This document shows, piece after piece, positions 1 through 64,000 of a stretch of 64,000 bases of DNA (the stretch's first letter is position 1; each line of letters opens with the position of its first letter). The notes under the pieces are model-generated. The model had not been told where the DNA came from. It ran no database searches and saw nothing but the letters and a program-made list of their open reading frames with translations. The translations under genes were made by a program, and so were the position numbers. Location: the NCBI RefSeq assembly GCF_000142905.1, contig NW_013657677.1:186001-250000 (forward strand), read 5' to 3'. The DNA is from Thecamonas trahens ATCC 50062. Lineage: Eukaryota; Protista; Apusomonadida.

Positions 1-161
1 CCTTTTCTTCCCCCCTCCCCCTCCCCGCTCCATCTTTTCCCGCCTCTTTCGCGCCATTTTGTTGATCAGGCACGCAGCCACCTCTCACAACCTTTTGCTC
101 TTCCTACCCCCTACACTCGACGCTCACCGCCGCCCACCGTCACTTCCAGGCCAGACAGACC

Positions 162-3100
162 ATGTCTGTTCGCCACATTACGCCGACGCTGCTGGAAAAG
201 GCGGCAGGCGTGCCACAGAGCAGATTCAAGACGGTGACCAGCCTCAGCCTCCGCGGAGCCTCGCCGCTCTCGCCAAGCCACCCCAACCGCGCAGCCTCGC
301 GCCGGCCGTCCATCCGCTACATCGAGAACCTGGAGCCGTTTGTCGCCCTCACCTCGCTTGACCTCTCGCACAATGCCATCGCCAAGCTGAGCGGGCTCAC
401 CCATCTGCGCTCGCTCACCACCCTCAATCTCGCCGACAACAAGCTCACCTCGCTGTCCGCACTCACGTCGCCGGCGCCGGCCAAGGGCGCCACCACCCTC
501 CGGCCGCGGGTCTTTTCCGGCGCTGACCTCGCTCAACGCGTCCGGCAACTACATCAAGCGCATCCCGCCATCGATCTCGGCCTTGCCCGCGCTTCAGGTC
601 CTTCGCCTCGCCCGCAACGACATCGGCTTCCTCCGCGATGTCGAACACATGGCTGGCAATCTCAACCTGGTCAACCTCACCCTCCACTCAAACCCTGTTG
701 CCGACCTCCCGCACGCTCGCGCCTTTGTCGTCTTTACCCTTCCCGCCCTCGAGGTCCTTGACGGTGACGCCATCGAGCCGGGCGAGCGAGCTGCCGCCGC
801 CACGCGCTTCTCCAAGACTGAGCTCCAAGTTTTCCAGGACGCGCTGGACTCTCAGGCGTCGGTCAACCACGAGCTGGAAGACGAGAATGCTCGTTTGCAC
901 GACTCGCTCGAGTCGCTCAAGGCTCGTGCTGCCGAGCTGGAGGCTGCCGTCAACGACTCTCGTTCCGAGGCGCAGTCAGCGGCTGCCGCCGCCGCTGAGA
1001 AGGCTGCCCTCCTCGCCCAGACCACTTCGGAGCTGAACAAGACTTCCGAGCTGCTGTACGAGGTTGAGCAAGAGCTGGCTTTTTACAAGATTGACTCGTC
1101 GTTTTCATCACGTCTTCCCTCCCACCATCCGCCCACCAACGTCTCTGCCATCGCCAGCAAGCCCGGCGGCTCGACTGATGGCTCGGATGGTTCTGGCCCC
1201 GACGCCGACTCGCTCAACATCTCTGCTCTCAACCTTTCCCTTGAGCTGCTCAACCTCCACGACTCGCTGCGGAATCTGGCGGCTTCGTCTGAGCTGCTGG
1301 AAGAGCGCCTTCTCGCGGCCAACACCCAAAAGGCATCCGCTGAAGGCCTTGCCCAGCTCCACTCACAGAGTGCGGCTGCTGCCAGCGAAAAGGTCTCTGC
1401 TCTTCGACGCGAGCTCGCCGAGCTTGACTACCGCTCGTCTGAGATGGATCTTGCTGGCTCGCCGCATCCGCACTCGGGACGCTCCGAGCTTGAGGCTGCC
1501 ATCGCCCACCTCTCTGCCGAGCTCTCAGCTGAGCTGGCCACCGGCGACAAGCTCCAGGCACGCTCAACCCAGCTCAAGGCTGACATTGCCTCACATCGGG
1601 ACTTGCTCCATCTTCGCGGTGAGTCGCCGAGCTCGTCCTCGCCCGAGTCGCAGATCCTTGCCAAACGGCTCGCCGACGCTGAAGCAGCTTACGTCGCCAC
1701 TATTGACGCACTCGAGCTCTGTGTCGCTCGCTCGCGCGAGCTTGAGGATGAGCTTGCCGCTGCAAAGACTGCTCTGACTGCTGATGGCCTGCCTGGACCC
1801 GAGCCGGCCTCCAAGGCGCGCGCCGCCATATTGTCATCGCTTGCCGCTCGTCGCAACGCATTGTGCGCCGCTCTAGATGCTGCTCTTGAAACCAGAGCCA
1901 CGCCGCCGCGTCAGCGACTGTGCACGAGCAAGCACTGGCTCGGCTTCAGCGCGAGACGCTCGAGTACAAAGCCACGCTCGAGGCTCTTGCTGCCGATCGC
2001 ACCCGCCTCGCCGATGCCATCGCTCACAAGGAGCAGTCGCTTCGTGAGCTCCAGAGCGCAGGCTTTGGCGCCACTCAGCCCGAGGCTCAGCCTCAAACGT
2101 TGGATGACGGTGCCGTGGCTGATGATCCGTCACTCCACTCCCAGCTCGAAGCAGCACTTACCGAGATGGGTGCGCTGCAGGCCCGCAACGACCGCCTCCG
2201 CGCTGAGCTGGAGGCAGCCGAGGCCAAGGCTGACATGTTTGCACGCCCGTCACCGCCGGCGGTTCCTGTGGTCCCTGACGAACAAGTTCAGGCACTTCGC
2301 GATCGTGCTGCTTCGCTAGAGGCTGAGCGCAACAGCATCGAGGCCAAGGCTGCCGCACTCGCCGTCGAAGCATCCCAGGCCCACGACCAAATTGAGATTC
2401 TCCAGGACGAGCTGGCAGCAGCCCGTGCTGAAGCACTTGGCTCGGCGCAGACTGCCGAGTCTGCGGCTTCTCGACTGGCTGTGGCTGAGGCTCGCGCAGC
2501 TGCTGCCGAGGTGTCATCGGTCTCGCGTGACGTCGGCCGTCTTGCTGAGCTTGAGCAACAAGTTACGTCGCTCGAAGCTATGCTTGCGGCCAAGGAGGCC
2601 CGTCTGGCTGCAGAGGACGCGTTGCACGATTCGGACGCACCACACGTGGAGGATCTCACTGCGCTACGGAGCCGCCTGGACGAGCAAGCCAAGCTCATTG
2701 CGTCGTACGAGAAGCAGCTCGGCGAGCCAGCCCCGCACTCGATGGCCGCTTCGCTCCGAGCTTCTGCCAAGCCGGGCGAGTTGTCGTCGATGGTCTCGGA
2801 AGGCCTTGACGCCATGATGGGTACGCTTGACAAGCTGGCCAACACCCAGCTCAAGCTCGAGCAGACTCAGGAACAGCTCCGCTCTGCCAATGCCTCCAAC
2901 GCTGAGCTCCGTGCTGCACTGGCACGCGCGGAGCATGTGAAGGGCGAGGATCCTACCCGTGTAGCCGAGCTCGAGGAGCTGGTTGCTTCGACCGCTTCCG
3001 AGCATGCTGCCGAGATGGCGGCCAAGGCCGAGGCTGCTGCCGCACTTCGTGCGCAGCTGGCCGCAGCCCGTGAGCAAGCGGCAGGGGCAGCAGCGTCGGC

Positions 3101-6100
3101 GGCCTCGCTGCGGGCCCAGCTTGATGCTGCCCAGGCGGCACTGACCAAGGAGCGACAGTCGGCGTCGCAGCTCGCCGACTCGCTGCACGCCGAGCAAGCC
3201 GCAGCTCTCCTTGCCGCCGCCAAGGAGCGTCGGCTTTCTGACCTTGCTGAGCTTCTCAACGAGCACTTTGGTGCAGCCCTCAACGTCTCGCTTGACTCTA
3301 CTGGCGGACCCGATGCATCGGCCGAGCTCTCACAGCTGAAAGAGTTGCTCGACACGCTTTCAACCGATGTGCACCACACTACTCCGCCGCGGACGTTGTC
3401 ACAGTCACTGGCGTCAACAACCCAGTTGCCGCCAAGCTCACCGTCACGGGCCGGTCTTCATCCTGACCTCTCGCAGCAGCTGGAGGATCTTGATCGGACC
3501 CATGACGAACGTCGTGCTGCGCTTGCTGCTCGTGATGCGGCCGAGGCGCAGTTGACCGAGAGCCGCGCCGAGCTCGCCGCAGTATGTGCCGAGCTCGAAA
3601 CGCATGCGGCGAGTCTTGCCGCTACTCGCGCCGAAAAGGCCGAGGTCGAGCACCGATTGGGCGAGCTGCACAGCTTGGTGGCCGAGGCTGAAGGCAGGCT
3701 GACCAAGGCCGAGGCTGCAGCTCGGCTGGCTCGGCTGCGTGGTCCGGCGTCAGAGCGCGAGTCGAGCGCCGCGAGCGCGCGCTTTTGGAAGAGATACAGA
3801 GCCAGGTGGCTGCCGCAGCAGCAGAGAAGAAGAAGCTCGACGAGACGGTCCGGTTGCTCCGGCAAGAGGCCGGGGCTCGTGCGACTGCCTCCGCTGAAGC
3901 CGAGGCCGCGCTTGCCATGCTCCGCAACCAGGTTCGCGAGCTTGAGACTCAGGCTGTGGAGGCCAGGACAAGCTTGAGCCAGTACTCGGACGAGCAGCGA
4001 AAGATGGCGCTTGCGCTTGATGCCGAGGCCCGAGCTCAGCATGTGGCCGAGCTGGAGGCCCAGCGCGAGTCGCTCATGGCAGAGCTCAAGGCACTGACCA
4101 AGGCCAAAGTCGCCGCCCAGGCCGAGGCCGCCGATGCAGCTACTACGGCGGCCCAAGTCACCGCCCAAGCCGCGGCTGTCGAGGCCGCCGAGTCAGAGCT
4201 GGCCTCGCTGGAAGCTGCCAAGGCTGCTGCCGCCAGTGAGCTCGCTGCGCTGCGAGCCGAGCTTGCGAGCGACGTAGACGCGGCCCGCGCTGCTGCTGTT
4301 GCCTTCATCGACTCGGAAATGGCCCATCTGCGCGCGTCCAAGGACGCCATCGAAGAGGCGCTCAACGGGGTCGCTGGATGGAAGGAGTTTGTTGATGCGA
4401 GCGTCTCAGTGATTAGCAACTCAGGCGGCGAGCTAGACAAGAACTGCCCCATGCTGGAGCAGGTGTCTGTCTTTGCCAAGCCGCACGCAGAGGTGCTGCT
4501 TGCGCTTGAGCGTTCTGCTGTTGACCGCCTCGGCGTGTCGCTCTCTGCCGACAACGTTGGCGGGCTTGCTGTTGTCGAGACGTGCTGGCTCTCGAGCCTG
4601 CAGGCAGAGCTTGCTGAGAACAAGGCTGCGTTGTCGGCACAAGAAGACGCCATGTTTGTGGGCCTCAAGGCTCAGAATGTGTACCTGGAAGAGGAGGTGG
4701 CCAAGGCTCGCGAGGAGATGGAGAGCCTGCAGAGCGAGCTGGCCGAGGGCCGGGACCGGGAGGCGCAGCTGGCCGCCGATCTTGAGGCAGCGCGGACCAA
4801 CGCCGCCGACCAGACCCAGGCCGAAGCCTCGCTAGAGGATCTGGTGCGGTCATTGCATGCCGAGCTCGAGACCAAGAACATGCAGATTTTCAAGCTCGAG
4901 GACGCGTTGTCGAACGCATCCGAGGCTGGAAGCAAGGCTGCGGCTTCGGCTGCGGCGGCGTCACCGTACCTAGAGTGCGAGCTTGCACCGTCGACGCTTG
5001 CGGCCATGAGCGCGTTTTTCAAGTACCACACGGCGCGAGTGGCTCAGCTGCAGCAGGGAGTGGTGGAGGCGCATGGACGGACCAAGGAGGCTGTGCACCA
5101 GCTCAAGTCTGCTTTTGCTGCCAGGGAGGCGCGGTTGGTGGCCAAGATCAACGACGCCAACGAGGGAGCGGCGGCAGCCAAGGCCGACCACGCGTTGGTC
5201 ATCCAGATGCTGCGGCGGCAGGTCGCCGAGCTGCAGGCTGGCTCCGGCGCGTCTCCTGCGCTAGCCGCCGAAGTTTCGGCTGCTGTAGACAAGCTGGGCA
5301 CGCTCGCCAGAGTCCTGCGCGATGAGCGTCGCAATCTGGGCGAGGTCAATGCGCTTGCCAAGCTTGTCACCGAGAAGGACGCTCAAATCGGGTTCCTTGT
5401 CGCCGACTTGCACGCCACCAAGCAGGAGCTGACCATTGCGCGCAAGTCGTCCGAGTCAGACGCCTTGCTCCTGCATGATCTCTTTGAGCAGCTGCAGCGG
5501 CTTCAGGAAGAGAACTTCCGCTACACAGCCGCCCGCGTTCGCCCGGCAGAACGAGGCATCAACCCGCCACCGTCCGAGCCTGCGCTGCCTGCAGCCCAGT
5601 CTGCGCCGCCTGCGCCTGCGCTCTCGGAGCCGTGGCCGTCTGAGCCGAGCGACGTCGTCCTTCCGCCTTGGCCACAGGGCGGCAATGCCGACAATAAGGC
5701 CGGAGGCGCGGTCAAGACCGCTGGCGCTGTCGCTGCAGAGGCCGAGATTGGGGCCGAGGACAGCCCAACGCTCTCGTCAAGCAGCAGCGACGAGCCGAAC
5801 GCATCCGGCGTGATGGACTCGCTCGGGTGGGTCCAGCTTGAGCCCGAGCCCAAGCCCAAGGCGGAATCTGTGCCAGCTCACTCGCTTGCGAGTGAGGAAT
5901 CTTCTGAAGTGTTTGAGCTGGAGCATGGGCCTGCAGGGGCCGACTTTGAGGCGCGGGCGGCGACACCGGCCAAACTCACGCCGCAGCAAGTGGCGTACCT
6001 CGCCGATCTGCGTGATCAAGTCCTTGAGCTTGAAGCGCGTCACCGGGCTCTGTCCGAGCAAGAGCACTCGCTGGAGGCGACGGAGGACTCGGTCTCGCTC

Positions 6101-6478
6101 CGAGACTCGACCCAAAGCCGAGCAGCGTCGACCTCGTCGCTCCTTCCGGTCTTCCATGCCAACGAGTCGTTTGACTCGCGCGCGCACAAGCTCCAGCAAA
6201 AGCTGGCGTACCTCGAGATCATGACCCAGCTCAAGGCCGAGAAGCTCCGTGGCTCGGGCGCGGGGGCACTCACCGCGACCTACCTCGATGCCAGCGACAG
6301 CAATCCAGCCTCGTCAACCTTCCAAGATGTGTATTCCGTCGGCGACACGCTGGGCGGCGACACGTTTGGCGACAACACGTTTGGCGGCAACACGTTTGGC
6401 GGCAACACGTTTGGCGGCGACGACTCGCTGGTCACCGGTTCGCTCGATACCATGGGCGATACAACCATCAACCATTGA
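162..6478 (+). CDS. CNTRL: Centriolin/CEP110-like LRR + long coiled-coil centriolar protein (~2100 aa), split by 3 apparent frameshifts (~513, ~1890, ~3720-3785)
   Basis: N-terminal VRHITPTLLEK...IRYIENLE, SDS22-type LRRs, LRRCT NPVADLPHARAFVVFTLPALEVLDG and YEVEQELAFYKID match centriolin as remembered. ORFs 162, 583, 1920 and 3785 join into one protein with single-base corrections. Confidence 0.8.
6343..6420 (+). repeat. 15-nt coding tandem repeat (GGNTF/GDTF units) at the centriolin C-terminus
   Basis: ggcggcaacacgttt-like unit repeated about 5 times. Confidence 0.85.
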
Positions 6479-6768
6479 AACCAAAAGAACTCGATCTGTA
6501 TCTACCTCTTCATCCGCCACATTCACGCGATGGCGCAACAGCCTGGGCCAGCCGCAAAATGTCGCGGGTTTTGGAATGAAGCCAAGTGCTGCGGCGCCGC
6601 CTTGAGTCACGCGCTCGGCAGCCGTGGCAATCGTGGCCATGACTCGCCGCCCTCTCTCCCCCGCCCCCCATATGTCCTCAGCACCACCACACTCCTCCTC
6701 CTCCCCTTCCACCTCTTCCCACCTCTACTCGCCCTCTCTCCACCCTACCTCCCACCACAGACCCGACC

Positions 6769-7928
6769 ATGTCGTACTACTCCATGCTTGGCCTCTCCAC
6801 CTTTAACATTGAGAACGGGTTCCTGGAGGCTCTTGCCCGCTCCTTCCGCGACGCCCTCCTCACCCGGGCAGACTACCAGAACCTCATGCAGTGCGAGCGG
6901 CTGGACGGTACGTACTCCCCTTCAAGCCGTCCCCCTCCCCCTCCCCTCCCTTCCCCCCTCTCTCCCTCACTCCTCCCTCACACACTCCATGCGGACTGCC
7001 AGACCTCAAGCTCCACCTCTCGTCGACCGACTACGGCAACTTTCTGGCCGACGTGCCTGGGGCGCTCAAGACGTCTATGCTGGAAAAGCGGGCGTGGGAC
7101 AAGCTTGTGGGCGAGTTTGAGCACATGCGCCTGCAGGCTGTGCAGCCGCTGGCGCAGTTCATGGAGTACATCCGGTACCAGTACATGATCGACAACGTGG
7201 TCTTTCTCATCACCGGCACGCTCCACGGCAAGGACGCTGAGACGCTGCTCTCCAAGTGCCACCCGCTGGGCAAGTTTGACTCGATGGCGACGCTGACTGT
7301 GGCTACTACCGCCGCCGAGCTGTACGACTACGTGCTTGTGGAGACACCGCTGGCCGGCTACTTTGTCAACGCCTCGCTGCAGGAGGGCGACCTCGACGAG
7401 ATGAACATCGAGATCATTCGGTCGACGCTGTACAAGGCGTACCTGGAGGACTTTTACAAGTTTGTGTGCTCGCTCGGCGGCGTGACGGCGTCGGTGATGA
7501 AGGAGATTCTCGAGTTTGAAGCCGACCGGCGGTCGATCAACATCACCATTAACTCGTTTGGCACCGAGCTCTCGGTCGATGACAAGAAGAAGCTGTACCC
7601 CTCGTTCGGTCAGCTCTACCCTGAGGGCATCGACAAGCTGCTGAAGGCTGAGGATCTGGACATGGTCCGGGCTGCTGTCGACTTTTACACTCCGCTCGAC
7701 CAGTTCTTCGACGACGTTGACGGCATTGGCGGCGACTCGCTCGAGGACAAGTTTATTGCCCACGAGGTCCACCTGCACAAGGAGTCGTTCAACCAGCAGT
7801 ACCATCTCGGCGTCTTCTACTCGTTCCTCAAGCTCAAGGAGCAGGAAATCCGCAACCTGCTGTGGATCGCCGAGTGCATTGCGCAGAACCAGCGTGACCA
7901 GATGACCAAGTTTGTGCCGATGTGGTAA
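6769..7928 (+). CDS. ATP6V0D1: V-type ATPase V0 subunit d; exons 6769-6907 and 7003-7928
   Basis: FNIENGFLEAL...QCERLD|DLKLHLSSTDYG...EFEADRRSINITINSF...KEQEIRNLLWIAECIAQ. Intron 6908-7002 (GTACGT...CAG) joins the frames. Confidence 0.96.
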
Positions 7929-8017
7929 ACCAACATCTCTGCCGGGTGCGTTACATGTATGTAGTGTGCGTGTTGGGTTGTGACGGAGAGTGTGTGGGGT
8001 GCTTTTCTGATCCAGAC

Positions 8018-11000
8018 TCAAGACTGCAGGGCCTTGGCGACGTTGGCCTGGACCTCATTGTCGAGCGACTGGACAATGGCATCAAAGTCGGCCGAGGCAA
8101 GCGACGAGTGGACCTGGCGCAGGATGTTGACGACGCGCGGGGTGAGCTCGTCGGAGCAAAACTGTGTGTTGAGGATTGAGGCAAGGACTGAGACGAGCTT
8201 GGGCAGGTTCGCACCGTTCTCGCCGAGGGCCCCGGCATGGTTCTGCTCGATTAGTGAGCAGACGAGGTCATAGACAAACTGGCCCTCGACGACGTCGTGC
8301 ATGATGGGCAGCTGCTCGATAAAGTAGGGAACAAGGGCCGAGGTATCGGTATTGTTCGACTGGTGGGCGATGATCTTGGCGAGGATGGCGATGGCGTTGT
8401 CGGTGGCGTAGGCGTGGTCGCCCTCACGAGCGTGGGGTAAGAGCAGTTTTCGCGGACGATGTTGAGGGTGATGTCCATGAGGTCGGCAAAGTCGTCGCCA
8501 AACTTGGCGGCGGCGGCGCCGAGGCCGTAGAGGGCGGCCTGGCGGACTTCGGGGTGCGGGTCAGTGGCGTAACGGATGACGTTGCCCATGATGTCGCCCA
8601 TGTACTGCTGGGCGGCCGGCCAAGCAAACTCGATGACGTCGTCCATGGCGCAGAGCGCCCACTGGCGCTCGGTGTGCGAGCGGTCGGGGTCGAGGAGTTC
8701 CATGAAGAGCGGCAGGAGGGCCTCGACGTAGATGGGGAGGAACGAGGCACCGTGAGTGCGGAACGTAGTCGAGGCGATCTGGACCACGAGCCGGAAGACG
8801 AGCTCGTCCAAGGCGGCGCGCTGCTCGAGGCTCGTCTCCATCTCCTCGTCATAGTCGATGTCGTTGCGAGCGTCGTTGCGGATGCCGCGGCGCTTCTCGA
8901 GGTCGTCCATGAGAATGGCGAGGAGGGTGGCGATGTTGTTCATCATCTTCTCGTCGAGGCAGTTGTCGCCGAGAGCAAAGATCGAGTTGGAGAGTGCCTC
9001 CAAGAAGGTGCAGAGAACCTCCAGGTCGGGCTCCGCATGGATGGTCTGCAGCAGGTGGGTGATGATGTACTCGAAGAGGCCGGTGAGGTACTCGACGCCA
9101 TCGGACGAGTTGGTCCGCTTGAAGTAGTCGGCGGTGGCCATGAGGAGGAAGGGACAGGCGTCGGCGGCAGCCGTCCGCACATCGTCGAAAAAGTAAAAGG
9201 TGAGGAGCGGGACCATGAGCTTGGCAATCTGGTCGACGTACTCCCAGATGGCGCCCTGCAGGTCGCGGACGAGGCAGGTGAGCATGCGGCAGGCGACGGC
9301 CTTGTCCTCGAGTGTCGACGTCCGGAGCTGGACACGAGTCGAGCCGAGGACAACGGTCTGCCAGCCAACCTGGACGTCGGCGAGCTCGTCAGCGTCCGAG
9401 AGGGTGTACTCGGGCTTGATGGCGGCGGTCTCGAGGAGCGGAGGCATGATGGTAGCGAGGTAGGGCACAAAGTCCTCACCAAGCGTCTGCGCAATGCGCG
9501 ACCAGGCCTCGAGGAAGTACGAGGTCTGCGGGTCGTCCGGCGGCAGGTCCTGGGCCTGGATCTTGATCATGAGGTCCATGACCTCGATGGCGTCGTTGAG
9601 GAAGAGCTCCTTGCCCACAGCGAGGCCAATCATGGAGATGGCCTCCATGGCCTTGCCGCGCATGGCGCGGAAGTCTTCACCGTTGGCCTGGTACAGGATC
9701 TGCTTGAGGAGCGGGACGAAGACTTCGTAGTACGTGACAAACGCGCCCTTGGAGCGCTCGGCAATGGCAGCCACGCACGTGAGCGCCTGCTCCTGCACGC
9801 GAGTCTGCCCGTTGTCCAGCATGCCCATGAGCGCGGCAAAGATCTCGTCGAGGTACCCGGTGAGGAGCTCCGGGTGGAGGCCCTGGGCCAGGTTGACAAG
9901 CGCGGCGCATCCATACGCCCGCGTTCGCGGGTTCGCCACGTCGCCCATGACCGTCACGAGCGGGCTGACAAGCTGCTCGTGGAAGGTGTTCTGGAAGGCC
10001 GGCGTAAAGTCGATGCACAGCTGGCCAAAGAGCTGGCAGGCCGCGTAGCGGACGCGCGCGTTCTCCTCGAGCAGGTACGGGAGGCACGAGTTGACAATGT
10101 CGGCCAGCGAGCCGGTCATCTCCTCGCGGCAACCCTCGGCGACGGCGGCGAGCGCGATGAGCGCGGCGCGGCGGTACGTCCACTCGTTGTGCTTGAGCAT
10201 CTGCGGCACAAACTCGAGCACCACAGGCAGGACCGTGTTGCCGCCGAGGGCCACAGCAAGCCGGTCGAGCGCCTGCTCGCCAAAGTCCGAGATGCCGATC
10301 TCAAACTCGTCCTCATCCTCGTGCTCCTGCCAGCCGGGCGAGTCCTCGACCGCCACCATCATGGTGAGGCAGACCGGGAGCACGTTGTCCATAAACTTGT
10401 CAAACTTGCGCATCATGGCCGGCGCGCTCTCGCAGATCTTGGTCAAAAACTCGAGCGCAAGCTGGCGAGTCTGGTGCAGCAGCTTCTCGGTCGTCGCAAT
10501 CTGGAGCATGGCGTTGACCACGTGGTCGAGCGCAGGGCGGAGAGCCTTGGGCGTAAACTCGGAAATGTCGATGAAGAACTGGATGGCCTTCATGGCGTGG
10601 TCCTCCACGCCCGAGTTCAGCCCGTCCGAGACAATTTCAAGCATGGCCGGGAGCAGCGGCTCGTAGTACGTCATCGTCTCCGTCTCTGAATCGCGGAGCG
10701 AGCAGAGGAACTGCGTCGTGGCGTTGAGGCCCATGAGCCGGACCGCAAACGAGTTGGAGTCGGTGAGGCCTGTCGCAAACGTCTCACGCAGCGGCTCGGC
10801 AAACTGCCGAAGCGGCGAGTCGTGGACGGCGCACATCCGCGCAAACACAAAGAGCGTGTTGAGCCGGACGTCCGGGTTCGAGTGCGTCGCCATCGGGAAG
10901 AGGAACGGAAGCAGCTCTGGCCACTCCTGCTCCTGTTTCTGGTGGAGCGAGAAGCAGTCGGCAATGTTCTCGCAAATCGCACGCATCACCATCGGCACCT

Positions 11001-11298
11001 GCTCCTCCTGGAACGCACGCAGCAGCTGCGTCTGCACCGTCGTCATCACCTGCTCCGAAAGATGCGTCCACAGCAGCTGCTCCTCCGGCCGGTCAAACAG
11101 ATCCCGCCGCAACAGCACTGCGCACATCTGCCGCACCACAGGGTTGCTCGAGTCGGTCATCGTCGCCAGCGTGTACGACGCCCACGCGTCCGGATGCCCC
11201 TGCAGGCCGCGGTACGTGCTCTCAGCGTTCGTCCGCACCTCGGTCTCGTCAGACATCAGCTGGAGCACAAGCTGCTCAAATTGCTCGACGTCACTCAT
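8018..11298 (-). CDS. IPO5: Importin-5 / karyopherin beta-3 (Pse1/Kap121), with one apparent frameshift at ~8435
   Basis: HEAT-repeat importin with EQALDRLAVALGG, MRGKAMEAISMIGLAVGKE, DDPQTSY, LEDKAVAC. Adding one C at the GGGG run (8434-8437) restores YATDNAIAILAKI and joins ORF 8018..8302. Confidence 0.93.
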
Positions 11299-11895
11299 GC
11301 CGCACGTCTGTCCTCCACATTCCCCTCACATCTCGGTGAGCTCTTGGCCTTCTCTCCTGCACTCCTACCGCTCGCTAGCGCTTTCCACGTCCCCCCCCCC
11401 CCCCCCCGCCGGCCGTCTTGGAAGGATCGTCCGAAAATCAATCCAGCCCACAACCGTTTCACTCCCCCTTCCTCCCCTCGGAGCGGCCGACTCTGGACTC
11501 GCTTTCTTTCCAGAAGGGGTGTGTGTGGTGCTATATGGTGTGCCTGCTGTGGCACTGGTGGTTGGCATGGTGTCTGCTATCATGAGCCCCCTGGCTGTCT
11601 GGGCATGGGTGGTGGTGGGGTCAGCCAGGGGGGGTTGGTTGGTGTAGAATCGTACGAATGGGGTTCGGGGAGTTGGGTGGTCGTCCGTTGTTTGGCGTGC
11701 CTTGTTCGAGGCCAGGCGGCTGGCCGAGGCCGAGGCCCATGGTCATGACCTCAACGATTAGCTCGACGAGTTGGTGTTCAGCCAGTCTACGGGGTGGGAG
11801 TGGGGGTGGGGGGTGGGGGGATCTTTGCCTTTGAAATCGTGATGGGCTTGGCCGTCGGCATGGGGTGTGCCCATCGGGTGCGTGGTTGGATTGGA

Positions 11896-12837
11896 CTACT
11901 TCTTGGTGGCTTTAGCCGGCTTGCTAGCCTTGGCGGCGATGCGGGCGGCGCGGGCGGCATCCGCAGCCAGCTCGGTCTCAATGTCCAGAGGCTGGGTGCG
12001 GTACTTGGTTAGCGGCTTGGCGGAGGCTGCGGCGATGGCGGCGTCGACATCCGCGCGCGAGGCCGGGACGAGATCATAGTCGTGGGCAAGGCTGGCCTCG
12101 ACCGCATCAAAGAAGTCATCAGGCGAGGCGATCCAGCCGAGCCCAGTGCCATGTGGGCCCAGCGCTCGCACAAAGTCGGAGTGCGAGCGCGAGGCGCGAT
12201 ACTGCGGCCGCTTCTCGGGCAGGGTGAGATAACGCTCCAGGAGCGCTGGATCAAAGTCAAAGAGAAACGAGGTGTGGTGCACAAAGTAGTGGCGGGCAAG
12301 CGACTGCGCGTTGCCGGCAAACTTGGCCGGCGGTGGTGCGCCATCGCTGCTGCTCTCGGCGATGTAGTCGTTCTCGCGCAGCGCAAAGGCGTCCTGCCGA
12401 AGCGCTGGGCCGTACACCGCGTGATGAGACCACTCCATGAGGCTTTTGGGCGAGAGCGCCGACGCCGATGCCGCAAGCTGCGGCACAGCGCGAGCGTCGA
12501 GGATGAGCGAGGCGAGCATAGTGCCCTTCGCCACGTACACCGTTCCTCCGCCGGTGTATCGGCGGACGAGCTTGACGCCGTCGGCGGCCACAGCTTCAGT
12601 CCGCACATCCTTGGACACTCGCCCGGCCACGCCCAGCACCACCGTCGGCTCTGGACACCGCGACAAGACCAGCCAGCCGTCCGATGGTGGCGATGCGGCA
12701 TGCCCTGCCGTCCTCCCACCGCCCTCACCACGGATGACGCGACGGAAGAGCTCCTCCTCAGCCCTCAGCGCCTCGAGCATGGACCCACCGCGACCAAAGG
12801 CCTCACGCACCACACGAAGCACCGGCCTCAGTGCCAT
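11896..12837 (-). CDS. lplA: Lipoate-protein ligase A family (BPL/LPL catalytic domain, plant/chlamydial-type LplA)
   Basis: PTVVLG, VRRYTGGGTVY, RENDY, KFAGNAQ, HHTSFL and P..RPQYRASRSHSDF motifs. Confidence 0.88.
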   Translation of the reverse strand: MALRPVLRVVREAFGRGGSMLEALRAEEELFRRVIRGEGGGRTAGHAASPPSDGWLVLSRCPEPTVVLGVAGRVSKDVRTEAVAADGVKLVRRYTGGGTVYVAKGTMLASLILDARAVPQLAASASALSPKSLMEWSHHAVYGPALRQDAFALRENDYIAESSSDGAPPPAKFAGNAQSLARHYFVHHTSFLFDFDPALLERYLTLPEKRPQYRASRSHSDFVRALGPHGTGLGWIASPDDFFDAVEASLAHDYDLVPASRADVDAAIAAASAKPLTKYRTQPLDIETELAADAARAARIAAKASKPAKATKK

Positions 12838-13298
12838 AGAGCCTCGATTGGTAGAGTTAGTGAGATGGGGTGTATGCGTATATGCGTGGTGTGTGTGTGT
12901 TGTGGTTGACCTGCAGCTTGGGGGGGAGGGGGGACGGGCGGGGATCGAGCACCAAGCAAGGCGGGTTGGCATGGGGGGGGGATCAGGACCAGGGTGATGA
13001 TGGGCGGGGCGGGGAGAGGAGCTAGGGGTGGTGGTTTTGTAGTGGCCTGTAGGGGAGATGATCGGGAATATGATGTGACCTCCCAGGGTTGATGTTGGTT
13101 ATGGTCTGAGATATGATCAAAGTCTGGATGTAGGGCAGAGATCAGCAGCGGCTGGGCTCCAGCTTGTTCCTGGTGTGCTTGTCTGGCGCATGTGGCGGCG
13201 CAGCCGAGAGGGGGGGAGGGTACAGGAAGAGCGAGAGGAGGAGGTAGACTTGGCTAACTCGAAAAGGTTGCAGATAGAAGAGGTGGCAGAGTGTGGAT

Positions 13299-14974
13299 AT
13301 GCTGCTCAATCTCCCGCCCGAGGTCCTGACCTTCCATCTCTGTCGGTTTCTCGACCCGTATGCTCTGGTGGCTCTCTCGCGGACATGCCGTGGTCTGCGG
13401 TCGTGGGCGGCGTCGTCGCGGGGTCTGTGTCTCAAGCGGCTCTCTGGTGGGGCGACTGGTCTCTCCTACTCATGTGCTGCTGCAGATCCGGCTTCCGTTG
13501 TCCACGTTGACCGCGCAGCCCGTGGGACTGTCCTCATGCGCGCGGCTATCGCTTCGCTCACCGCCGACGATGCGCTCGCCGGCCCGCGCCCGCTTGTGGC
13601 CGATGGCGTCGTCCGCACGCCCAAGCAGCCGCTCTTTCCCACCTACGCCCCGCATCTGTTCCACAATCCGGAAGCACGACTCTCGCTCGCCTTTAAGCAT
13701 GTGTCCGACATGACGGTTGCAGGCCGTTACGACGTGTACGACGTTGTGGGCGATTCGGGCGTGGTGGCCTCGGTCGCGGTCGGCGCAAGATCAGTCCGCA
13801 ACAAGTACGGGTGCATGATCCGGAGACAAGAGTCGGCCTTTGGTGCGTTTGTCACCGCTACCCATGTCATTGTCGTCTGTGCCTCGTACGGCATCGCCGC
13901 CGTCCTGCCGTACACCGCCGGCGCAACTGCAGCCGACTACGACGGCGACGAAGTGCAGTACGTCAAGCTTGCGGCTGCATCGCCGTCGGCCATAGCTGTC
14001 GCCGGCCGTTACCTCGCGCTCGGCTTTGCCAACGGTGTTGTCCAAGTCATCGACACTGATCCCGAATCGCCGGCCTTCTTTGCGGATGCCACCACACGCG
14101 CCTCGTGGCCGCTCTTCCCCAAGGGCAACCCAGTCACCAACCTTGTCTTTTCCAGCGATGGCACCGAAGTCTTTGCCGCGTGCCCCAACGTTGGTGCTCG
14201 CCGCATCCCCCTCGCGGCCTTTCCGGTCCTCATCTGCTCGGCGCTCACCGGCCGCCAAAAGGCGCAAGCACGTGCCATGCAGACGAGCTACCCGTTGCCG
14301 CGAGCCATCGCAGGCTTGATCGTCCTCCCGACCTCTGTCGTGCTCTACGATCATGCCAAGGCCAGCCTTGTCGTTTTCGATGTCGAGACTGGAGGCGTTA
14401 AGCGGCGCCACAAGGTGCCGCACGCTGCTGGTCTCGAGCTGCGCAGCCTTACGTTTGACATCGACACGCGCCGGCTTGACCTTGTCGCCCGGACCGCAAT
14501 CCTCAGCGCAACCCTAGTCCCTGCGCATCAGCAGCCGACCGACGAATCTGAGGTCTTGGAGCCAGGATTGTCGGATCCGAATCCAGATCCCGAGCCGGTA
14601 GCTGCTGGGCCGAGCCGCAAGCGGCGGCGCGACGATGCCGACGCCGACGATGACACGAATGGGTCGCGGCCGACCAAGGCCCGCGACGGATCCGTCGATC
14701 CCGCCGCGGTGAGCCGGCCGAGCCGCGGGCGCTCGACGGCGTGATTTGCTGCCTCTCCAGCGTCTCGGAGCGCAAGGCTGTTCTCCAAACCGCCATTGTT
14801 GAGGCTGGCGGTCGAGTCACGGACCGAGTCACCGCCGGTGTCGATCTGCTCATCACCGACAGTGGCGCGGAGACCGCAAAGGCCCGCAAGGCAAACCAGC
14901 TCGGCATCGAGCGCCTCACCTCGGTCCAGCTCCGTGACCGCATCGCCAGCTTTGACCCATCACAGCAGGCATGA
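13299..14974 (+). CDS. F-box protein with WD40-like beta-propeller region and C-terminal BRCT domain (frameshift at ~14680-14710)
   Basis: LLNLPPEVLTFHLCRFLDPYALVALSRTCRGLR is an F-box. LALGFANGVVQVID and VTNLVFSSDGTEVFA are WD-like. The shifted frame LDGVICCLS...IVEAGGRVTDRVTAGVDLLIT...AKARKANQLGI is a ligase/RFC1-type BRCT. Confidence 0.7.
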
Positions 14975-15165
14975 TTGCGCCGACCAGCTAATACCTGCCG
15001 ATGGCCGTAAATGTAACGTCAGAACCAAGCACCAGAACCAGGCACCCGCGTGCGCATGCGTGCTTGGGACTTTGGGGGGGGGGGGGGGGGGGGGGGAAGG
15101 GCTTGCACCCGTCTTCCTCCCCCGTCCACCGCCCACTCGATTCTCTTTCACAAACACACATACTT

Positions 15166-17544
15166 ATGGTGTGGTGGGTGGTACCCACTAGTGTGTGGGC
15201 GTTGGGCTGGCTGGTTGTGGGCGTGGCGCTGCTTGGCGTTGTCTTTGGTGCCATGGACATGGAGAGAGCGTACTCGGTGACCATCAGGCTGCCCTTTATG
15301 GAGCGGAGCTTTAGGTTCAGCAAGCCAGCGCGAGGCGAGCGGGACAAGCAGACGTTGCTGGTGTATGCCTTTCTGCGATGGCACATGCTGGCCACGGTTT
15401 GCTTGCTGGTGGCCTCGGTCTCGCTCCTCGCGCCTCGGGCGCAAGCACACGAGTCGAACGCCGGAAAGCTGCTCGAGCTGGATGCACTGGCGGTGCAGAA
15501 CGCCATGCACGCGATCTACATCATTGGCTATGCAGCGCTCTTCTACCAGTCGCGGCTGCTCAAGTACTGGTACTTTCTGGCGCTGGCAGATGGCCTTGTT
15601 CTGGTGGCGGTGATCAAGCGACTCGCGTTGCTGGCCGTCGCGCGCGCCTGGGATTCGGATGAGGGTGCGGCCACCACTCTGGTGGCTCTTGCGTATGCCG
15701 CCACTTATTTGGCGTGCGTCTCGTCGGCACTCCGCGCGCACAATGTGCTCAAGCGGAGCATCGAAGCCGAGCCGACGCATGCGCGCGCTTTGTCCAGCTC
15801 GGACGATCCGAGCGGCGACCTGCTGCCGGGCCTCCCAGTGGGCTCGAGCGAGGGCGAGAGCGAGAGCGAGCAGCAAGCGAGCGACGACGAAGTGGCGCTG
15901 TTGTTGTCTGACACGAGTGCGGAGCCAAGCTCACCTCTGCTCTCATCTCCGCCGATTCTCTCGCCTTGCCAGCTGAGCTCAAGTGGCAGCTGCGAGACGG
16001 CAGACGTTGGAGCGACATCGACGGCGGCTGCTGCAGCGGCGGCGAGTCGGGTGGGAACGGCGCGGGCGCCTGTACTGGTGGCGCCGGAGGAGTTTGGCGT
16101 GATTGGAGTGGCCGCCGAGGATGCGCATGTTCAAGCGCTGCAGCCGTCGTGGGCGCTGATGGCAAGCTCGCGCATTGCACGGCAGTGTCTCTATGCCGAG
16201 CTCTGCGTCTCGATTGCCATGCAAGGAGGAAGCGTGGTGGCGGCGTGGGCGGATCCGCAACCACAGGCTGCGGCCTCGATGGCGCACTTTGTGGAAGACT
16301 ACACCGGCGGAATCCACCGGGCGTTGGTTTTGACCATGGCCATGTACGGGGCGCGGTACCTGCGGACCGAGCCGGCGCTCATGTACATGATGGCCAACGT
16401 CGTGCTTGCGCCGTCACTGGTGTTCCGGGCTCTCTCGTTCCTGGCTCAGTCATGGCAGCTCTCTGCTGCTGGGCTGGCCGGCCTTGCACTCTTTGGCGCG
16501 CTGGTCGGGGCCAAGCTGAGCGTAGTGTGGTCGCTGTTTGCGCTGCGGCGACGGCTGCTCCGGCACCCTGCCCCATCGGGCGAGCGGCTGTCTGGCGAGA
16601 TCTGGGGCGGCTCGCACCTCCATCCGCCGGGCACGTCGCTGCTGACGCTGGGTCGGGAGTCGGGTGCGCATCTGACGGCCGGCGGTGCTGTGGTGGTCGG
16701 CGGGGTGCTGTGGCTTGGTCACTGCCTGGCGCTGGTGAGCTTGCGCGGTGGTCTTGTCGGCCTTGTGCTTGCGGCCAACTTTGCGGCGCATGGCTTTGGT
16801 TGGTACGGATGGAGCATGTACCATGCGCCGCGGGTGCACCACGCTGTGCACTTTGTGTGGCGCAAGCGGTTTTACTCGACGCTTGCGCTCACGCTCTGCG
16901 TGCTCTCGGTTCTGCCGTTGGCTGGCTGGCTGCTGGCGGGCGCGCCGCGGAGCGGACTTGAACTCGCTAGCTACTGGTTGGTGCGGTCGGGAGCGTTTGC
17001 CGTCGCGGGCCTCGCACTGGCGGTGATGCGCAACGTGAGCGCCGGGCCGGCAGCCGAGCCGCTTGTGAACGACGACAGGCCGAGATCACTGGCGTTGGAC
17101 GCGCTGGATATGCGGCAGCGTGCTTGGTATGGCGCGAGCTCGTCTGCGGCGGCAGGCTTCCTGGGAGTCTTTGTAGTTGTGGTCATGTGCGCGTCCGGGG
17201 CGCTGGGCTGGTTGGAGGGCGGATGGTTGTCGACACTGGCCGAGGCCGAGCAGCACTCGGGTGCGTACGACCTGGCGTATCATTTTTGTCTCCTTGTGGG
17301 CGGCTTTGGAGTCCGCGGCGTGCTCTATTCGCACGATATGTCTCTGTATGGGACGGTGCTCGGCGGGTTGTGGGCGGCTGCGATTGCAGGATGGGGCTGT
17401 GGAGCCGGCCAGCTCGCAGCCGGGGCGCGGGTGTGTGTGGGAGGCATCGGACTGGCGGGGCTGGCGATGGCGGTGAGCCATGGGGTGCTGCAGCAGCGGG
17501 TGAGGCGCGCCGGGCGTGGCGTGGAGGGCGCGAGTGTGTGGTAG
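15166..17544 (+). CDS. Uncharacterised multipass membrane protein (~16-17 TM segments, apparently four 4-TM repeats)
   Basis: Long ORF with blocks of hydrophobic helices separated by Ser/acidic loops. The start codon is uncertain. Confidence 0.7.
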   Translation: MVWWVVPTSVWALGWLVVGVALLGVVFGAMDMERAYSVTIRLPFMERSFRFSKPARGERDKQTLLVYAFLRWHMLATVCLLVASVSLLAPRAQAHESNAGKLLELDALAVQNAMHAIYIIGYAALFYQSRLLKYWYFLALADGLVLVAVIKRLALLAVARAWDSDEGAATTLVALAYAATYLACVSSALRAHNVLKRSIEAEPTHARALSSSDDPSGDLLPGLPVGSSEGESESEQQASDDEVALLLSDTSAEPSSPLLSSPPILSPCQLSSSGSCETADVGATSTAAAAAAASRVGTARAPVLVAPEEFGVIGVAAEDAHVQALQPSWALMASSRIARQCLYAELCVSIAMQGGSVVAAWADPQPQAAASMAHFVEDYTGGIHRALVLTMAMYGARYLRTEPALMYMMANVVLAPSLVFRALSFLAQSWQLSAAGLAGLALFGALVGAKLSVVWSLFALRRRLLRHPAPSGERLSGEIWGGSHLHPPGTSLLTLGRESGAHLTAGGAVVVGGVLWLGHCLALVSLRGGLVGLVLAANFAAHGFGWYGWSMYHAPRVHHAVHFVWRKRFYSTLALTLCVLSVLPLAGWLLAGAPRSGLELASYWLVRSGAFAVAGLALAVMRNVSAGPAAEPLVNDDRPRSLALDALDMRQRAWYGASSSAAAGFLGVFVVVVMCASGALGWLEGGWLSTLAEAEQHSGAYDLAYHFCLLVGGFGVRGVLYSHDMSLYGTVLGGLWAAAIAGWGCGAGQLAAGARVCVGGIGLAGLAMAVSHGVLQQRVRRAGRGVEGASVW

Positions 17545-17552
17545 TGTTTGTT

Positions 17553-18131
17553 TCAGTCTTCGGACGCGCCGTCGGGGGCGGAGAACCCGTACTCGGCCTT
17601 GTTGTGCATGATGAGCTCACCGTTGACGAAATAAAACGAGTCGCTCTTGGTGTGGTAAGGGGCAGCGATCATGGCGGCCTCCTCGTCGGGCGTGAGCTGC
17701 GGCATCTCGTAGATGACCTCCCACGAGTTGGTCGAGTTAGGGATGCAGAAGCCAAAGTTAAAGTCAAACGACTTGAGCAGCTTGTCGCCAAAGTAATGGC
17801 GTTCAATCATGCGAAAGTTGGGCACCGGCTCGGGGCCGACGGAAAAGGTGAGGGCGGTGCCGATGGTCTTGTAGCGGAGAAAGGCAGCGCCAAAGTCGTA
17901 CGAGACAAAGCGGCCCGAGTTGTCGCCCTCGACGGGCGGCGGCAGAACGAGATCGTCCGGCTTGCGCATGTTGAACAAGACAGCGCCCGAGTCGAGGTCG
18001 CGGATCTTGAACTCGATAAACTCAATCCCGTAGACGTTGGCGGAATGTGGGCAAAGATAGCCCTGCGTCGCCTCGTTGTACCCGAGCACCTCGTCGGGCG
18101 TGATCGCCCGCCAGTCGCCGTAGTCGCCCAT
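17553..18131 (-). CDS. UNC119: UNC119 (PDE-delta family myristoyl-cargo carrier for ciliary trafficking)
   Basis: YLCPHSANVYGIEFIEFKIRD, NFRMIERHYF, SFDFNFGFCIPNSTNSWE, SDSFYFVNGELIMHNKAEY. Confidence 0.96.
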   Translation of the reverse strand: MGDYGDWRAITPDEVLGYNEATQGYLCPHSANVYGIEFIEFKIRDLDSGAVLFNMRKPDDLVLPPPVEGDNSGRFVSYDFGAAFLRYKTIGTALTFSVGPEPVPNFRMIERHYFGDKLLKSFDFNFGFCIPNSTNSWEVIYEMPQLTPDEEAAMIAAPYHTKSDSFYFVNGELIMHNKAEYGFSAPDGASED

Positions 18132-18514
18132 GTTCTCCGTCACCTGCCGCGGCCGTGCCTGCTTCTAGGAGTGTTCCGCCCCGTCTGCGACTCCTTCCAA
18201 ACCTTTCCCGTTGGGGTGTTTGAGTGGAGTGTGGTGGGGGCTGACTTTTCCGCTGTTGACCTCGTTTGGGAAGGTGTGAGGCCGAGGGGAAGGAGGGGGG
18301 GAGGGGAGGGGAGGAGGGGGGGGGGGCGCCCCTGTCCCCTCAGCCACGCGCCGCCCAACAATAACGATTGATGACAAATGAAATGAATGATTACATCAAC
18401 GTCAACAATTGTTGTGGCCAGCCATCAACGATTCTAACGATAATGTGAACGATGACAATCGCTGTTGCGGAGCCAAGCAAGTGGTTTGCTAGACTTGTCG
18501 CTGGATCCCAGGCT

Positions 18515-19753
18515 ATGTCACGTCCTGAACCCCCACCGCCACCCGGATACACCGGACATGTGTCCCGGCTTGACGTACGTCCACGCTCTTCTACACCCCT
18601 ATCCTGGCCTTACTTCCAGCCCCCCCCCCCTCCTTTCCCTCCTTCTCCACAGGCACACTTTGGTGCGTCGTACGGGCGGACGATGCGGCAGCTGTCGCAG
18701 AAGGCGCCGGCGGCAGCGGGCGGATACGGAGCGAGCCGGCGGTCGCGGCCGGTGGTCACGCCGGTCAACAACGCATCGAACCGGAGGTCTCTGGTGGCGG
18801 CGCTGGTGGAGGCCGAATACGAGCCGCCTCCGGGAGGGGCGGCAAAGTCGTCGATCCAAGAGAACAGAGTCGGGCATCCGCTCAAGTCTGGCTACACTGG
18901 ATACGTGCCGCGGGCCAAGAACCATCACTTTGGCGAGACCTTTGGCGCAGCCACCTATCGGGCCTTGGCAGAGTCTGAGCAGATTCGCCGCAAGACACAG
19001 GCCGAGCGCAACCTCTTTGCCACGTACGCTGTTCAGCGATCGGGTGTGGCTGGGACCCGCCGCACAGGCGCCTCGGCGGCCTCACTGCGCAACCCCTACG
19101 CGTCGACCTCGCTCTCGTATCGCCCGCTTCAGGTCGCAGACTACTCGCTCCGCACCCTTGATGAGCTCGGCGCTACCCGCGGGCCGACCGAGGCTGCCGC
19201 CGATGGCAGCAAGAGCGAGGGCAAGGGGGAAGACGCAGACGACGGCGCTACCCCACCGCCGGCGGCCCAGGCCGGCGACGACGAGCCGCAGGGCTTCGAC
19301 CTGGCCGCCGCCCGGCAGGTCGGCAACACCGCGTCGGCCGCCAAGCGTTCCAAGCCCGGCTTTGACATGAACGCCATGGCCACGTCGCCGTACCGACTCC
19401 CGCGCGGCCATCCGCAAAAGTACTTTATCCCGGCCTACACTGGCTACGTGCCCGCCGCCCAGAACCAGATCGGCAAGAACTTTTCCGACACCACCCGCGC
19501 TGCTCTTGAGGAGTTTGCCGACGACTGCGACGTCAACGAGACCATCCGCCAGTCGACCACTCCGGCGCTGGTCCACTCAATCCGATCGTCGTACTACACC
19601 GGCGGCGTTGCTCGCCCGCCGCCGCGCCCGGCCCAGCCCTACGTCCGCCCTGTTCCGGGCGCCACCGTTCATGTCCCCAACGCCATCCACACCATCGGGG
19701 TCACCTACGGCTCGCTCGTGGCCGAGCCGTCGGACCAGAGTGTGTGCACGTAG
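18515..19753 (+). CDS. FAM166/CIMIP2-like ciliary microtubule inner protein; 78-nt intron 18575-18652
   Basis: Four PGYTGHVP-type repeats (PGYTGHVS, SGYTGYVP, PAYTGYVP, PGATVHVP), each followed by a (F/I)GxxY/F motif. In-frame GTACGT...CAG intron. Confidence 0.7.
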   Translation: MSRPEPPPPPGYTGHVSRLDVRPRSSTPLSWPYFQPPPPPFPPSPQAHFGASYGRTMRQLSQKAPAAAGGYGASRRSRPVVTPVNNASNRRSLVAALVEAEYEPPPGGAAKSSIQENRVGHPLKSGYTGYVPRAKNHHFGETFGAATYRALAESEQIRRKTQAERNLFATYAVQRSGVAGTRRTGASAASLRNPYASTSLSYRPLQVADYSLRTLDELGATRGPTEAAADGSKSEGKGEDADDGATPPPAAQAGDDEPQGFDLAAARQVGNTASAAKRSKPGFDMNAMATSPYRLPRGHPQKYFIPAYTGYVPAAQNQIGKNFSDTTRAALEEFADDCDVNETIRQSTTPALVHSIRSSYYTGGVARPPPRPAQPYVRPVPGATVHVPNAIHTIGVTYGSLVAEPSDQSVCT

Positions 19754-19807
19754 TGCAAGAGTACCACCCCTCCTCCCTCCTTCCCCACTTTCCCTATTGA
19801 AGTCATT

Positions 19808-22800
19808 TCAAGGCGGCGCTGGCAGCCGCACGTCGTGCTTGGTTAGGCCGCGGACCCGGCCAGCCGGCGCGACAATGCGCTGGAGCGAGGCGGCATCGGA
19901 TGCACAGTTGGGGCAAGCGTTGCCGATGCGGCGCATGCAGCCGATGTGGAAGAGGGCATTGCAGTCCTCGCATCGGTACGCGTGCGGTTCGTCGAATGGA
20001 TACAGCGGACGCGCGTCGCAGAGACTGCACGTCATCGCAAGCGCCGAGCACCGCGGGCAGGAGGCAACGTGCTCAAGGACCTTGTCACGGACAGCGATCA
20101 TCCGCCGCATCAACGAGCCGTCGGTCGACGCCAGCAGATCGGCGAGCGAGTACAGGTCGGGGTCAGAGACGAGGTGCGGCGCGTCGTCAACCATGTCGTC
20201 GACCGCCGCAGCTACGCCCGAGGTGCAGGTCGTCAGGAACGAGCGCATCTCTTTCAGCAGCGAGCGGTAGTGGCGGAGCGAGGATAGCGGCTTGGAGAGC
20301 GAGTACAGTGACGAGTTGATGGCAGCAATGTCAAATGCGGGCTCGTCGGCGACCGAGTCCAGAAACTGCGCAGCGAGCGCACTGATCGGGTACGAATGGG
20401 TGTCGAATCGCGCCAGTAGCTTCGCTGGAATGATCGAGGAGCAGCTCCCGCCGCCGGCAGGCGTCCAACACCCGACAGCCGAGCACAAGTATCGGCCAAA
20501 GTAGGTGCAGAGTCTGCCAGACGCCTTGCGCCGCAGCAGGCCGGCCCGTTGTCCAAGCGCGGTGCCGCATCCGTAGCACTGGATCGCCCGCGCCTCGGCC
20601 TCGGGTGGCTCCTCGTAGACGATGATGCGCAGCCGCGGCGGGGTCCAGGCCCGCGGCCGTGAGCTGCTACGGCCGTCAGGAGGCGCCACTGGTGACGTCG
20701 CCTGCGGCATGGCCGACCGCGACCCGGCTCGCAGCGCGCGCTCGAGCGACGGTAGCGGGAGGAGCGGGCAGATCGAAAAGAAGCCCGCAAGCGCTTTGCT
20801 CGTCACCTGCGCTGGCGTGGCAGCGTCGAGGCTTGATGGCGCAAGGATTCGCGATGTCAGCGCGTCCATCATCTGTACCTCCGAGTTGGCGGCTGTGAGA
20901 AGCAGCGGCTCGCGGGCGAGCGCCAACGGCTTGGCGCGCCGCCGCGACCGGACAGCAACTGACGACGCATTAGACGAGTGGACTCCTGTCCGGCCACCGA
21001 CCGACGGCGTGGGAAGGTTGAGCGTCCGCAGCTCGGACGTGAGCCACTCGTCGTCAAACTCGAGTTGGAGACCAGCGTCGTTGCCCTCGGCGCTCTCGTC
21101 AACCTCGGTGCTTGTCGCCTGGTCAACTTCGCTCTCCCTGCTCGCCGCACTCGGTCGAACTGCCGCCGCCCCTGCCGCATCGCTCTCTCCAAAGTCCCAC
21201 AGAGACTCGAGAAACGACGAGATGTTGCTCGACTCTGCGGATCCAGGGTCCAGCACCGGCTCGGGCGTTGGATCGGAAGGTCTTGGCATTTTGGCCGGAC
21301 TCTGCACAGCGCTGGGCGTCTCCGCCGGTGACTCGCTGGCGAGCAACGACTCGACCCGCGCGAGCAGGGCCGATGTTGACGCCGCCAGTGCCGGCACCGT
21401 GGGCGACTCTGCAGCGCCATCAGCGGCGAGCAAAGTCTCGGGTTGTGTGCCGAGTTCGTTGGGCGTGAGGGAGGGTGTGTGGTCGAAGGAAATGCCTGGT
21501 TCGGGCACAATGGCATTGTCCGGTTCGGACACGACGGTATCGACATCGTCTGGTTCAGGCGCGGCGACATCGGCGTCGGCATCGTCTGATTTCGGCGCGG
21601 TGACGTCGGCGTCGGCATCGTCTGATTTCGGCGCGGTGACATCGGCATCGGCATCGTCTGATTCTGGCTCAGCGGCAACAACACTGTCCAGATCGGGCGC
21701 GGCAACATCGGCATCGTCTGGTTCGGGCACGATATCATCATCCGACCCAGGCAGCGTATCATCGGGCACGTCACCACCGCTGCTCATGGCGTCAATGTAG
21801 GCGAGCGGGTCGATACGGGTCGACGGATCACGATACTTGGTGTAGACCGAGTCGGCATCGTCGGCGGCAACCTTGGCGGCGGCAGCCTTGGAGGCAGCGG
21901 CAGCTCGCGCCAGATGCGCAGCAAGCGTGGGGTTGGGCCGCGGTCCGCCTTCCTCGGCTGGCTCAGGCTCGGGCTCGCCCACAGTGAGGATCGGTGGCGC
22001 AGGAGTGAGTGCAGACGGCGGAGCGTTGCGCAGCGCTTCACCCTTGCGGTTGGCAGGCCGAATGACGGCCACCGACGAGGCCGGCGCCTCGGCCGAGTTG
22101 CGGCTGTTCCCTCCGGCCCGTGACTTTTTGCCTTTGCGCTTGCGGCGGCGAGTCCGCCCGGACGAGCCTGACGAGCCGGGCTTGCGCGGCGAGGGCTGGG
22201 CCTCGCGGTCCTTTCGCGCCGCCAGCGCTGGCGAGAGCACAGCCTGCGGCGTCGGCGATGGAGAGCGACCAGGCGTCGTCTCGACCTCAAACATGATGTT
22301 GGACACAACAGTCTTTTCCGCAGGCCGCTCAAACTCTTCAAACTGTACGTCGAGCATGTCCAGATCAAAGTTGAGCGCCTTGAGCGGGACCACAAACGAG
22401 ACCAGGAGCGGCGCATGCTCCGGAGATGCCATTAGCGCATGCGGCTCGTAGTACGTCTGAATTCCGTCTGGCACGTCCAGCAGCGCCTGCAGATACTCGT
22501 CCAGCGAGCCCTCCACCAGCGCATACTTGATCAGCGCCCGGACCCGATCCGCATCTGTCTTTAGCAGCTCGAGCGACCGGATGGTCTGAATGGCCGCCGT
22601 CCCGCGCGCCCCATCGCACACCTCCAACTGCGCCAGAAACGCCCACAGCAGCGGCGCTCCTTTGCGCTTGAACCGGCTGGCTGGCACCGCGTCTGTGTCG
22701 TCCCGCCGCAGCACATGTGAGCCAAGCGCATTTCCCCTCCCCCCCCCCCTCTCCCCACACGCCCTATCTGAGCAACCTACGCTTGATTCCGTGCGAGAGG

Positions 22801-22955
22801 ATCTGCTCGAGAGCCACACAGAGATTGCGTAGCAGCGGATGTGCGTCGACGACGCTGGTGTGCTTGCCGCTACCCGAGGCGTGGCTCTTGAGCATCATGT
22901 TGACCAGGCCACGGAGGCTCGTCAGCAGCATGTCATGCCCACTCTTACTCTCCAT
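19808..22955 (-). CDS. RUN domain + Rubicon-homology (DUF4206) protein, PLEKHM1/Rubicon family; intron 22681-22780
   Basis: LCVALEQILSHGIK|PSRF...LWAFL...VRALIKYAL...YYEPHALM is a RUN domain. C-terminal CYGC...RLCTYFGRYLC...IIPA...HVASCPRC...CSLC...CEDCNALFHIGC...CPNC is the RH zinc-binding domain. Confidence 0.85.
21530..21745 (-). repeat. 36-nt coding tandem repeat (DDADADVTAPKS) in the acidic linker of the RUN-RH protein
   Basis: Repeated unit gtcggcatcgtctgatttcggcgcggtgac; about 3 close copies plus degenerate flanks. Confidence 0.85.
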
Positions 22956-23269
22956 GCTTGCCTGCTCCCGCCTCCCTCCACCTTGTGCGCCTCTTCCACC
23001 TCTTTGCAAAAGAGTGCAGTGAGTCCCCTCCCCCTCCCTCCCCTCCCTCCCGCGTCTTGCCCTCGCCGCCCTCGCCGTGGTTGGCTGTCTCGCACTCGCC
23101 GCACCCGACGAGGCGTCAATGGCCGCCAATGAGAGCTATTGGCGCGATGGCTCTCATGATGGCGATCTTGGGGCCCAGCGGCTACCTACAATATTGCTCT
23201 ACTCTCGAGCCCGCACCCCACCCCTCACCCCTCCCTCTGCAGCTACTTGTCTGGTTCTTGTCCGACCGC

Positions 23270-23294
23270 ATCGATCACGATCACGATCATAATC

Positions 23295-23335
<41 letters not shown>

Positions 23336-23360
23336 AGCAATATCGATAGTGATCATGACT
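23270..23360. repeat. (GATCAC)n/(GATGAC)n hexamer microsatellite in the divergent intergenic region
   Basis: Seen directly; a second GATCAC block lies at 23496-23530. Confidence 0.85.
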
Positions 23361-23598
23361 GCGGTCACACCCCTGCAAGGAGCACAATTGTGAACTGAAC
23401 GCCAACCCCACAACCAGCACTACAACCACGATACCCCGCTTCCCTCCCTCCCTCCCCCGCCCGCCGCCCACAACCGTCGTCAACGTCAGCGTCAGATCAT
23501 GATCACGATCACGATCACGATCACGATGACCCAGCCCACCTCCTACCCCCTGCCAAGCCCATATCTCCTCACACCTCACCCGCGTTCCTGGACTGGCC

Positions 23599-25402
23599 AT
23601 GCTTCGCTTTACACTGGGCAAGGTACGCATGTGAGTGGCTCTTGTAGACGCTGCAGAGGAGGGGTGGGGAATGAGGGGAGAGGGGGTGGAAGAGGGGGGG
23701 GGTAGGGGGGGGGTGACGGGGGACTGCCGTCATTTTCCCCATGGTTGACGTGACTTGGGGCAGGCAGCAGGGAGGGAGGGAGAGGAGGGGTTGTACGGTG
23801 GTACAGGATGGGGAAAGGTGTATAGTATACACGTTGGGATGGGTGTGGGGAGGGGGAGTTCTGGCCTTGCTGGATGGTAGAGAGCGAGAGGCACCAGGTG
23901 GGTATAGCTGGCTGTCCAAGTGGCTGAGCGCGTCGTGGGCCTGGGGAGGGGGGGGTAGAGGGCTTGGGGTGGGGGACTGTGGCGTGTGACTCATGGCTAC
24001 GGGGGTGAGGCTGAGGTAGACACCTTCTGTACTCGCTACTGCGGTGGCGTCAATGCGCGGGAGCCCTGCTGGGGCGTCGTTCTCTGCAGCGGCGTACCTG
24101 GCTGATGTGTTCAAGCTCAAGCTTGCGGATCTGCACGAAGGTCTCGTGGAGGCTGACATCAAGGAGTGGCTGGTGGCCGAGGGCGACGAGGTGGGTGAGT
24201 TTGAGGACCTGTGCTTTGTCATGACCGACAAGGCGTCGACTGAGATCTCGTCGCCGGTCGACGGCAAGGTGCTGAAGATCTACCACCCGGAGGGCTCGAC
24301 CGCCAAGGTCGGCGAGGTCTTGGTCGACATTGAGACCGACGGGCCTGTGGCCGGTAGTGAGGCGGAGGCAGCTCCGGCCGCCGAGCCGGAGTCTGCGCCA
24401 GAGCCTGCAGCTGCGGCGGCGCCGGCTGGCGGCGCCGGCGGCGAGTACGACGAGCAGATGATCACCAACGCGGCTGGCAAGTCGCGGCGGGTTCCGGCGA
24501 CGCCTGCTGTCCGCGGCCTGGCGCGCAAGCACAAGATCGACCTCAGCCAGGTCGCCGGCAACGGCAAGGACGGCCGGGTGCTCAAGGGCGACATCCTCAA
24601 GTTTATCGAGTCTGGCGGCGCCGAGGGTGGCTTGGCACCTGCGGCGCCGCAGGCGCCTGCGGGCGGCGCGGCGCGGGCGCCGGCTGCCGTGGTTCCGGGC
24701 GAGTCGCGGACCGAAAAGGTGGCTCCGGTCACCAAGGCCATGATCCGGGTCATGGAGGAGGCCAACGCCATCCCGCACTTTGGCTACTCGGACGAGATCA
24801 CGCTTAACTCGCTCATTGAGACCCGACTCCGGCTCAAGCCTGTGGCCGAGGCCCAGGGCATCAAGCTCACCATGATGCCGCTGTTCATCAAGGCCGCGTC
24901 CATGGCCCTCACCGAGTACCCGATCCTCAACTCGTCGCTCTCGGGCGACAAGTCTGAGATCACCTACCACGGCTCGCACAACATCTGCGTCGCCATGGAC
25001 ACGCCCGACGGACTCACTGTTCCGTCGATCAAGTCTGTTGAGCAGCTCTCCATCCTCGACATTGCCGCAGAGCTCAATCGCCTGCAGGAGCTCGGCGCCG
25101 CCGGCCGTCTCTCGCGTGGCGATCTCGAGGGCGGCACCTTCTCGCTCTCCAATGTCGGCAACATCGGCGGCACCTACCTGTCGCCCGTCATTATTCCGGG
25201 CCAGGTCGCCATTGGCGCCATCGGCGCTCTCCGTACCCTGCCGCGCTTTGACGCCGAGGGCAATGTCATCCCGGCCAAGGTTATCAACGTCTCCTGGTCC
25301 GGCGACCACCGCATCATCGACGGCGCCACCATGGCCCGCTTCTCCAACGTGTGGAAGAACTACCTCGAGAACCCGGACACCATGATCCTCAACCTCAAGT
25401 AA
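23599..25402 (+). CDS. DBT: Branched-chain 2-oxoacid dehydrogenase E2 (dihydrolipoamide branched-chain transacylase); exon 1 23599-23622, intron 23623-24019
   Basis: Lipoyl domain VMTDKASTEISSP, E3-binding ATPAVRGLARKHKIDL, catalytic VSWSGDHRIIDGA. The spliced N-terminus MLRFTLGK|TPSVLATAVASMR resembles a mitochondrial presequence. Confidence 0.92.
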
Positions 25403-25585
25403 ACACCAATGTGGTTGGCTGCAGCACCTGCACAGGGCAATGAGACCAGTCCATCGTTGTCCCGTAGCGCTGGTTGGCTCTGTCCGCACATGCGAGTGGT
25501 GCCTCAAAACACCGCGCACGACTCGGCACGCAGCGGCGGCCGCCGCGAAACCACTCCACCTGCAGCCAAGAGGCAGGCCAGAGTC

Positions 25586-27721
25586 ATGGACGACTCGGTG
25601 CTCCCAACAGGGTGGAGCAAGCGGACGAATGCCGACGGGAGAGTCTATTACGCCAACGACTTGGAGAAGAAGACTCAATGGGAGCGCCCTGCCGGCCCGG
25701 TTCCGCCCACGACCCTCCTTCCGCCTGGCTGGTCGCAGCGTATCGATGCTGACGGCCGGACCTACTACGCCAACGATGTCATGGGCTCTACCCAGTGGGA
25801 ACGCCCAATCGTCGTGCCGCAGTCTCGCCTTCCGCCGCCGTCTTCGTCATCGTCTGTACAAGGCGGAGCCGTCGACGACGGCTCGGATGCTGCCGCGCTC
25901 TTCGCCTCGGGAAACGTGCTGAGCTTGATGGTTGAGGGCAGAGTGGCGGCTCCGGAGCCGGTCTATGTCCATGTCGTCGAGCATGGCCGTGGCGCTGGCA
26001 ATCTGGTCTTCTTTCGGTGCGACGGCTCCAAGACGCCGATGCGTGCCCAGAACGACGGCTCGTTGGCGTTTACCAGCGGCGGCCGCGACCCGTCGATGCT
26101 GTGGCGGGTGCTGCCGGCCGGCCCGGGCGCTGTTCGCATTCTCTCGGTCAAGCACCAGAACGACTACTCGATCGACGGCTCGGACGGGTGGTACATTGGC
26201 CTGGCGTCGGTCGACGGCCCGCCGCGGGTGGTGGCCAACGCGCCGCGCGAGCGCGGTCGCATCGTCCCGTCGCTCATCCGCCAGATCGGCGGCAGGAGGG
26301 CCGCCGCCACCGCCCAGCGCGCCCGAGGCAAGGCCTCCAGCTCGAGCGGCGGTGGGATCCGCGGCGCTCTGTCGGCCCTCGGCAACGTTGGCCGCTACGC
26401 CGTGGGCCGGGTCCAGGCGCTCATCTCGCCGTCGTCGACGTTGCTGCAGACGGGCTCGATTGTGACACTGACCAACGTGGCAACCGGCGGAAGCCTGCGC
26501 GAGCCGCTATACGCCCACATGATCACCCGCGGCGCGTTTGGTCGTGCCTTTTTTGCGCGGTGCGACGGGTCCAAAGCCACTCTGACTGTCATGCCCTCGG
26601 GGGAGGTCCACTACGACGGCGGCTATGAGACCATGTCGCAGTGGGTAACGGAACAAGTCGGTGGTGAGCCTGCTGAGCGCCGGGCCGACGGCCGTGTTGC
26701 GTCGGGCTCGATCGTCGCGCTCCGCTGCGTCGCCGGCGAGGGTCGTGCCAACCGGGCCGGCGGTCTCGACTGGTACCTCGGCATGGATGCCGACGGAACG
26801 CTTGTTGGCAACGACTCTGTTGACAACACCTCGGCCCACTGGCAGCTCACCATCCTGTGCAACATGGCCCTGCGCGTCGAGAAGCTGCTCAAGGAGGTGC
26901 CGGCCTTTGATGGCACGGTCAGCCTCACCGCCGAGCAAAAGACCCAGTTTTACCTCGACGGCTATCTGCATCTCCCACAGGTGGTCTCACGCGAGCTAGT
27001 CGACGCTGCGCTGCAGGTCATCAATACCGCGCTGGGCGATCCCGGCTCGTGGCATCGCAACCCAGACTTTGGCCACTGGGACCTCAAAGGTGTTGACGGC
27101 ACGCTCGGCTCGCACCCCGCCATTCTCGCACTGCTCTATGCCGCGCCAACCCACGCCTACACCCAAGAGCTGCTCGGCCGTGACAATGTCAACATGCCTC
27201 GCGGCGGGCAGGTGGCAGTCCGGATGCCCAATCCAGATGCCAACCACGACGCACCGCAGCACTGGCACATCGACGGTCTCAACAAGGGCCACCACTCGTC
27301 GTTCTCGCTTCTTGTTGGCGTCACGCTCTCGGATCAGCTCGGCCCAGACTGGGGCAACCTCGTGGTCTTTCCCGGCCAGCACCACGTCATGGGCGCCAAG
27401 CTCCTCGCTGCGGTCATGGAGGCGCGCGCCGAAGCCGCTGCGCGCGGGCCAGGTGTCGATGACGCTGTCTCGGACGACCTCAACTCGTTCATCAGGCAGC
27501 CACTCTCCGGCGGCATCGCCCTCCAGCCGCACGCCGGCGACGTCATCCTTGTCCACCACAAGGTCCCGCACCGGGTCCATCACAACCACTCGCCACACAT
27601 CCGCTACCAGATCTACTTTCGCGTCTCATCCAAGACCGGCGCGCCCTACGACACCGTCACACTCGAGAACATCTTCTTTGGCTTTGAGGGCATGGATGAC
27701 GTCGTCGCCCAGCTCCAGTAG
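25586..27721 (+). CDS. Two WW domains + two beta-rich repeats + phytanoyl-CoA dioxygenase-like (PhyH) 2OG-Fe(II) domain
   Basis: LPTGWSKR...VYYAN...TQWERP twice; duplicated EPxYxH...RCDGSK...WY(I/L)G units; QFYLDGYL...WHIDG...GDVILVHHKVPHRV...R. Confidence 0.85.
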   Translation: MDDSVLPTGWSKRTNADGRVYYANDLEKKTQWERPAGPVPPTTLLPPGWSQRIDADGRTYYANDVMGSTQWERPIVVPQSRLPPPSSSSSVQGGAVDDGSDAAALFASGNVLSLMVEGRVAAPEPVYVHVVEHGRGAGNLVFFRCDGSKTPMRAQNDGSLAFTSGGRDPSMLWRVLPAGPGAVRILSVKHQNDYSIDGSDGWYIGLASVDGPPRVVANAPRERGRIVPSLIRQIGGRRAAATAQRARGKASSSSGGGIRGALSALGNVGRYAVGRVQALISPSSTLLQTGSIVTLTNVATGGSLREPLYAHMITRGAFGRAFFARCDGSKATLTVMPSGEVHYDGGYETMSQWVTEQVGGEPAERRADGRVASGSIVALRCVAGEGRANRAGGLDWYLGMDADGTLVGNDSVDNTSAHWQLTILCNMALRVEKLLKEVPAFDGTVSLTAEQKTQFYLDGYLHLPQVVSRELVDAALQVINTALGDPGSWHRNPDFGHWDLKGVDGTLGSHPAILALLYAAPTHAYTQELLGRDNVNMPRGGQVAVRMPNPDANHDAPQHWHIDGLNKGHHSSFSLLVGVTLSDQLGPDWGNLVVFPGQHHVMGAKLLAAVMEARAEAAARGPGVDDAVSDDLNSFIRQPLSGGIALQPHAGDVILVHHKVPHRVHHNHSPHIRYQIYFRVSSKTGAPYDTVTLENIFFGFEGMDDVVAQLQ

Positions 27722-27797
27722 CAAACAACTGCCGTTTTTAACGCCATACTATCTCGCCAAGCCACACAAGCACGATTGTCGATCTAGCCAAGCTGCA

Positions 27798-28153
27798 CTA
27801 CGCTTGGCTGCTGCCTGTCGGCGCCTGCCCTGCGTGCATCGCCTGCCACTTGCGGACCTCCTCCAGCGATCCCGTCGGCGGCCGAGGGCCCTCCTGCTCG
27901 TTCTTCATCGACGTAAAGCCCTTGAGAGTGTCGGTCATAGCTGTTTCTCTCTCCCGAGTGAGTGCGATGTGCTTCCCCGTCCACCTCGGCTCCATCGCTC
28001 GACTCACTTCAACCCAGCGCCACTCCAGCGCGTCATGTCATGGACCACACCGCGAAGGGACGTACCCGGATGAGTGATGACATAGCCCACACCAATGGGC
28101 ACAGTCAGGTAGATGGCAAACTTGAAAGCCTCCAGAGGCATTCGCGACGTCAT
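27798..28153 (-). CDS. PET100: PET100 cytochrome c oxidase assembly factor (76 aa); exons 28153-28066 and 27940-27798
   Basis: Spliced product MTSRMPLEAFKFAIYLTVPIGVGYVITHP|AMTDTLKGFTSMKNEQEGPRPPTGSLEEVRKWQ. The LE..KF..Y..VP and PRPP..EE motifs match PET100. Intron 27941-28065 (GTACGT...CAG) keeps the frame. Confidence 0.8.
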
Positions 28154-28902
28154 GCTCTCGCTCTATCTCTACCTCAAGTCGTGTGTCCCAACCGCGGTGG
28201 TTGCCTGTCCCGAACCGAGTGACGCTGTCGCCGTCAAAGCCGACTTGCCTCCACTCGCCTGCTGCTGCCTCACCGCGCTGCACTCCATCACGATGATGAA
28301 GACATAATCAGACATGTCATAATGGTGTGCAAGACTATGATCTTGCTTCCTACACTGTTTGGTTGCTATCAGGGCGCGTCTTTCCCCATACCTCGGGAGG
28401 CGACGATGCCCACGGCACTCGTACGCTGCTCCCCCAACACCCGCGAGCCGATCCCTCTATCGACGCACATGAGACACGATCCACCACTCAGTATCATTAG
28501 CCACTGTATGTGTCTTCCACTTTCATCTGCTTCTGCTGACTTTGGGCGTGTGTAGCAGCCTCCCGGCCGCCCTGCCTGCGCCTTGCACCGGGTACCAGTC
28601 CCAGACAGACCCAGTTGCCAGAGCGGCCGCTCGGCCAGGTACCTGAGGCAAGCACAGGCACCAGTACTGCCCCGAGACCCACACCCCTCTCTCACGCTTG
28701 TACCATGTGGCCTGCAGCTCCGCGCCACTATCCACATGCCCACCTGCCGTATGTGGCTCACTACCCGCCAGCGCGTCCCAGTCACCCCCTGTCGGCGGCG
28801 ACGACGTCGTCAGCCTGGGCTCACCCTCGCCATCGCAGTGCTGCGCTCAGCCAGGGCGTTTGGACTCCTGGATGGACTGCCAGCCCATACGGACATGCGC
28901 GC

Positions 28903-29961
28903 ATGATGGGGGTGCATGGAGGTGGTCGTTCGGGTGGTGCAGCGGCCGCAGCAGCGTCGTCATCGGCGGTGTCGGCCAAGTCAGACGCCGCAGACCTGAG
29001 CTACGGGCCCAAGGTGGTGGTCGTCGGCTCGTGCATGATCGATCTGGTCTTCTACGTCGATCGCATGCCTCAGCTTGGCGAGACCATGCACTGCACCTCG
29101 TTCAAGCAAGGCTTTGGCGGCAAGGGTGCGAACCAGGCGTACCAGGCCGCACTGCTGTTTGACTCGCACGGCGATGTGGCCATGGTGGGGGCGGTCGGCG
29201 ATGATGCCTTTGGCGAGGCCACCCGTGACAACATGGAGGACGTCGGCATCAATGTCTCTTGCCTTGCGCTCACGCCAAACCATGCGACGGGTATGGCCGA
29301 GATCAACGTCGATGCCAACGGCAACAACGCCATTGTCATTGCCGCCAACGCCAACACCACCATCACGCCCGACGCCGTAGCCGCAGCTGCCCACTCGCTC
29401 TTTGCCTCGGCCCGGGTTGTGGTGACCCAGCTGGAGATTCCGCTGGCCGCCACGCTGGAGGCCATGCGCCACGGCAGGGACGCAGGGGCGCTGGTGGTCT
29501 TCAACCCGGCTCCGGCCATTGCCGACCTGCCCGACGAGATCTTTGAGCTTGCCGACTTTGTCACGCCCAACGAGTCGGAGACATCGCTGATGACCGGCGG
29601 TATGCCGGTGGAGACGCTTGATGAGGCCGAGGCAGCCGGCCGAGTCCTCCTTGACCGCGGCGCATCTAACGTCATCCTCACTCTCGGCGCCCGCGGCGCG
29701 ATGTGGCTGTCGGCCGGGACTGGCGACGCCGTCGTCATCCCCATTCCTGACCCGGTGCCTGCCTCTGCTGTCGTCGACACCACCGGTGCCGGCGACTCGT
29801 TTGTCGGCGCCTTTGCTTACTACATGGCCCAGACCGACTGCCCGGGCATTGAGCACGCCATCCGCTCGGCGCACCGGCTCTCCGCCGCTTCTGTCCAAGC
29901 GGCAGGCACCCAGACGTCGTACGTCTCGGCCGTTGCCGTTGATCCTGACCATTTCCACTGA
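28903..29961 (+). CDS. RBKS: Ribokinase (PfkB family); 5' end uncertain, possibly with extra upstream exons
   Basis: VVVVGSCMIDL, GGKGANQA, VGAVGDDAFG, FNPAPA, TPNESE, VDTTGAGDSFVG. Confidence 0.92.
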   Translation: MMGVHGGGRSGGAAAAAASSSAVSAKSDAADLSYGPKVVVVGSCMIDLVFYVDRMPQLGETMHCTSFKQGFGGKGANQAYQAALLFDSHGDVAMVGAVGDDAFGEATRDNMEDVGINVSCLALTPNHATGMAEINVDANGNNAIVIAANANTTITPDAVAAAAHSLFASARVVVTQLEIPLAATLEAMRHGRDAGALVVFNPAPAIADLPDEIFELADFVTPNESETSLMTGGMPVETLDEAEAAGRVLLDRGASNVILTLGARGAMWLSAGTGDAVVIPIPDPVPASAVVDTTGAGDSFVGAFAYYMAQTDCPGIEHAIRSAHRLSAASVQAAGTQTSYVSAVAVDPDHFH

Positions 29962-30112
29962 TGGCCACGTAAAGTCTGTCCCCACCCACTTTGCTGCGTT
30001 TCGGCGAACTCGGAACCCGACGCGACGCAACCGCCGCTCTCCGCTCTACACCACCGGCTGGCCACCTATTGTCGCCACATCCAGCACCGTACCTTGCCTA
30101 CACACCAAGCAC

Positions 30113-31237
30113 ATGCCGCGGGACGCGTTCATGGCGGCCATTGCTCCGCGGCGGCGAGCCAAGAAGCCAACCATGCCGACGGCGACTCAGCGGGCGGCTG
30201 CTCATCGACGACAACTCATTGCCGAGGACCCGATCTCTGCGGGAGCGAGTCTACCCGACTCGCTAGATCCCGAGCTGTATACAAGGCTGCTAGCGCGACC
30301 AATGAGAGCATCTCCTCGTGCGCAGCGGTATACGCCGCCGCGACTCGCCTCGCACATCCTTGCTGCCTCCCGATCTGGCGTTCTGCCGCCGCTGAAGGCG
30401 CTGGCGCTGGTGGTGGTGGCCAAGAACCGGCTGCACCCAGCCATCTGCAACAACTTGGGTGTCCTGCCTGCAGAGCTAGCCCACGACGTTCTTGCGCACT
30501 GTACCGCAGACGAGCTGGCTCAGATTGAGGACGCGAACCTGGCCTCGGTGCTGCCCACCAATGATCTCTGGCTCACCCACTTTGCTGCCAACTACGGCCA
30601 TGTCATGCTCGATCGCTTTCCGGAGCTTTGCAAGGATGGTGGCTGGCGGGCTCGCTATCAGACGTGCACCCGGTTGCGGCTGGAGTCGGCACGGGCCCGC
30701 CTGCGGCAGACAACCGCGGTCGTTGCTGACAAGCCCGAGACTGTTGCCCTTGATCTCTCCGAGCTGCCGCCACAGCGCCGGCGCCGTCGGCTTCAGCAGA
30801 CGGGCAATGCGTCATCAGGCTCGGCATCAAGGCCGGCGCCGAGATCAAGTCGGAGTAATGCGCGCGCTGCCCTCTCTCGCCTGCTGCCCAAGGGTCTTCT
30901 GCGGCGGCTCAACAGCAGCGGCGGAGTGAGGAAGCGTAAGGCCCAAGTCTCGATTCCGTCGTCACAGCTTGCGAAGAAGCAGAAGATGCTTGGGGAAGCC
31001 TCCAAGCGCCCTGTCAAGCGGCCGACCTCGTCCGCCGCCCATCAGCGCAGCCAAGCGCCACCGTCATCGTCGACCTTGCGTCAAGCACCAAGCCGCCGTG
31101 GTCTCACTATTGCAGCTGGACGTGACAAAGCGGGAGGCAAGCATGTCGGCAAGCGTACAGGCACGGCCAAGTCGACCCGACCCGTCTCAACGAGCCCACG
31201 CAAGCGAGCGATGACCCTCCCGATGCCGTTTCCATAA
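30113..31237 (+). CDS. ELOA: Elongin A-like (RNA polymerase II elongation factor SIII subunit A domain)
   Basis: BC-box-like LPPLKALALVVV, LGVLPAELAHDVLAHCTADELAQIEDAN...DLWLTHF...WRARY, followed by a basic tail. Confidence 0.75.
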   Translation: MPRDAFMAAIAPRRRAKKPTMPTATQRAAAHRRQLIAEDPISAGASLPDSLDPELYTRLLARPMRASPRAQRYTPPRLASHILAASRSGVLPPLKALALVVVAKNRLHPAICNNLGVLPAELAHDVLAHCTADELAQIEDANLASVLPTNDLWLTHFAANYGHVMLDRFPELCKDGGWRARYQTCTRLRLESARARLRQTTAVVADKPETVALDLSELPPQRRRRRLQQTGNASSGSASRPAPRSSRSNARAALSRLLPKGLLRRLNSSGGVRKRKAQVSIPSSQLAKKQKMLGEASKRPVKRPTSSAAHQRSQAPPSSSTLRQAPSRRGLTIAAGRDKAGGKHVGKRTGTAKSTRPVSTSPRKRAMTLPMPFP

Positions 31238-31728
31238 CCTGAGCACCCGATGATGCCGTTTCCATGACCTGAACACGACACGACGCTGCTTGCACAACTC
31301 ATCGAGATCGAGATCGAGATCGAGATCGTGATCAACCAGATCGAGTACTTGTTCCGCAGCAGCAGCAGTACGCACACCTCCCCTCTCCTTAATACAGGCA
31401 AGCAATGGTCTCTCCTGGCGCACTCTGGATTGCAAGAAACAACCCCGTCTCAGGTAATGGAGGCAAGGGAGGCCAGGGAGGGTAGTTGATAGACGAGCTT
31501 GTGGGCTAGCTGCAGAGCAATCAAACTGTTGCAAGGTGACCAGACCGCCATCACATCGCCTGCCTACTTTGCCGGCGATCTTGGTGGGACCGCCTCGATG
31601 CGACTCGTCAGGTGGCGTCGAGGCAGCGGCGTTGAGGCGGCGTTGAAACCATCTCCGAACATCCAGCAAGATCGTGTTTGGCAAGGCCGGGCACCCGACT
31701 TGTGTCCGGCCGGGGGCGGGGTTAGGGG

Positions 31729-34697
31729 ATGACAGGTGTGATATCAAGGCGGGGGCATGTAGGACTGATGGTGGTGAGCGTACTCACGGCTCTCTTGCTG
31801 CTGGAGACGCGAGGAGGCTCCGTGGCGCCTCCGCCACCGTCTTACATCCTCGCACTCGACACCTACGTGGCGACAGGACCGGACCTGGCCTTTGCGGCCG
31901 AGGCGGTACTGGCGCATCCACTGGCGCATCCAGTCTCATGCTCTGCACCGCTGAAGCTAGTTCCACCACGGGAGCATTGCGATACACCGACTCGCTGGTG
32001 GTGCTCGACTCATCAGCATCGTGCCGGATGGAGGCCATCAAACCCATGCTCGATCCGCTGCTGAGGCGCGAGTGGGGCGCCTCCATCCGGGCTATCTACC
32101 GCAACGCGCGGTTGGATGTGGCCCCACTCTCGTTCCGTGGCTCGACATCGATTGACACGGCGGCAACGCTCGGCGCGCCGGCAGTGTGGTCGTACGGCTC
32201 GCACGGCGAGGGCATCCGTGTGGCGATCTTCGACACGGGACTCGCCAGCGAGGCGCCGGGCTTTGGCGACGCAGTGGAGGAGATTACCAACTGGACATCG
32301 GACGAGACAACGAGCGACGCTATTGGGCACGGCACGTTTGTGGCCGGGCTGGTGGCCTCGCGCGAGCCGCGGTGCCCGGGCTTTGCACCTGCGGCCTCGC
32401 TGCTCATCTTTCGGGTATTTACCTCGAACCAGATGTCGTACACGGCGTGGTTCCTCGACGCGTTCAACTACGCGCTGCAGGCGGGCGTCGACGTGCTCAA
32501 CCTCTCGATTGGCGGGCCGGACTTTAGCGACGCGCCGTTTATGGACAAGGTCAACGAGTTGTCGGCCAACTCGGTCATTGTGGTTTCGGCCATCGGCAAC
32601 GACGGCCCGTTGTACGGGACGCTTAACAATCCAGGTGACCAGCTGGATGTGATTGGCGTCGGTGGTGTCGACGGCATGGAGCGGCTGGCCAAGTTCTCGT
32701 CGCGCGGCATGACGACTTGGGAGCTTCCGGGAGGATACGGGCGGGTCAAGCCCGACGTAGTGGCGTACGCGACGGCGGTGCGGGGTTTAGCGGCCGACGG
32801 TTCGTGCCGCACGCTATCAGGCACGTCTGTGGCGTCACCGGTGGTTGCGGGCGCGGTGGCGCTTCTGGCGTCGACCGTGCCCGCCGAGAAGCGCGCGGCC
32901 ATTATCAATCCGGCGTCGATGAAGCAGGCCCTGACCGAGTCTGCGCGGCGGCTCGACGAGGCGAACGTGTTTGAACAGGGTGCGGGCCTGCTCAACCTGC
33001 AAGGCGCGGCCGCAATTCTGGCGTCGTACACGCCGCGGGCGTCGGCCTTTCCACCGATTGTCGATCTGACCGATTGCCCATACATGTGGCCGTACTGCGT
33101 GACGCCGCTGTACGCCACGGCACAGCCTGTCATTGTCAACGTTACGCTGCTCAACGGCATGGGCGTCCACGGCGAGCTCCTTGACGAGCCGGTGTGGGAG
33201 ACGTCCAACTGCGCAGGCGTGCTTGATGTCACTTTTACGCACTCGGCAGTCCTCTGGCCATGGACAGGCTACGTCGCGCTGCACATCCGAGTCAGCGAGG
33301 AGAGCAGCGATGTGTCGCGTGAGTGCGAGGGCTCAGTCACGGTCACCATTGTCTCACTGGAGACCGGCGGCTCGGTGCGGACGACCGAGCTAGTCATTCC
33401 GGTGACGGCGCGGGTGATGCCGACGCCCAAGCGTGCGCAACGACTGCTGTGGGACCAGTTTCACTCGCTCCGCTACCCTCCCGGTTACTTTCCGCGCGAT
33501 TCGATGGCGCTTGGTGCCGACGTGCTCGACTGGAACGGCGACCATATCCACACCAACTTTCGCTCGCTCTTTGAGGCCCTCATCAACGCTGGGTATGTGG
33601 TCGAGGTTCTCGGCGCGCCGCTGACCTGCTTCGATCCCAAGCTCTACGGCGCGCTGCTCCTTGTCGATCCGGAGGAGGAGTACTATGCGGCCGAAGTCGA
33701 CGCCCTGACATCTGCCGTTCGCGACGACGGCCTGGCAGTGGTGGTTGTCGCCGAGTGGTTCAACGGCGCGCTCGCCGACGACCTCAAGTTCTTTGATGAG
33801 GCGACGCGCCAGGAGTGGGAGCCTGTGACCGGCGGTGCCAACGTGCCTGCCCTCAACGAGCTCCTTGCACCGTTTGGTGTGGCGCTCTCGGACGCGGTTG
33901 TCTCGGGTGTGCTCTCGCTTCCGGCCGGGCAGGTTGTGCTCGATGCCAGCTCGGGTATTGCGCGGTTCCCGGCAGGCGGGCGGCTGGTGGGCGGAAAGTT
34001 CCGGACCGAGGTGCCTGGCGCGTCGGGCTCTGTCTTTGCCAACGTGCTGGGCGTGGCTGGTGCCGGCACGGGCTCGGTTGCGGTCTTTGCGGACTCGTCG
34101 TGTCTTGATGACGCTGCGGCGACGCAAGAGTGCTTCTGGCTCCTGCTGCGGGTTTTGGAGCATGTTGCCCGCGGCGCCGATCTCGATGTGGCCGCGCTGG
34201 GGCTGGGAACCCCGCTCCGGCGAGTCTATGTCGCCTCGGGCGTCTCGGAGCCGACTCGGTTCTCTGCGGCGCTGGGCTACTACTCGGGCGTTGTCGACGA
34301 GCAGCATGGGGCTGGCTCGCAGGCGCGCGGGTGCGAGGGTGCGGCGCAGTCGCACGCGCACCGGCACACCATCTCAGACAAGCTAGCAGCCGGCGAGTAC
34401 TACTCGGACGGCGAGCGGATGCGGTTCCGAGGACAACCAAACGTGCGACTTGGGCCGCGGCCGATGCCTGTTGGCCCCACTGCCGGCGAGTGGCGCGAGG
34501 GCGTGTTCTCGTGGCTCTCCTCGCTCCCGGCCAAGATCATAGGGTCGCTCTTTTCCAAGATCAAGGCCTTTGTCACCCAAGGCGGGCTCTGGATGGTCCT
34601 GCTCATCATCGGCCTCCTCCTCTGGCTTGCCCGCCTCATCATGCATCGTGTCTTGGACTCTGAAGCCTACTCGCTCAATTCGAAGGACTTTGTGTAA
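31729..34697 (+). CDS. MBTPS1: Site-1 protease (SKI-1, membrane-bound subtilisin); frameshift at ~31971 separates the signal peptide/prodomain from the main ORF
   Basis: Catalytic FDTGL, GHGTFVAG, SGTSVASP; FSSRGMTTWELPGGYGRVKPD; LLWDQFHSLRYPPGYFPRD; C-terminal TM. The signal peptide LMVVSVLTALLLLE lies in ORF 31729 and joins by adding one G. Confidence 0.95.
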
Positions 34698-34805
34698 ACA
34701 GTCGAACGTCTTTGAGCTGTGGCGGGTGCGGGTGCGGCGAGCGGGCGAGCGGCGGTCGCCGCAGCGCCGCGCGACGTGACTCAACTTGGCTCATCGAGCG
34801 AGTGC

Positions 34806-36437
34806 ATGGAGGAGGTAGTGTACCGGGCGGCAACCAACCCATGCCGAGCGGGAAGCGGAGCGTTTGCGGTGAGCATGTGCCGTTGGGCGGTCCACCCGTC
34901 GGACGTGGTGCCACCGCTGGCCGGTGCGCGGCTGGTGGCGGCGGTGGCTTGCGAGCCGAGGCGGAGCGCCGACGGCGATGCGGTCGCAGCTGCGGCCATC
35001 GACTGCAGCCTGTGCATGCTGGGTGGCGGCGGATGGGACGCCGATGCAAGCGGGGGCTGGGATGCTGATCGAGTGGCAGCGTACATGGCTGCCATGGTGG
35101 ATGCCGCGCCCGGGGCGGCGGTCGACCTCCCGCTCGGCGAGCCGCAGACCGAGGTGGAGGTTCTAGCCCAGCGGGATGCCGTGGCCAGACCGCTCATTGA
35201 TGCCGAGAACGACGGGCATAATGAGCGCGAAGAATGCCACCAGCGGCGTGTGCATCTGCTGAGGGTACTCGTTTCTAAGCGGCCGGATAAGGACGCCGAG
35301 CTCGCCGAGCTGGTGACGCTCGAGCGCGCGGGCGATGCCGCCGCCACGGTCGTCTATGTCCCGCTTTGCCCCACTGACGCCGTCCCGTTCTACTACCCAC
35401 GGGCGGTGTGGTGGCGGATTGACTATGCAGCACTGGCGGCGGGAGCGAGCGACAGCAATGATGACGATGGCGAGGGCGTGCTACGTGGCGAGATCGAGGT
35501 CCGCGCGGCGTTTGCGGCACCCGACGCTGCGGCGGCGTTCAGCAAACACGGGCCGTTTCTGGCCAAGAAGGCTGTCTCGTTTGCCAACGGAACGCAAGTC
35601 GGGCGCAAGAAAAAGTACATCTTTGACACGGTGGTCCCACGGAGCGTGTACTCTGCGCGGCGGGCTGAGATCAAGGAGCGGTATGCACAGGCGCTGATGG
35701 ACGGATGGGCCGAGGCCACTGATCCGGGCAAGCACGTGTTCGAGGACGTGTCAATCGCGGCGTACATGGTGTGCTTGGTGGAAGCGCTCCGCAGCCGCGG
35801 TGCGCCCGCCACTGACGTCGACATCATTGATCTTGGCTGCGGCAACGGCGTTCTCGTTCACTTGCTAGTCGAGGAGGGAGTGCGGGTGGTCGGCGTTGAC
35901 TGCCAGGTCCGCAAGTCGTGGACGGCGCCGAGCCTGTTTTCGTCGGCGGCGCAGGCATCGCTGATGCACAAGGTGCTACAGCCGAGCTCGATGGAGCTCA
36001 CCGAGCTCGGGGTCACCTCGGCGCTCCTGCTGCTCGGGAACCACGCCGACGAGCTCTCGCCGTGGATTCCGTTCCTTGCGCGCGACTGGGGCGTTCCGCA
36101 CTTTGCGCTCATTCCTTGCTGCACCCATACCTTTGATGGGCGATTCACCCGCCGCGATCCGGACAAGGGCCGGTACGCCACCTACTGTGAGTGGCTGGTG
36201 AACGTTGCCCACGCCGCTGGTTTTGATCTTGTGCGCGAGCACATGCGGCTGCCATCAACCAAGAACGTGGTCATGCTCGACGCTGGAGTCGTGGATCCCA
36301 CCTCGGACGCCGCCTCCATTCTTCGCGCTGCTGACGCTGATGCCGAGCTCCTCGAGCGGATCCGCGCCGACCATGCCGCCGCCCAGTTTGCGCCGCGCAA
36401 GCCGGTCGGCTCGCTCACCTTTGACCCGCCGAGCTGA
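34806..36437 (+). CDS. TRMT44: tRNA(Ser) Um44 2'-O-methyltransferase Trm44
   Basis: WAEATDPGKHVFEDVSIAAY, DLGCGNGVLVHLL, RKSW, GNHADELSPWIP, IPCC, RLPSTKN. Confidence 0.9.
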   Translation: MEEVVYRAATNPCRAGSGAFAVSMCRWAVHPSDVVPPLAGARLVAAVACEPRRSADGDAVAAAAIDCSLCMLGGGGWDADASGGWDADRVAAYMAAMVDAAPGAAVDLPLGEPQTEVEVLAQRDAVARPLIDAENDGHNEREECHQRRVHLLRVLVSKRPDKDAELAELVTLERAGDAAATVVYVPLCPTDAVPFYYPRAVWWRIDYAALAAGASDSNDDDGEGVLRGEIEVRAAFAAPDAAAAFSKHGPFLAKKAVSFANGTQVGRKKKYIFDTVVPRSVYSARRAEIKERYAQALMDGWAEATDPGKHVFEDVSIAAYMVCLVEALRSRGAPATDVDIIDLGCGNGVLVHLLVEEGVRVVGVDCQVRKSWTAPSLFSSAAQASLMHKVLQPSSMELTELGVTSALLLLGNHADELSPWIPFLARDWGVPHFALIPCCTHTFDGRFTRRDPDKGRYATYCEWLVNVAHAAGFDLVREHMRLPSTKNVVMLDAGVVDPTSDAASILRAADADAELLERIRADHAAAQFAPRKPVGSLTFDPPS

Positions 36438-36546
36438 TCCAATTTGCGTCACACACGCCGCCCGCTCACCTCGAGCGCTCTGCGGCCGACAGACTGACGG
36501 CTGCCGATAGTCTGACGGCACGCCACGTTCGTCTCCAAAACCAACC

Positions 36547-37789
36547 ATGTCTGCCGAGAACTCCAACAAGCGCCCGGCCAACGGCCTCCCTGAGGGCCAG
36601 CCCGTTGCCAAGAAGCTCCGTGTACGAACCACTAAAGTAGCGCAATGCAGCGCTTGTTTGTTGTCAGTATGAGTGCGCGGGAGGGGAAGGGGGAGTGCAC
36701 GGGGGGGGGGGGGGGGGGGGGGGCGGGTGTGGTCAGATCCGGATCCGGATCCTTGGCGCCCCTCCCCGTCCCCCCCCCCCCGTCCCCCCCCCCCCTTCCC
36801 TCCATCCAAGTGGTCGGCCACTGCCTCCTCGGCAGCCAAGGACGGCAGTCTGGATACCAGCACAACGTGTTGTTAGTCTAGCCCCTATACCCACAACCGT
36901 GGTTTGGGATGTTGTGGTCTTGCAGGGACGATGGCAGTAGGGGGGTCCCCTTCCCCTGTCTCCTTCCCCCCCCCCTCCCCCCGCCATGTTGCGGGACAGA
37001 GGCGACGTGCGGCTTTCTTTGGTACTTTTTTTGCAGGCGGGTGCAACAGGGAACCTTTTTTGGAGGGCTGGAAGGGGAGGTAGGGGGTAACGACTCATGT
37101 GTGTGGTACTGATATGCTGGGTTTAGGGACTTCCGGAGACATACGTCCTTCCGCCGAACGTGATTGTGATGCGGGAGACGATGCAGACGCGCGGGATGTT
37201 CACCATCATCCGCGACGAGAAGACAACGCACCAGGACTTTGTGTTCTACTTTGATCGCCTCTCGCGGCTGCTTATCGAAGAGGCGCTGTCGTACCTGCCG
37301 GCGGAGGAGGTGGATGTTATGACGCCGACCGGCGAGGCGTACCCGGGCATCCGGTGGACCCGCAACCTCTGTGGGGTCCCGATCATCCGGGCTGGCGAGG
37401 CGTTTGAGATTGCGCTTCGCGGCATCCTCCGCGACTGCGTCATCGGCAAGATCCTCATCCAGCGCGACGAGGAGACCACCCTGCCCAAGCTGTTCTACTC
37501 CAAGCTTCCCAAGGACATTTCGGAGCGGACTGTTCTCCTCCTCGACCCGATGCTGGCGACGGGCGGCTCGGCCAAGGCTGCCATCCAGGTCCTCATCGAC
37601 TCGGGCGTGGCCGAGGACTCGATCATGTTCATCAACCTGGTCTCGTGCCCGGAGGGCCTGCAGGCTATCTACGAGGCATACCCCAAGGTCTGTGTCGTCA
37701 CTGGCGAGGTCGATCGCCAGCTCAACGAGCGCGCCTACATCATGCCCGGCCTCGGCGACGCCGGCGACCGCTACATGGGCACCGAGTGA
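36547..37789 (+). CDS. UPRT: Uracil phosphoribosyltransferase; exon 1 36547-36621, intron 36622-37126
   Basis: TIIRD...FVFYFDRLSRLLIEEAL, IIRAGE, IGKILIQRDEET, LLDPMLATGGS, YIMPGLGDAGDRY. Phase-0 GT...TAG intron. Confidence 0.93.
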
Positions 37790-37964
37790 TCCCGCTGTGG
37801 GCACAAACTGTTTTCCCCGTAGTCTCTCATCCCCCTTCTCTTTTCCCCTCCCCCCCCCCCGCCTTCCTGCTTCCTCCCTCCCTCATTCTCCTCTCCCACA
37901 CTGAGCAACAGCACCTGATCCGTATCTCGGTATCATCCGTAATCAATCTCCTTTACCTCGTCGT

Positions 37965-38023
37965 CTCATTTCATTTCATTTCATTTCATTGTATTTCATT
38001 TCATTGCATTGCATTGCATTTCA
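37965..38023. repeat. (TTTCA/TTGCA)n pentamer microsatellite in intergenic DNA
   Basis: catttcatttcattgtatttcatttcattgcattgcattgcatttcat. Confidence 0.85.
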
Positions 38024-38249
38024 TGTCGTTCCCCCATGGAACAACCGTTCCCTGCCGGAGTCCCCACCACTCCCCCTCCCTCCCCACCCCCCCCTCCACC
38101 CAACCACGCCACACCGTGCAAGCGCAGGCCCACCACCTCTCACCCTTTGCCCTGGCCACGACCCTGCTGCTCACGAAAACAGAAAAGGAGAAGAGCGAGA
38201 CATTGACCACACACACATACATATAGACACACACACGCGCACACTTTCC

Positions 38250-38852
38250 ATGTCCTCTGTGGAGCTTGACGAGTTTGGAGGTGGCGTGGGTGGGCCCGGT
38301 ATGGTGACCAGCGGTGGTGGCAAGGACAAGTCCAACGACGACGACGACGGCAAGTCACAGGTCCACAGCTACTCGGCCACCACCTCGTACCGTGGTGGTA
38401 AGGGTCACACCCGTAACCCTCCGCACAGTTCCTCCATCCGCAGAGTCGTACGCTCTCCTTCCCCCTCCCACCCCCCCACCCTCCCTCCCGCCCAAACGCT
38501 GCTGCTGCTCACTCACCTCGTCATCCTTCCCTCCTTCCTCTCTCTGATGCAGATGTCCTCGATCGGGCCGGGTCGACGGGCGCCGGATACGTATGTAGTT
38601 CCAGAGGAGAAGCCACCGACACGGGCTATCTGGCGGGCGGTGCTGATGCTGCTCGCAGGCACTTTTCTCATCGGGTTGGGCGTACTCCTCCTCACCGGCA
38701 TCATCCCCACCTTTTACTGGCGTCGTGGATGGTCTCTCTGCTTCATCGGCTCGCTGCTCTTCATCCCTGGCTCATACTACTCGTATGTGGCGTACGGTGC
38801 GTGGATGGGCTACAAGGGCTACCGCTACTCGCTCATCCCAGACGTCGACTGA
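38250..38852 (+). CDS. TMEM230: TMEM230/TMEM134 family two-TM protein; probable intron 38398-38552
   Basis: KPPTRAIWRAVLMLLAGTFLI...IGSLLFIPGSYYSYVAYGAWMGYKGYRYSLIPD. The intron phase is inconsistent by one base (see findings). Confidence 0.8.
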   Translation: MSSVELDEFGGGVGGPGMVTSGGGKDKSNDDDDGKSQVHSYSATTSYRGGKGHTRNPPHSSSIRRVVRSPSPSHPPTLPPAQTLLLLTHLVILPSFLSLMQMSSIGPGRRAPDTYVVPEEKPPTRAIWRAVLMLLAGTFLIGLGVLLLTGIIPTFYWRRGWSLCFIGSLLFIPGSYYSYVAYGAWMGYKGYRYSLIPDVD

Positions 38853-38905
38853 GGCTGGATAAAGGATCGACTACGGGTGCTTTGTGCGCGTGGTTGGCTT
38901 ATGTT

Positions 38906-41900
38906 TCACTTGAGCGAGAGCGTCCGGATTTCGCTGCGGAGCTTGGCGGCTTCGGCCTCCTGGTTGCGGATGCGACGGCGGAGCGAGTTGACCTCGTCGC
39001 GCTCGCGCTTGCGATGGACGTTGGAGAACTCGGCGACCTGCAAATGTTGCTGGGTCACGTTGAGCGTCCGCTCCAGCTGCTGCTGCTCGGCCATGAGGGT
39101 AGTGAGGCGGGTGAGACGGGCCGTGTTGGCGGCGGTGGCTGCTGCCAGCTCGTCCTTGGCCCGGCGCAGCGCCTCGTCGGCGCGCATGAGCTCGGCGATG
39201 CGCTTCGAGTCTGCGGCGCGGAGGAGCGCTTTGAGCTCGTCCGCCGACTTGTTCACCGACATTTCCAGGACGTGGTCGAGGTCGATGAGCTTGCCAAACT
39301 TGAGCATCTGGACGTCTTCTGCTCGCGCGGCCAGCTCCTCGCGCTCCTCGCGCTTGGCCTTCTTCTCCTTCACCAGCTTGGCAAGCAACTTCTCGAGCGA
39401 CCGCTTCTTCTCATCGAGCTCGCGCAGTTCGCCGCGGAGCTCGCCTGACCTTGCTTGCAGCTTGGCGAGCGTTGCCTCGGAGAAAACCAGCGCGTCGTCG
39501 AGGTCGTGCGGCAGCCGGCCGTCGTGGACGTAGTAGATCTGGTCGAGCTGGAGCGAGACCGTGATGTCGAGCTCGTTGAGCTGGCTCTGTTTCTCGCGCT
39601 GAAAGGCGTCAATCGCCTCGCGCGCTGCGCTCAGGCCCGAGTCGGCGTCCTTGGCCTTGGCTAGCGACTTTGCTGACGCCGCAATGCGGTCGCGCTCCTC
39701 CATGATGGCGCCTACCGCGTCCTGCGACTCGAGGCGCTCCGCCCGGAGGGCGAGGACTGCGTCAAAAAGCACCGGCTCGCACCGCGGCGGCATAACGTCC
39801 TCGCCGTCGTCCGACTCGCTGCCCGAGCCTGACTCGGACTCGTAGTCTGACTCGTAGTCTGAGTCCGAGTCGGACGCCTCGGAGCGCCCGCCGCGGTCGC
39901 CTCGGTCACGGTCGCCGCCGGTCGCCCGCTTCCGCCGACGCACATTGCGGCAGAAGATCTTCCACAGCGCGTCGTAGATAGACGCCGGCGCTGACTCTAG
40001 AAGCGCATCAAACTTGGCAGTCCACTCGTCGTCCGACGGCATGGCGAGCAGCTGCGCTTCCTTCTCGTCGAGCGCCGCCGTGCACGCCACAATCTTGTCG
40101 TGGATCTTGGCCTGCTCCGCGAGCTTTGCCTCTAGGATCGCCGACAGCTCGCGGTCACGCTTATCGAACTCCTTCAGCAGCAGAAGCTCCTGGTAGAGCA
40201 CAATCATCTTCATCTGCGCCATCTTGAGCACACCCTCGAGCTCAAACTTTTGCGCCCGAAGCGAGGCGAGCAAGGCGTCAAACTGACGCACCGCACGCAT
40301 GTCATCTTCCAGAAGCGCCTGCTTTTCCATCCGGAGCTTGGCCGACTCGAATCGCTGCTCAAGGTCCGAGCCGCGGACCTTGGTCCGCGCCACCGCCGTG
40401 CTTGGCCCGGCTCCGGACTCGGCCAGCGCAAGCGCGTAAACCGGCACAGCATCGACCCGTCCAGCGCTCGCCACCACGCCGTGGACCACAGGCCCACACA
40501 CCGGCGCCGTCACCGGCTCGGCTCGGCTCGCCCGGATCACCGCTCCCTGCGGCGTGTCCAATGCAAGGACAGCCTCGGCCGGCACGCCCAAGTTCGGCAG
40601 TGAATGCACGATCGATGTGGCCCCGGCAGCCTCCGAGTTGCCGCTCTGCGCCTGCAACGGCGGCTTAAAGGTGACCAGGTCAAGGACGGCGTCGAGGCTT
40701 GCGCCCGTCGCCTCGATGTCCATGCCTAGCTGCGATGCAGAACCTGCCAGCCGCTGCCGGCCGAGCGCTGCGGCCTCCTTGGAGACGAGCGAGTGCTCTT
40801 GCTGCCGCTGGAGCAGCTCGTCCGACTCTGCGAGCTCGAGAACCTGCCATGGGTACTCGGCGTCGTTGACAGGCGCAGGACGAAAGTACTCTCCATGCTC
40901 GCCGAGCGCCTCGTCGATCTCCACCAGCCGCGCAGTGTGAGCCCGGACCTGCTCGATGAGCTTGGCCTTGGTCTCACGCGCCGCCAGCAGCGACGTGTTG
41001 AAAGCCCGCTTGCGCTCCAGGATCTCGGCGGCAAGCAAGACCATCTCGTGACCTTTTGACGTGGCGTTGACCCGTTCGTGCTCCGGCACCACGTAGTCTG
41101 GCGATGACTTGAGCTTGTAGTCACCGAGCGTCGCTGACGCATTGTCAATCGCCGCCTGCGTCTCCGGGTCGACGAACCCGGGCTTGGGCCGCTTCGCCAT
41201 CAGCGCTGCCCGCGCCCGTTCGCGGGCCTCGATTTTGGCTCGCCGCAGCTCGAGCTTGGACTTGAGCGGAACTGCAGGCCCGAGAACTCCGCCGCGCTTG
41301 ATCCGCGGGAGCCCGGTCGAGCCCGACGCCTGGCTCGAACCATCGCCGCGGTCCGACTCGCCGTCGAGTGTCTTGTTGCTGACGGTAGTCTCGCTTGTCT
41401 GAAGCGCGAGAGCGCTCTCGGCTTCGGCCGCCGCCGCCGCCCGCGCCTCGGCAAATGCCCGTGCCTCGGCCACAGCCTCGTCCATGCCGGGTTGCGGGAC
41501 GCAGGTGCGGAAGGTGGAGACAACAAAGTTGTCGTCGAGCGCGGTCACCACAATACGGTGCGTCTCGATCGGGTCGATAAACCGTGCCCGGAGCTTGGCT
41601 AGCAGCAGCCGCTTCCGCCGCGAGTCCCACTCGAGCAACTTCTGTGCAAGCTCAAGCTTATCAGCGTTGGCGGCCGCCAGCCGGTCGGCAAGCTTGGGGT
41701 CGAGCTGAAACGCCGCACGCTCCAGCTGCTCGTCCGGCGGTGCCGAGTGGTTCTCTTCTAGCAGCGCGTCGTAGAGCACCTTCATGTGCGCCACCTGATC
41801 GCGAACCTTGGCCTTCTTCACCTCGGCGGCGGCCTCGGCGGCAGCCTGCTCGCGCTTGAGCTTTTGCTCGTACACTGAATACTGCTCCGGCTCGTCGCCA

Positions 41901-44775
41901 TTGTCGGCGCCGACTGCGACTTGACTCTCGTCCACCGCAGCTTCCGCGCCGCTGGCGACCGCCACCTCGGCCGGGACCAGGTCCGGAAGCGCCACCGATG
42001 CGACTCCGTACTTGGAGTCGACAACCGCAAGTGTTCCGTCAGGCGCAACCGAGCAGAGGGTCGCCTCGTCGTGTGTGACCACCACAGCCGCGACCGGGCC
42101 GCGCGCCGCGTCGTGTGCGTACAGTGCCGAGAATGCACCCAGCTCGCCCGAAGCATACGGCGTGACCCTGACCGAGCCGTCTGATCCACCAGAAATGAGA
42201 AAGTGACCCGATGGCGACCGTTCCAAACACGAGACCTCGCTCCCGGCGTGGAACTCTACCAGCTTGCCAACACTCACTACACCAGCAGGGAGCAGGACCG
42301 CTGTCGGGCGCGGAATCTCCTCTGCGCCAGCAAGCAGGACTTCCAGCGGGTCGGGCGCTGAAGCATCGATTTGGGCCTGAAATTCGGCCACCAGTGCGTC
42401 GGCGTCGCCAAACGATGTCGCCGCCGCCGGCAGTGTGAGTTCGTACAGATAGCCTGCGGCGTCGCCAGAGAATGCTGCCAGAAGAGAGCCGTCGCGCAAG
42501 ACCAGTGCAGCACGGAGAATGACCGAGAGTGCCTTGGCATAGCCCGGTGCACCCATCACGCCTGACTCGTCGAGGCTGCTCGGACCAGGCCCGTCGGCAT
42601 TGTCGACAACGTCGGAGCTTGCCGACGCTGGCGAGTCGGGTGCCATCGCCTGCCGTGGCGAGCCGGGCGCCGAGGCCACTGGCGGCGGCGCCTCGCCTCG
42701 CTCGGCAGCCTCCTGCGCCCGCTTGGCCGCCAGCCATTCCTCCATGGTCGGAAGAATGACCTCACCGCGGTCGTTGATCCGCAGCGAGAGAGGATCCTCC
42801 TCGGCTTCGGCCTCGGCCTCGGCCTCAGCAGCAAGGAGCGCGTCAGGGTCGGCGTCGGGGTCGTCGGCGAGCGCCGCCGCCCGTGCTGCTGCTGCCTCGG
42901 CCGCCGCCTTGGCCGCCTCCTCGGCCGCGAGCTCGTCGAGCACCTCCTGCTTTGCGGCGGTGAGGAGCTCTGCCGGTGCACTAACGGTCCGGACCGGGAG
43001 CGGGAGCACAAAGTCTGGAAACGAGGCCGATTCCGGAAGAACAGCCGGCGACGGGCAGGTTGCAAAGTGGCCCGACGCCGTGTACATGACGACGTAGCCT
43101 GCCGTTGGCGCCCAAGCCATCCAAGTCACTGGCGCTGGTGCGGTGACAAAGCCGATCAGGTCGAGTCCAGTCGCCGAGAGCTTGAAAAAGAAGACCGAGC
43201 CGTCGGTTGAGGCCGAGGCTAGGAGTTGCGGGCCGGCCGGCGCAACCGCAAGCGCCGTTACCGCCGAGGTGTGCGGCTTGGCATGTGCAAGTCGCACAAA
43301 CTCGCCGCGGCAGAGCTGTAGCAGCGAGACGGTTCCGGCGGTAGTGCCCGCCACCACAGTCCGCGCGCTGGCGTCGACCGCAACAGGCAGCCAACTGATT
43401 TCGGTCACCGCCGCCGCACAGTGGTACGTTGCGATCCGCTCTTTGTCGCGGACCGCATACGCGGCCAGGACACCGTCGTCGCCGCCAACCGCCACCAGGC
43501 CGTGGACCGGCGACGCTGCCGCTGCAGCCAGCGGACCGGCGTGGAACGAGGCGACTAGCCGCGACTTGTCGTACGAGGAAAAGTCCTCGGCGTGCGGGAC
43601 GGCGACCAGAGCGCCGGACGCGTCTAGTACCCATGACCGCGGCTGGAACGCATCGTGGATGAGGGTGCGGATCGCGGCCGACGGCCCGAGCCCGTGCTCG
43701 AGCACAGGATGTAGGACAAGCGCGTACGAGTCCGAGACAGGAGCATTGACAATCGACGCAACGTCCCAGTGCCGGATGTAGCCGTCCATGCCGGCAGAGA
43801 CCAGAACGGTGGCATCGGCAATGAGCGAGAGATGCTCGACAGGCCCGTCGTGGCACGGCACGTCAGTCGCGCGGAACAGCTGGAACTGAATAAAGTTGCC
43901 GTCCCACACCAGCAAATGACCGGTCTCGGTTCCGGAGATGACCTTTTCGTTGGGGAGGGTGACAAAGGCCGAGACGTCCGAGAGCTGGATCTTGCCAAAC
44001 TTGCCAATGGTGCCCTTGAGCTTGAGCCCAGTAAACGTCCGTGCCATCTCCCAGAACTTGATGTGGCCCATGCCGGCGGTGACGAGCGCGCCGTCCGAGT
44101 TGGGTGCAAACGCAACGTGGAACACGTCTTGCGAGAACGCCTTGAGCCGCAGAATCGTCCGTCCCTCCTCCCATGCCCACACTGTGAGCATGTAGTCGGG
44201 ATACGAGCCAACCGACGCGAGCTTGGTCCCGGACGTCGAGAACGCCATGCACGAGTACGCCTTCTCCGTCCCACCCTCCAGCACCTTGACTACCTTCAGC
44301 GACGGAAACTCGTAGATCAGGATGTTCGGCTTCTCGCCCTTTTCCGCCACTGCAAACCACTTGTGCGAAGGATGCGGAGCAATAGCTGCCACTCCGCCGC
44401 TGTTGGTCCCCGGCAGCGTGGTCACCGCCCCCGTTGCCGTCTCCAGAATCTGTGTCGTGTTACCTGCCGTGTACAACACCTTCTCGCTGGACATAGGCAC
44501 AATGTTATGCCTATGACTGGTGTCCATCCCAAATACATGCCTGTAACCCCCTCCCCCCATGCCATACCATAGTATGAGTCAATGCTTCCCCCCCCCCCCC
44601 CCCCTCCTTTCTCCCCGTGTCTCGCGCGCCCGCCCGACCACCAACGGCCCGCCCCCCTCCTCCTCCCGCCCCCCCCCCCCCCCTCCCACCTCTAATCACC
44701 AACGTACTGGATGTGCAGCATTGGGGTGGGACTCTCCCCAAGTAGGGCACGTCGGCTAAAGGTTGTGGCCGACAT
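38906..44775 (-). CDS. CFAP44: Cilia- and flagella-associated protein 44 (WDR52); exon 1 44775-44708, intron 44541-44707
   Basis: GTEKAYSCMAFS..GTKLASVGSYPDYMLTVW.W, LKAFSQDVF, GHIKFWEMARTFTGLKLKG.IGKFG, LGDYKLKSSPDYVVP, QMLKFGKLIDL, C-terminal coiled coil. Confidence 0.93.
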
Positions 44776-44989
44776 GTCCGGTGCGTGGAGTGTGACAGGG
44801 GCAGGGGCAGGGGGGGGGGGGGGTGGGGGAGGGGAAGAGGTGGAGGGCTGGCTGGCTGGGCTTGATCGACTTCTCCACCGCCGCCATTGGCACCCCCCCA
44901 TGGCTGTACATGGAGACGGGGCCGGGAGGGGGGATCGCCCTTGGCAGATATTGTAGGGATGGTGTGCAGTGCAGAATGGTATATCGATT

Positions 44990-45921
44990 TTACAGTGAGT
45001 CTGATTGCCGTTGGATGGGGACGTCCCAGGGGAGATCGAGAGAGCGGACGGCAGCGTCAAACTCGAGGCTGCCGACCGGGGGTGGTGGACCGGTGGTGGT
45101 GGTCACGCCGCCGCCGCCGCCAGAGGCAGTGGCGTGGACCGAGGCGACAGTGGAATCGTCAATCTCACAGAGATCGTCGATGTTGCCGCCAGCAGCAGCG
45201 CAGGCGGCGACAGAGACCTCGCAGGCGTGAACGAGATTGAACATGTAGTGCAGGGCCTCGCCGGCCGAGCGGCCTGCGGCCATGAGGCCGTGGTTGCGGA
45301 GGATGAGCGCCATCGATGGTGGCTGGAACGAGGCCTGTAGAGCGCAGCGCTCCTTCTCTGGGTCTATGAGAATGCCTGTGTAGTCGTGGTAGGAGATCGG
45401 GCCGACGATGGCGGCTTCTTGGCCGACAACCCTCAGGCCATGGCGCGAAGCTGCAACAGCACCGCCAGCCAGAGTGTGGGTATGGATGAGGCAGCGTGCG
45501 TCTTTGCGGACGTCATGGATGGCCGCATGGAGGACAAAGGCAGCTTGCGAGAACGAGAACTCGGTCGATCCGTTGTCGAGGACCGCACCGTTGCCATCGA
45601 GCTTGACCAGGGACTCGGGCGTGACCTCTGAGTAGAGTAGACCAAAGGGATTGACGAGAAAGCCACCATCAGCAGTTCGATACGAGATGTGGTTGTAGAT
45701 CGAGTGTGTCCATCCATAGTTGTCAACAATACGATACAGCGCCGCCAAAATCTTCCGCGCATCATCATCATCATCATCATCGCCACCACCAGCACAAGCA
45801 CTAGCAACTCCTGACGCATACCTCGAGCAGCCTCGCGGTCCAGCCAGCACCGCCCCCCCGCCATGGCCACACACTCTGCCAGCCTCATTGTGCGACCAAG
45901 CCGAACGCCATACCGCAGCAT
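44990..45921 (-). CDS. Class II aldolase / adducin head-domain protein with a probable mitochondrial presequence (frameshift in the C-run at ~45857)
   Basis: LAALYRIVDNYGWTHSIYNHIS, FLVNPFGLLYSEVTPESLVKLD, LHAAIH, IHTHT, ILRNHG. Confidence 0.85.
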
Positions 45922-46331
45922 GGATGATTCACGCCTTGCTCCTTCCACACACCCAAATTTGGGAGACGTCTGTTGCCCGGTAGTGGTGCGTCTTCCTGCG
46001 CGCCCGCGCATGCTCAGCGGCTGGGTGGTGGCGAAGATGTGTGGGCAACTGCGCGCGGGTGCTCGCCAACACGGTCTTTACCAAGCAATTGATCGTTGCG
46101 CTCGACAGGCTGAGCGATCCAAGCCAGGGCTTGGGCCTCGAGTGCGGGGAGGCGGAGGCGATTGGCGTTGCCTTGGAGCGGCGGTAGCCGTCGAGCTGGC
46201 GGCCGCAGCGCGAAGCGGCGATAGCGAGCCGTGGCTAGCTGCAGAGAGCTCTTTGGGTGGTACTTGTCGTAAAGGCGCGGCGCTTGGCGCGCGGCACGTG
46301 AGTGCGGAGAGGATTGGGGTGTATTCGAGTC

Positions 46332-47849
46332 ATGCAGTGGCTACGCAGAGTACACCGTGCAGCGCACAAGGCTGTGGATGGGACAGGCGTGGTGCTGTTC
46401 CGTGTGGTGTTTGGAGTGCTCATGGTCTACGGCGAGCTCAGGCACCAGATCGAATACCGTGATATGGAGTATCGCTTCCGCGAGCCGGCACTCATCCTCC
46501 CGCACTGGCTCTTCCGAGTAGTGCCTGGCCTAGACATGGTCTTTCCCCCGCCTGATCCGGGCCTGTTTCTCTACTGGCTGGCAATGGTCCTGTCAGCGAT
46601 GGCCATTGCTCTCGGCCTGGCCACCCGGACAGCGGCCGCTGTCTTTGGCGTCCTGTACTCGATCTCGTTTCTGGCCGAGCAATCGGCGTACAACAACCAC
46701 TACTATCTTATTTGCATGATCGCTGGCTTTCTGGCCTGCGTCCACTCGGACATGGGTCTGGCGCTCTCGCCGAGCTCGTCGTCGACCAAGGCCGTCCCGC
46801 GTTGGCACCGCGACATCTTCCGCTTTCTGGTTGTCATCGTCTATTTTTACGGTGGACTGGCCAAGATCAACAAAGACTGGCTCCGCGGCGAGCCGATCCG
46901 GGCGTCGCTGGTGGTTACGCCGGAACAGTTTGACCTCTGGTGGATCCGCGAGGCTTTTGTGGTGGTCCTTTGCGGCGGTGGTCTCGTCTTTGACCTTTGC
47001 GTTGGCTTTGCGCTCCTGCACCCAATCGGACGCAACCTCGCGCTCCCGCTGGTGCTCTACTTTCACACCTCCAACTGGCTGATGTTTAACATCGGCGTCT
47101 TTCCGTTTCTCATGGTTGGCGCCTCGGTACTCTTTTACGATGGCGCCGAGCTGGAAGCTGCGCTTCGTTCGATCCAGCCATGGCTCCCACTGCGGGCGCA
47201 CGGTGGCATCCGGGCGACGGTGGGCTTGCTGGCACGGATGCGACCGTCAAGCTCGCACCTCTCGCCGCGGCGAGTGCTTCGCGGCCGGCGGCGGACGACA
47301 TTGCTCCTCCTCGCATTTGTCGCCTTTCAGCTCCTCTTCCCTCTCCGGCACTTTGTGCTCAACGCGCCAGCCGGCCATCTTGTCCACTGGAACGAGAACG
47401 GACACAAGTTCTCGTGGCATATGAAGCTACGGGCCAAGGCCTGCGAAGGCGAGTGGAGCTATGTCAACAATCGTGGCCACAAGAGGGAGATTCATCTTGC
47501 AAACTACCTCACGCCGCGCCAGCAGTCGCGGGCTCTCGACAATCCCGACGTCATGTGGATCTTTGCACAGTGGATCTCAGTACAGCACAACGGTGCGCCG
47601 GTCTTTGCCGACATTCGCTGCGGGCTCAATGGGCGGCCAAAGGTTGCGTTTACCCTGCCCGACGTCGATATTGCGTCATCGGTTGTCCCGTGGTTCGGCA
47701 CAGCACCGTTTATCACCACTGACTACGGCCCGCTCGAGTATCCGGCCCACGTCCAAGCCTTTGATCTTGCGGCGCTAGCCATGGCATGTGTCGGCACCGC
47801 TGTGCTGCTCTGGCTCTTCCGAATCTTGGTCCGTCCGCGAGCGTGGTGA
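46332..47849 (+). CDS. GGCX: Vitamin K-dependent gamma-glutamyl carboxylase homologue (HTTM domain)
   Basis: LFRVVFGVLM, YNNHYYL, VYFYGGLAKINKDWL, FNIGVFPF, GHKFSWHMKLR, PDVMWIFA, LNGRP. Confidence 0.85.
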   Translation: MQWLRRVHRAAHKAVDGTGVVLFRVVFGVLMVYGELRHQIEYRDMEYRFREPALILPHWLFRVVPGLDMVFPPPDPGLFLYWLAMVLSAMAIALGLATRTAAAVFGVLYSISFLAEQSAYNNHYYLICMIAGFLACVHSDMGLALSPSSSSTKAVPRWHRDIFRFLVVIVYFYGGLAKINKDWLRGEPIRASLVVTPEQFDLWWIREAFVVVLCGGGLVFDLCVGFALLHPIGRNLALPLVLYFHTSNWLMFNIGVFPFLMVGASVLFYDGAELEAALRSIQPWLPLRAHGGIRATVGLLARMRPSSSHLSPRRVLRGRRRTTLLLLAFVAFQLLFPLRHFVLNAPAGHLVHWNENGHKFSWHMKLRAKACEGEWSYVNNRGHKREIHLANYLTPRQQSRALDNPDVMWIFAQWISVQHNGAPVFADIRCGLNGRPKVAFTLPDVDIASSVVPWFGTAPFITTDYGPLEYPAHVQAFDLAALAMACVGTAVLLWLFRILVRPRAW

Positions 47850-49115
47850 TGGTGAAAGCGGATGCAAGCGCTTGGTCATGACGTACGCATGCTTGTCACC
47901 GCCGTAGTACTCGTATGCAAATGCCGAACGTGTAAAGCCACGCGAGCGGTACAGCCGCTCGGCCGGCTCGTTGTGGAAGGCAACATGGAGGACGATCTCG
48001 GAGATGGTACCTGATGCGGCGATGACCGCCGTGGCCTCATCAAGGAGCGAGGCACCGATGCACCTGCCACGGAGCCGGTTGTCGACGGCCAGTGACGTGA
48101 TTAGTGCTCGGCGGCGGCGAACATGCATGCCGAACAGAATGTAGCCGGCAAGAAAGTCGCCGGCGCGAGCCACGAGAAGCGTGGCGACGTGCGGATGGTC
48201 GAGTGCGAACCAGAAGGCGTCTTCGGGCCACGGCTCGTCAAAGCAGGCGGCGTCGAGAGAGGCAACAGCCGGCACGTCGGAGTCGCGGGCAACATCGAGC
48301 TCGATCTCAACCTTGGGCGCCGAGAGCTGGTGCGGCACGCCGAGCGACTGGCTCGTGAGTGCGCGCTGGCTCCGCTTGCCTGCCGCCACAAATGGCGGGC
48401 AGAGGAGGCGCGTGCGGGCGAGAGCAGAGCGCGGCACCAGATCGAGCGAGCGGAGGCGAATCCAGGCATTGTGCTCGGTATGTAGGATCGGTGCAGCACC
48501 AAAACAGGAGACACAGAGCGCTGTGCATGAGCAGTGTGCGCAGAGGTAGACCTCGTCGCGGTCGGCCAGCGCCCGGGTGCATCCGGCGCAAGAAACAGGC
48601 TGCACCAGCACACCATCATCTGCTCCACCGGTTTCGTCTAGTTCTGCTAACCAGTCCGACGGCAAGGATGCAAGTGCGGCAAACGAGAGCGGACGTGCGA
48701 TCCGCAGCATCGGGTGCGCCGGCGGATGCGTGTCTGCGGCAAAGCAGCGCTCGCAGAGATCAACATCGTCGCAGACGAGGCAGAGCCAGCGGGCGCCAAC
48801 GAGCGGGGCTACTGCGACCGGCACGATGTCGGCCTCGATGGGAAAACAGCCATCGCAGACGCACATCGGGTGGACAACAGGCGCTGCCGGCGAGGTAGGA
48901 GGCTCGACATTGTCGTGGCCGTCCAACGGGATGGGAATGAGGATGTGATTGGTGGCATGACCGACATGGCCTCCTTCGACGAAGCAATCGCCGCAGACAT
49001 CAAAGTCGACACACCCGGTGCACCGCATCCGCAAGCCGATGATCCGCAGTTGACAGACGTCACACACGGCGTTGTGGACCGCTACATGCTGGGGCTCGGG
49101 GGAAGGCTCGGCCAT
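47775..49115 (-). CDS. Three ZZ-type zinc fingers fused to a RimI/N-terminal-acetyltransferase-like GNAT domain
   Basis: CDVC...RCTGCVDFDVCGDCF...H; CDGC...WLCLVCDDVDLCERCF...HPPAHPM; CAGC...CAHC...LCVSCF. GNAT: ITSLAVDNRLRGRCIGASLL...LHVAFHNEPAERLYRSRGF...YY. Confidence 0.85.
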   Translation of the reverse strand: MAEPSPEPQHVAVHNAVCDVCQLRIIGLRMRCTGCVDFDVCGDCFVEGGHVGHATNHILIPIPLDGHDNVEPPTSPAAPVVHPMCVCDGCFPIEADIVPVAVAPLVGARWLCLVCDDVDLCERCFAADTHPPAHPMLRIARPLSFAALASLPSDWLAELDETGGADDGVLVQPVSCAGCTRALADRDEVYLCAHCSCTALCVSCFGAAPILHTEHNAWIRLRSLDLVPRSALARTRLLCPPFVAAGKRSQRALTSQSLGVPHQLSAPKVEIELDVARDSDVPAVASLDAACFDEPWPEDAFWFALDHPHVATLLVARAGDFLAGYILFGMHVRRRRALITSLAVDNRLRGRCIGASLLDEATAVIAASGTISEIVLHVAFHNEPAERLYRSRGFTRSAFAYEYYGGDKHAYVMTKRLHPLSPSPRSRTDQDSEEPEQHSGADTCHG

Positions 49116-49248
49116 GATGGCGGCGAGACGGGAGGCGAGTTGGCGCAGGTGCGACAGGCACCACGGGACGTAGGCTGGTGTGTGAGCTACGGCTGTCTCT
49201 TGAGAGGCAGACGGGGCCAGGCGAGAGCAAGGACGAGACAAGCCAAGG

Positions 49249-50136
49249 ATGTCTGCGGCAGCGGGAGCGGTGGGAGCGGATGCCGTGCGGCGCGGAGTGG
49301 TCAAGGTGGCGGCGGCGCAGATGTGCTCGACGGGCAAGGTGGCCGAGAACATGGCGGCGATTCGGCGGCTGGTGGCGAGGGCAGTCGAAGCTGGAGCGAG
49401 CATGCTGTTCCTGCCCGAATGCGCCCTGTTTATCGGCTCGTCTGCGGCCGAGACCAAGGCTGCTGCGGTGGCGATCGACGGGGCCGAGGTGGCCGAGCTG
49501 GCTACCGTGGCTGCCGACGCCGGGCTGTGGCTCTCGGTCGGCGGCGTCCACACCCGGGTGGCCGACTCGGAGGAAGGCAAGGTCCACAACAGCCACCTTG
49601 TGTTTGACAGTTTTGGCATGGGCTCTCCGTTGGCGGTCTACCACAAGGCGCACCTGTTTGACGTCGATCTGCCGTCGGGCATCCAGTTGCACGAGTCGCG
49701 GGCGACCGAGGCCGGAAACAAGGTGGTGGTGGTGGGAGAGACACCAGTGGGCGGCTTGGGCCTTGGCATCTGCTACGACATGCGGTTTCCGGGTCTATTT
49801 GCAGCGATGCGTGCCGCAGGCGCCGATGTGGTCACGGCGCCGTCGGCGTTCACGGTTCCGACCGGCGAGGCGCACTGGCACGTCCTCCTCCGGGCCCGTG
49901 CCATCGAGAGCCAGTGCTACATGATTGCGGCGGCACAGGTTGGCAAGCACAACGCAAAACGCGAGTCATACGGCCACACACTCATTGTCGACCCGTGGGG
50001 CAAGATCGTGGCCGAGGCAGCAGACTCGGTGGTTGAAGACATTGTGGTGGCTGACATTGATCTGGACTACCTCGACTCTGTCCGTGCCTCTATGCCTGTC
50101 TTTGACCATCTCCGACCCGAACTGTACCAGATGTAG
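49249..50136 (+). CDS. NIT1: Nit1 deaminated-glutathione amidase (nitrilase family)
   Basis: FLPEC, YHKAHLFDV, GICYDMRFP, AFTVPTGEAHWHVLLRARAIESQCY, RESYGH. Confidence 0.93.
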   Translation: MSAAAGAVGADAVRRGVVKVAAAQMCSTGKVAENMAAIRRLVARAVEAGASMLFLPECALFIGSSAAETKAAAVAIDGAEVAELATVAADAGLWLSVGGVHTRVADSEEGKVHNSHLVFDSFGMGSPLAVYHKAHLFDVDLPSGIQLHESRATEAGNKVVVVGETPVGGLGLGICYDMRFPGLFAAMRAAGADVVTAPSAFTVPTGEAHWHVLLRARAIESQCYMIAAAQVGKHNAKRESYGHTLIVDPWGKIVAEAADSVVEDIVVADIDLDYLDSVRASMPVFDHLRPELYQM

Positions 50137-50371
50137 CGATGGGCGGGGTTAAACTGCTGGCGAAGCGTGCGTACAGCTGTTGGATGGCTGGGATGGCCAG
50201 CAATGTGTTGTGGTGCGAGCGCCCGTCTGGTCCCAGATTGGGGCCAATCGAGGCCAATGGGATGGCGGGCAGCGCTTGGGACAAGCACGACACGGTCAGC
50301 CCATTGACCCCCCCCCCTTCCCCGCGTACCCCGTCACACCCGTCGACGTGCTCGTGCTGACGAAGAGTAGC

Positions 50372-52443
50372 ATGGCATATGACAATGGTGGCGGAGGTGG
50401 GGAGGTGCGTGGGGAGGTGCCTGTGCTCAAGGTGACGAGCAAGGGCGAGGTTGTGGCGCTGGAGGCGGCGGTGGAAGCGAGCACGGTCGACGGCTTCCTT
50501 CTCAAGCGCGGCGGGACGGTGATCAATCGGTGGCAGAAGCGGCGGTTTGTACTCGCCAACGGCTTGCTGTACTACTTTGGGCGAAATGCAAACAAGTCGC
50601 GCGGCTCGATCGAGCTGGCGGGCTGCAAGGTGGTCGACGGGCACGCCCGTAAGCGGTTCGGCATTGCCATCCATCATCCGGCCGGTAGGGTCTATCTCCT
50701 CGCCGCTCTCTCGGCCGGCTCGAAGCGAGCTTGGCTCCGAGCACTGGTGGCCTGCCCTGGAGTGGCCCTCTCGCGTGCATCGGTCCTTCCAACCGACTGC
50801 GGTGCGGCGGTCGGCGACGTACCAGGCGCGCGCGGCCTGTACAACATAGGCAACACGTGCTACCTCGCGGTGGTTGTCCAGCTCATCTCGCTCATTTCTG
50901 AGCTCTCGGCCTTTCTCCGCGACAACGACGCAGTATCTGCCGAGCTGAACGAGACCAACGTGCTCGGCTATGGCGGTAGGGTCGCGCGCAGCGTGGCTGC
51001 ACTGATGCAGTCCCTGTGGGCCGAAGCTGCGGCGTTGCCGGCCACCGACGACGCGAGCGCACCTGTCGGCAAGACCAAGGGCAGGGTTAAGGCCAAGGCC
51101 AAGGCCAAGGCCAAGGCCAAGGACAACAGCGGCGGTGGCGGAGCAGCGGACAACGAGGATCTGGCGCCGCCGGCGGCGCTCGACCCGTCAGAATTCAAGG
51201 ATGTGGTGGCGCGGGCGGCATCGCAGTTTGCCGGCTACCAGCAGCACGACGCACAAGAGTTTCTCTGCTGGCTCCTTGATGCGCTCCACGAGGATCTCAA
51301 CCGAGTGCAAGTCAAGGTGGCGGTGCCTGTGGCGGAGGCTGTGGCTGGCGAGAGCGAGGAGGCGCTCGCTGCGCGAGCGTGGCACGGCTACCTGCTGCGG
51401 AACAAGTCGATTGTGGTCGATCTGCTGCAGGGTCAGCTGCGGTCTCAAGTGTCATGCGGCAAGTGCGGCTTTGCGTCGGTCACCTTTGACCCGTTCCAGT
51501 ACTTGACGGTCCCGATTCCGGCCAAGCAAACGGTCAAGGTGCCGTGCGTCCACTGCGCGGCGACCAACGCGTCGTCGTGGCCGATCACCTCGCTCTGCTG
51601 CACGGCATGCACCAAGCCATTCTCAATCTCACTCGACACGCTGCCGACGCCGAGCCTCGACGAGTGCCTGGAGCTGTTCTGCAAGCGCGAGTCGCTGACC
51701 AAGGGCAACCAGTGGTACTGCCCCAAGTGCGAGACGCATGTCGACGCGACCAAGCAGGTCTCGCTCTATAAGACGCCCCCGTTTCTGCTCATTATTCTCA
51801 AGCGGTTTGCGGCGGTCCGGTCGGGTCGGCGTGGCAAGGTCCACCTTCCGGTCTCGTACCCGGTGGAGCTCGATCTCTCGCACATTGTCTCGTCGCCGCA
51901 GCCGAGCGAGCCGCGGTACGAGCTTCGCGGGGTGATCAATCATCACGGGCGCATGACCAAAGGTCACTACACGGCTTACGGACGGCACCCGTCGCGCGAC
52001 GCGTGGCTCTTTTCAACGACGACGACGTGTACGAGATGCTGGAGGAGCAGCTTCAGTCGCGCGACGCGTACATCCTTCTCTACGCGCCGCCCGGCACCAA
52101 CGCCGCCACCGGCGCTGCGCCTGCCACCCGGCCTCGGCGGCAGACCATTTCCAAGCCATCGTCGTGGCCGCACGCCATAGGCCCGGAGCTTGTGGCGGCG
52201 TTCAAGGACCGCTACGAGCCGATTGATCCATGCCAGGTCGGGCACGCTGTCGACTCTGACGGTGGCGGCGCCGAAGCCGCGGACCTTGACTCGGGCGCAG
52301 CGTCGTCGTCAGCTACGGTTATCGCCACCACTGAGCCTGGCGATCGATCCGGCAAAGCAGACGACGATGACGACGACTGCCGTGATGGAGCTCATCTCCC
52401 AGATGCCGCCTCTGCGTCGACGAGCATGTCGTCGACGTCGTGA
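50372..52443 (+). CDS. PH domain + ubiquitin-specific protease (peptidase C19); frameshift at ~52011
   Basis: PH: GFLLKRGG..NRWQKRRFVL..GLLYYF...AWLRAL. Cys box GLYNIGNTCYL, QHDAQEFL, His box HHG..GHYTAY. The shifted frame supplies FNDDDV...AYILLY. Confidence 0.9.
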
Positions 52444-52940
52444 TGATCCTGCCGTCCGGGCCCGAGCCCAGAACGCATAATCACACCATCCCACGCTCAA
52501 TCCATCCAGCTGCGTGGAGTTGAATTGTACGAAAACCATTACCGTGGACCGGCTTTGTCATGTGGCCGCCGTGGCCCGCCTTGCCCTTGTCCTGCTCAAA
52601 AAAAGTGTCGCTGCGCGCGCTTTTGCGCTTTTGGTATTGTGCGCCCGCCGCTACCGCCGGCCGGCCGACCTCCCTCCTCGGCCGGCACGAGCCACGGCAG
52701 TATCACTCGTCTCGAGACCAAGTGAGAGAGAGAGAGAGAGCAGTGCGCGGTAGCAAAGTAGAGCCGCAAGAGAAGGAGACGCTGAGGCATTGAGAGAGGC
52801 CCTGCAGGAGAAGGTCAGACGTTGGCTAAGGGAGGGAGGGGGGAACACTCAGGGCACACTCTGGGACGAGGCGTGATGAACACCGATGAGTCGAGGCTGA
52901 TGGCTGGAGGGGAGCAGTTGGCAAGGGAAAGGGAAGCGAG

Positions 52941-53432
52941 GTGGACAGCCATGCTGGACAAGTCTACCAATGTAGCTCGGCCTGCTGGCATGCTGTTGGC
53001 AAAGAGAGTTCCCACATCAAGCGGGCAAAGCTGTTGGAAGCACGGATCGGCGGGCGGCGAGTCGAGGAGGCCGAGGCCGACAGCGACGGTCGTGAGCTGT
53101 GCGCGGGCTTGTCGCCAGCGTATGTGGCGGCGCGTGCGGCACTTGATGTGGTACGCAAGGCTGAGGAGGACGAGAATGTGGCACCTTCCGGAGACTATGG
53201 CCACGGGAAGTGGGCCAGCGGCGGGGCGGCGGCGATGGAGGTGGGCAGCTCTCACGAGTGCAGCGCGCCGCTGCTGCCTCCGGGGCCGCCGGTGGTGCTC
53301 GTGATGCTTCCGGGCGCGGCGTCGCTGTTGCCTGTGGAGAGCGTGCGCGGCATGCGGCGGAAGCGGGGCGTCGGCGAGGTATTCAACGACGACGAGCCGG
53401 ACGCGAGCGCGGCGATGATGATGGTTGAGTAA
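52941..53432 (+). CDS. Possible short hypothetical protein
   Basis: Open frame filling an otherwise unexplained gap, convergent on the next gene. No recognisable motif and no clear ATG. Confidence 0.25.
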   Translation: MDSHAGQVYQCSSACWHAVGKESSHIKRAKLLEARIGGRRVEEAEADSDGRELCAGLSPAYVAARAALDVVRKAEEDENVAPSGDYGHGKWASGGAAAMEVGSSHECSAPLLPPGPPVVLVMLPGAASLLPVESVRGMRRKRGVGEVFNDDEPDASAAMMMVE

Positions 53433-53487
53433 AGAGATGGAGGAAGAAAGGGAAGAGGAGGCGCGGCGACGGCGCGCTCAGGGGGCT

Positions 53488-56400
53488 TTACATGTTGTGG
53501 CGGCGCGAGGCGATGAGGGCAAAGATGGCCGAGGCGATGACAAAGGCGACAAACTCGGTGCGAACCGGCAGCTGGAAGGGCGAGCTGCCGGCGTGGTTGA
53601 CAGCGATGGAGAACATGGGCTCGACGGCCGGGATGGAGGCCGGGTCAAAGTCAGTGCCAGCGCGAGCGGCGGCGCGAGCGGCGTGGTCGGCCTGCTCGGC
53701 GGCACGGACGCGGTCGACCTCGCGGTAAAAGGCGAGCTCGTAGTCGCCGGCGGCGTCCGGGGTGGGGACGGCAAAGGAGACCTGGTAAGCGTCGTTGGAG
53801 GCACCGAGGGCGACGGGGACCTGGAAGAGCTCGGCCTTGGCGCCGTCGACGACCTTGAAGACGGAGCAGCGGAGCTGGGCGTTGGCGAGCTTCTTGCCCT
53901 GGCAGCCGAGCGAGAACTCGGAGACAAAGACGGTGGTGTCGCGGCGCTCGGCGTCGAACGAGTACGGCTCCGACGTGACCTTGATCTCACCGCCGATGAC
54001 GATGGGGTACTCGACCTTGTTCTCCGAGTTGGGCTTGTAGACCGGGAGCTGGGTGCCAGCGGCGTCGTAGGCGGCGACCTCGAGGATGCCGTCACCCTGG
54101 ACAGCGTTGGGGTTAATGGTCCAGGAGATGGCGAAGCCGTCGGCGGCGTCGCGGGCGGTGGCGCGCTCGCGGACCGAGACGAAACGGCGGCCGGCACGGA
54201 CGGCGTCATCGTGGGAGATGACGAGGTACATGCCCGGGGCGACGGCGTCGTCGGCGACAGCGGAAGCGACGTCGGCGGCAGAGAGCGACTTGCCCGAGAG
54301 GGTGTCGACGACAGTAAACTCAAACTCGACGACGTTGCCGTAGTAAAAGTCCTTCTTGGTGGGCGCGCCCTCAGCCGAGGACATCTCGAGGTGGACCGGG
54401 ACGGCGACGGAGAGCGGCGAAGCGTCCTCCCAGAGGGCAGCCTCGGCCGAGTCGTAGTTGTCGAGCTCGACGGCGTTGCCGGCAGCGTCGACGTAGGCAA
54501 ACTTGACGAGGTGGGTGCCGACGAGCGAGAGCGAGGTGGGGATCTCGAGCTCAAAGGCAACCTTGACGTTGGAGCCGGACGAGCCGGACGAGGGCGTGCC
54601 CTCGACCGACGCGACGACGGCGCCGTCCTCGGTGGTGAGCTGGAAGACAAAGGTGCGGGCGGCGGCGGCCGACGAGTGGTCAAAGTGGACGAGGGTGCGC
54701 ATGTCGGGCATGGCAGCCGGCTCCATGGCGACGGTGAGGACGTCACCGAGGGCAAGCTTGTGAACAGCCGAGGCAGCCGAGGCGGCGATGCCATTGACGG
54801 TCACGGACGAGGCGACCATGGACGAGACGTACTTGTACGACTTGACGGCCGAGGTGTGGACAAGGCCAGCACCGTCGGCGACCTCAAACACGGCCTCAAG
54901 GGCGCCAGTGGGGACGGCGACGCCCGAGAGCTCGGTGGCAAAGGCAACAGCGTCGTCGCCCGAGGCCGACGCACCGTCGTAGGCGAGCGAGGCGACGGCG
55001 ACACCGGAAGCGTCACGGAGCTGGAAGGCGACGGCAAAGTCGCCGACGCGCAGGTCCTCGTGGGTGACGTTGAAGAGGCGGAGCTGGTAGTCAAAGGCGA
55101 CACCGTCGCCGACCGACTCGCCCTCGGCAACGTCGGAAGCACCGTAGGTGACGGCGCCGGTAACCTCGAGGCCGTAGCCGATCGAGGCCGACTCGGAGCC
55201 GGCCCAGGCGATCTGGCCAATGCCAGCGACGTGCTTCGAGACGGAGAACTCAAGCGAGGCCTGGCCGAGGAGGCCGGCGGTATCGATGGTGTCGTGGCCA
55301 GTGTAGGCCGCCGAGACAGCCGAGTAGGCGAGCTCGTGGACGGCGCGGGCGGCACCGGGGAGGGTGACGTAGATCTCGACCTCGAGGCCGTTGACCGGGA
55401 CGCCGTCAGCAGCGGTGACGGTGACAAAGGGCTGGAACTGGGTGCCCTGGATCATCGAATCGCCATTGGGGGCGGCGTTGAGCGCGTTGAAGCCGACGCG
55501 GGTGGCAACAAAGGCCTCGAACGAGCCCGTGAGCGCAACAATGGCATGGCTGGCGGCGGCGTCGGCAAGGCCCGACGCGCGGGAACGGCAGGCCTTGAGT
55601 AGGGCCGGGAGGTAGACCGACTCGGCGACGTCGGCGTCCATGATCTTAAGCGACTCGGCAGCGAGGAACGAGGCCTGGATGGTGGCCGACGCGCCGGGCA
55701 CGCCGGCGGCGAGGAAGCCGCCGACCAGGCCGAGGTTCGGGTTCGGGTTCTGCAGCGAGGCAATGACGTCGACAAGGCCCGACTTGTAGGCCTCAAACGG
55801 AAAGTCGACAAACGAGCCGAGCAGGATGCCGGCATGGATGTCCTCCATCGACACGGTGTCCGACGCGCCAAAGTTAAAGTACACGCCCTTGGCCGAGGTC
55901 GCGAGCGACTCCTCAAGGTACGACTTGAGCGAGTCCTTCATCGGCTCGACAATGTCGAGGCGCGAGAGAATGTCAAGCGAGGCAAAGACGTACGCCGTCG
56001 AGACAACGTCACCCTTGGCGCCGGCGGTGGCGGCAAAGAGCCCGGTCTCCTGGTCGAGAAGCGAGGCGAGGAAGTCGGCGACAGCGTCGGGCTGCGGAAC
56101 CGAGGCGCCCATGTGCTGGTAGGCACGGAGGGCATGGAAGGTCGAGACAACGTCGGCGACGTTGGTCACCTCGTTGGCAGCGTAGCCGCCGTTGACAGAC
56201 GCAGCCTCGAGGTACGAGGCAGCAAGCGGTGAGTCGATCGTCGAGAGCGTTCCGTAGAGCGAGGCGAGGAAGAGCGCGGCCGACGTCGTCTTGACCGACG
56301 ACGCCTCCGAGTCGTTGTTCCAGAAGCCACCGTCCTCAGACTGGAAGGTAGCGAGGCCAGAGACAGCCTGCGAAAAGGTGACAGCCTACTCTCACCACCA

Positions 56401-56919
56401 ATCCCCACCATGATCTCCCGAGTGAGTCCTGAGCAAGTCCACCGGCCTGCAACAAGCCCGCAAGGCCACCATTCAGACAAAGTGCCAAAACTGCCGTTTC
56501 TTTGCCTCCTTTGGCCAACGAGCCAGCCAAGGCCACGCGCGGGCCGAGCAGACGAGGCGGGACGACGCAAGCAATGCGTTGAGCACGTTTCCAGAGCATG
56601 GCCAATACCATGACCATCATGCAAAACCCTTCAAAAGTGCTCTCAGCACGTCATGGCTTGTCCCTCGTCCACGTCTCGCCAAGCAGAGCATGGCTGGTGG
56701 CGGAGGTCGCGGCCAGCTGTGGGCGGCCAAAGCAAAAAATGAAGGGATCGAGGGCAGCAGTAGGGTGGGGAGGGAGGGGGGGAAGGAGGGCGTTGGTATG
56801 GATGATGAGGACTGCGCTTGACATGCTTAAAAGGGGGAAGGACGTACCTGGATGACAGGCGTGCACACGGCGCAGAGCACAACAAGTGCCGCAACAAGCT
56901 GGGCACCCACAACCTTCAT
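53488..56919 (-). CDS. ~983-aa type I ER membrane protein: signal peptide, helical-repeat and Ig-like luminal domains (ribophorin-II-like), C-terminal TRAP-delta (SSR4) domain; exon 1 56919-56848, intron 56368-56847
   Basis: Exon 1 MKVVGAQLVAALVVLCAVCTPVIQ is a signal peptide spliced in phase 0. C-terminal TVFVSEFSLGC...YQVSF...AGDYELAFY...PMFSIAVNHAG...VRTEFVAF + single TM matches TRAP-delta. Strong codon bias suggests high expression. Confidence 0.8.
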
Positions 56920-57149
56920 TGTTGGGTTGAGATGTGTGTGGTGGCCTGAACGGTGAATGGTGTCCCGACGAGCAGTGGCGCCGTTTGACTGATGTGATTT
57001 GGGAGGATTGGGTGTGGGGGGTGTGGGGGGTGGAAGACAAAAAATTGTTGTCCCTCCAGCAGCATGTGCAACCTGTGCTCTTTTCTTGAGGTCGCTTTGC
57101 TTTTTCGCGTTGGGGCAAGTGCAACGATGTCAATAGAAGGTGGAGGCGG

Positions 57150-57192
57150 CGGTGGGCGTGGGCGTGGGCGTGGGCGTGGGCGTGGGCGTGAG
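57150..57192. repeat. (GGCGTG)n hexamer repeat in the divergent promoter region
   Basis: About 6 copies of gggcgt. Confidence 0.85.
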
Positions 57193-57229
57193 CATGAACA
57201 TCACTCTCGCAGCATCCACATAGACTACA

Positions 57230-57973
57230 ATGGCTGATACTAAGACTCCGACCCTCGCTGTGGTCACCGGCGCCTCGTCAGGCATCGGACGGGCGACTGC
57301 GCTGGCGCTGGCCAAGCAGGGCCGGCCGCTGCTGCTCGCACGTCGTGCCGACCGGCTGGCCGAGGTTCAGGCGGAGATCGGTGCCGAGGTGTGCGAGGTG
57401 GCGTCTGTGGATGTGACGGACAGGGAGGCTGTTGCGACGGCGGTAGAGGCGGCAGTTGCCAAGCACGGGCCGGTGGATGTGCTTGTCAACAATGCTGGGG
57501 TGATGAAGCTGGGCAAGGTTGCGAGCCAGGATCCGGCCGAGTGGAAGCTTATGCTCGACGTCAACCTCATGGGCCTGTTCAACGTCACGCACACGGTCCT
57601 TCCGTCGATGGTGGAGCGGAACGGCGGTACGATTGTCAACATCTCGTCGATTGCTGGCTTCAAGACCTTTGCCAACCACGCCGCGTACTGCGCCACCAAG
57701 TTTGGCGTCCACGGCTTTACCGAGACGCTCCGCGAGGAGGTGAGCGGCAAGAACGTCCGCATCTCGCTTGTCTCGCCGGGCGCGGTCTCGACCGAGCTCC
57801 TCTCGCACACCACCGACGAAGAGATCAAGGCCGGATACGAGGCGTGGAAGGAGGACATCGGCGGCGCCATCGAGGCCGTCAACGTGGCCGACTGCATCGC
57901 CATGATTGTCTCGCAGCCGCAGAACGTGTGCATCCGCGAGATCTCACTCGCCGCCACCAAGCAGGCCCCGTAA
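57230..57973 (+). CDS. Classical short-chain dehydrogenase/reductase (NADP-type, YdfG-like)
   Basis: TGASSGIG, ARR, VNNAG, NISSIAG, YCATK, SPGAVSTEL. Confidence 0.92.
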   Translation: MADTKTPTLAVVTGASSGIGRATALALAKQGRPLLLARRADRLAEVQAEIGAEVCEVASVDVTDREAVATAVEAAVAKHGPVDVLVNNAGVMKLGKVASQDPAEWKLMLDVNLMGLFNVTHTVLPSMVERNGGTIVNISSIAGFKTFANHAAYCATKFGVHGFTETLREEVSGKNVRISLVSPGAVSTELLSHTTDEEIKAGYEAWKEDIGGAIEAVNVADCIAMIVSQPQNVCIREISLAATKQAP

Positions 57974-58088
57974 GGTGGCAGTCACGGCTGCAGCACACTT
58001 TGTTTGTTAAAGCGCTGGTCGGCAAGGGGTGCGCGGGCAAACGAGAGGAGGTGCGTGTTACAGGTATCGACTTGCATGGGCAAAGACA

Positions 58089-60460
58089 TTAGTTGTGGAA
58101 CTTCTTGCCCGACTTGGCCATGTCGAGGAGCACCGGCGAAGGGTCCCAGTGCTCGGCACCGCCGTCCTCGTCCTTGAAACGAGCCATGAGCTCGACAAGG
58201 TTGTCGGCGCCAAAGACGTCGACAAAACGGAACGGGCCGCCGTAGAAGGGCGGGAAGCCGAGGCCAAAGACGGCACCGACGTCGCCATCGGTGGCCGAGT
58301 GGAGGATGCCCTCGTCGAGGCAGTGAACGGCCTCATTGACAAAGCGGGCAACAAGGCGGAGACCAAGGTCCTCGTCGGAGACGTCCTTGGACATGGTGGA
58401 GAGACCGGCGGGCTTGGCCGAGGTGAAGATCTTGACGGCGGCGTCGTTGACGGCGCGCGACTTGGACTTGCCGCCCTCGTAGATGAAGCAGCCCTTGCCG
58501 GCCTTGCGGCCGAGGTACTTGGCGTCGACCATGGCCTTGAGGGCGGCAACGCCGGCGTCGGCGTGCGGGCCGCCGACCCGCGTGGGGAAAGCCTTGGAGA
58601 GCGAGTCCGAGACGTGCATGCCGACGTCGAGGCCGACCTCGTCGGCAAGGGTGACAGCGCCGACGGGGAAGCCCATCTTCTTGGACGCGGTGTCGAGCTT
58701 CTTGAACTCAACGCCGCGCATGAGGAGGGCGATGGCCTCGGCGAGCATGGGCGCGAGGATGCGGGTGGTGTAGAAGCCTGGGCCGTCGCCGACGGCGATG
58801 ACGGTCTTGCCCTGGCGGAGGCCGACGTCGACGGCGGCGGCGGCGGTGGCGTCCGAAGTCTTGTCGGTGGTGATGATCTCGAGGAGCTGCATCTTGTCGA
58901 CGGGCGAGAAGTAGTGCATGCCGATGACCTTGGACGGGTCGCGCGAGGCGGTGGCAATGTCCTTGATGGGCAGCGCCGAGGTGTTCGAGGCAAAGATGGC
59001 ACCCTTCTTGAGCGAAGCCTCGGTCTCCTTGACGATCTTCTTCTTGAGATCGAGGTCCTCAAAGACGGCCTCGATGACGAGGTCGGTGTTGTCAAAGCCC
59101 GCGTAGTCGAGCTGCGGCGTGACGCGGGCCACAGCCCGGTTGGCCTCAAGCGATGTGGTCGCCTTTTTCTTGACCCGCTTGTCGAGGTTGCCCTGGATCT
59201 GGGCCATGCCGTTGGCAAGGCCCTGCTCGGACGCGTCCTTGAGGATGACGTTCATGCCCTTGACGGCCGAGACCTGAGCCACACCGGCGCCCATGAGGCC
59301 GGCGCCGAGGACGGCGACGTTGTTGATGGGCGCGTCGGGCGTGCCGAACCGGTTCTTCTTGCAGTGCTGCTGGGCAAAGAAGAGCGAGACAAGGCCCTTG
59401 GACTGGAAGGTCTGCGAGAGGCGGCCAAACTCGGAGGCCTCCTTGGCGAGGCCACGGACCATGCCCTCCTCGAGCCCGGCCTTGACCGTCTCGAGAATGG
59501 CAAGCGGCGCCGGATAGTTGCCCTGCGTCAGCTTCATGATCTTCTCGCGCGCCTTGTCGAGCACAAAGTTGCGGCCGGGCGCAAACTTCTCGGTGAGCAG
59601 CTGGGTGATGCCGCGGGTCGAGAGGAGCTTCGGCTCGCGCGAGGGATGCGGGCCGAGCCGTCGGCAAGTGCCGCGGCGCGGTCGACGGCGACCTTGCGCA
59701 GGTAGTTGAGCGTGTTGGTCTCGGCGTCGGCAACACCGTCGCCGAGCGCCTTGACCACGGCGTCGGCGAGACCGATGCGCTTGGCCTTGGACGGGCGGAC
59801 GTTGGCCCCCGTCGTCATCATGGTCACAGCCTCGATGAGGCCGACCAGACGCGGCAGACGCTGCGTTCCGCCGGCGCCCGGCAGTAGGCCGAGCATGACC
59901 TCGGGCAGGCCGAGAACCGTCCGCGGCGAGTCGGTGATCATGCGGTAGTCGCAGGCGAGGGCGACCTCGAGGCCGCCGCCGAGCGCCTCACCGTGGATGG
60001 CGGCCACGGTCGGCTTGCCGAGCGTCGCCAGCATGTCCAGCGCCTCCTGCCCGCCCTTGGCCTTGGCCTCCACTTCGGCCGCCGTCTCGGCCGCCGCAAG
60101 CATGTTGATGTCGGCGCCGGCGATAAAGGTCCCGGGCTTGCCCGAAATGACCACCGCAGCCTTGACAGCAGGGTCCGACTTAATTTTGCGGAGGGCCGAG
60201 GTGAACTCGCCCATGAGCGCATCGTTGAGCACGTTCTTCTTCGAGCCAGGCATGTCGAGGGTGAGAACAGCCACGCCGTTCTCCACGCTCACCTCGAGTG
60301 TCTGCTTCTTCGCCACCGCGCCAGCCTTATCAGCCGCAAAGACAGACGATGAGAGGCCACGCCAGCCGGCCACCACACCACCACCAGCTGCGGCAAGCTG
60401 AGCCACGCCAGGCATGGCACGGGCGGTCGGCACTAGCATAGAGGATGTCGCACGAAGCAT
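58089..60460 (-). CDS. HADHA: Mitochondrial trifunctional enzyme alpha subunit (enoyl-CoA hydratase / 3-hydroxyacyl-CoA dehydrogenase); frameshift at ~59644
   Basis: [91 protein letters not shown]; N-terminal presequence. Confidence 0.95.
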
Positions 60461-60844
60461 AGTTGCTAACGTGTCGTAGTTTGCGACGAGTGTGTCTTCC
60501 TCGTCCTCGTCTTGCTCTCGCTCTCCTCCTTGCCCTCCCTCGGCCAGCCGAGAGCGACTCCTCACTCCATCATTGGCTGCGGCTGACCGCTGGCTGCCGC
60601 CAGTACGCGACATTCGGCGAGCCGCTCGCTCGCTGCCACCAACTGTGACCACCCACGACCCACGATGGCCGATTAAAGACGGCGGCTGCCACCAGTAATT
60701 GCATCACTTGCATGAGGCTACGGTCCATCTCGGCAGTTGATGCGGCGCGGATAGCATTAATGGGGGGGGGGGGGAGGGGGGGGGGAAGGACGGTACGCTG
60801 CTTTTTGGGCACAGTGTCCAATCGCAACGTGGGGAGAGCGGAGC

Positions 60845-61646
60845 TTAGCAAAGCGACGAGCCAGATCCCCACTCGCAGGACGAGGCCGAGAGCGAGGCGT
60901 TGTTGTCGGCACGGAGCGATGGCGCGAGCGCAGCCTCGGTCGGGTGCGCGCCCATTGGCGACGCAGGCACCACCGACGCCTTTTGATTGTCGGCGTGATG
61001 CCCATCGACTCAAAGTAGTTGGATGGCTGGACCTTGCGCGGGCGCCGCGAGACAGGCGCTGGCGGCAGTTCGGGCATCGGTGGAACAGCCGGCTCGGGCA
61101 TCGGCTCGGGCTCGGCCAGTATCGGCGCTGAATGACCTGCGGCGACAATCGGTTCGCTGACGCCGACGGCCGCCGGGGAAAGGCTAGAGGAGTGTTCTCG
61201 GCGTCGACCTCGGCATCGACCTCGATCTCGCCGGTCCACTCGGACCACTCCTCAGCCGAGTGGGCAAGCTCGGCGTGGCCGGCAGGTGGCACCGCCAGCG
61301 CATCGGTGGGTTGGAGGATGACGGCAGCAGCAGAAGCAGCAGGCGCAACAGGAGCAACAGGAGCAGCAGGGGTAGGAGCAGCAGAAGCTGCTGCGGCAAC
61401 GGTAGGACGCATTGTACCTGCCGCAGGACTCGCACGCTCCACCATTGCTGTCCGCATAGTCCCGGCCTCCAGCGCCGAGTGGCTCATCGGCCCTACGCCC
61501 GCAGCCGAGCCCGACACAGCCGGCGAGGCTAGCGGCGACGCCGAGTGCGGAGACGTCGGTAGCGCCGAGCTCCCCGACTGTGCCACCCCCACAGCGCCCG
61601 GCAAGAGCGACTGCAGCTTGAGAAGAAGCAACTCCAGGCACCGCAT
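60845..61646 (-). CDS. Low-complexity protein with EBAG9/RCAS1-like motifs (two apparent frameshifts at ~61178 and ~60983)
   Basis: N-terminal amphipathic MRCLELLLLKLQSLL, then AEEWSEW and NYFESMGITPTIK, in the same order as remembered EBAG9 motifs (EEWTSW, DYFKDMTPTIRK). Ends are uncertain. Confidence 0.45.
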
Positions 61647-62117
61647 CTGTCGTTGCTCCTGGAGAGGTAGAGTGTAGAGTGGTAGGGTTGACTCCAGTCT
61701 CCACACCAGGGTGTTGCTCCCCCCCGTCCTCCCCCCTCCCCCCCCCCCTCCCCCCCCTTTCCTCCCCTCCACCTCCGCACGACTCGCGTCGATCCGCCCA
61801 TCTTCCCATCTCCGCCTCGATCATCCACACACACTCTCACACGCTCACTTTCTCTCTCTCACACACACATCCCCCCCTCCCCCCCTCTCCCTCCCCACAT
61901 CCCGCGTCCCATCCCCTATCCTCGTCGTGTTCGATCACACCGAGGGATCGACCACGCCGACAGATCGAACACACCGACGGATCGCTCGCTCGCCCGCTGA
62001 CGTGACCAAGCCTCCTCCCCATTCCCCCTCCCCCTCCCTCCCTCCCCCCCCTCCTACTCTTCGCCTCTTTGCTATCACTCCACTCTCGCACCTCACCCTT
62101 TGTGAGTGTGGTCAGAT

Positions 62118-64000
62118 ATGCAGAGCCTAGAGGTGGAACCACATGGCGCCGAGGACAAGGTCGGCAGGGCGGCGTTTGGGTCGTGGCGTGCCCAGAGCAG
62201 GTTCCTGGTCGGACATACCTGCGCCACGGTCTGCTCGTCCAAGCTCAACTACTGCTTGGGATTTTCGGCATGTATGTTGGTGGTCTTTGTCTCGGCGGTT
62301 GTCATGTCGGTCCTCTCTAATGCACCTGTCGTCTTTCTCCGCCTCTCTGAGGCAGAGGTGGGAGAGATTGATCTGCAGCTGGTCTCGGCGGGCTGGACTG
62401 GCGCATCGCTGCTCAACTACACCACAGTCAAGGAAGACTCGCTGAGCTCTGCCATCGGCGAAGCGTACACCTTTCACTCGCCACGAGTCAAGTTCCAGGC
62501 CGACATCATGGCCCTCTCCGACTGCCACCCACGTGCTGCTGCTGCCGCAGCTGCCAGCGCCCGCCATCCGTTTCCCTCGCAGTGGAGCTACGAGCCGAGC
62601 TCGCTCACCGCCCCAGTCTGCAACGACGAAGCCATCGAAGCCATCGATCCCGGGCGCAAGCCCGGGCCCGACGGCGTTGTCCGGCGCGATCCGGCCAAGA
62701 CCTGTCTCCAGGTCCTCTGCTCGTCCGAGTACACCCCGCTCACCCAGGCCTCTGTCTACGCCATTGACTCGGCGGCCGAGGTGCGGATGGGGCTTGGACG
62801 TGCGTACACCTTTGGCGTCATTCCGCCGTCGTCGGTCCTCCTCCACAAGAACCTCGCCACCATCCTCGGCGTGAGTGTTGGCGACACCACGTACGTCTCG
62901 CTCTCGGTCCGGACCCAGGCGCAGCCCAACTCGGTCTTCCGCCACTTTTTTCAGACTCTTGTCGACGACGACACCGCCGCCCGAGACGCCTTTCTCAACT
63001 CGACGGCGTACACCAACGCTTCGGAGCCGTGGACCTCGTCCGATCTCGCGAACGCCTTTCCCTACGCCGAGGGCAAGTACCGCCTCCCGTGGGCCTTCCG
63101 CATCAACCTCCCGCTCACCGTCGCCGGCATTCTCCCGTCGTCGCTCGGCAAGTTTGCGGCGTCAGACACACAAGCTGCGCTTGTCGAACTCGGCACACTT
63201 GCCACAGCGCTCGCTGACGCGCTCAACGCCAACACCACCGAGCTTCAGGATGTGCGCTCCATGCTGGGCGCCTCCAGCATGGCCGAGTTTGCGTCGGAGA
63301 TCAACGTCAACCTCCCGCCGCCGCGCATCGACCCGTACCTCTCGTCCGACTTTGACACCATCCAGAAGAACGTGCTTCGCTTCACGTCCAAGGTTGTCTA
63401 CGCGCTCGGCTTCAACCAACTCGACGCCGACGAGCCAATTGTTGAGAATCTGCGGGCAACTCGTTTCTTCTCGCTCTTCCTCGGCCTCATCCTCAACATT
63501 GTCATCTTTATTCTCTCGGGCCTTTCAGTTCTCCTCATTTACTCGCTGCTCATGGTCAATGTGGAGACGCGGACGTTCGAGATGGGCACCATGCGCATGC
63601 TCGGCATGACCAAGGCCGGTGTCGTCCAGCTCTTTCTCCTGCAGGCCTTTGCCTACGCCCTTCCCGCCTATGTCGTCGGCATGGGCGTCTCGCAGCTCGC
63701 CTTTTACCTCCTTGCCAACCTCTTCGAGTCGTCGACCGACGTCTCCATCTCGCCGTGGCTCTCGCCGGCAGGCATCATCCTCGCCACCGTCCTCGGTCTC
63801 ACCATTCCGGTCATTTCGGCACTGGCGCCCATCCGCACCGCCCTCGGCGTCTCGCTCGTCGCTGCTCTCCAGGTCTCCCGCTCCAAGCAGTCTGCGGTCA
63901 AGATCTCGCTCGAGCGCAACGAGGACGGCAAGGTCTCGTGGGCACTGGTTGTCACAGGCTCCACCCTTGCTGTCTTTGGCTTCCTCGTCTACTACCTCCT
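62118..64000 (+). CDS. FtsX-like / ABC3 permease family large membrane protein (runs off the window end)
   Basis: Read manually, open to the window end: NYCLGFSACMLVVFV...APVVFLRLSEAEVGEIDL...LSVLLIYSLLMVNVETRTFEMGTMRMLGMTK. It is absent from the ORF track because no stop is reached. Confidence 0.88.
   Translation, partial: MQSLEVEPHGAEDKVGRAAFGSWRAQSRFLVGHTCATVCSSKLNYCLGFSACMLVVFVSAVVMSVLSNAPVVFLRLSEAEVGEIDLQLVSAGWTGASLLNYTTVKEDSLSSAIGEAYTFHSPRVKFQADIMALSDCHPRAAAAAAASARHPFPSQWSYEPSSLTAPVCNDEAIEAIDPGRKPGPDGVVRRDPAKTCLQVLCSSEYTPLTQASVYAIDSAAEVRMGLGRAYTFGVIPPSSVLLHKNLATILGVSVGDTTYVSLSVRTQAQPNSVFRHFFQTLVDDDTAARDAFLNSTAYTNASEPWTSSDLANAFPYAEGKYRLPWAFRINLPLTVAGILPSSLGKFAASDTQAALVELGTLATALADALNANTTELQDVRSMLGASSMAEFASEINVNLPPPRIDPYLSSDFDTIQKNVLRFTSKVVYALGFNQLDADEPIVENLRATRFFSLFLGLILNIVIFILSGLSVLLIYSLLMVNVETRTFEMGTMRMLGMTKAGVVQLFLLQAFAYALPAYVVGMGVSQLAFYLLANLFESSTDVSISPWLSPAGIILATVLGLTIPVISALAPIRTALGVSLVAALQVSRSKQSAVKISLERNEDGKVSWALVVTGSTLAVFGFLVYYL

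What the first reader, a model, noticed from the sequence alone, without database searches (positions are those of the whole stretch)
53488..56919. Giant TRAP-delta with a ribophorin-II-like luminal extension: candidate TRAP-OST fusion
Seen: one spliced ORF of ~983 aa with a signal peptide. Its last ~165 aa (about 53488-53990) carry TRAP-delta signatures and a single TM. The preceding ~800 aa start with helical repeats bearing GGF/GLF turns (FQSEDGGF, NGGYAA, ETGLFA, VGGFLA, KGVYFNF), followed by several beta-rich Ig-like blocks. Established: animal TRAP-delta (SSR4) is only ~170 aa and lies at the TRAP-oligosaccharyltransferase interface. RPN2's luminal part is an N-terminal helical domain plus beta domains, and RPN2 ends in three TMs, not one. 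Inference: the extension is a duplicate or relative of the RPN2 luminal region covalently attached to TRAP-delta. This would be a Rosetta-stone protein linking translocon-associated TRAP to N-glycosylation, i.e. a different translocon architecture in this lineage.
Basis: partly seen in the sequence, partly recalled or inferred. Interest (0 to 1): 0.85.

Follow-up and report, generated by a model that had tools for sequence, protein, structure and literature searches.

The report
Giant TRAP-delta with toroid-capped luminal arm
This Thecamonas gene is the cell's only TRAP-delta (a subunit of the protein-import machinery of the endoplasmic reticulum). It is about six times longer than the animal protein: an enzyme-like helical ring on four beta-sandwich domains sits before the TRAP-delta part. 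This long form is shared with amoebae and ancyromonads and is not a copy of the glycosylation subunit ribophorin II.

Summary
Minus-strand gene 53488-56919 is Thecamonas trahens AMSG_00680, annotated as uncharacterized.

Layout: signal peptide, a prenyltransferase-beta-like (alpha/alpha)6 toroid, four beta-sandwich domains, a TRAP-delta Ig domain with its helical insert, one TM.

The TRAP-delta assignment is solid. The family profile hits mammalian TRAP-delta at E 1e-20. This is the only TRAP-delta in a genome that also encodes TRAP alpha, beta and gamma.

- For: RPN2's own N-terminal domain has the same toroid fold, so the two proteins share a design: toroid, beta-sandwiches, membrane anchor.

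The architecture is not lineage-specific. About 65 clusters (E below 1e-30) carry it, from Amoebozoa, an apusomonad and an ancyromonad; 38 of 39 full-length members hit both the TRAP-delta and toroid Pfam families. The papers I read describe TRAP-delta as a late animal gain and mention no long form.

Function is inferred: a non-catalytic luminal docking arm beside OST. New variant of a known kind; interest moderate to high.

The parts
56920..56939 (-). 5' untranslated leader; transcript start near 56939
   Evidence: The loose end of a cDNA contig at 56939 is the reverse complement of the SMART template-switch oligo.
56848..56919 (-). Exon 1: residues 1-24, signal peptide
   Evidence: ATG at 56919-56917, a hydrophobic core, and a GT donor at 56847. 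Identical to the start of database protein P0001.
56386..56847 (-). Intron, 462 nt, GT..AG
   Evidence: Splice joint 56385|56848 in cDNA run X1; that run has no depth in bins 56475-56728.
53488..56385 (-). Exon 2: residues 25-989 plus the stop codon
   Evidence: Uninterrupted frame. Equals P0001, AMSG_00680.
55510..56376 (-). Residues 28-316: (alpha/alpha)6 toroid, prenyltransferase-beta-like, apparently non-catalytic
55174..55509 (-). Residues 317-428: beta-sandwich domain D1
   Evidence: AF2 full-length model. The whole-model Foldseek list is dominated by MG/Ig arrays.
54823..55173 (-). Residues 429-545: beta-sandwich domain D2
   Evidence: AF2 model.
54442..54822 (-). Residues 546-672: beta-sandwich domain D3
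   Evidence: AF2 model.
54022..54441 (-). Residues 673-812: beta-sandwich domain D4
   Evidence: AF2 model.
53584..54021 (-). Residues 813-958: TRAP-delta Ig-like domain
   Evidence: Pfam PF05404 at E 3.6e-14. The family profile hits mammalian TRAP-delta 8bf9_D, 8b5l_K and 8b6l_H at E 1e-20 to 8e-20 over chain residues 32-171.
53659..53721 (-). Residues 913-933: helical insert between late beta-strands of the TRAP-delta domain. It corresponds to the hairpin that faces RPN2 in mammals.
   Evidence: Helix 913-933 in the model. It aligns with the human hairpin region. The role of the hairpin in mammals is from PMC11186639.
53509..53559 (-). Residues 967-983: single transmembrane helix
   Evidence: Hydrophobic stretch, helix 967-988 in the model, aligned to the TM of mammalian TRAP-delta.
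53491..53508 (-). Residues 984-989: short basic cytosolic tail
   Evidence: Sequence. Many family members end in Lys-rich tails that look like KKxx or KxKxx.

Best explanation
The gene encodes the single TRAP-delta orthologue of Thecamonas trahens in a 'long' form. Shown or predicted from sequence and models: it is a type I membrane protein. Its membrane-proximal Ig-like domain (with the TRAP-delta helical insert) and its single TM match mammalian TRAP-delta. About 790 extra luminal residues precede that module. They fold as an N-terminal (alpha/alpha)6 toroid of the protein-prenyltransferase-beta type followed by four beta-sandwich domains. The toroid keeps the structural GGF repeat motifs but has no conserved Cys in the toroid, and no His or Asp triad among its conserved columns, so it is not an active zinc prenyltransferase. 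The same architecture is conserved in Amoebozoa, an apusomonad and an ancyromonad. Inferred: the C-terminal module sits in the TRAP complex next to TRAP-beta and gamma at the side that faces OST, as in mammals. The extension projects into the ER lumen as a stalk with a binding cap. It lies beside RPN2, which independently has the same design (toroid, beta-sandwiches, membrane anchor). The most likely job of the arm is as a non-enzymatic docking or chaperone-like platform for luminal folding and modification factors or for emerging nascent or glycosylated chains. This is by analogy with the mammalian RPN2 N-terminal domain, which binds a PDI-like density. Evolutionary inference: the long form is old (at least the ancestor of Amoebozoa plus Obazoa), and the roughly 170-aa animal SSR4 is a truncated derivative. 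TRAP-delta would then not be an animal invention.
Against: No experiment or complex prediction shows that this long protein assembles into TRAP. The function of the extension rests on analogy only: no ligand, partner or conserved surface was identified. I could not survey short TRAP-delta forms outside animals, so the claim that the long form is ancestral rests on a limited set of named taxa, most of them transcriptomes that could carry contaminants. No single read or contig spans the whole T. trahens transcript. Continuity rests on the uninterrupted exon and on complete transcripts of homologues.
Confidence: 0.7

Rival explanations
1. One reading: the extension is a duplicate or specific relative of the RPN2 luminal region fused to TRAP-delta, a Rosetta-stone protein that covalently links TRAP to OST.
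For: Both proteins have the same order of fold classes: a prenyltransferase-like toroid, then beta-sandwiches, then a membrane anchor. Pfam PF05817 (RPN2 N-terminal domain) co-occurs with PF00432 in an archaeal toroid cluster and in 3 of 30 weak toroid hits, so both toroids belong to one broad superfamily. One of 39 family members hits Ribophorin_II_2nd at E 0.0034. TRAP-delta and RPN2 are neighbours in the mammalian translocon.
Against: BLASTP against the organism's own RPN2 finds nothing. No RPN2 Pfam domain is found in this protein. The family profile finds no RPN2 among PDB sequences at E up to 10. hhalign of each of the six domains against RPN2 alignments gives a probability of at most 5.6%. 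HMMs of the three RPN2 luminal domains give no hit better than E 0.04 on the family. The toroid is nearer to prenyltransferase beta subunits than to anything else. The domain count differs: four beta-sandwiches plus the TRAP-delta domain and one TM, against two beta-sandwiches and three TMs. RPN2 is separately encoded and complete. The RPN2 profiles had only 2-3 sequences, so power was limited.
Confidence: 0.1
2. The toroid is an active enzyme or specific small-ligand binder in the ER lumen. It could be a polyprenyl or dolichyl-diphosphate binder, a terpenoid enzyme, or a glycan-processing or lectin-like (alpha/alpha)6 module acting on freshly transferred N-glycans.
Against: There is no conserved Cys in the toroid, and no His or Asp triad among its conserved columns, as a zinc prenyltransferase site would need; the conserved positions are mostly the structural repeat motif. 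It has no alpha-subunit context. The toroid sits at the far end of a five-domain stalk, remote from the membrane where dolichol-linked donors are. GH matches have 7-13% identity and rank below the prenyltransferases.
Confidence: 0.12
3. The extension is an alpha-2-macroglobulin/TEP-like module (MG domains plus a TED-like toroid) acting as a covalent or cage-type trap or chaperone.
Confidence: 0.04
4. Annotation artefact: two adjacent genes (a secreted toroid/Ig protein and a short TRAP-delta) read as one.
For: No single T. trahens RNA contig spans the whole gene.
Against: One uninterrupted 2.9-kb exon with no stop. cDNA pieces lie along the exon and the 5' splice is confirmed. Complete-ORF transcripts of about 930-1030 aa with both domains occur in many independent transcriptomes: 38 of 39 full-length members hit both Pfam families. 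The model shows no linker of low confidence between D4 and the TRAP-delta domain.
Confidence: 0.02

Closest known systems
Mammalian TRAP-delta / SSR4 (PDB 8B6L chain H, 8BF9 chain D, 8B5L chain K)
   Same: Homologous luminal Ig-like domain with a helical insert between late strands, a single C-terminal TM and a short cytosolic tail (family profile E 1e-20). It is encoded alongside TRAP alpha, beta and gamma.
   Different: The animal protein is 173 aa and starts at the Ig domain. This one has about 790 extra luminal residues (a toroid plus four beta-sandwiches) in front of it. The literature treats TRAP-delta as a late, animal-side addition (PMC5321747, PMC11186639), whereas this form occurs in an apusomonad, Amoebozoa and an ancyromonad.
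Ribophorin II (RPN2) of oligosaccharyltransferase
   Same: Same design: a signal peptide, a membrane-distal prenyltransferase-like alpha/alpha toroid, beta-sandwich domains and a membrane anchor (for the RPN2 toroid, for this protein). RPN2 is the neighbour of TRAP-delta in the mammalian translocon.
   Different: No detectable sequence or profile similarity. RPN2 has two beta-sandwich domains and three TMs. RPN2 is present separately and complete in this genome.
Protein prenyltransferase beta subunits (RabGGTase beta 1DCE_B and 3DSS_B; GGTase-I beta 3DRA_B and 1N4P_B; FTase beta 2ZIR_B)
   Different: 12-17% identity. No conserved Cys in the toroid, and no His or Asp triad among its conserved columns. 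It lies behind a signal peptide, so it is luminal rather than cytosolic, and it is fused to beta-sandwich domains rather than paired with an alpha subunit.
Alpha-2-macroglobulin / complement / CD109 (TEP) family
   Same: Strings of MG-like beta-sandwiches plus an alpha/alpha toroid (the TED) in one secreted or luminal polypeptide.
   Different: Different domain order, no thioester cysteine, very low global TM scores.
NOMO of the BOS complex (from general knowledge; not tested here)
   Same: Another translocon-associated type I protein whose large luminal part is a chain of Ig-like domains hanging below the translocon; BOS competes with TRAP for its site (PMC11186639).
   Different: NOMO has no toroid cap and no TRAP-delta domain. 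No similarity search against it was run here.

Membership tests
TRAP-delta (SSR4, Pfam PF05404) | Match to the family HMM above the curated cut-off | tested here: met
   53.1 bits against a cut-off of 25, E 3.6e-14, profile positions 20-158 of 162. 38 of 39 full-length homologues also match.
TRAP-delta (SSR4, Pfam PF05404) | Homology to experimentally placed mammalian TRAP-delta across the Ig domain and TM | tested here: met
   The family profile hits 8bf9_D, 8b5l_K and 8b6l_H at E 1e-20 to 8e-20, chain residues 32-171 of 173.
TRAP-delta (SSR4, Pfam PF05404) | Type I topology: signal peptide, luminal Ig-like domain with a helical insert, one C-terminal TM, short tail | tested here: met
   Sequence and AF2 model: strands 816-912, helix 913-933, strand 949-955, helix 967-988. 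This is predicted, not measured.
TRAP-delta (SSR4, Pfam PF05404) | Co-occurrence with the other TRAP subunits; single copy | tested here: met
   The only PF05404 match in the genome is this gene. TRAP gamma, alpha and beta are found above their cut-offs.
TRAP-delta (SSR4, Pfam PF05404) | Physical assembly into the TRAP complex at Sec61 | not testable with these tools
   Needs co-purification or cryo-ET. See Tried and rejected for the one complex job that gave no verdict.
TRAP-delta (SSR4, Pfam PF05404) | Small single-domain protein of about 170 aa, as in animals | tested here: not met
   989 aa with five extra domains.
Ribophorin II (RPN2) | Matches to Pfam PF05817, PF23861, PF23860 and PF25147 | tested here: not met
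   None at E up to 10 in this protein. Among 39 homologues there is one weak PF23861 hit at E 0.0034. The true T. trahens RPN2 hits all four.
Ribophorin II (RPN2) | Sequence or profile similarity to RPN2 | tested here: not met
   BLASTP, family profile against PDB sequences, hhalign, RPN2-domain HMMs. The RPN2 profiles were shallow, 2-3 sequences.
Ribophorin II (RPN2) | Three C-terminal transmembrane helices | tested here: not met
   One TM only.
Ribophorin II (RPN2) | N-terminal alpha/alpha toroid followed by beta-sandwich domains (fold level) | tested here: met
   This protein. RPN2 N-terminal domain: TM 0.71-0.74 to prenyltransferase-like toroid clusters. No direct superposition of the two was possible.
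Protein prenyltransferase beta subunit (PF00432) | HMM match and (alpha/alpha)6 fold | tested here: met
Protein prenyltransferase beta subunit (PF00432) | Zinc site (Asp, Cys, His) for catalysis | tested here: not met
   No Cys column conserved at 30% or more in the toroid, and no His among its conserved columns. This rests on family conservation, not on a residue-by-residue structural superposition.
Protein prenyltransferase beta subunit (PF00432) | Cytosolic heterodimer with an alpha subunit | tested here: not met
   The domain follows a cleavable signal peptide and precedes a luminal TRAP-delta domain, so it is luminal by topology. This is inference from sequence.
Alpha-2-macroglobulin / TEP | Thioester motif in the toroid (TED) and the canonical MG/CUB/TED order | tested here: not met
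   No conserved Cys in the toroid. The toroid is N-terminal. Global TM 0.1-0.15.

The most novel reading that the evidence does not exclude
The long, toroid-capped TRAP-delta is the ancestral form of the subunit, present before Amoebozoa and Obazoa split and perhaps earlier given the ancyromonad member. Its toroid cap works together with the same-fold toroid of RPN2 as a paired luminal platform under the Sec61-TRAP-OST translocon, recruiting oxidoreductases or chaperones to nascent chains. Animals later pruned TRAP-delta to its membrane-proximal domain and kept only the short hairpin contact to RPN2. The two toroid arms could even descend from one ancient toroid and beta-sandwich membrane protein.
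Probability: 0.15. Interest if true: 0.8.

Novelty: new variant of a known kind. Interest (0 to 1): 0.6.

Why it matters
TRAP is an abundant but functionally poorly understood companion of Sec61, and loss of TRAP-delta causes a human glycosylation disorder. The papers I read describe TRAP-delta as a small, late addition on the animal side and reconstruct the ancestral complex as alpha-beta-gamma (PMC5321747, PMC11186639). A conserved family of about 950-aa TRAP-delta proteins in Amoebozoa, an apusomonad and an ancyromonad would move the origin of the subunit back. It would suggest that the animal protein is a remnant. It would also give TRAP-delta a large luminal arm whose design mirrors that of its OST neighbour RPN2. 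That makes the question of what TRAP-delta does next to OST approachable in organisms where the luminal part is about 85 kDa and should be visible by cryo-ET and tractable for pull-downs. It is not evidence of a TRAP-OST gene fusion.

Tried and rejected
1. Complex prediction of TRAP-beta exon 2 (L005:1468-1863:-) with the TRAP-delta domain plus TM (residues 813-989): 'no answer', score 0.01. It is no evidence either way. TRAP-beta was given as one exon only and without an alignment.
2. Word-indexed homologue searches returned only 2-3 proteins each, because Ala-rich words swamped the candidate list. The exhaustive phmmer search was needed to see the family. The RPN2 profile stayed at 2-3 sequences, which limits the hhalign tests.
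3. Single-sequence phmmer of the protein against PDB sequences found nothing meaningful. The family profile was needed.
4. Whole-model Foldseek is dominated by generic Ig/MG arrays at TM about 0.1 and says little. Domain-level search was required.
5. The RPN2-duplicate hypothesis was tested by BLASTP, HMMER and hhalign and not supported.
6. Internal duplication of the beta-sandwich domains, including the TRAP-delta domain: hhalign probabilities of only 15-38%, inconclusive.
7. Active prenyltransferase and thioester-protein readings were rejected on missing conserved Cys and His.
8. The gene-fusion artefact was rejected.
9. The Schistocerca gregaria member (P0100) is not accepted as evidence for an animal long form. 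It lies on a gene-dense 219-kb contig that looks like protist contamination.
10. Earlier scan notes near this place concern other genes only.
11. A literature search for a described long TRAP-delta or for the RPN2 toroid fold found nothing.
Searches used exon 2 by reference, and the full-length fold used the database record P0001 returned.
Full report
**Gene model**

The window is contig C3:186001-250000 of Thecamonas trahens ATCC 50062. The protein is identical to NCBI AMSG_00680, annotated 'uncharacterized protein'.

- On the minus strand, an ATG at 56919 opens a 24-codon exon encoding a typical signal peptide, followed by a GT donor at 56847.
- A long open frame runs from 56385 to the stop at 53490-53488.
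- Contigs of a public cDNA run (X1) lie along this exon and carry one joint, 56385|56848. This removes a 462-nt GT..AG intron.
- That is the annotated acceptor and gives 989 aa.
- A loose end at 56939 is the reverse complement of the SMART template-switch oligo. The run is therefore cDNA, and the transcript starts about 20 nt upstream of the ATG.
- No single contig spans the gene. Continuity rests on the uninterrupted exon and on the homologues described below.
Exon 2 was searched by reference, and the full-length fold used the database record P0001.

**What the sequence is**

- The C-terminal 169 aa hit Pfam TRAP-delta (PF05404) at E 3.6e-14, 53.1 bits against a cut-off of 25.
- The N-terminal 290 aa hit the Prenyltrans alpha-alpha toroid (PF00432) at E 4e-6, just over its cut-off.
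- No Ribophorin II model matches at E up to 10.

**A family, not a one-off**

An exhaustive phmmer search of the 790-aa extension against 1.84 billion representatives found 177 proteins at E below 1e-3 and 65 below 1e-30. Most of the full-length ones (about 900-1035 aa) align over query residues 2-788 at 26-35% identity.

Of 39 full-length members aligned (A1), 38 hit TRAP-delta and 38 hit Prenyltrans. Named members are:
- Amoebozoa: Balamuthia mandrillaris, Gocevia fonbrunei, Stygamoeba regulata, Vannella robusta, Phalansterium solitarium.
- Ancyromonadida: Fabomonas tropica.

Many others are about 3-kb metatranscriptome contigs. A cryptophyte transcriptome (Hanusia phi) holds a divergent 1305-aa member. 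A Schistocerca gregaria RefSeq protein is a full-length member by the family HMM. It lies on a gene-dense 219-kb contig, so I take it for protist contamination.

**TRAP-delta identity**

- The family profile hits solved mammalian TRAP-delta chains (8bf9_D, 8b5l_K, 8b6l_H) at E 1e-20 to 8e-20. The match covers chain residues 32-171 of 173, that is, the Ig domain, the helical insert and the TM.
- This gene is the only PF05404 match in the genome.
- TRAP gamma, alpha and beta are all encoded.

It is therefore the organism's TRAP-delta orthologue.

**Structure**

AlphaFold2 on A1 gave a confident full-length model (mean pLDDT 88.7, pTM 0.62):

| Residues | Element |
|---|---|
| 1-24 | signal peptide |
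| 28-316 | twelve helices (toroid) |
| about 317-428 | beta-sandwich D1 |
| about 429-545 | beta-sandwich D2 |
| about 546-672 | beta-sandwich D3 |
| about 673-812 | beta-sandwich D4 |
| 813-958 | TRAP-delta domain, with a helix at 913-933 between late strands |
| 967-988 | TM helix |

The toroid folded alone reached pLDDT 95.9 and pTM 0.93. Its matches are:
- Foldseek: RabGGTase and GGTase-III beta subunits, E 5e-7, TM 0.68-0.75.
- ESM Atlas: TM 0.80 to GGTase-II beta clusters.
- By sequence, the family profile hits RabGGTase beta at E 1.4e-14.

Conserved toroid positions are mostly the structural repeat residues (Gly-Gly-Phe, Thr, Leu). No Cys column is conserved in the toroid, and no His or Asp triad is among its conserved columns. 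I therefore reject an active zinc prenyltransferase and a thioester (TED) site.

The whole-model Foldseek list is headed by alpha-2-macroglobulin and complement chains and other Ig arrays. TM is only about 0.1, which is generic similarity of tandem beta-sandwiches.

**The RPN2 question**

Evidence against a specific RPN2 relationship:
- The genome encodes a separate RPN2 (L001:1393-3408, AMSG_00802) with all four Pfam RPN2 domains. It matches human RPN2 at E 6e-47 over residues 10-660, so it is not N-terminally truncated.
- BLASTP of the extension against it finds nothing.
- The family profile finds no RPN2 among PDB sequences at E up to 10.
- hhalign of each of the six domains against RPN2 alignments gives probabilities of at most 5.6%.
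- HMMs of the three RPN2 luminal domains give no hit better than E 0.04 on the family.
- These RPN2 profiles hold only 2-3 sequences, so their power is limited.

Evidence for a shared design:
- The Atlas model of the T. trahens RPN2 N-terminal domain (residues 25-295) matches prenyltransferase/squalene-cyclase-repeat toroids at TM 0.71-0.74.
- An archaeal toroid cluster carries both PF00432 and PF05817 hits.
- Three of 30 weak toroid hits also hit PF05817.

RPN2 and long TRAP-delta thus share a design: a prenyltransferase-like toroid, then beta-sandwiches, then a membrane anchor. They belong to one broad toroid superfamily. Nothing shows that one is a copy of the other, and the TRAP-delta toroid is nearest to prenyltransferase beta subunits. 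This is not a Rosetta-stone fusion.

**How it most likely works**

Shown or predicted:
- Type I topology.
- A TRAP-delta module at the membrane.
- A rigid-looking, confidently modelled luminal extension ending in a non-catalytic toroid.

Inferred from mammalian structures:
- TRAP-delta sits in the beta-gamma-delta bundle at the TRAP side facing OST, and its helical hairpin points at RPN2 (PMC5321747; PMC11186639).
- The mammalian RPN2 N-terminal domain is flexible, membrane-distal, and binds a PDI-like density (PMC9892003).
- By analogy, the long arm would hang into the lumen beside RPN2 and act as a docking or chaperone-like platform.
- Many family members end in Lys-rich tails that look like ER-retrieval signals. 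The T. trahens tail does not.

This functional step is inference only.

**Evolution and novelty**

The papers I could read describe TRAP-delta as a later gain in animals and reconstruct the ancestral TRAP as alpha-beta-gamma. None mentions a long form.

The distribution found here (an apusomonad, Amoebozoa, an ancyromonad) argues that TRAP-delta is older. It also suggests that the animal 173-aa protein, which begins at the boundary of the TRAP-delta domain, is a truncated derivative. I could not survey short forms outside animals, so this remains an inference.

The protein is in public databases as 'uncharacterized' or 'prenyltransferase toroid domain-containing'. The architecture is visible to Pfam, but I found no description of it. 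I rate it a new variant of a known kind.

**Dead ends**

- A complex prediction (TRAP-beta exon 2 with the TRAP-delta module) gave no verdict and is not used as evidence.

Noticed in passing
L001:1393-3408 (+), G000 contig C3 about 284 kb from the gene; residues 25-295: The N-terminal domain of T. trahens RPN2 is itself a prenyltransferase/squalene-cyclase-like alpha/alpha toroid by the Atlas model (TM 0.71-0.74). A Bathyarchaeota cluster of about 267 aa carries PF00432 in 97% and PF05817 in 31% of members. This hints that the RPN2 toroid has prokaryotic stand-alone relatives.
   Followed up: partly
P0100 = XP_049848129.1, Schistocerca gregaria assembly GCA_023897955.2, 218,639-bp contig: A full-length long TRAP-delta (family HMM positions 25-957, E 3e-150) is annotated as a locust protein. 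Its contig has six genes in 19 kb, unlike a locust genome, so it is probably a protist contaminant in the assembly.
   Followed up: partly
L007 (ENA ERZ25039388 k87_161500, 195 kb), gene at 6001-8667: A divergent 888-aa family member (P0108) sits on gene-dense metagenome contigs of an unidentified protist, next to MyTH4-RhoGAP, kinase and SAS-6 genes.
   Followed up: no
window 56767: One DNA-like contig (run X13) has four extra bases, GGGA, behind 56767 inside the intron. This is a strain or assembly difference.
   Followed up: no
window 53300-56300: Marine and subsurface metatranscriptomes (runs X2, X3) hold pieces at least 99% identical to this gene, so Thecamonas trahens or a very close relative is present and transcribing it in environmental samples.
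   Followed up: no
window 53425-55602 (+) and 53478-54794 (-): Long alternative-frame ORFs (725 aa antisense; 438 aa in another minus frame) are Gly/Arg/Asp-rich or Ser/Pro/Arg-rich low-complexity translations of the GC-rich coding region. They look like artefacts, not genes.
   Followed up: no
window 57230-57973 (+): The neighbouring intronless 247-aa ORF looks like a short-chain dehydrogenase, transcribed divergently from the TRAP-delta gene, with about 290 bp between this gene's transcript start and the ORF's start codon.
   Followed up: no
Atlas cluster, no id (structure row 6): An Ascomycota-dominated family of about 906 aa carrying only PF00432 aligns with the Atlas model over residues 19-969 (TM 0.31). 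It may be a fungal relative whose TRAP-delta domain has diverged. I could not fetch it.
   Followed up: no
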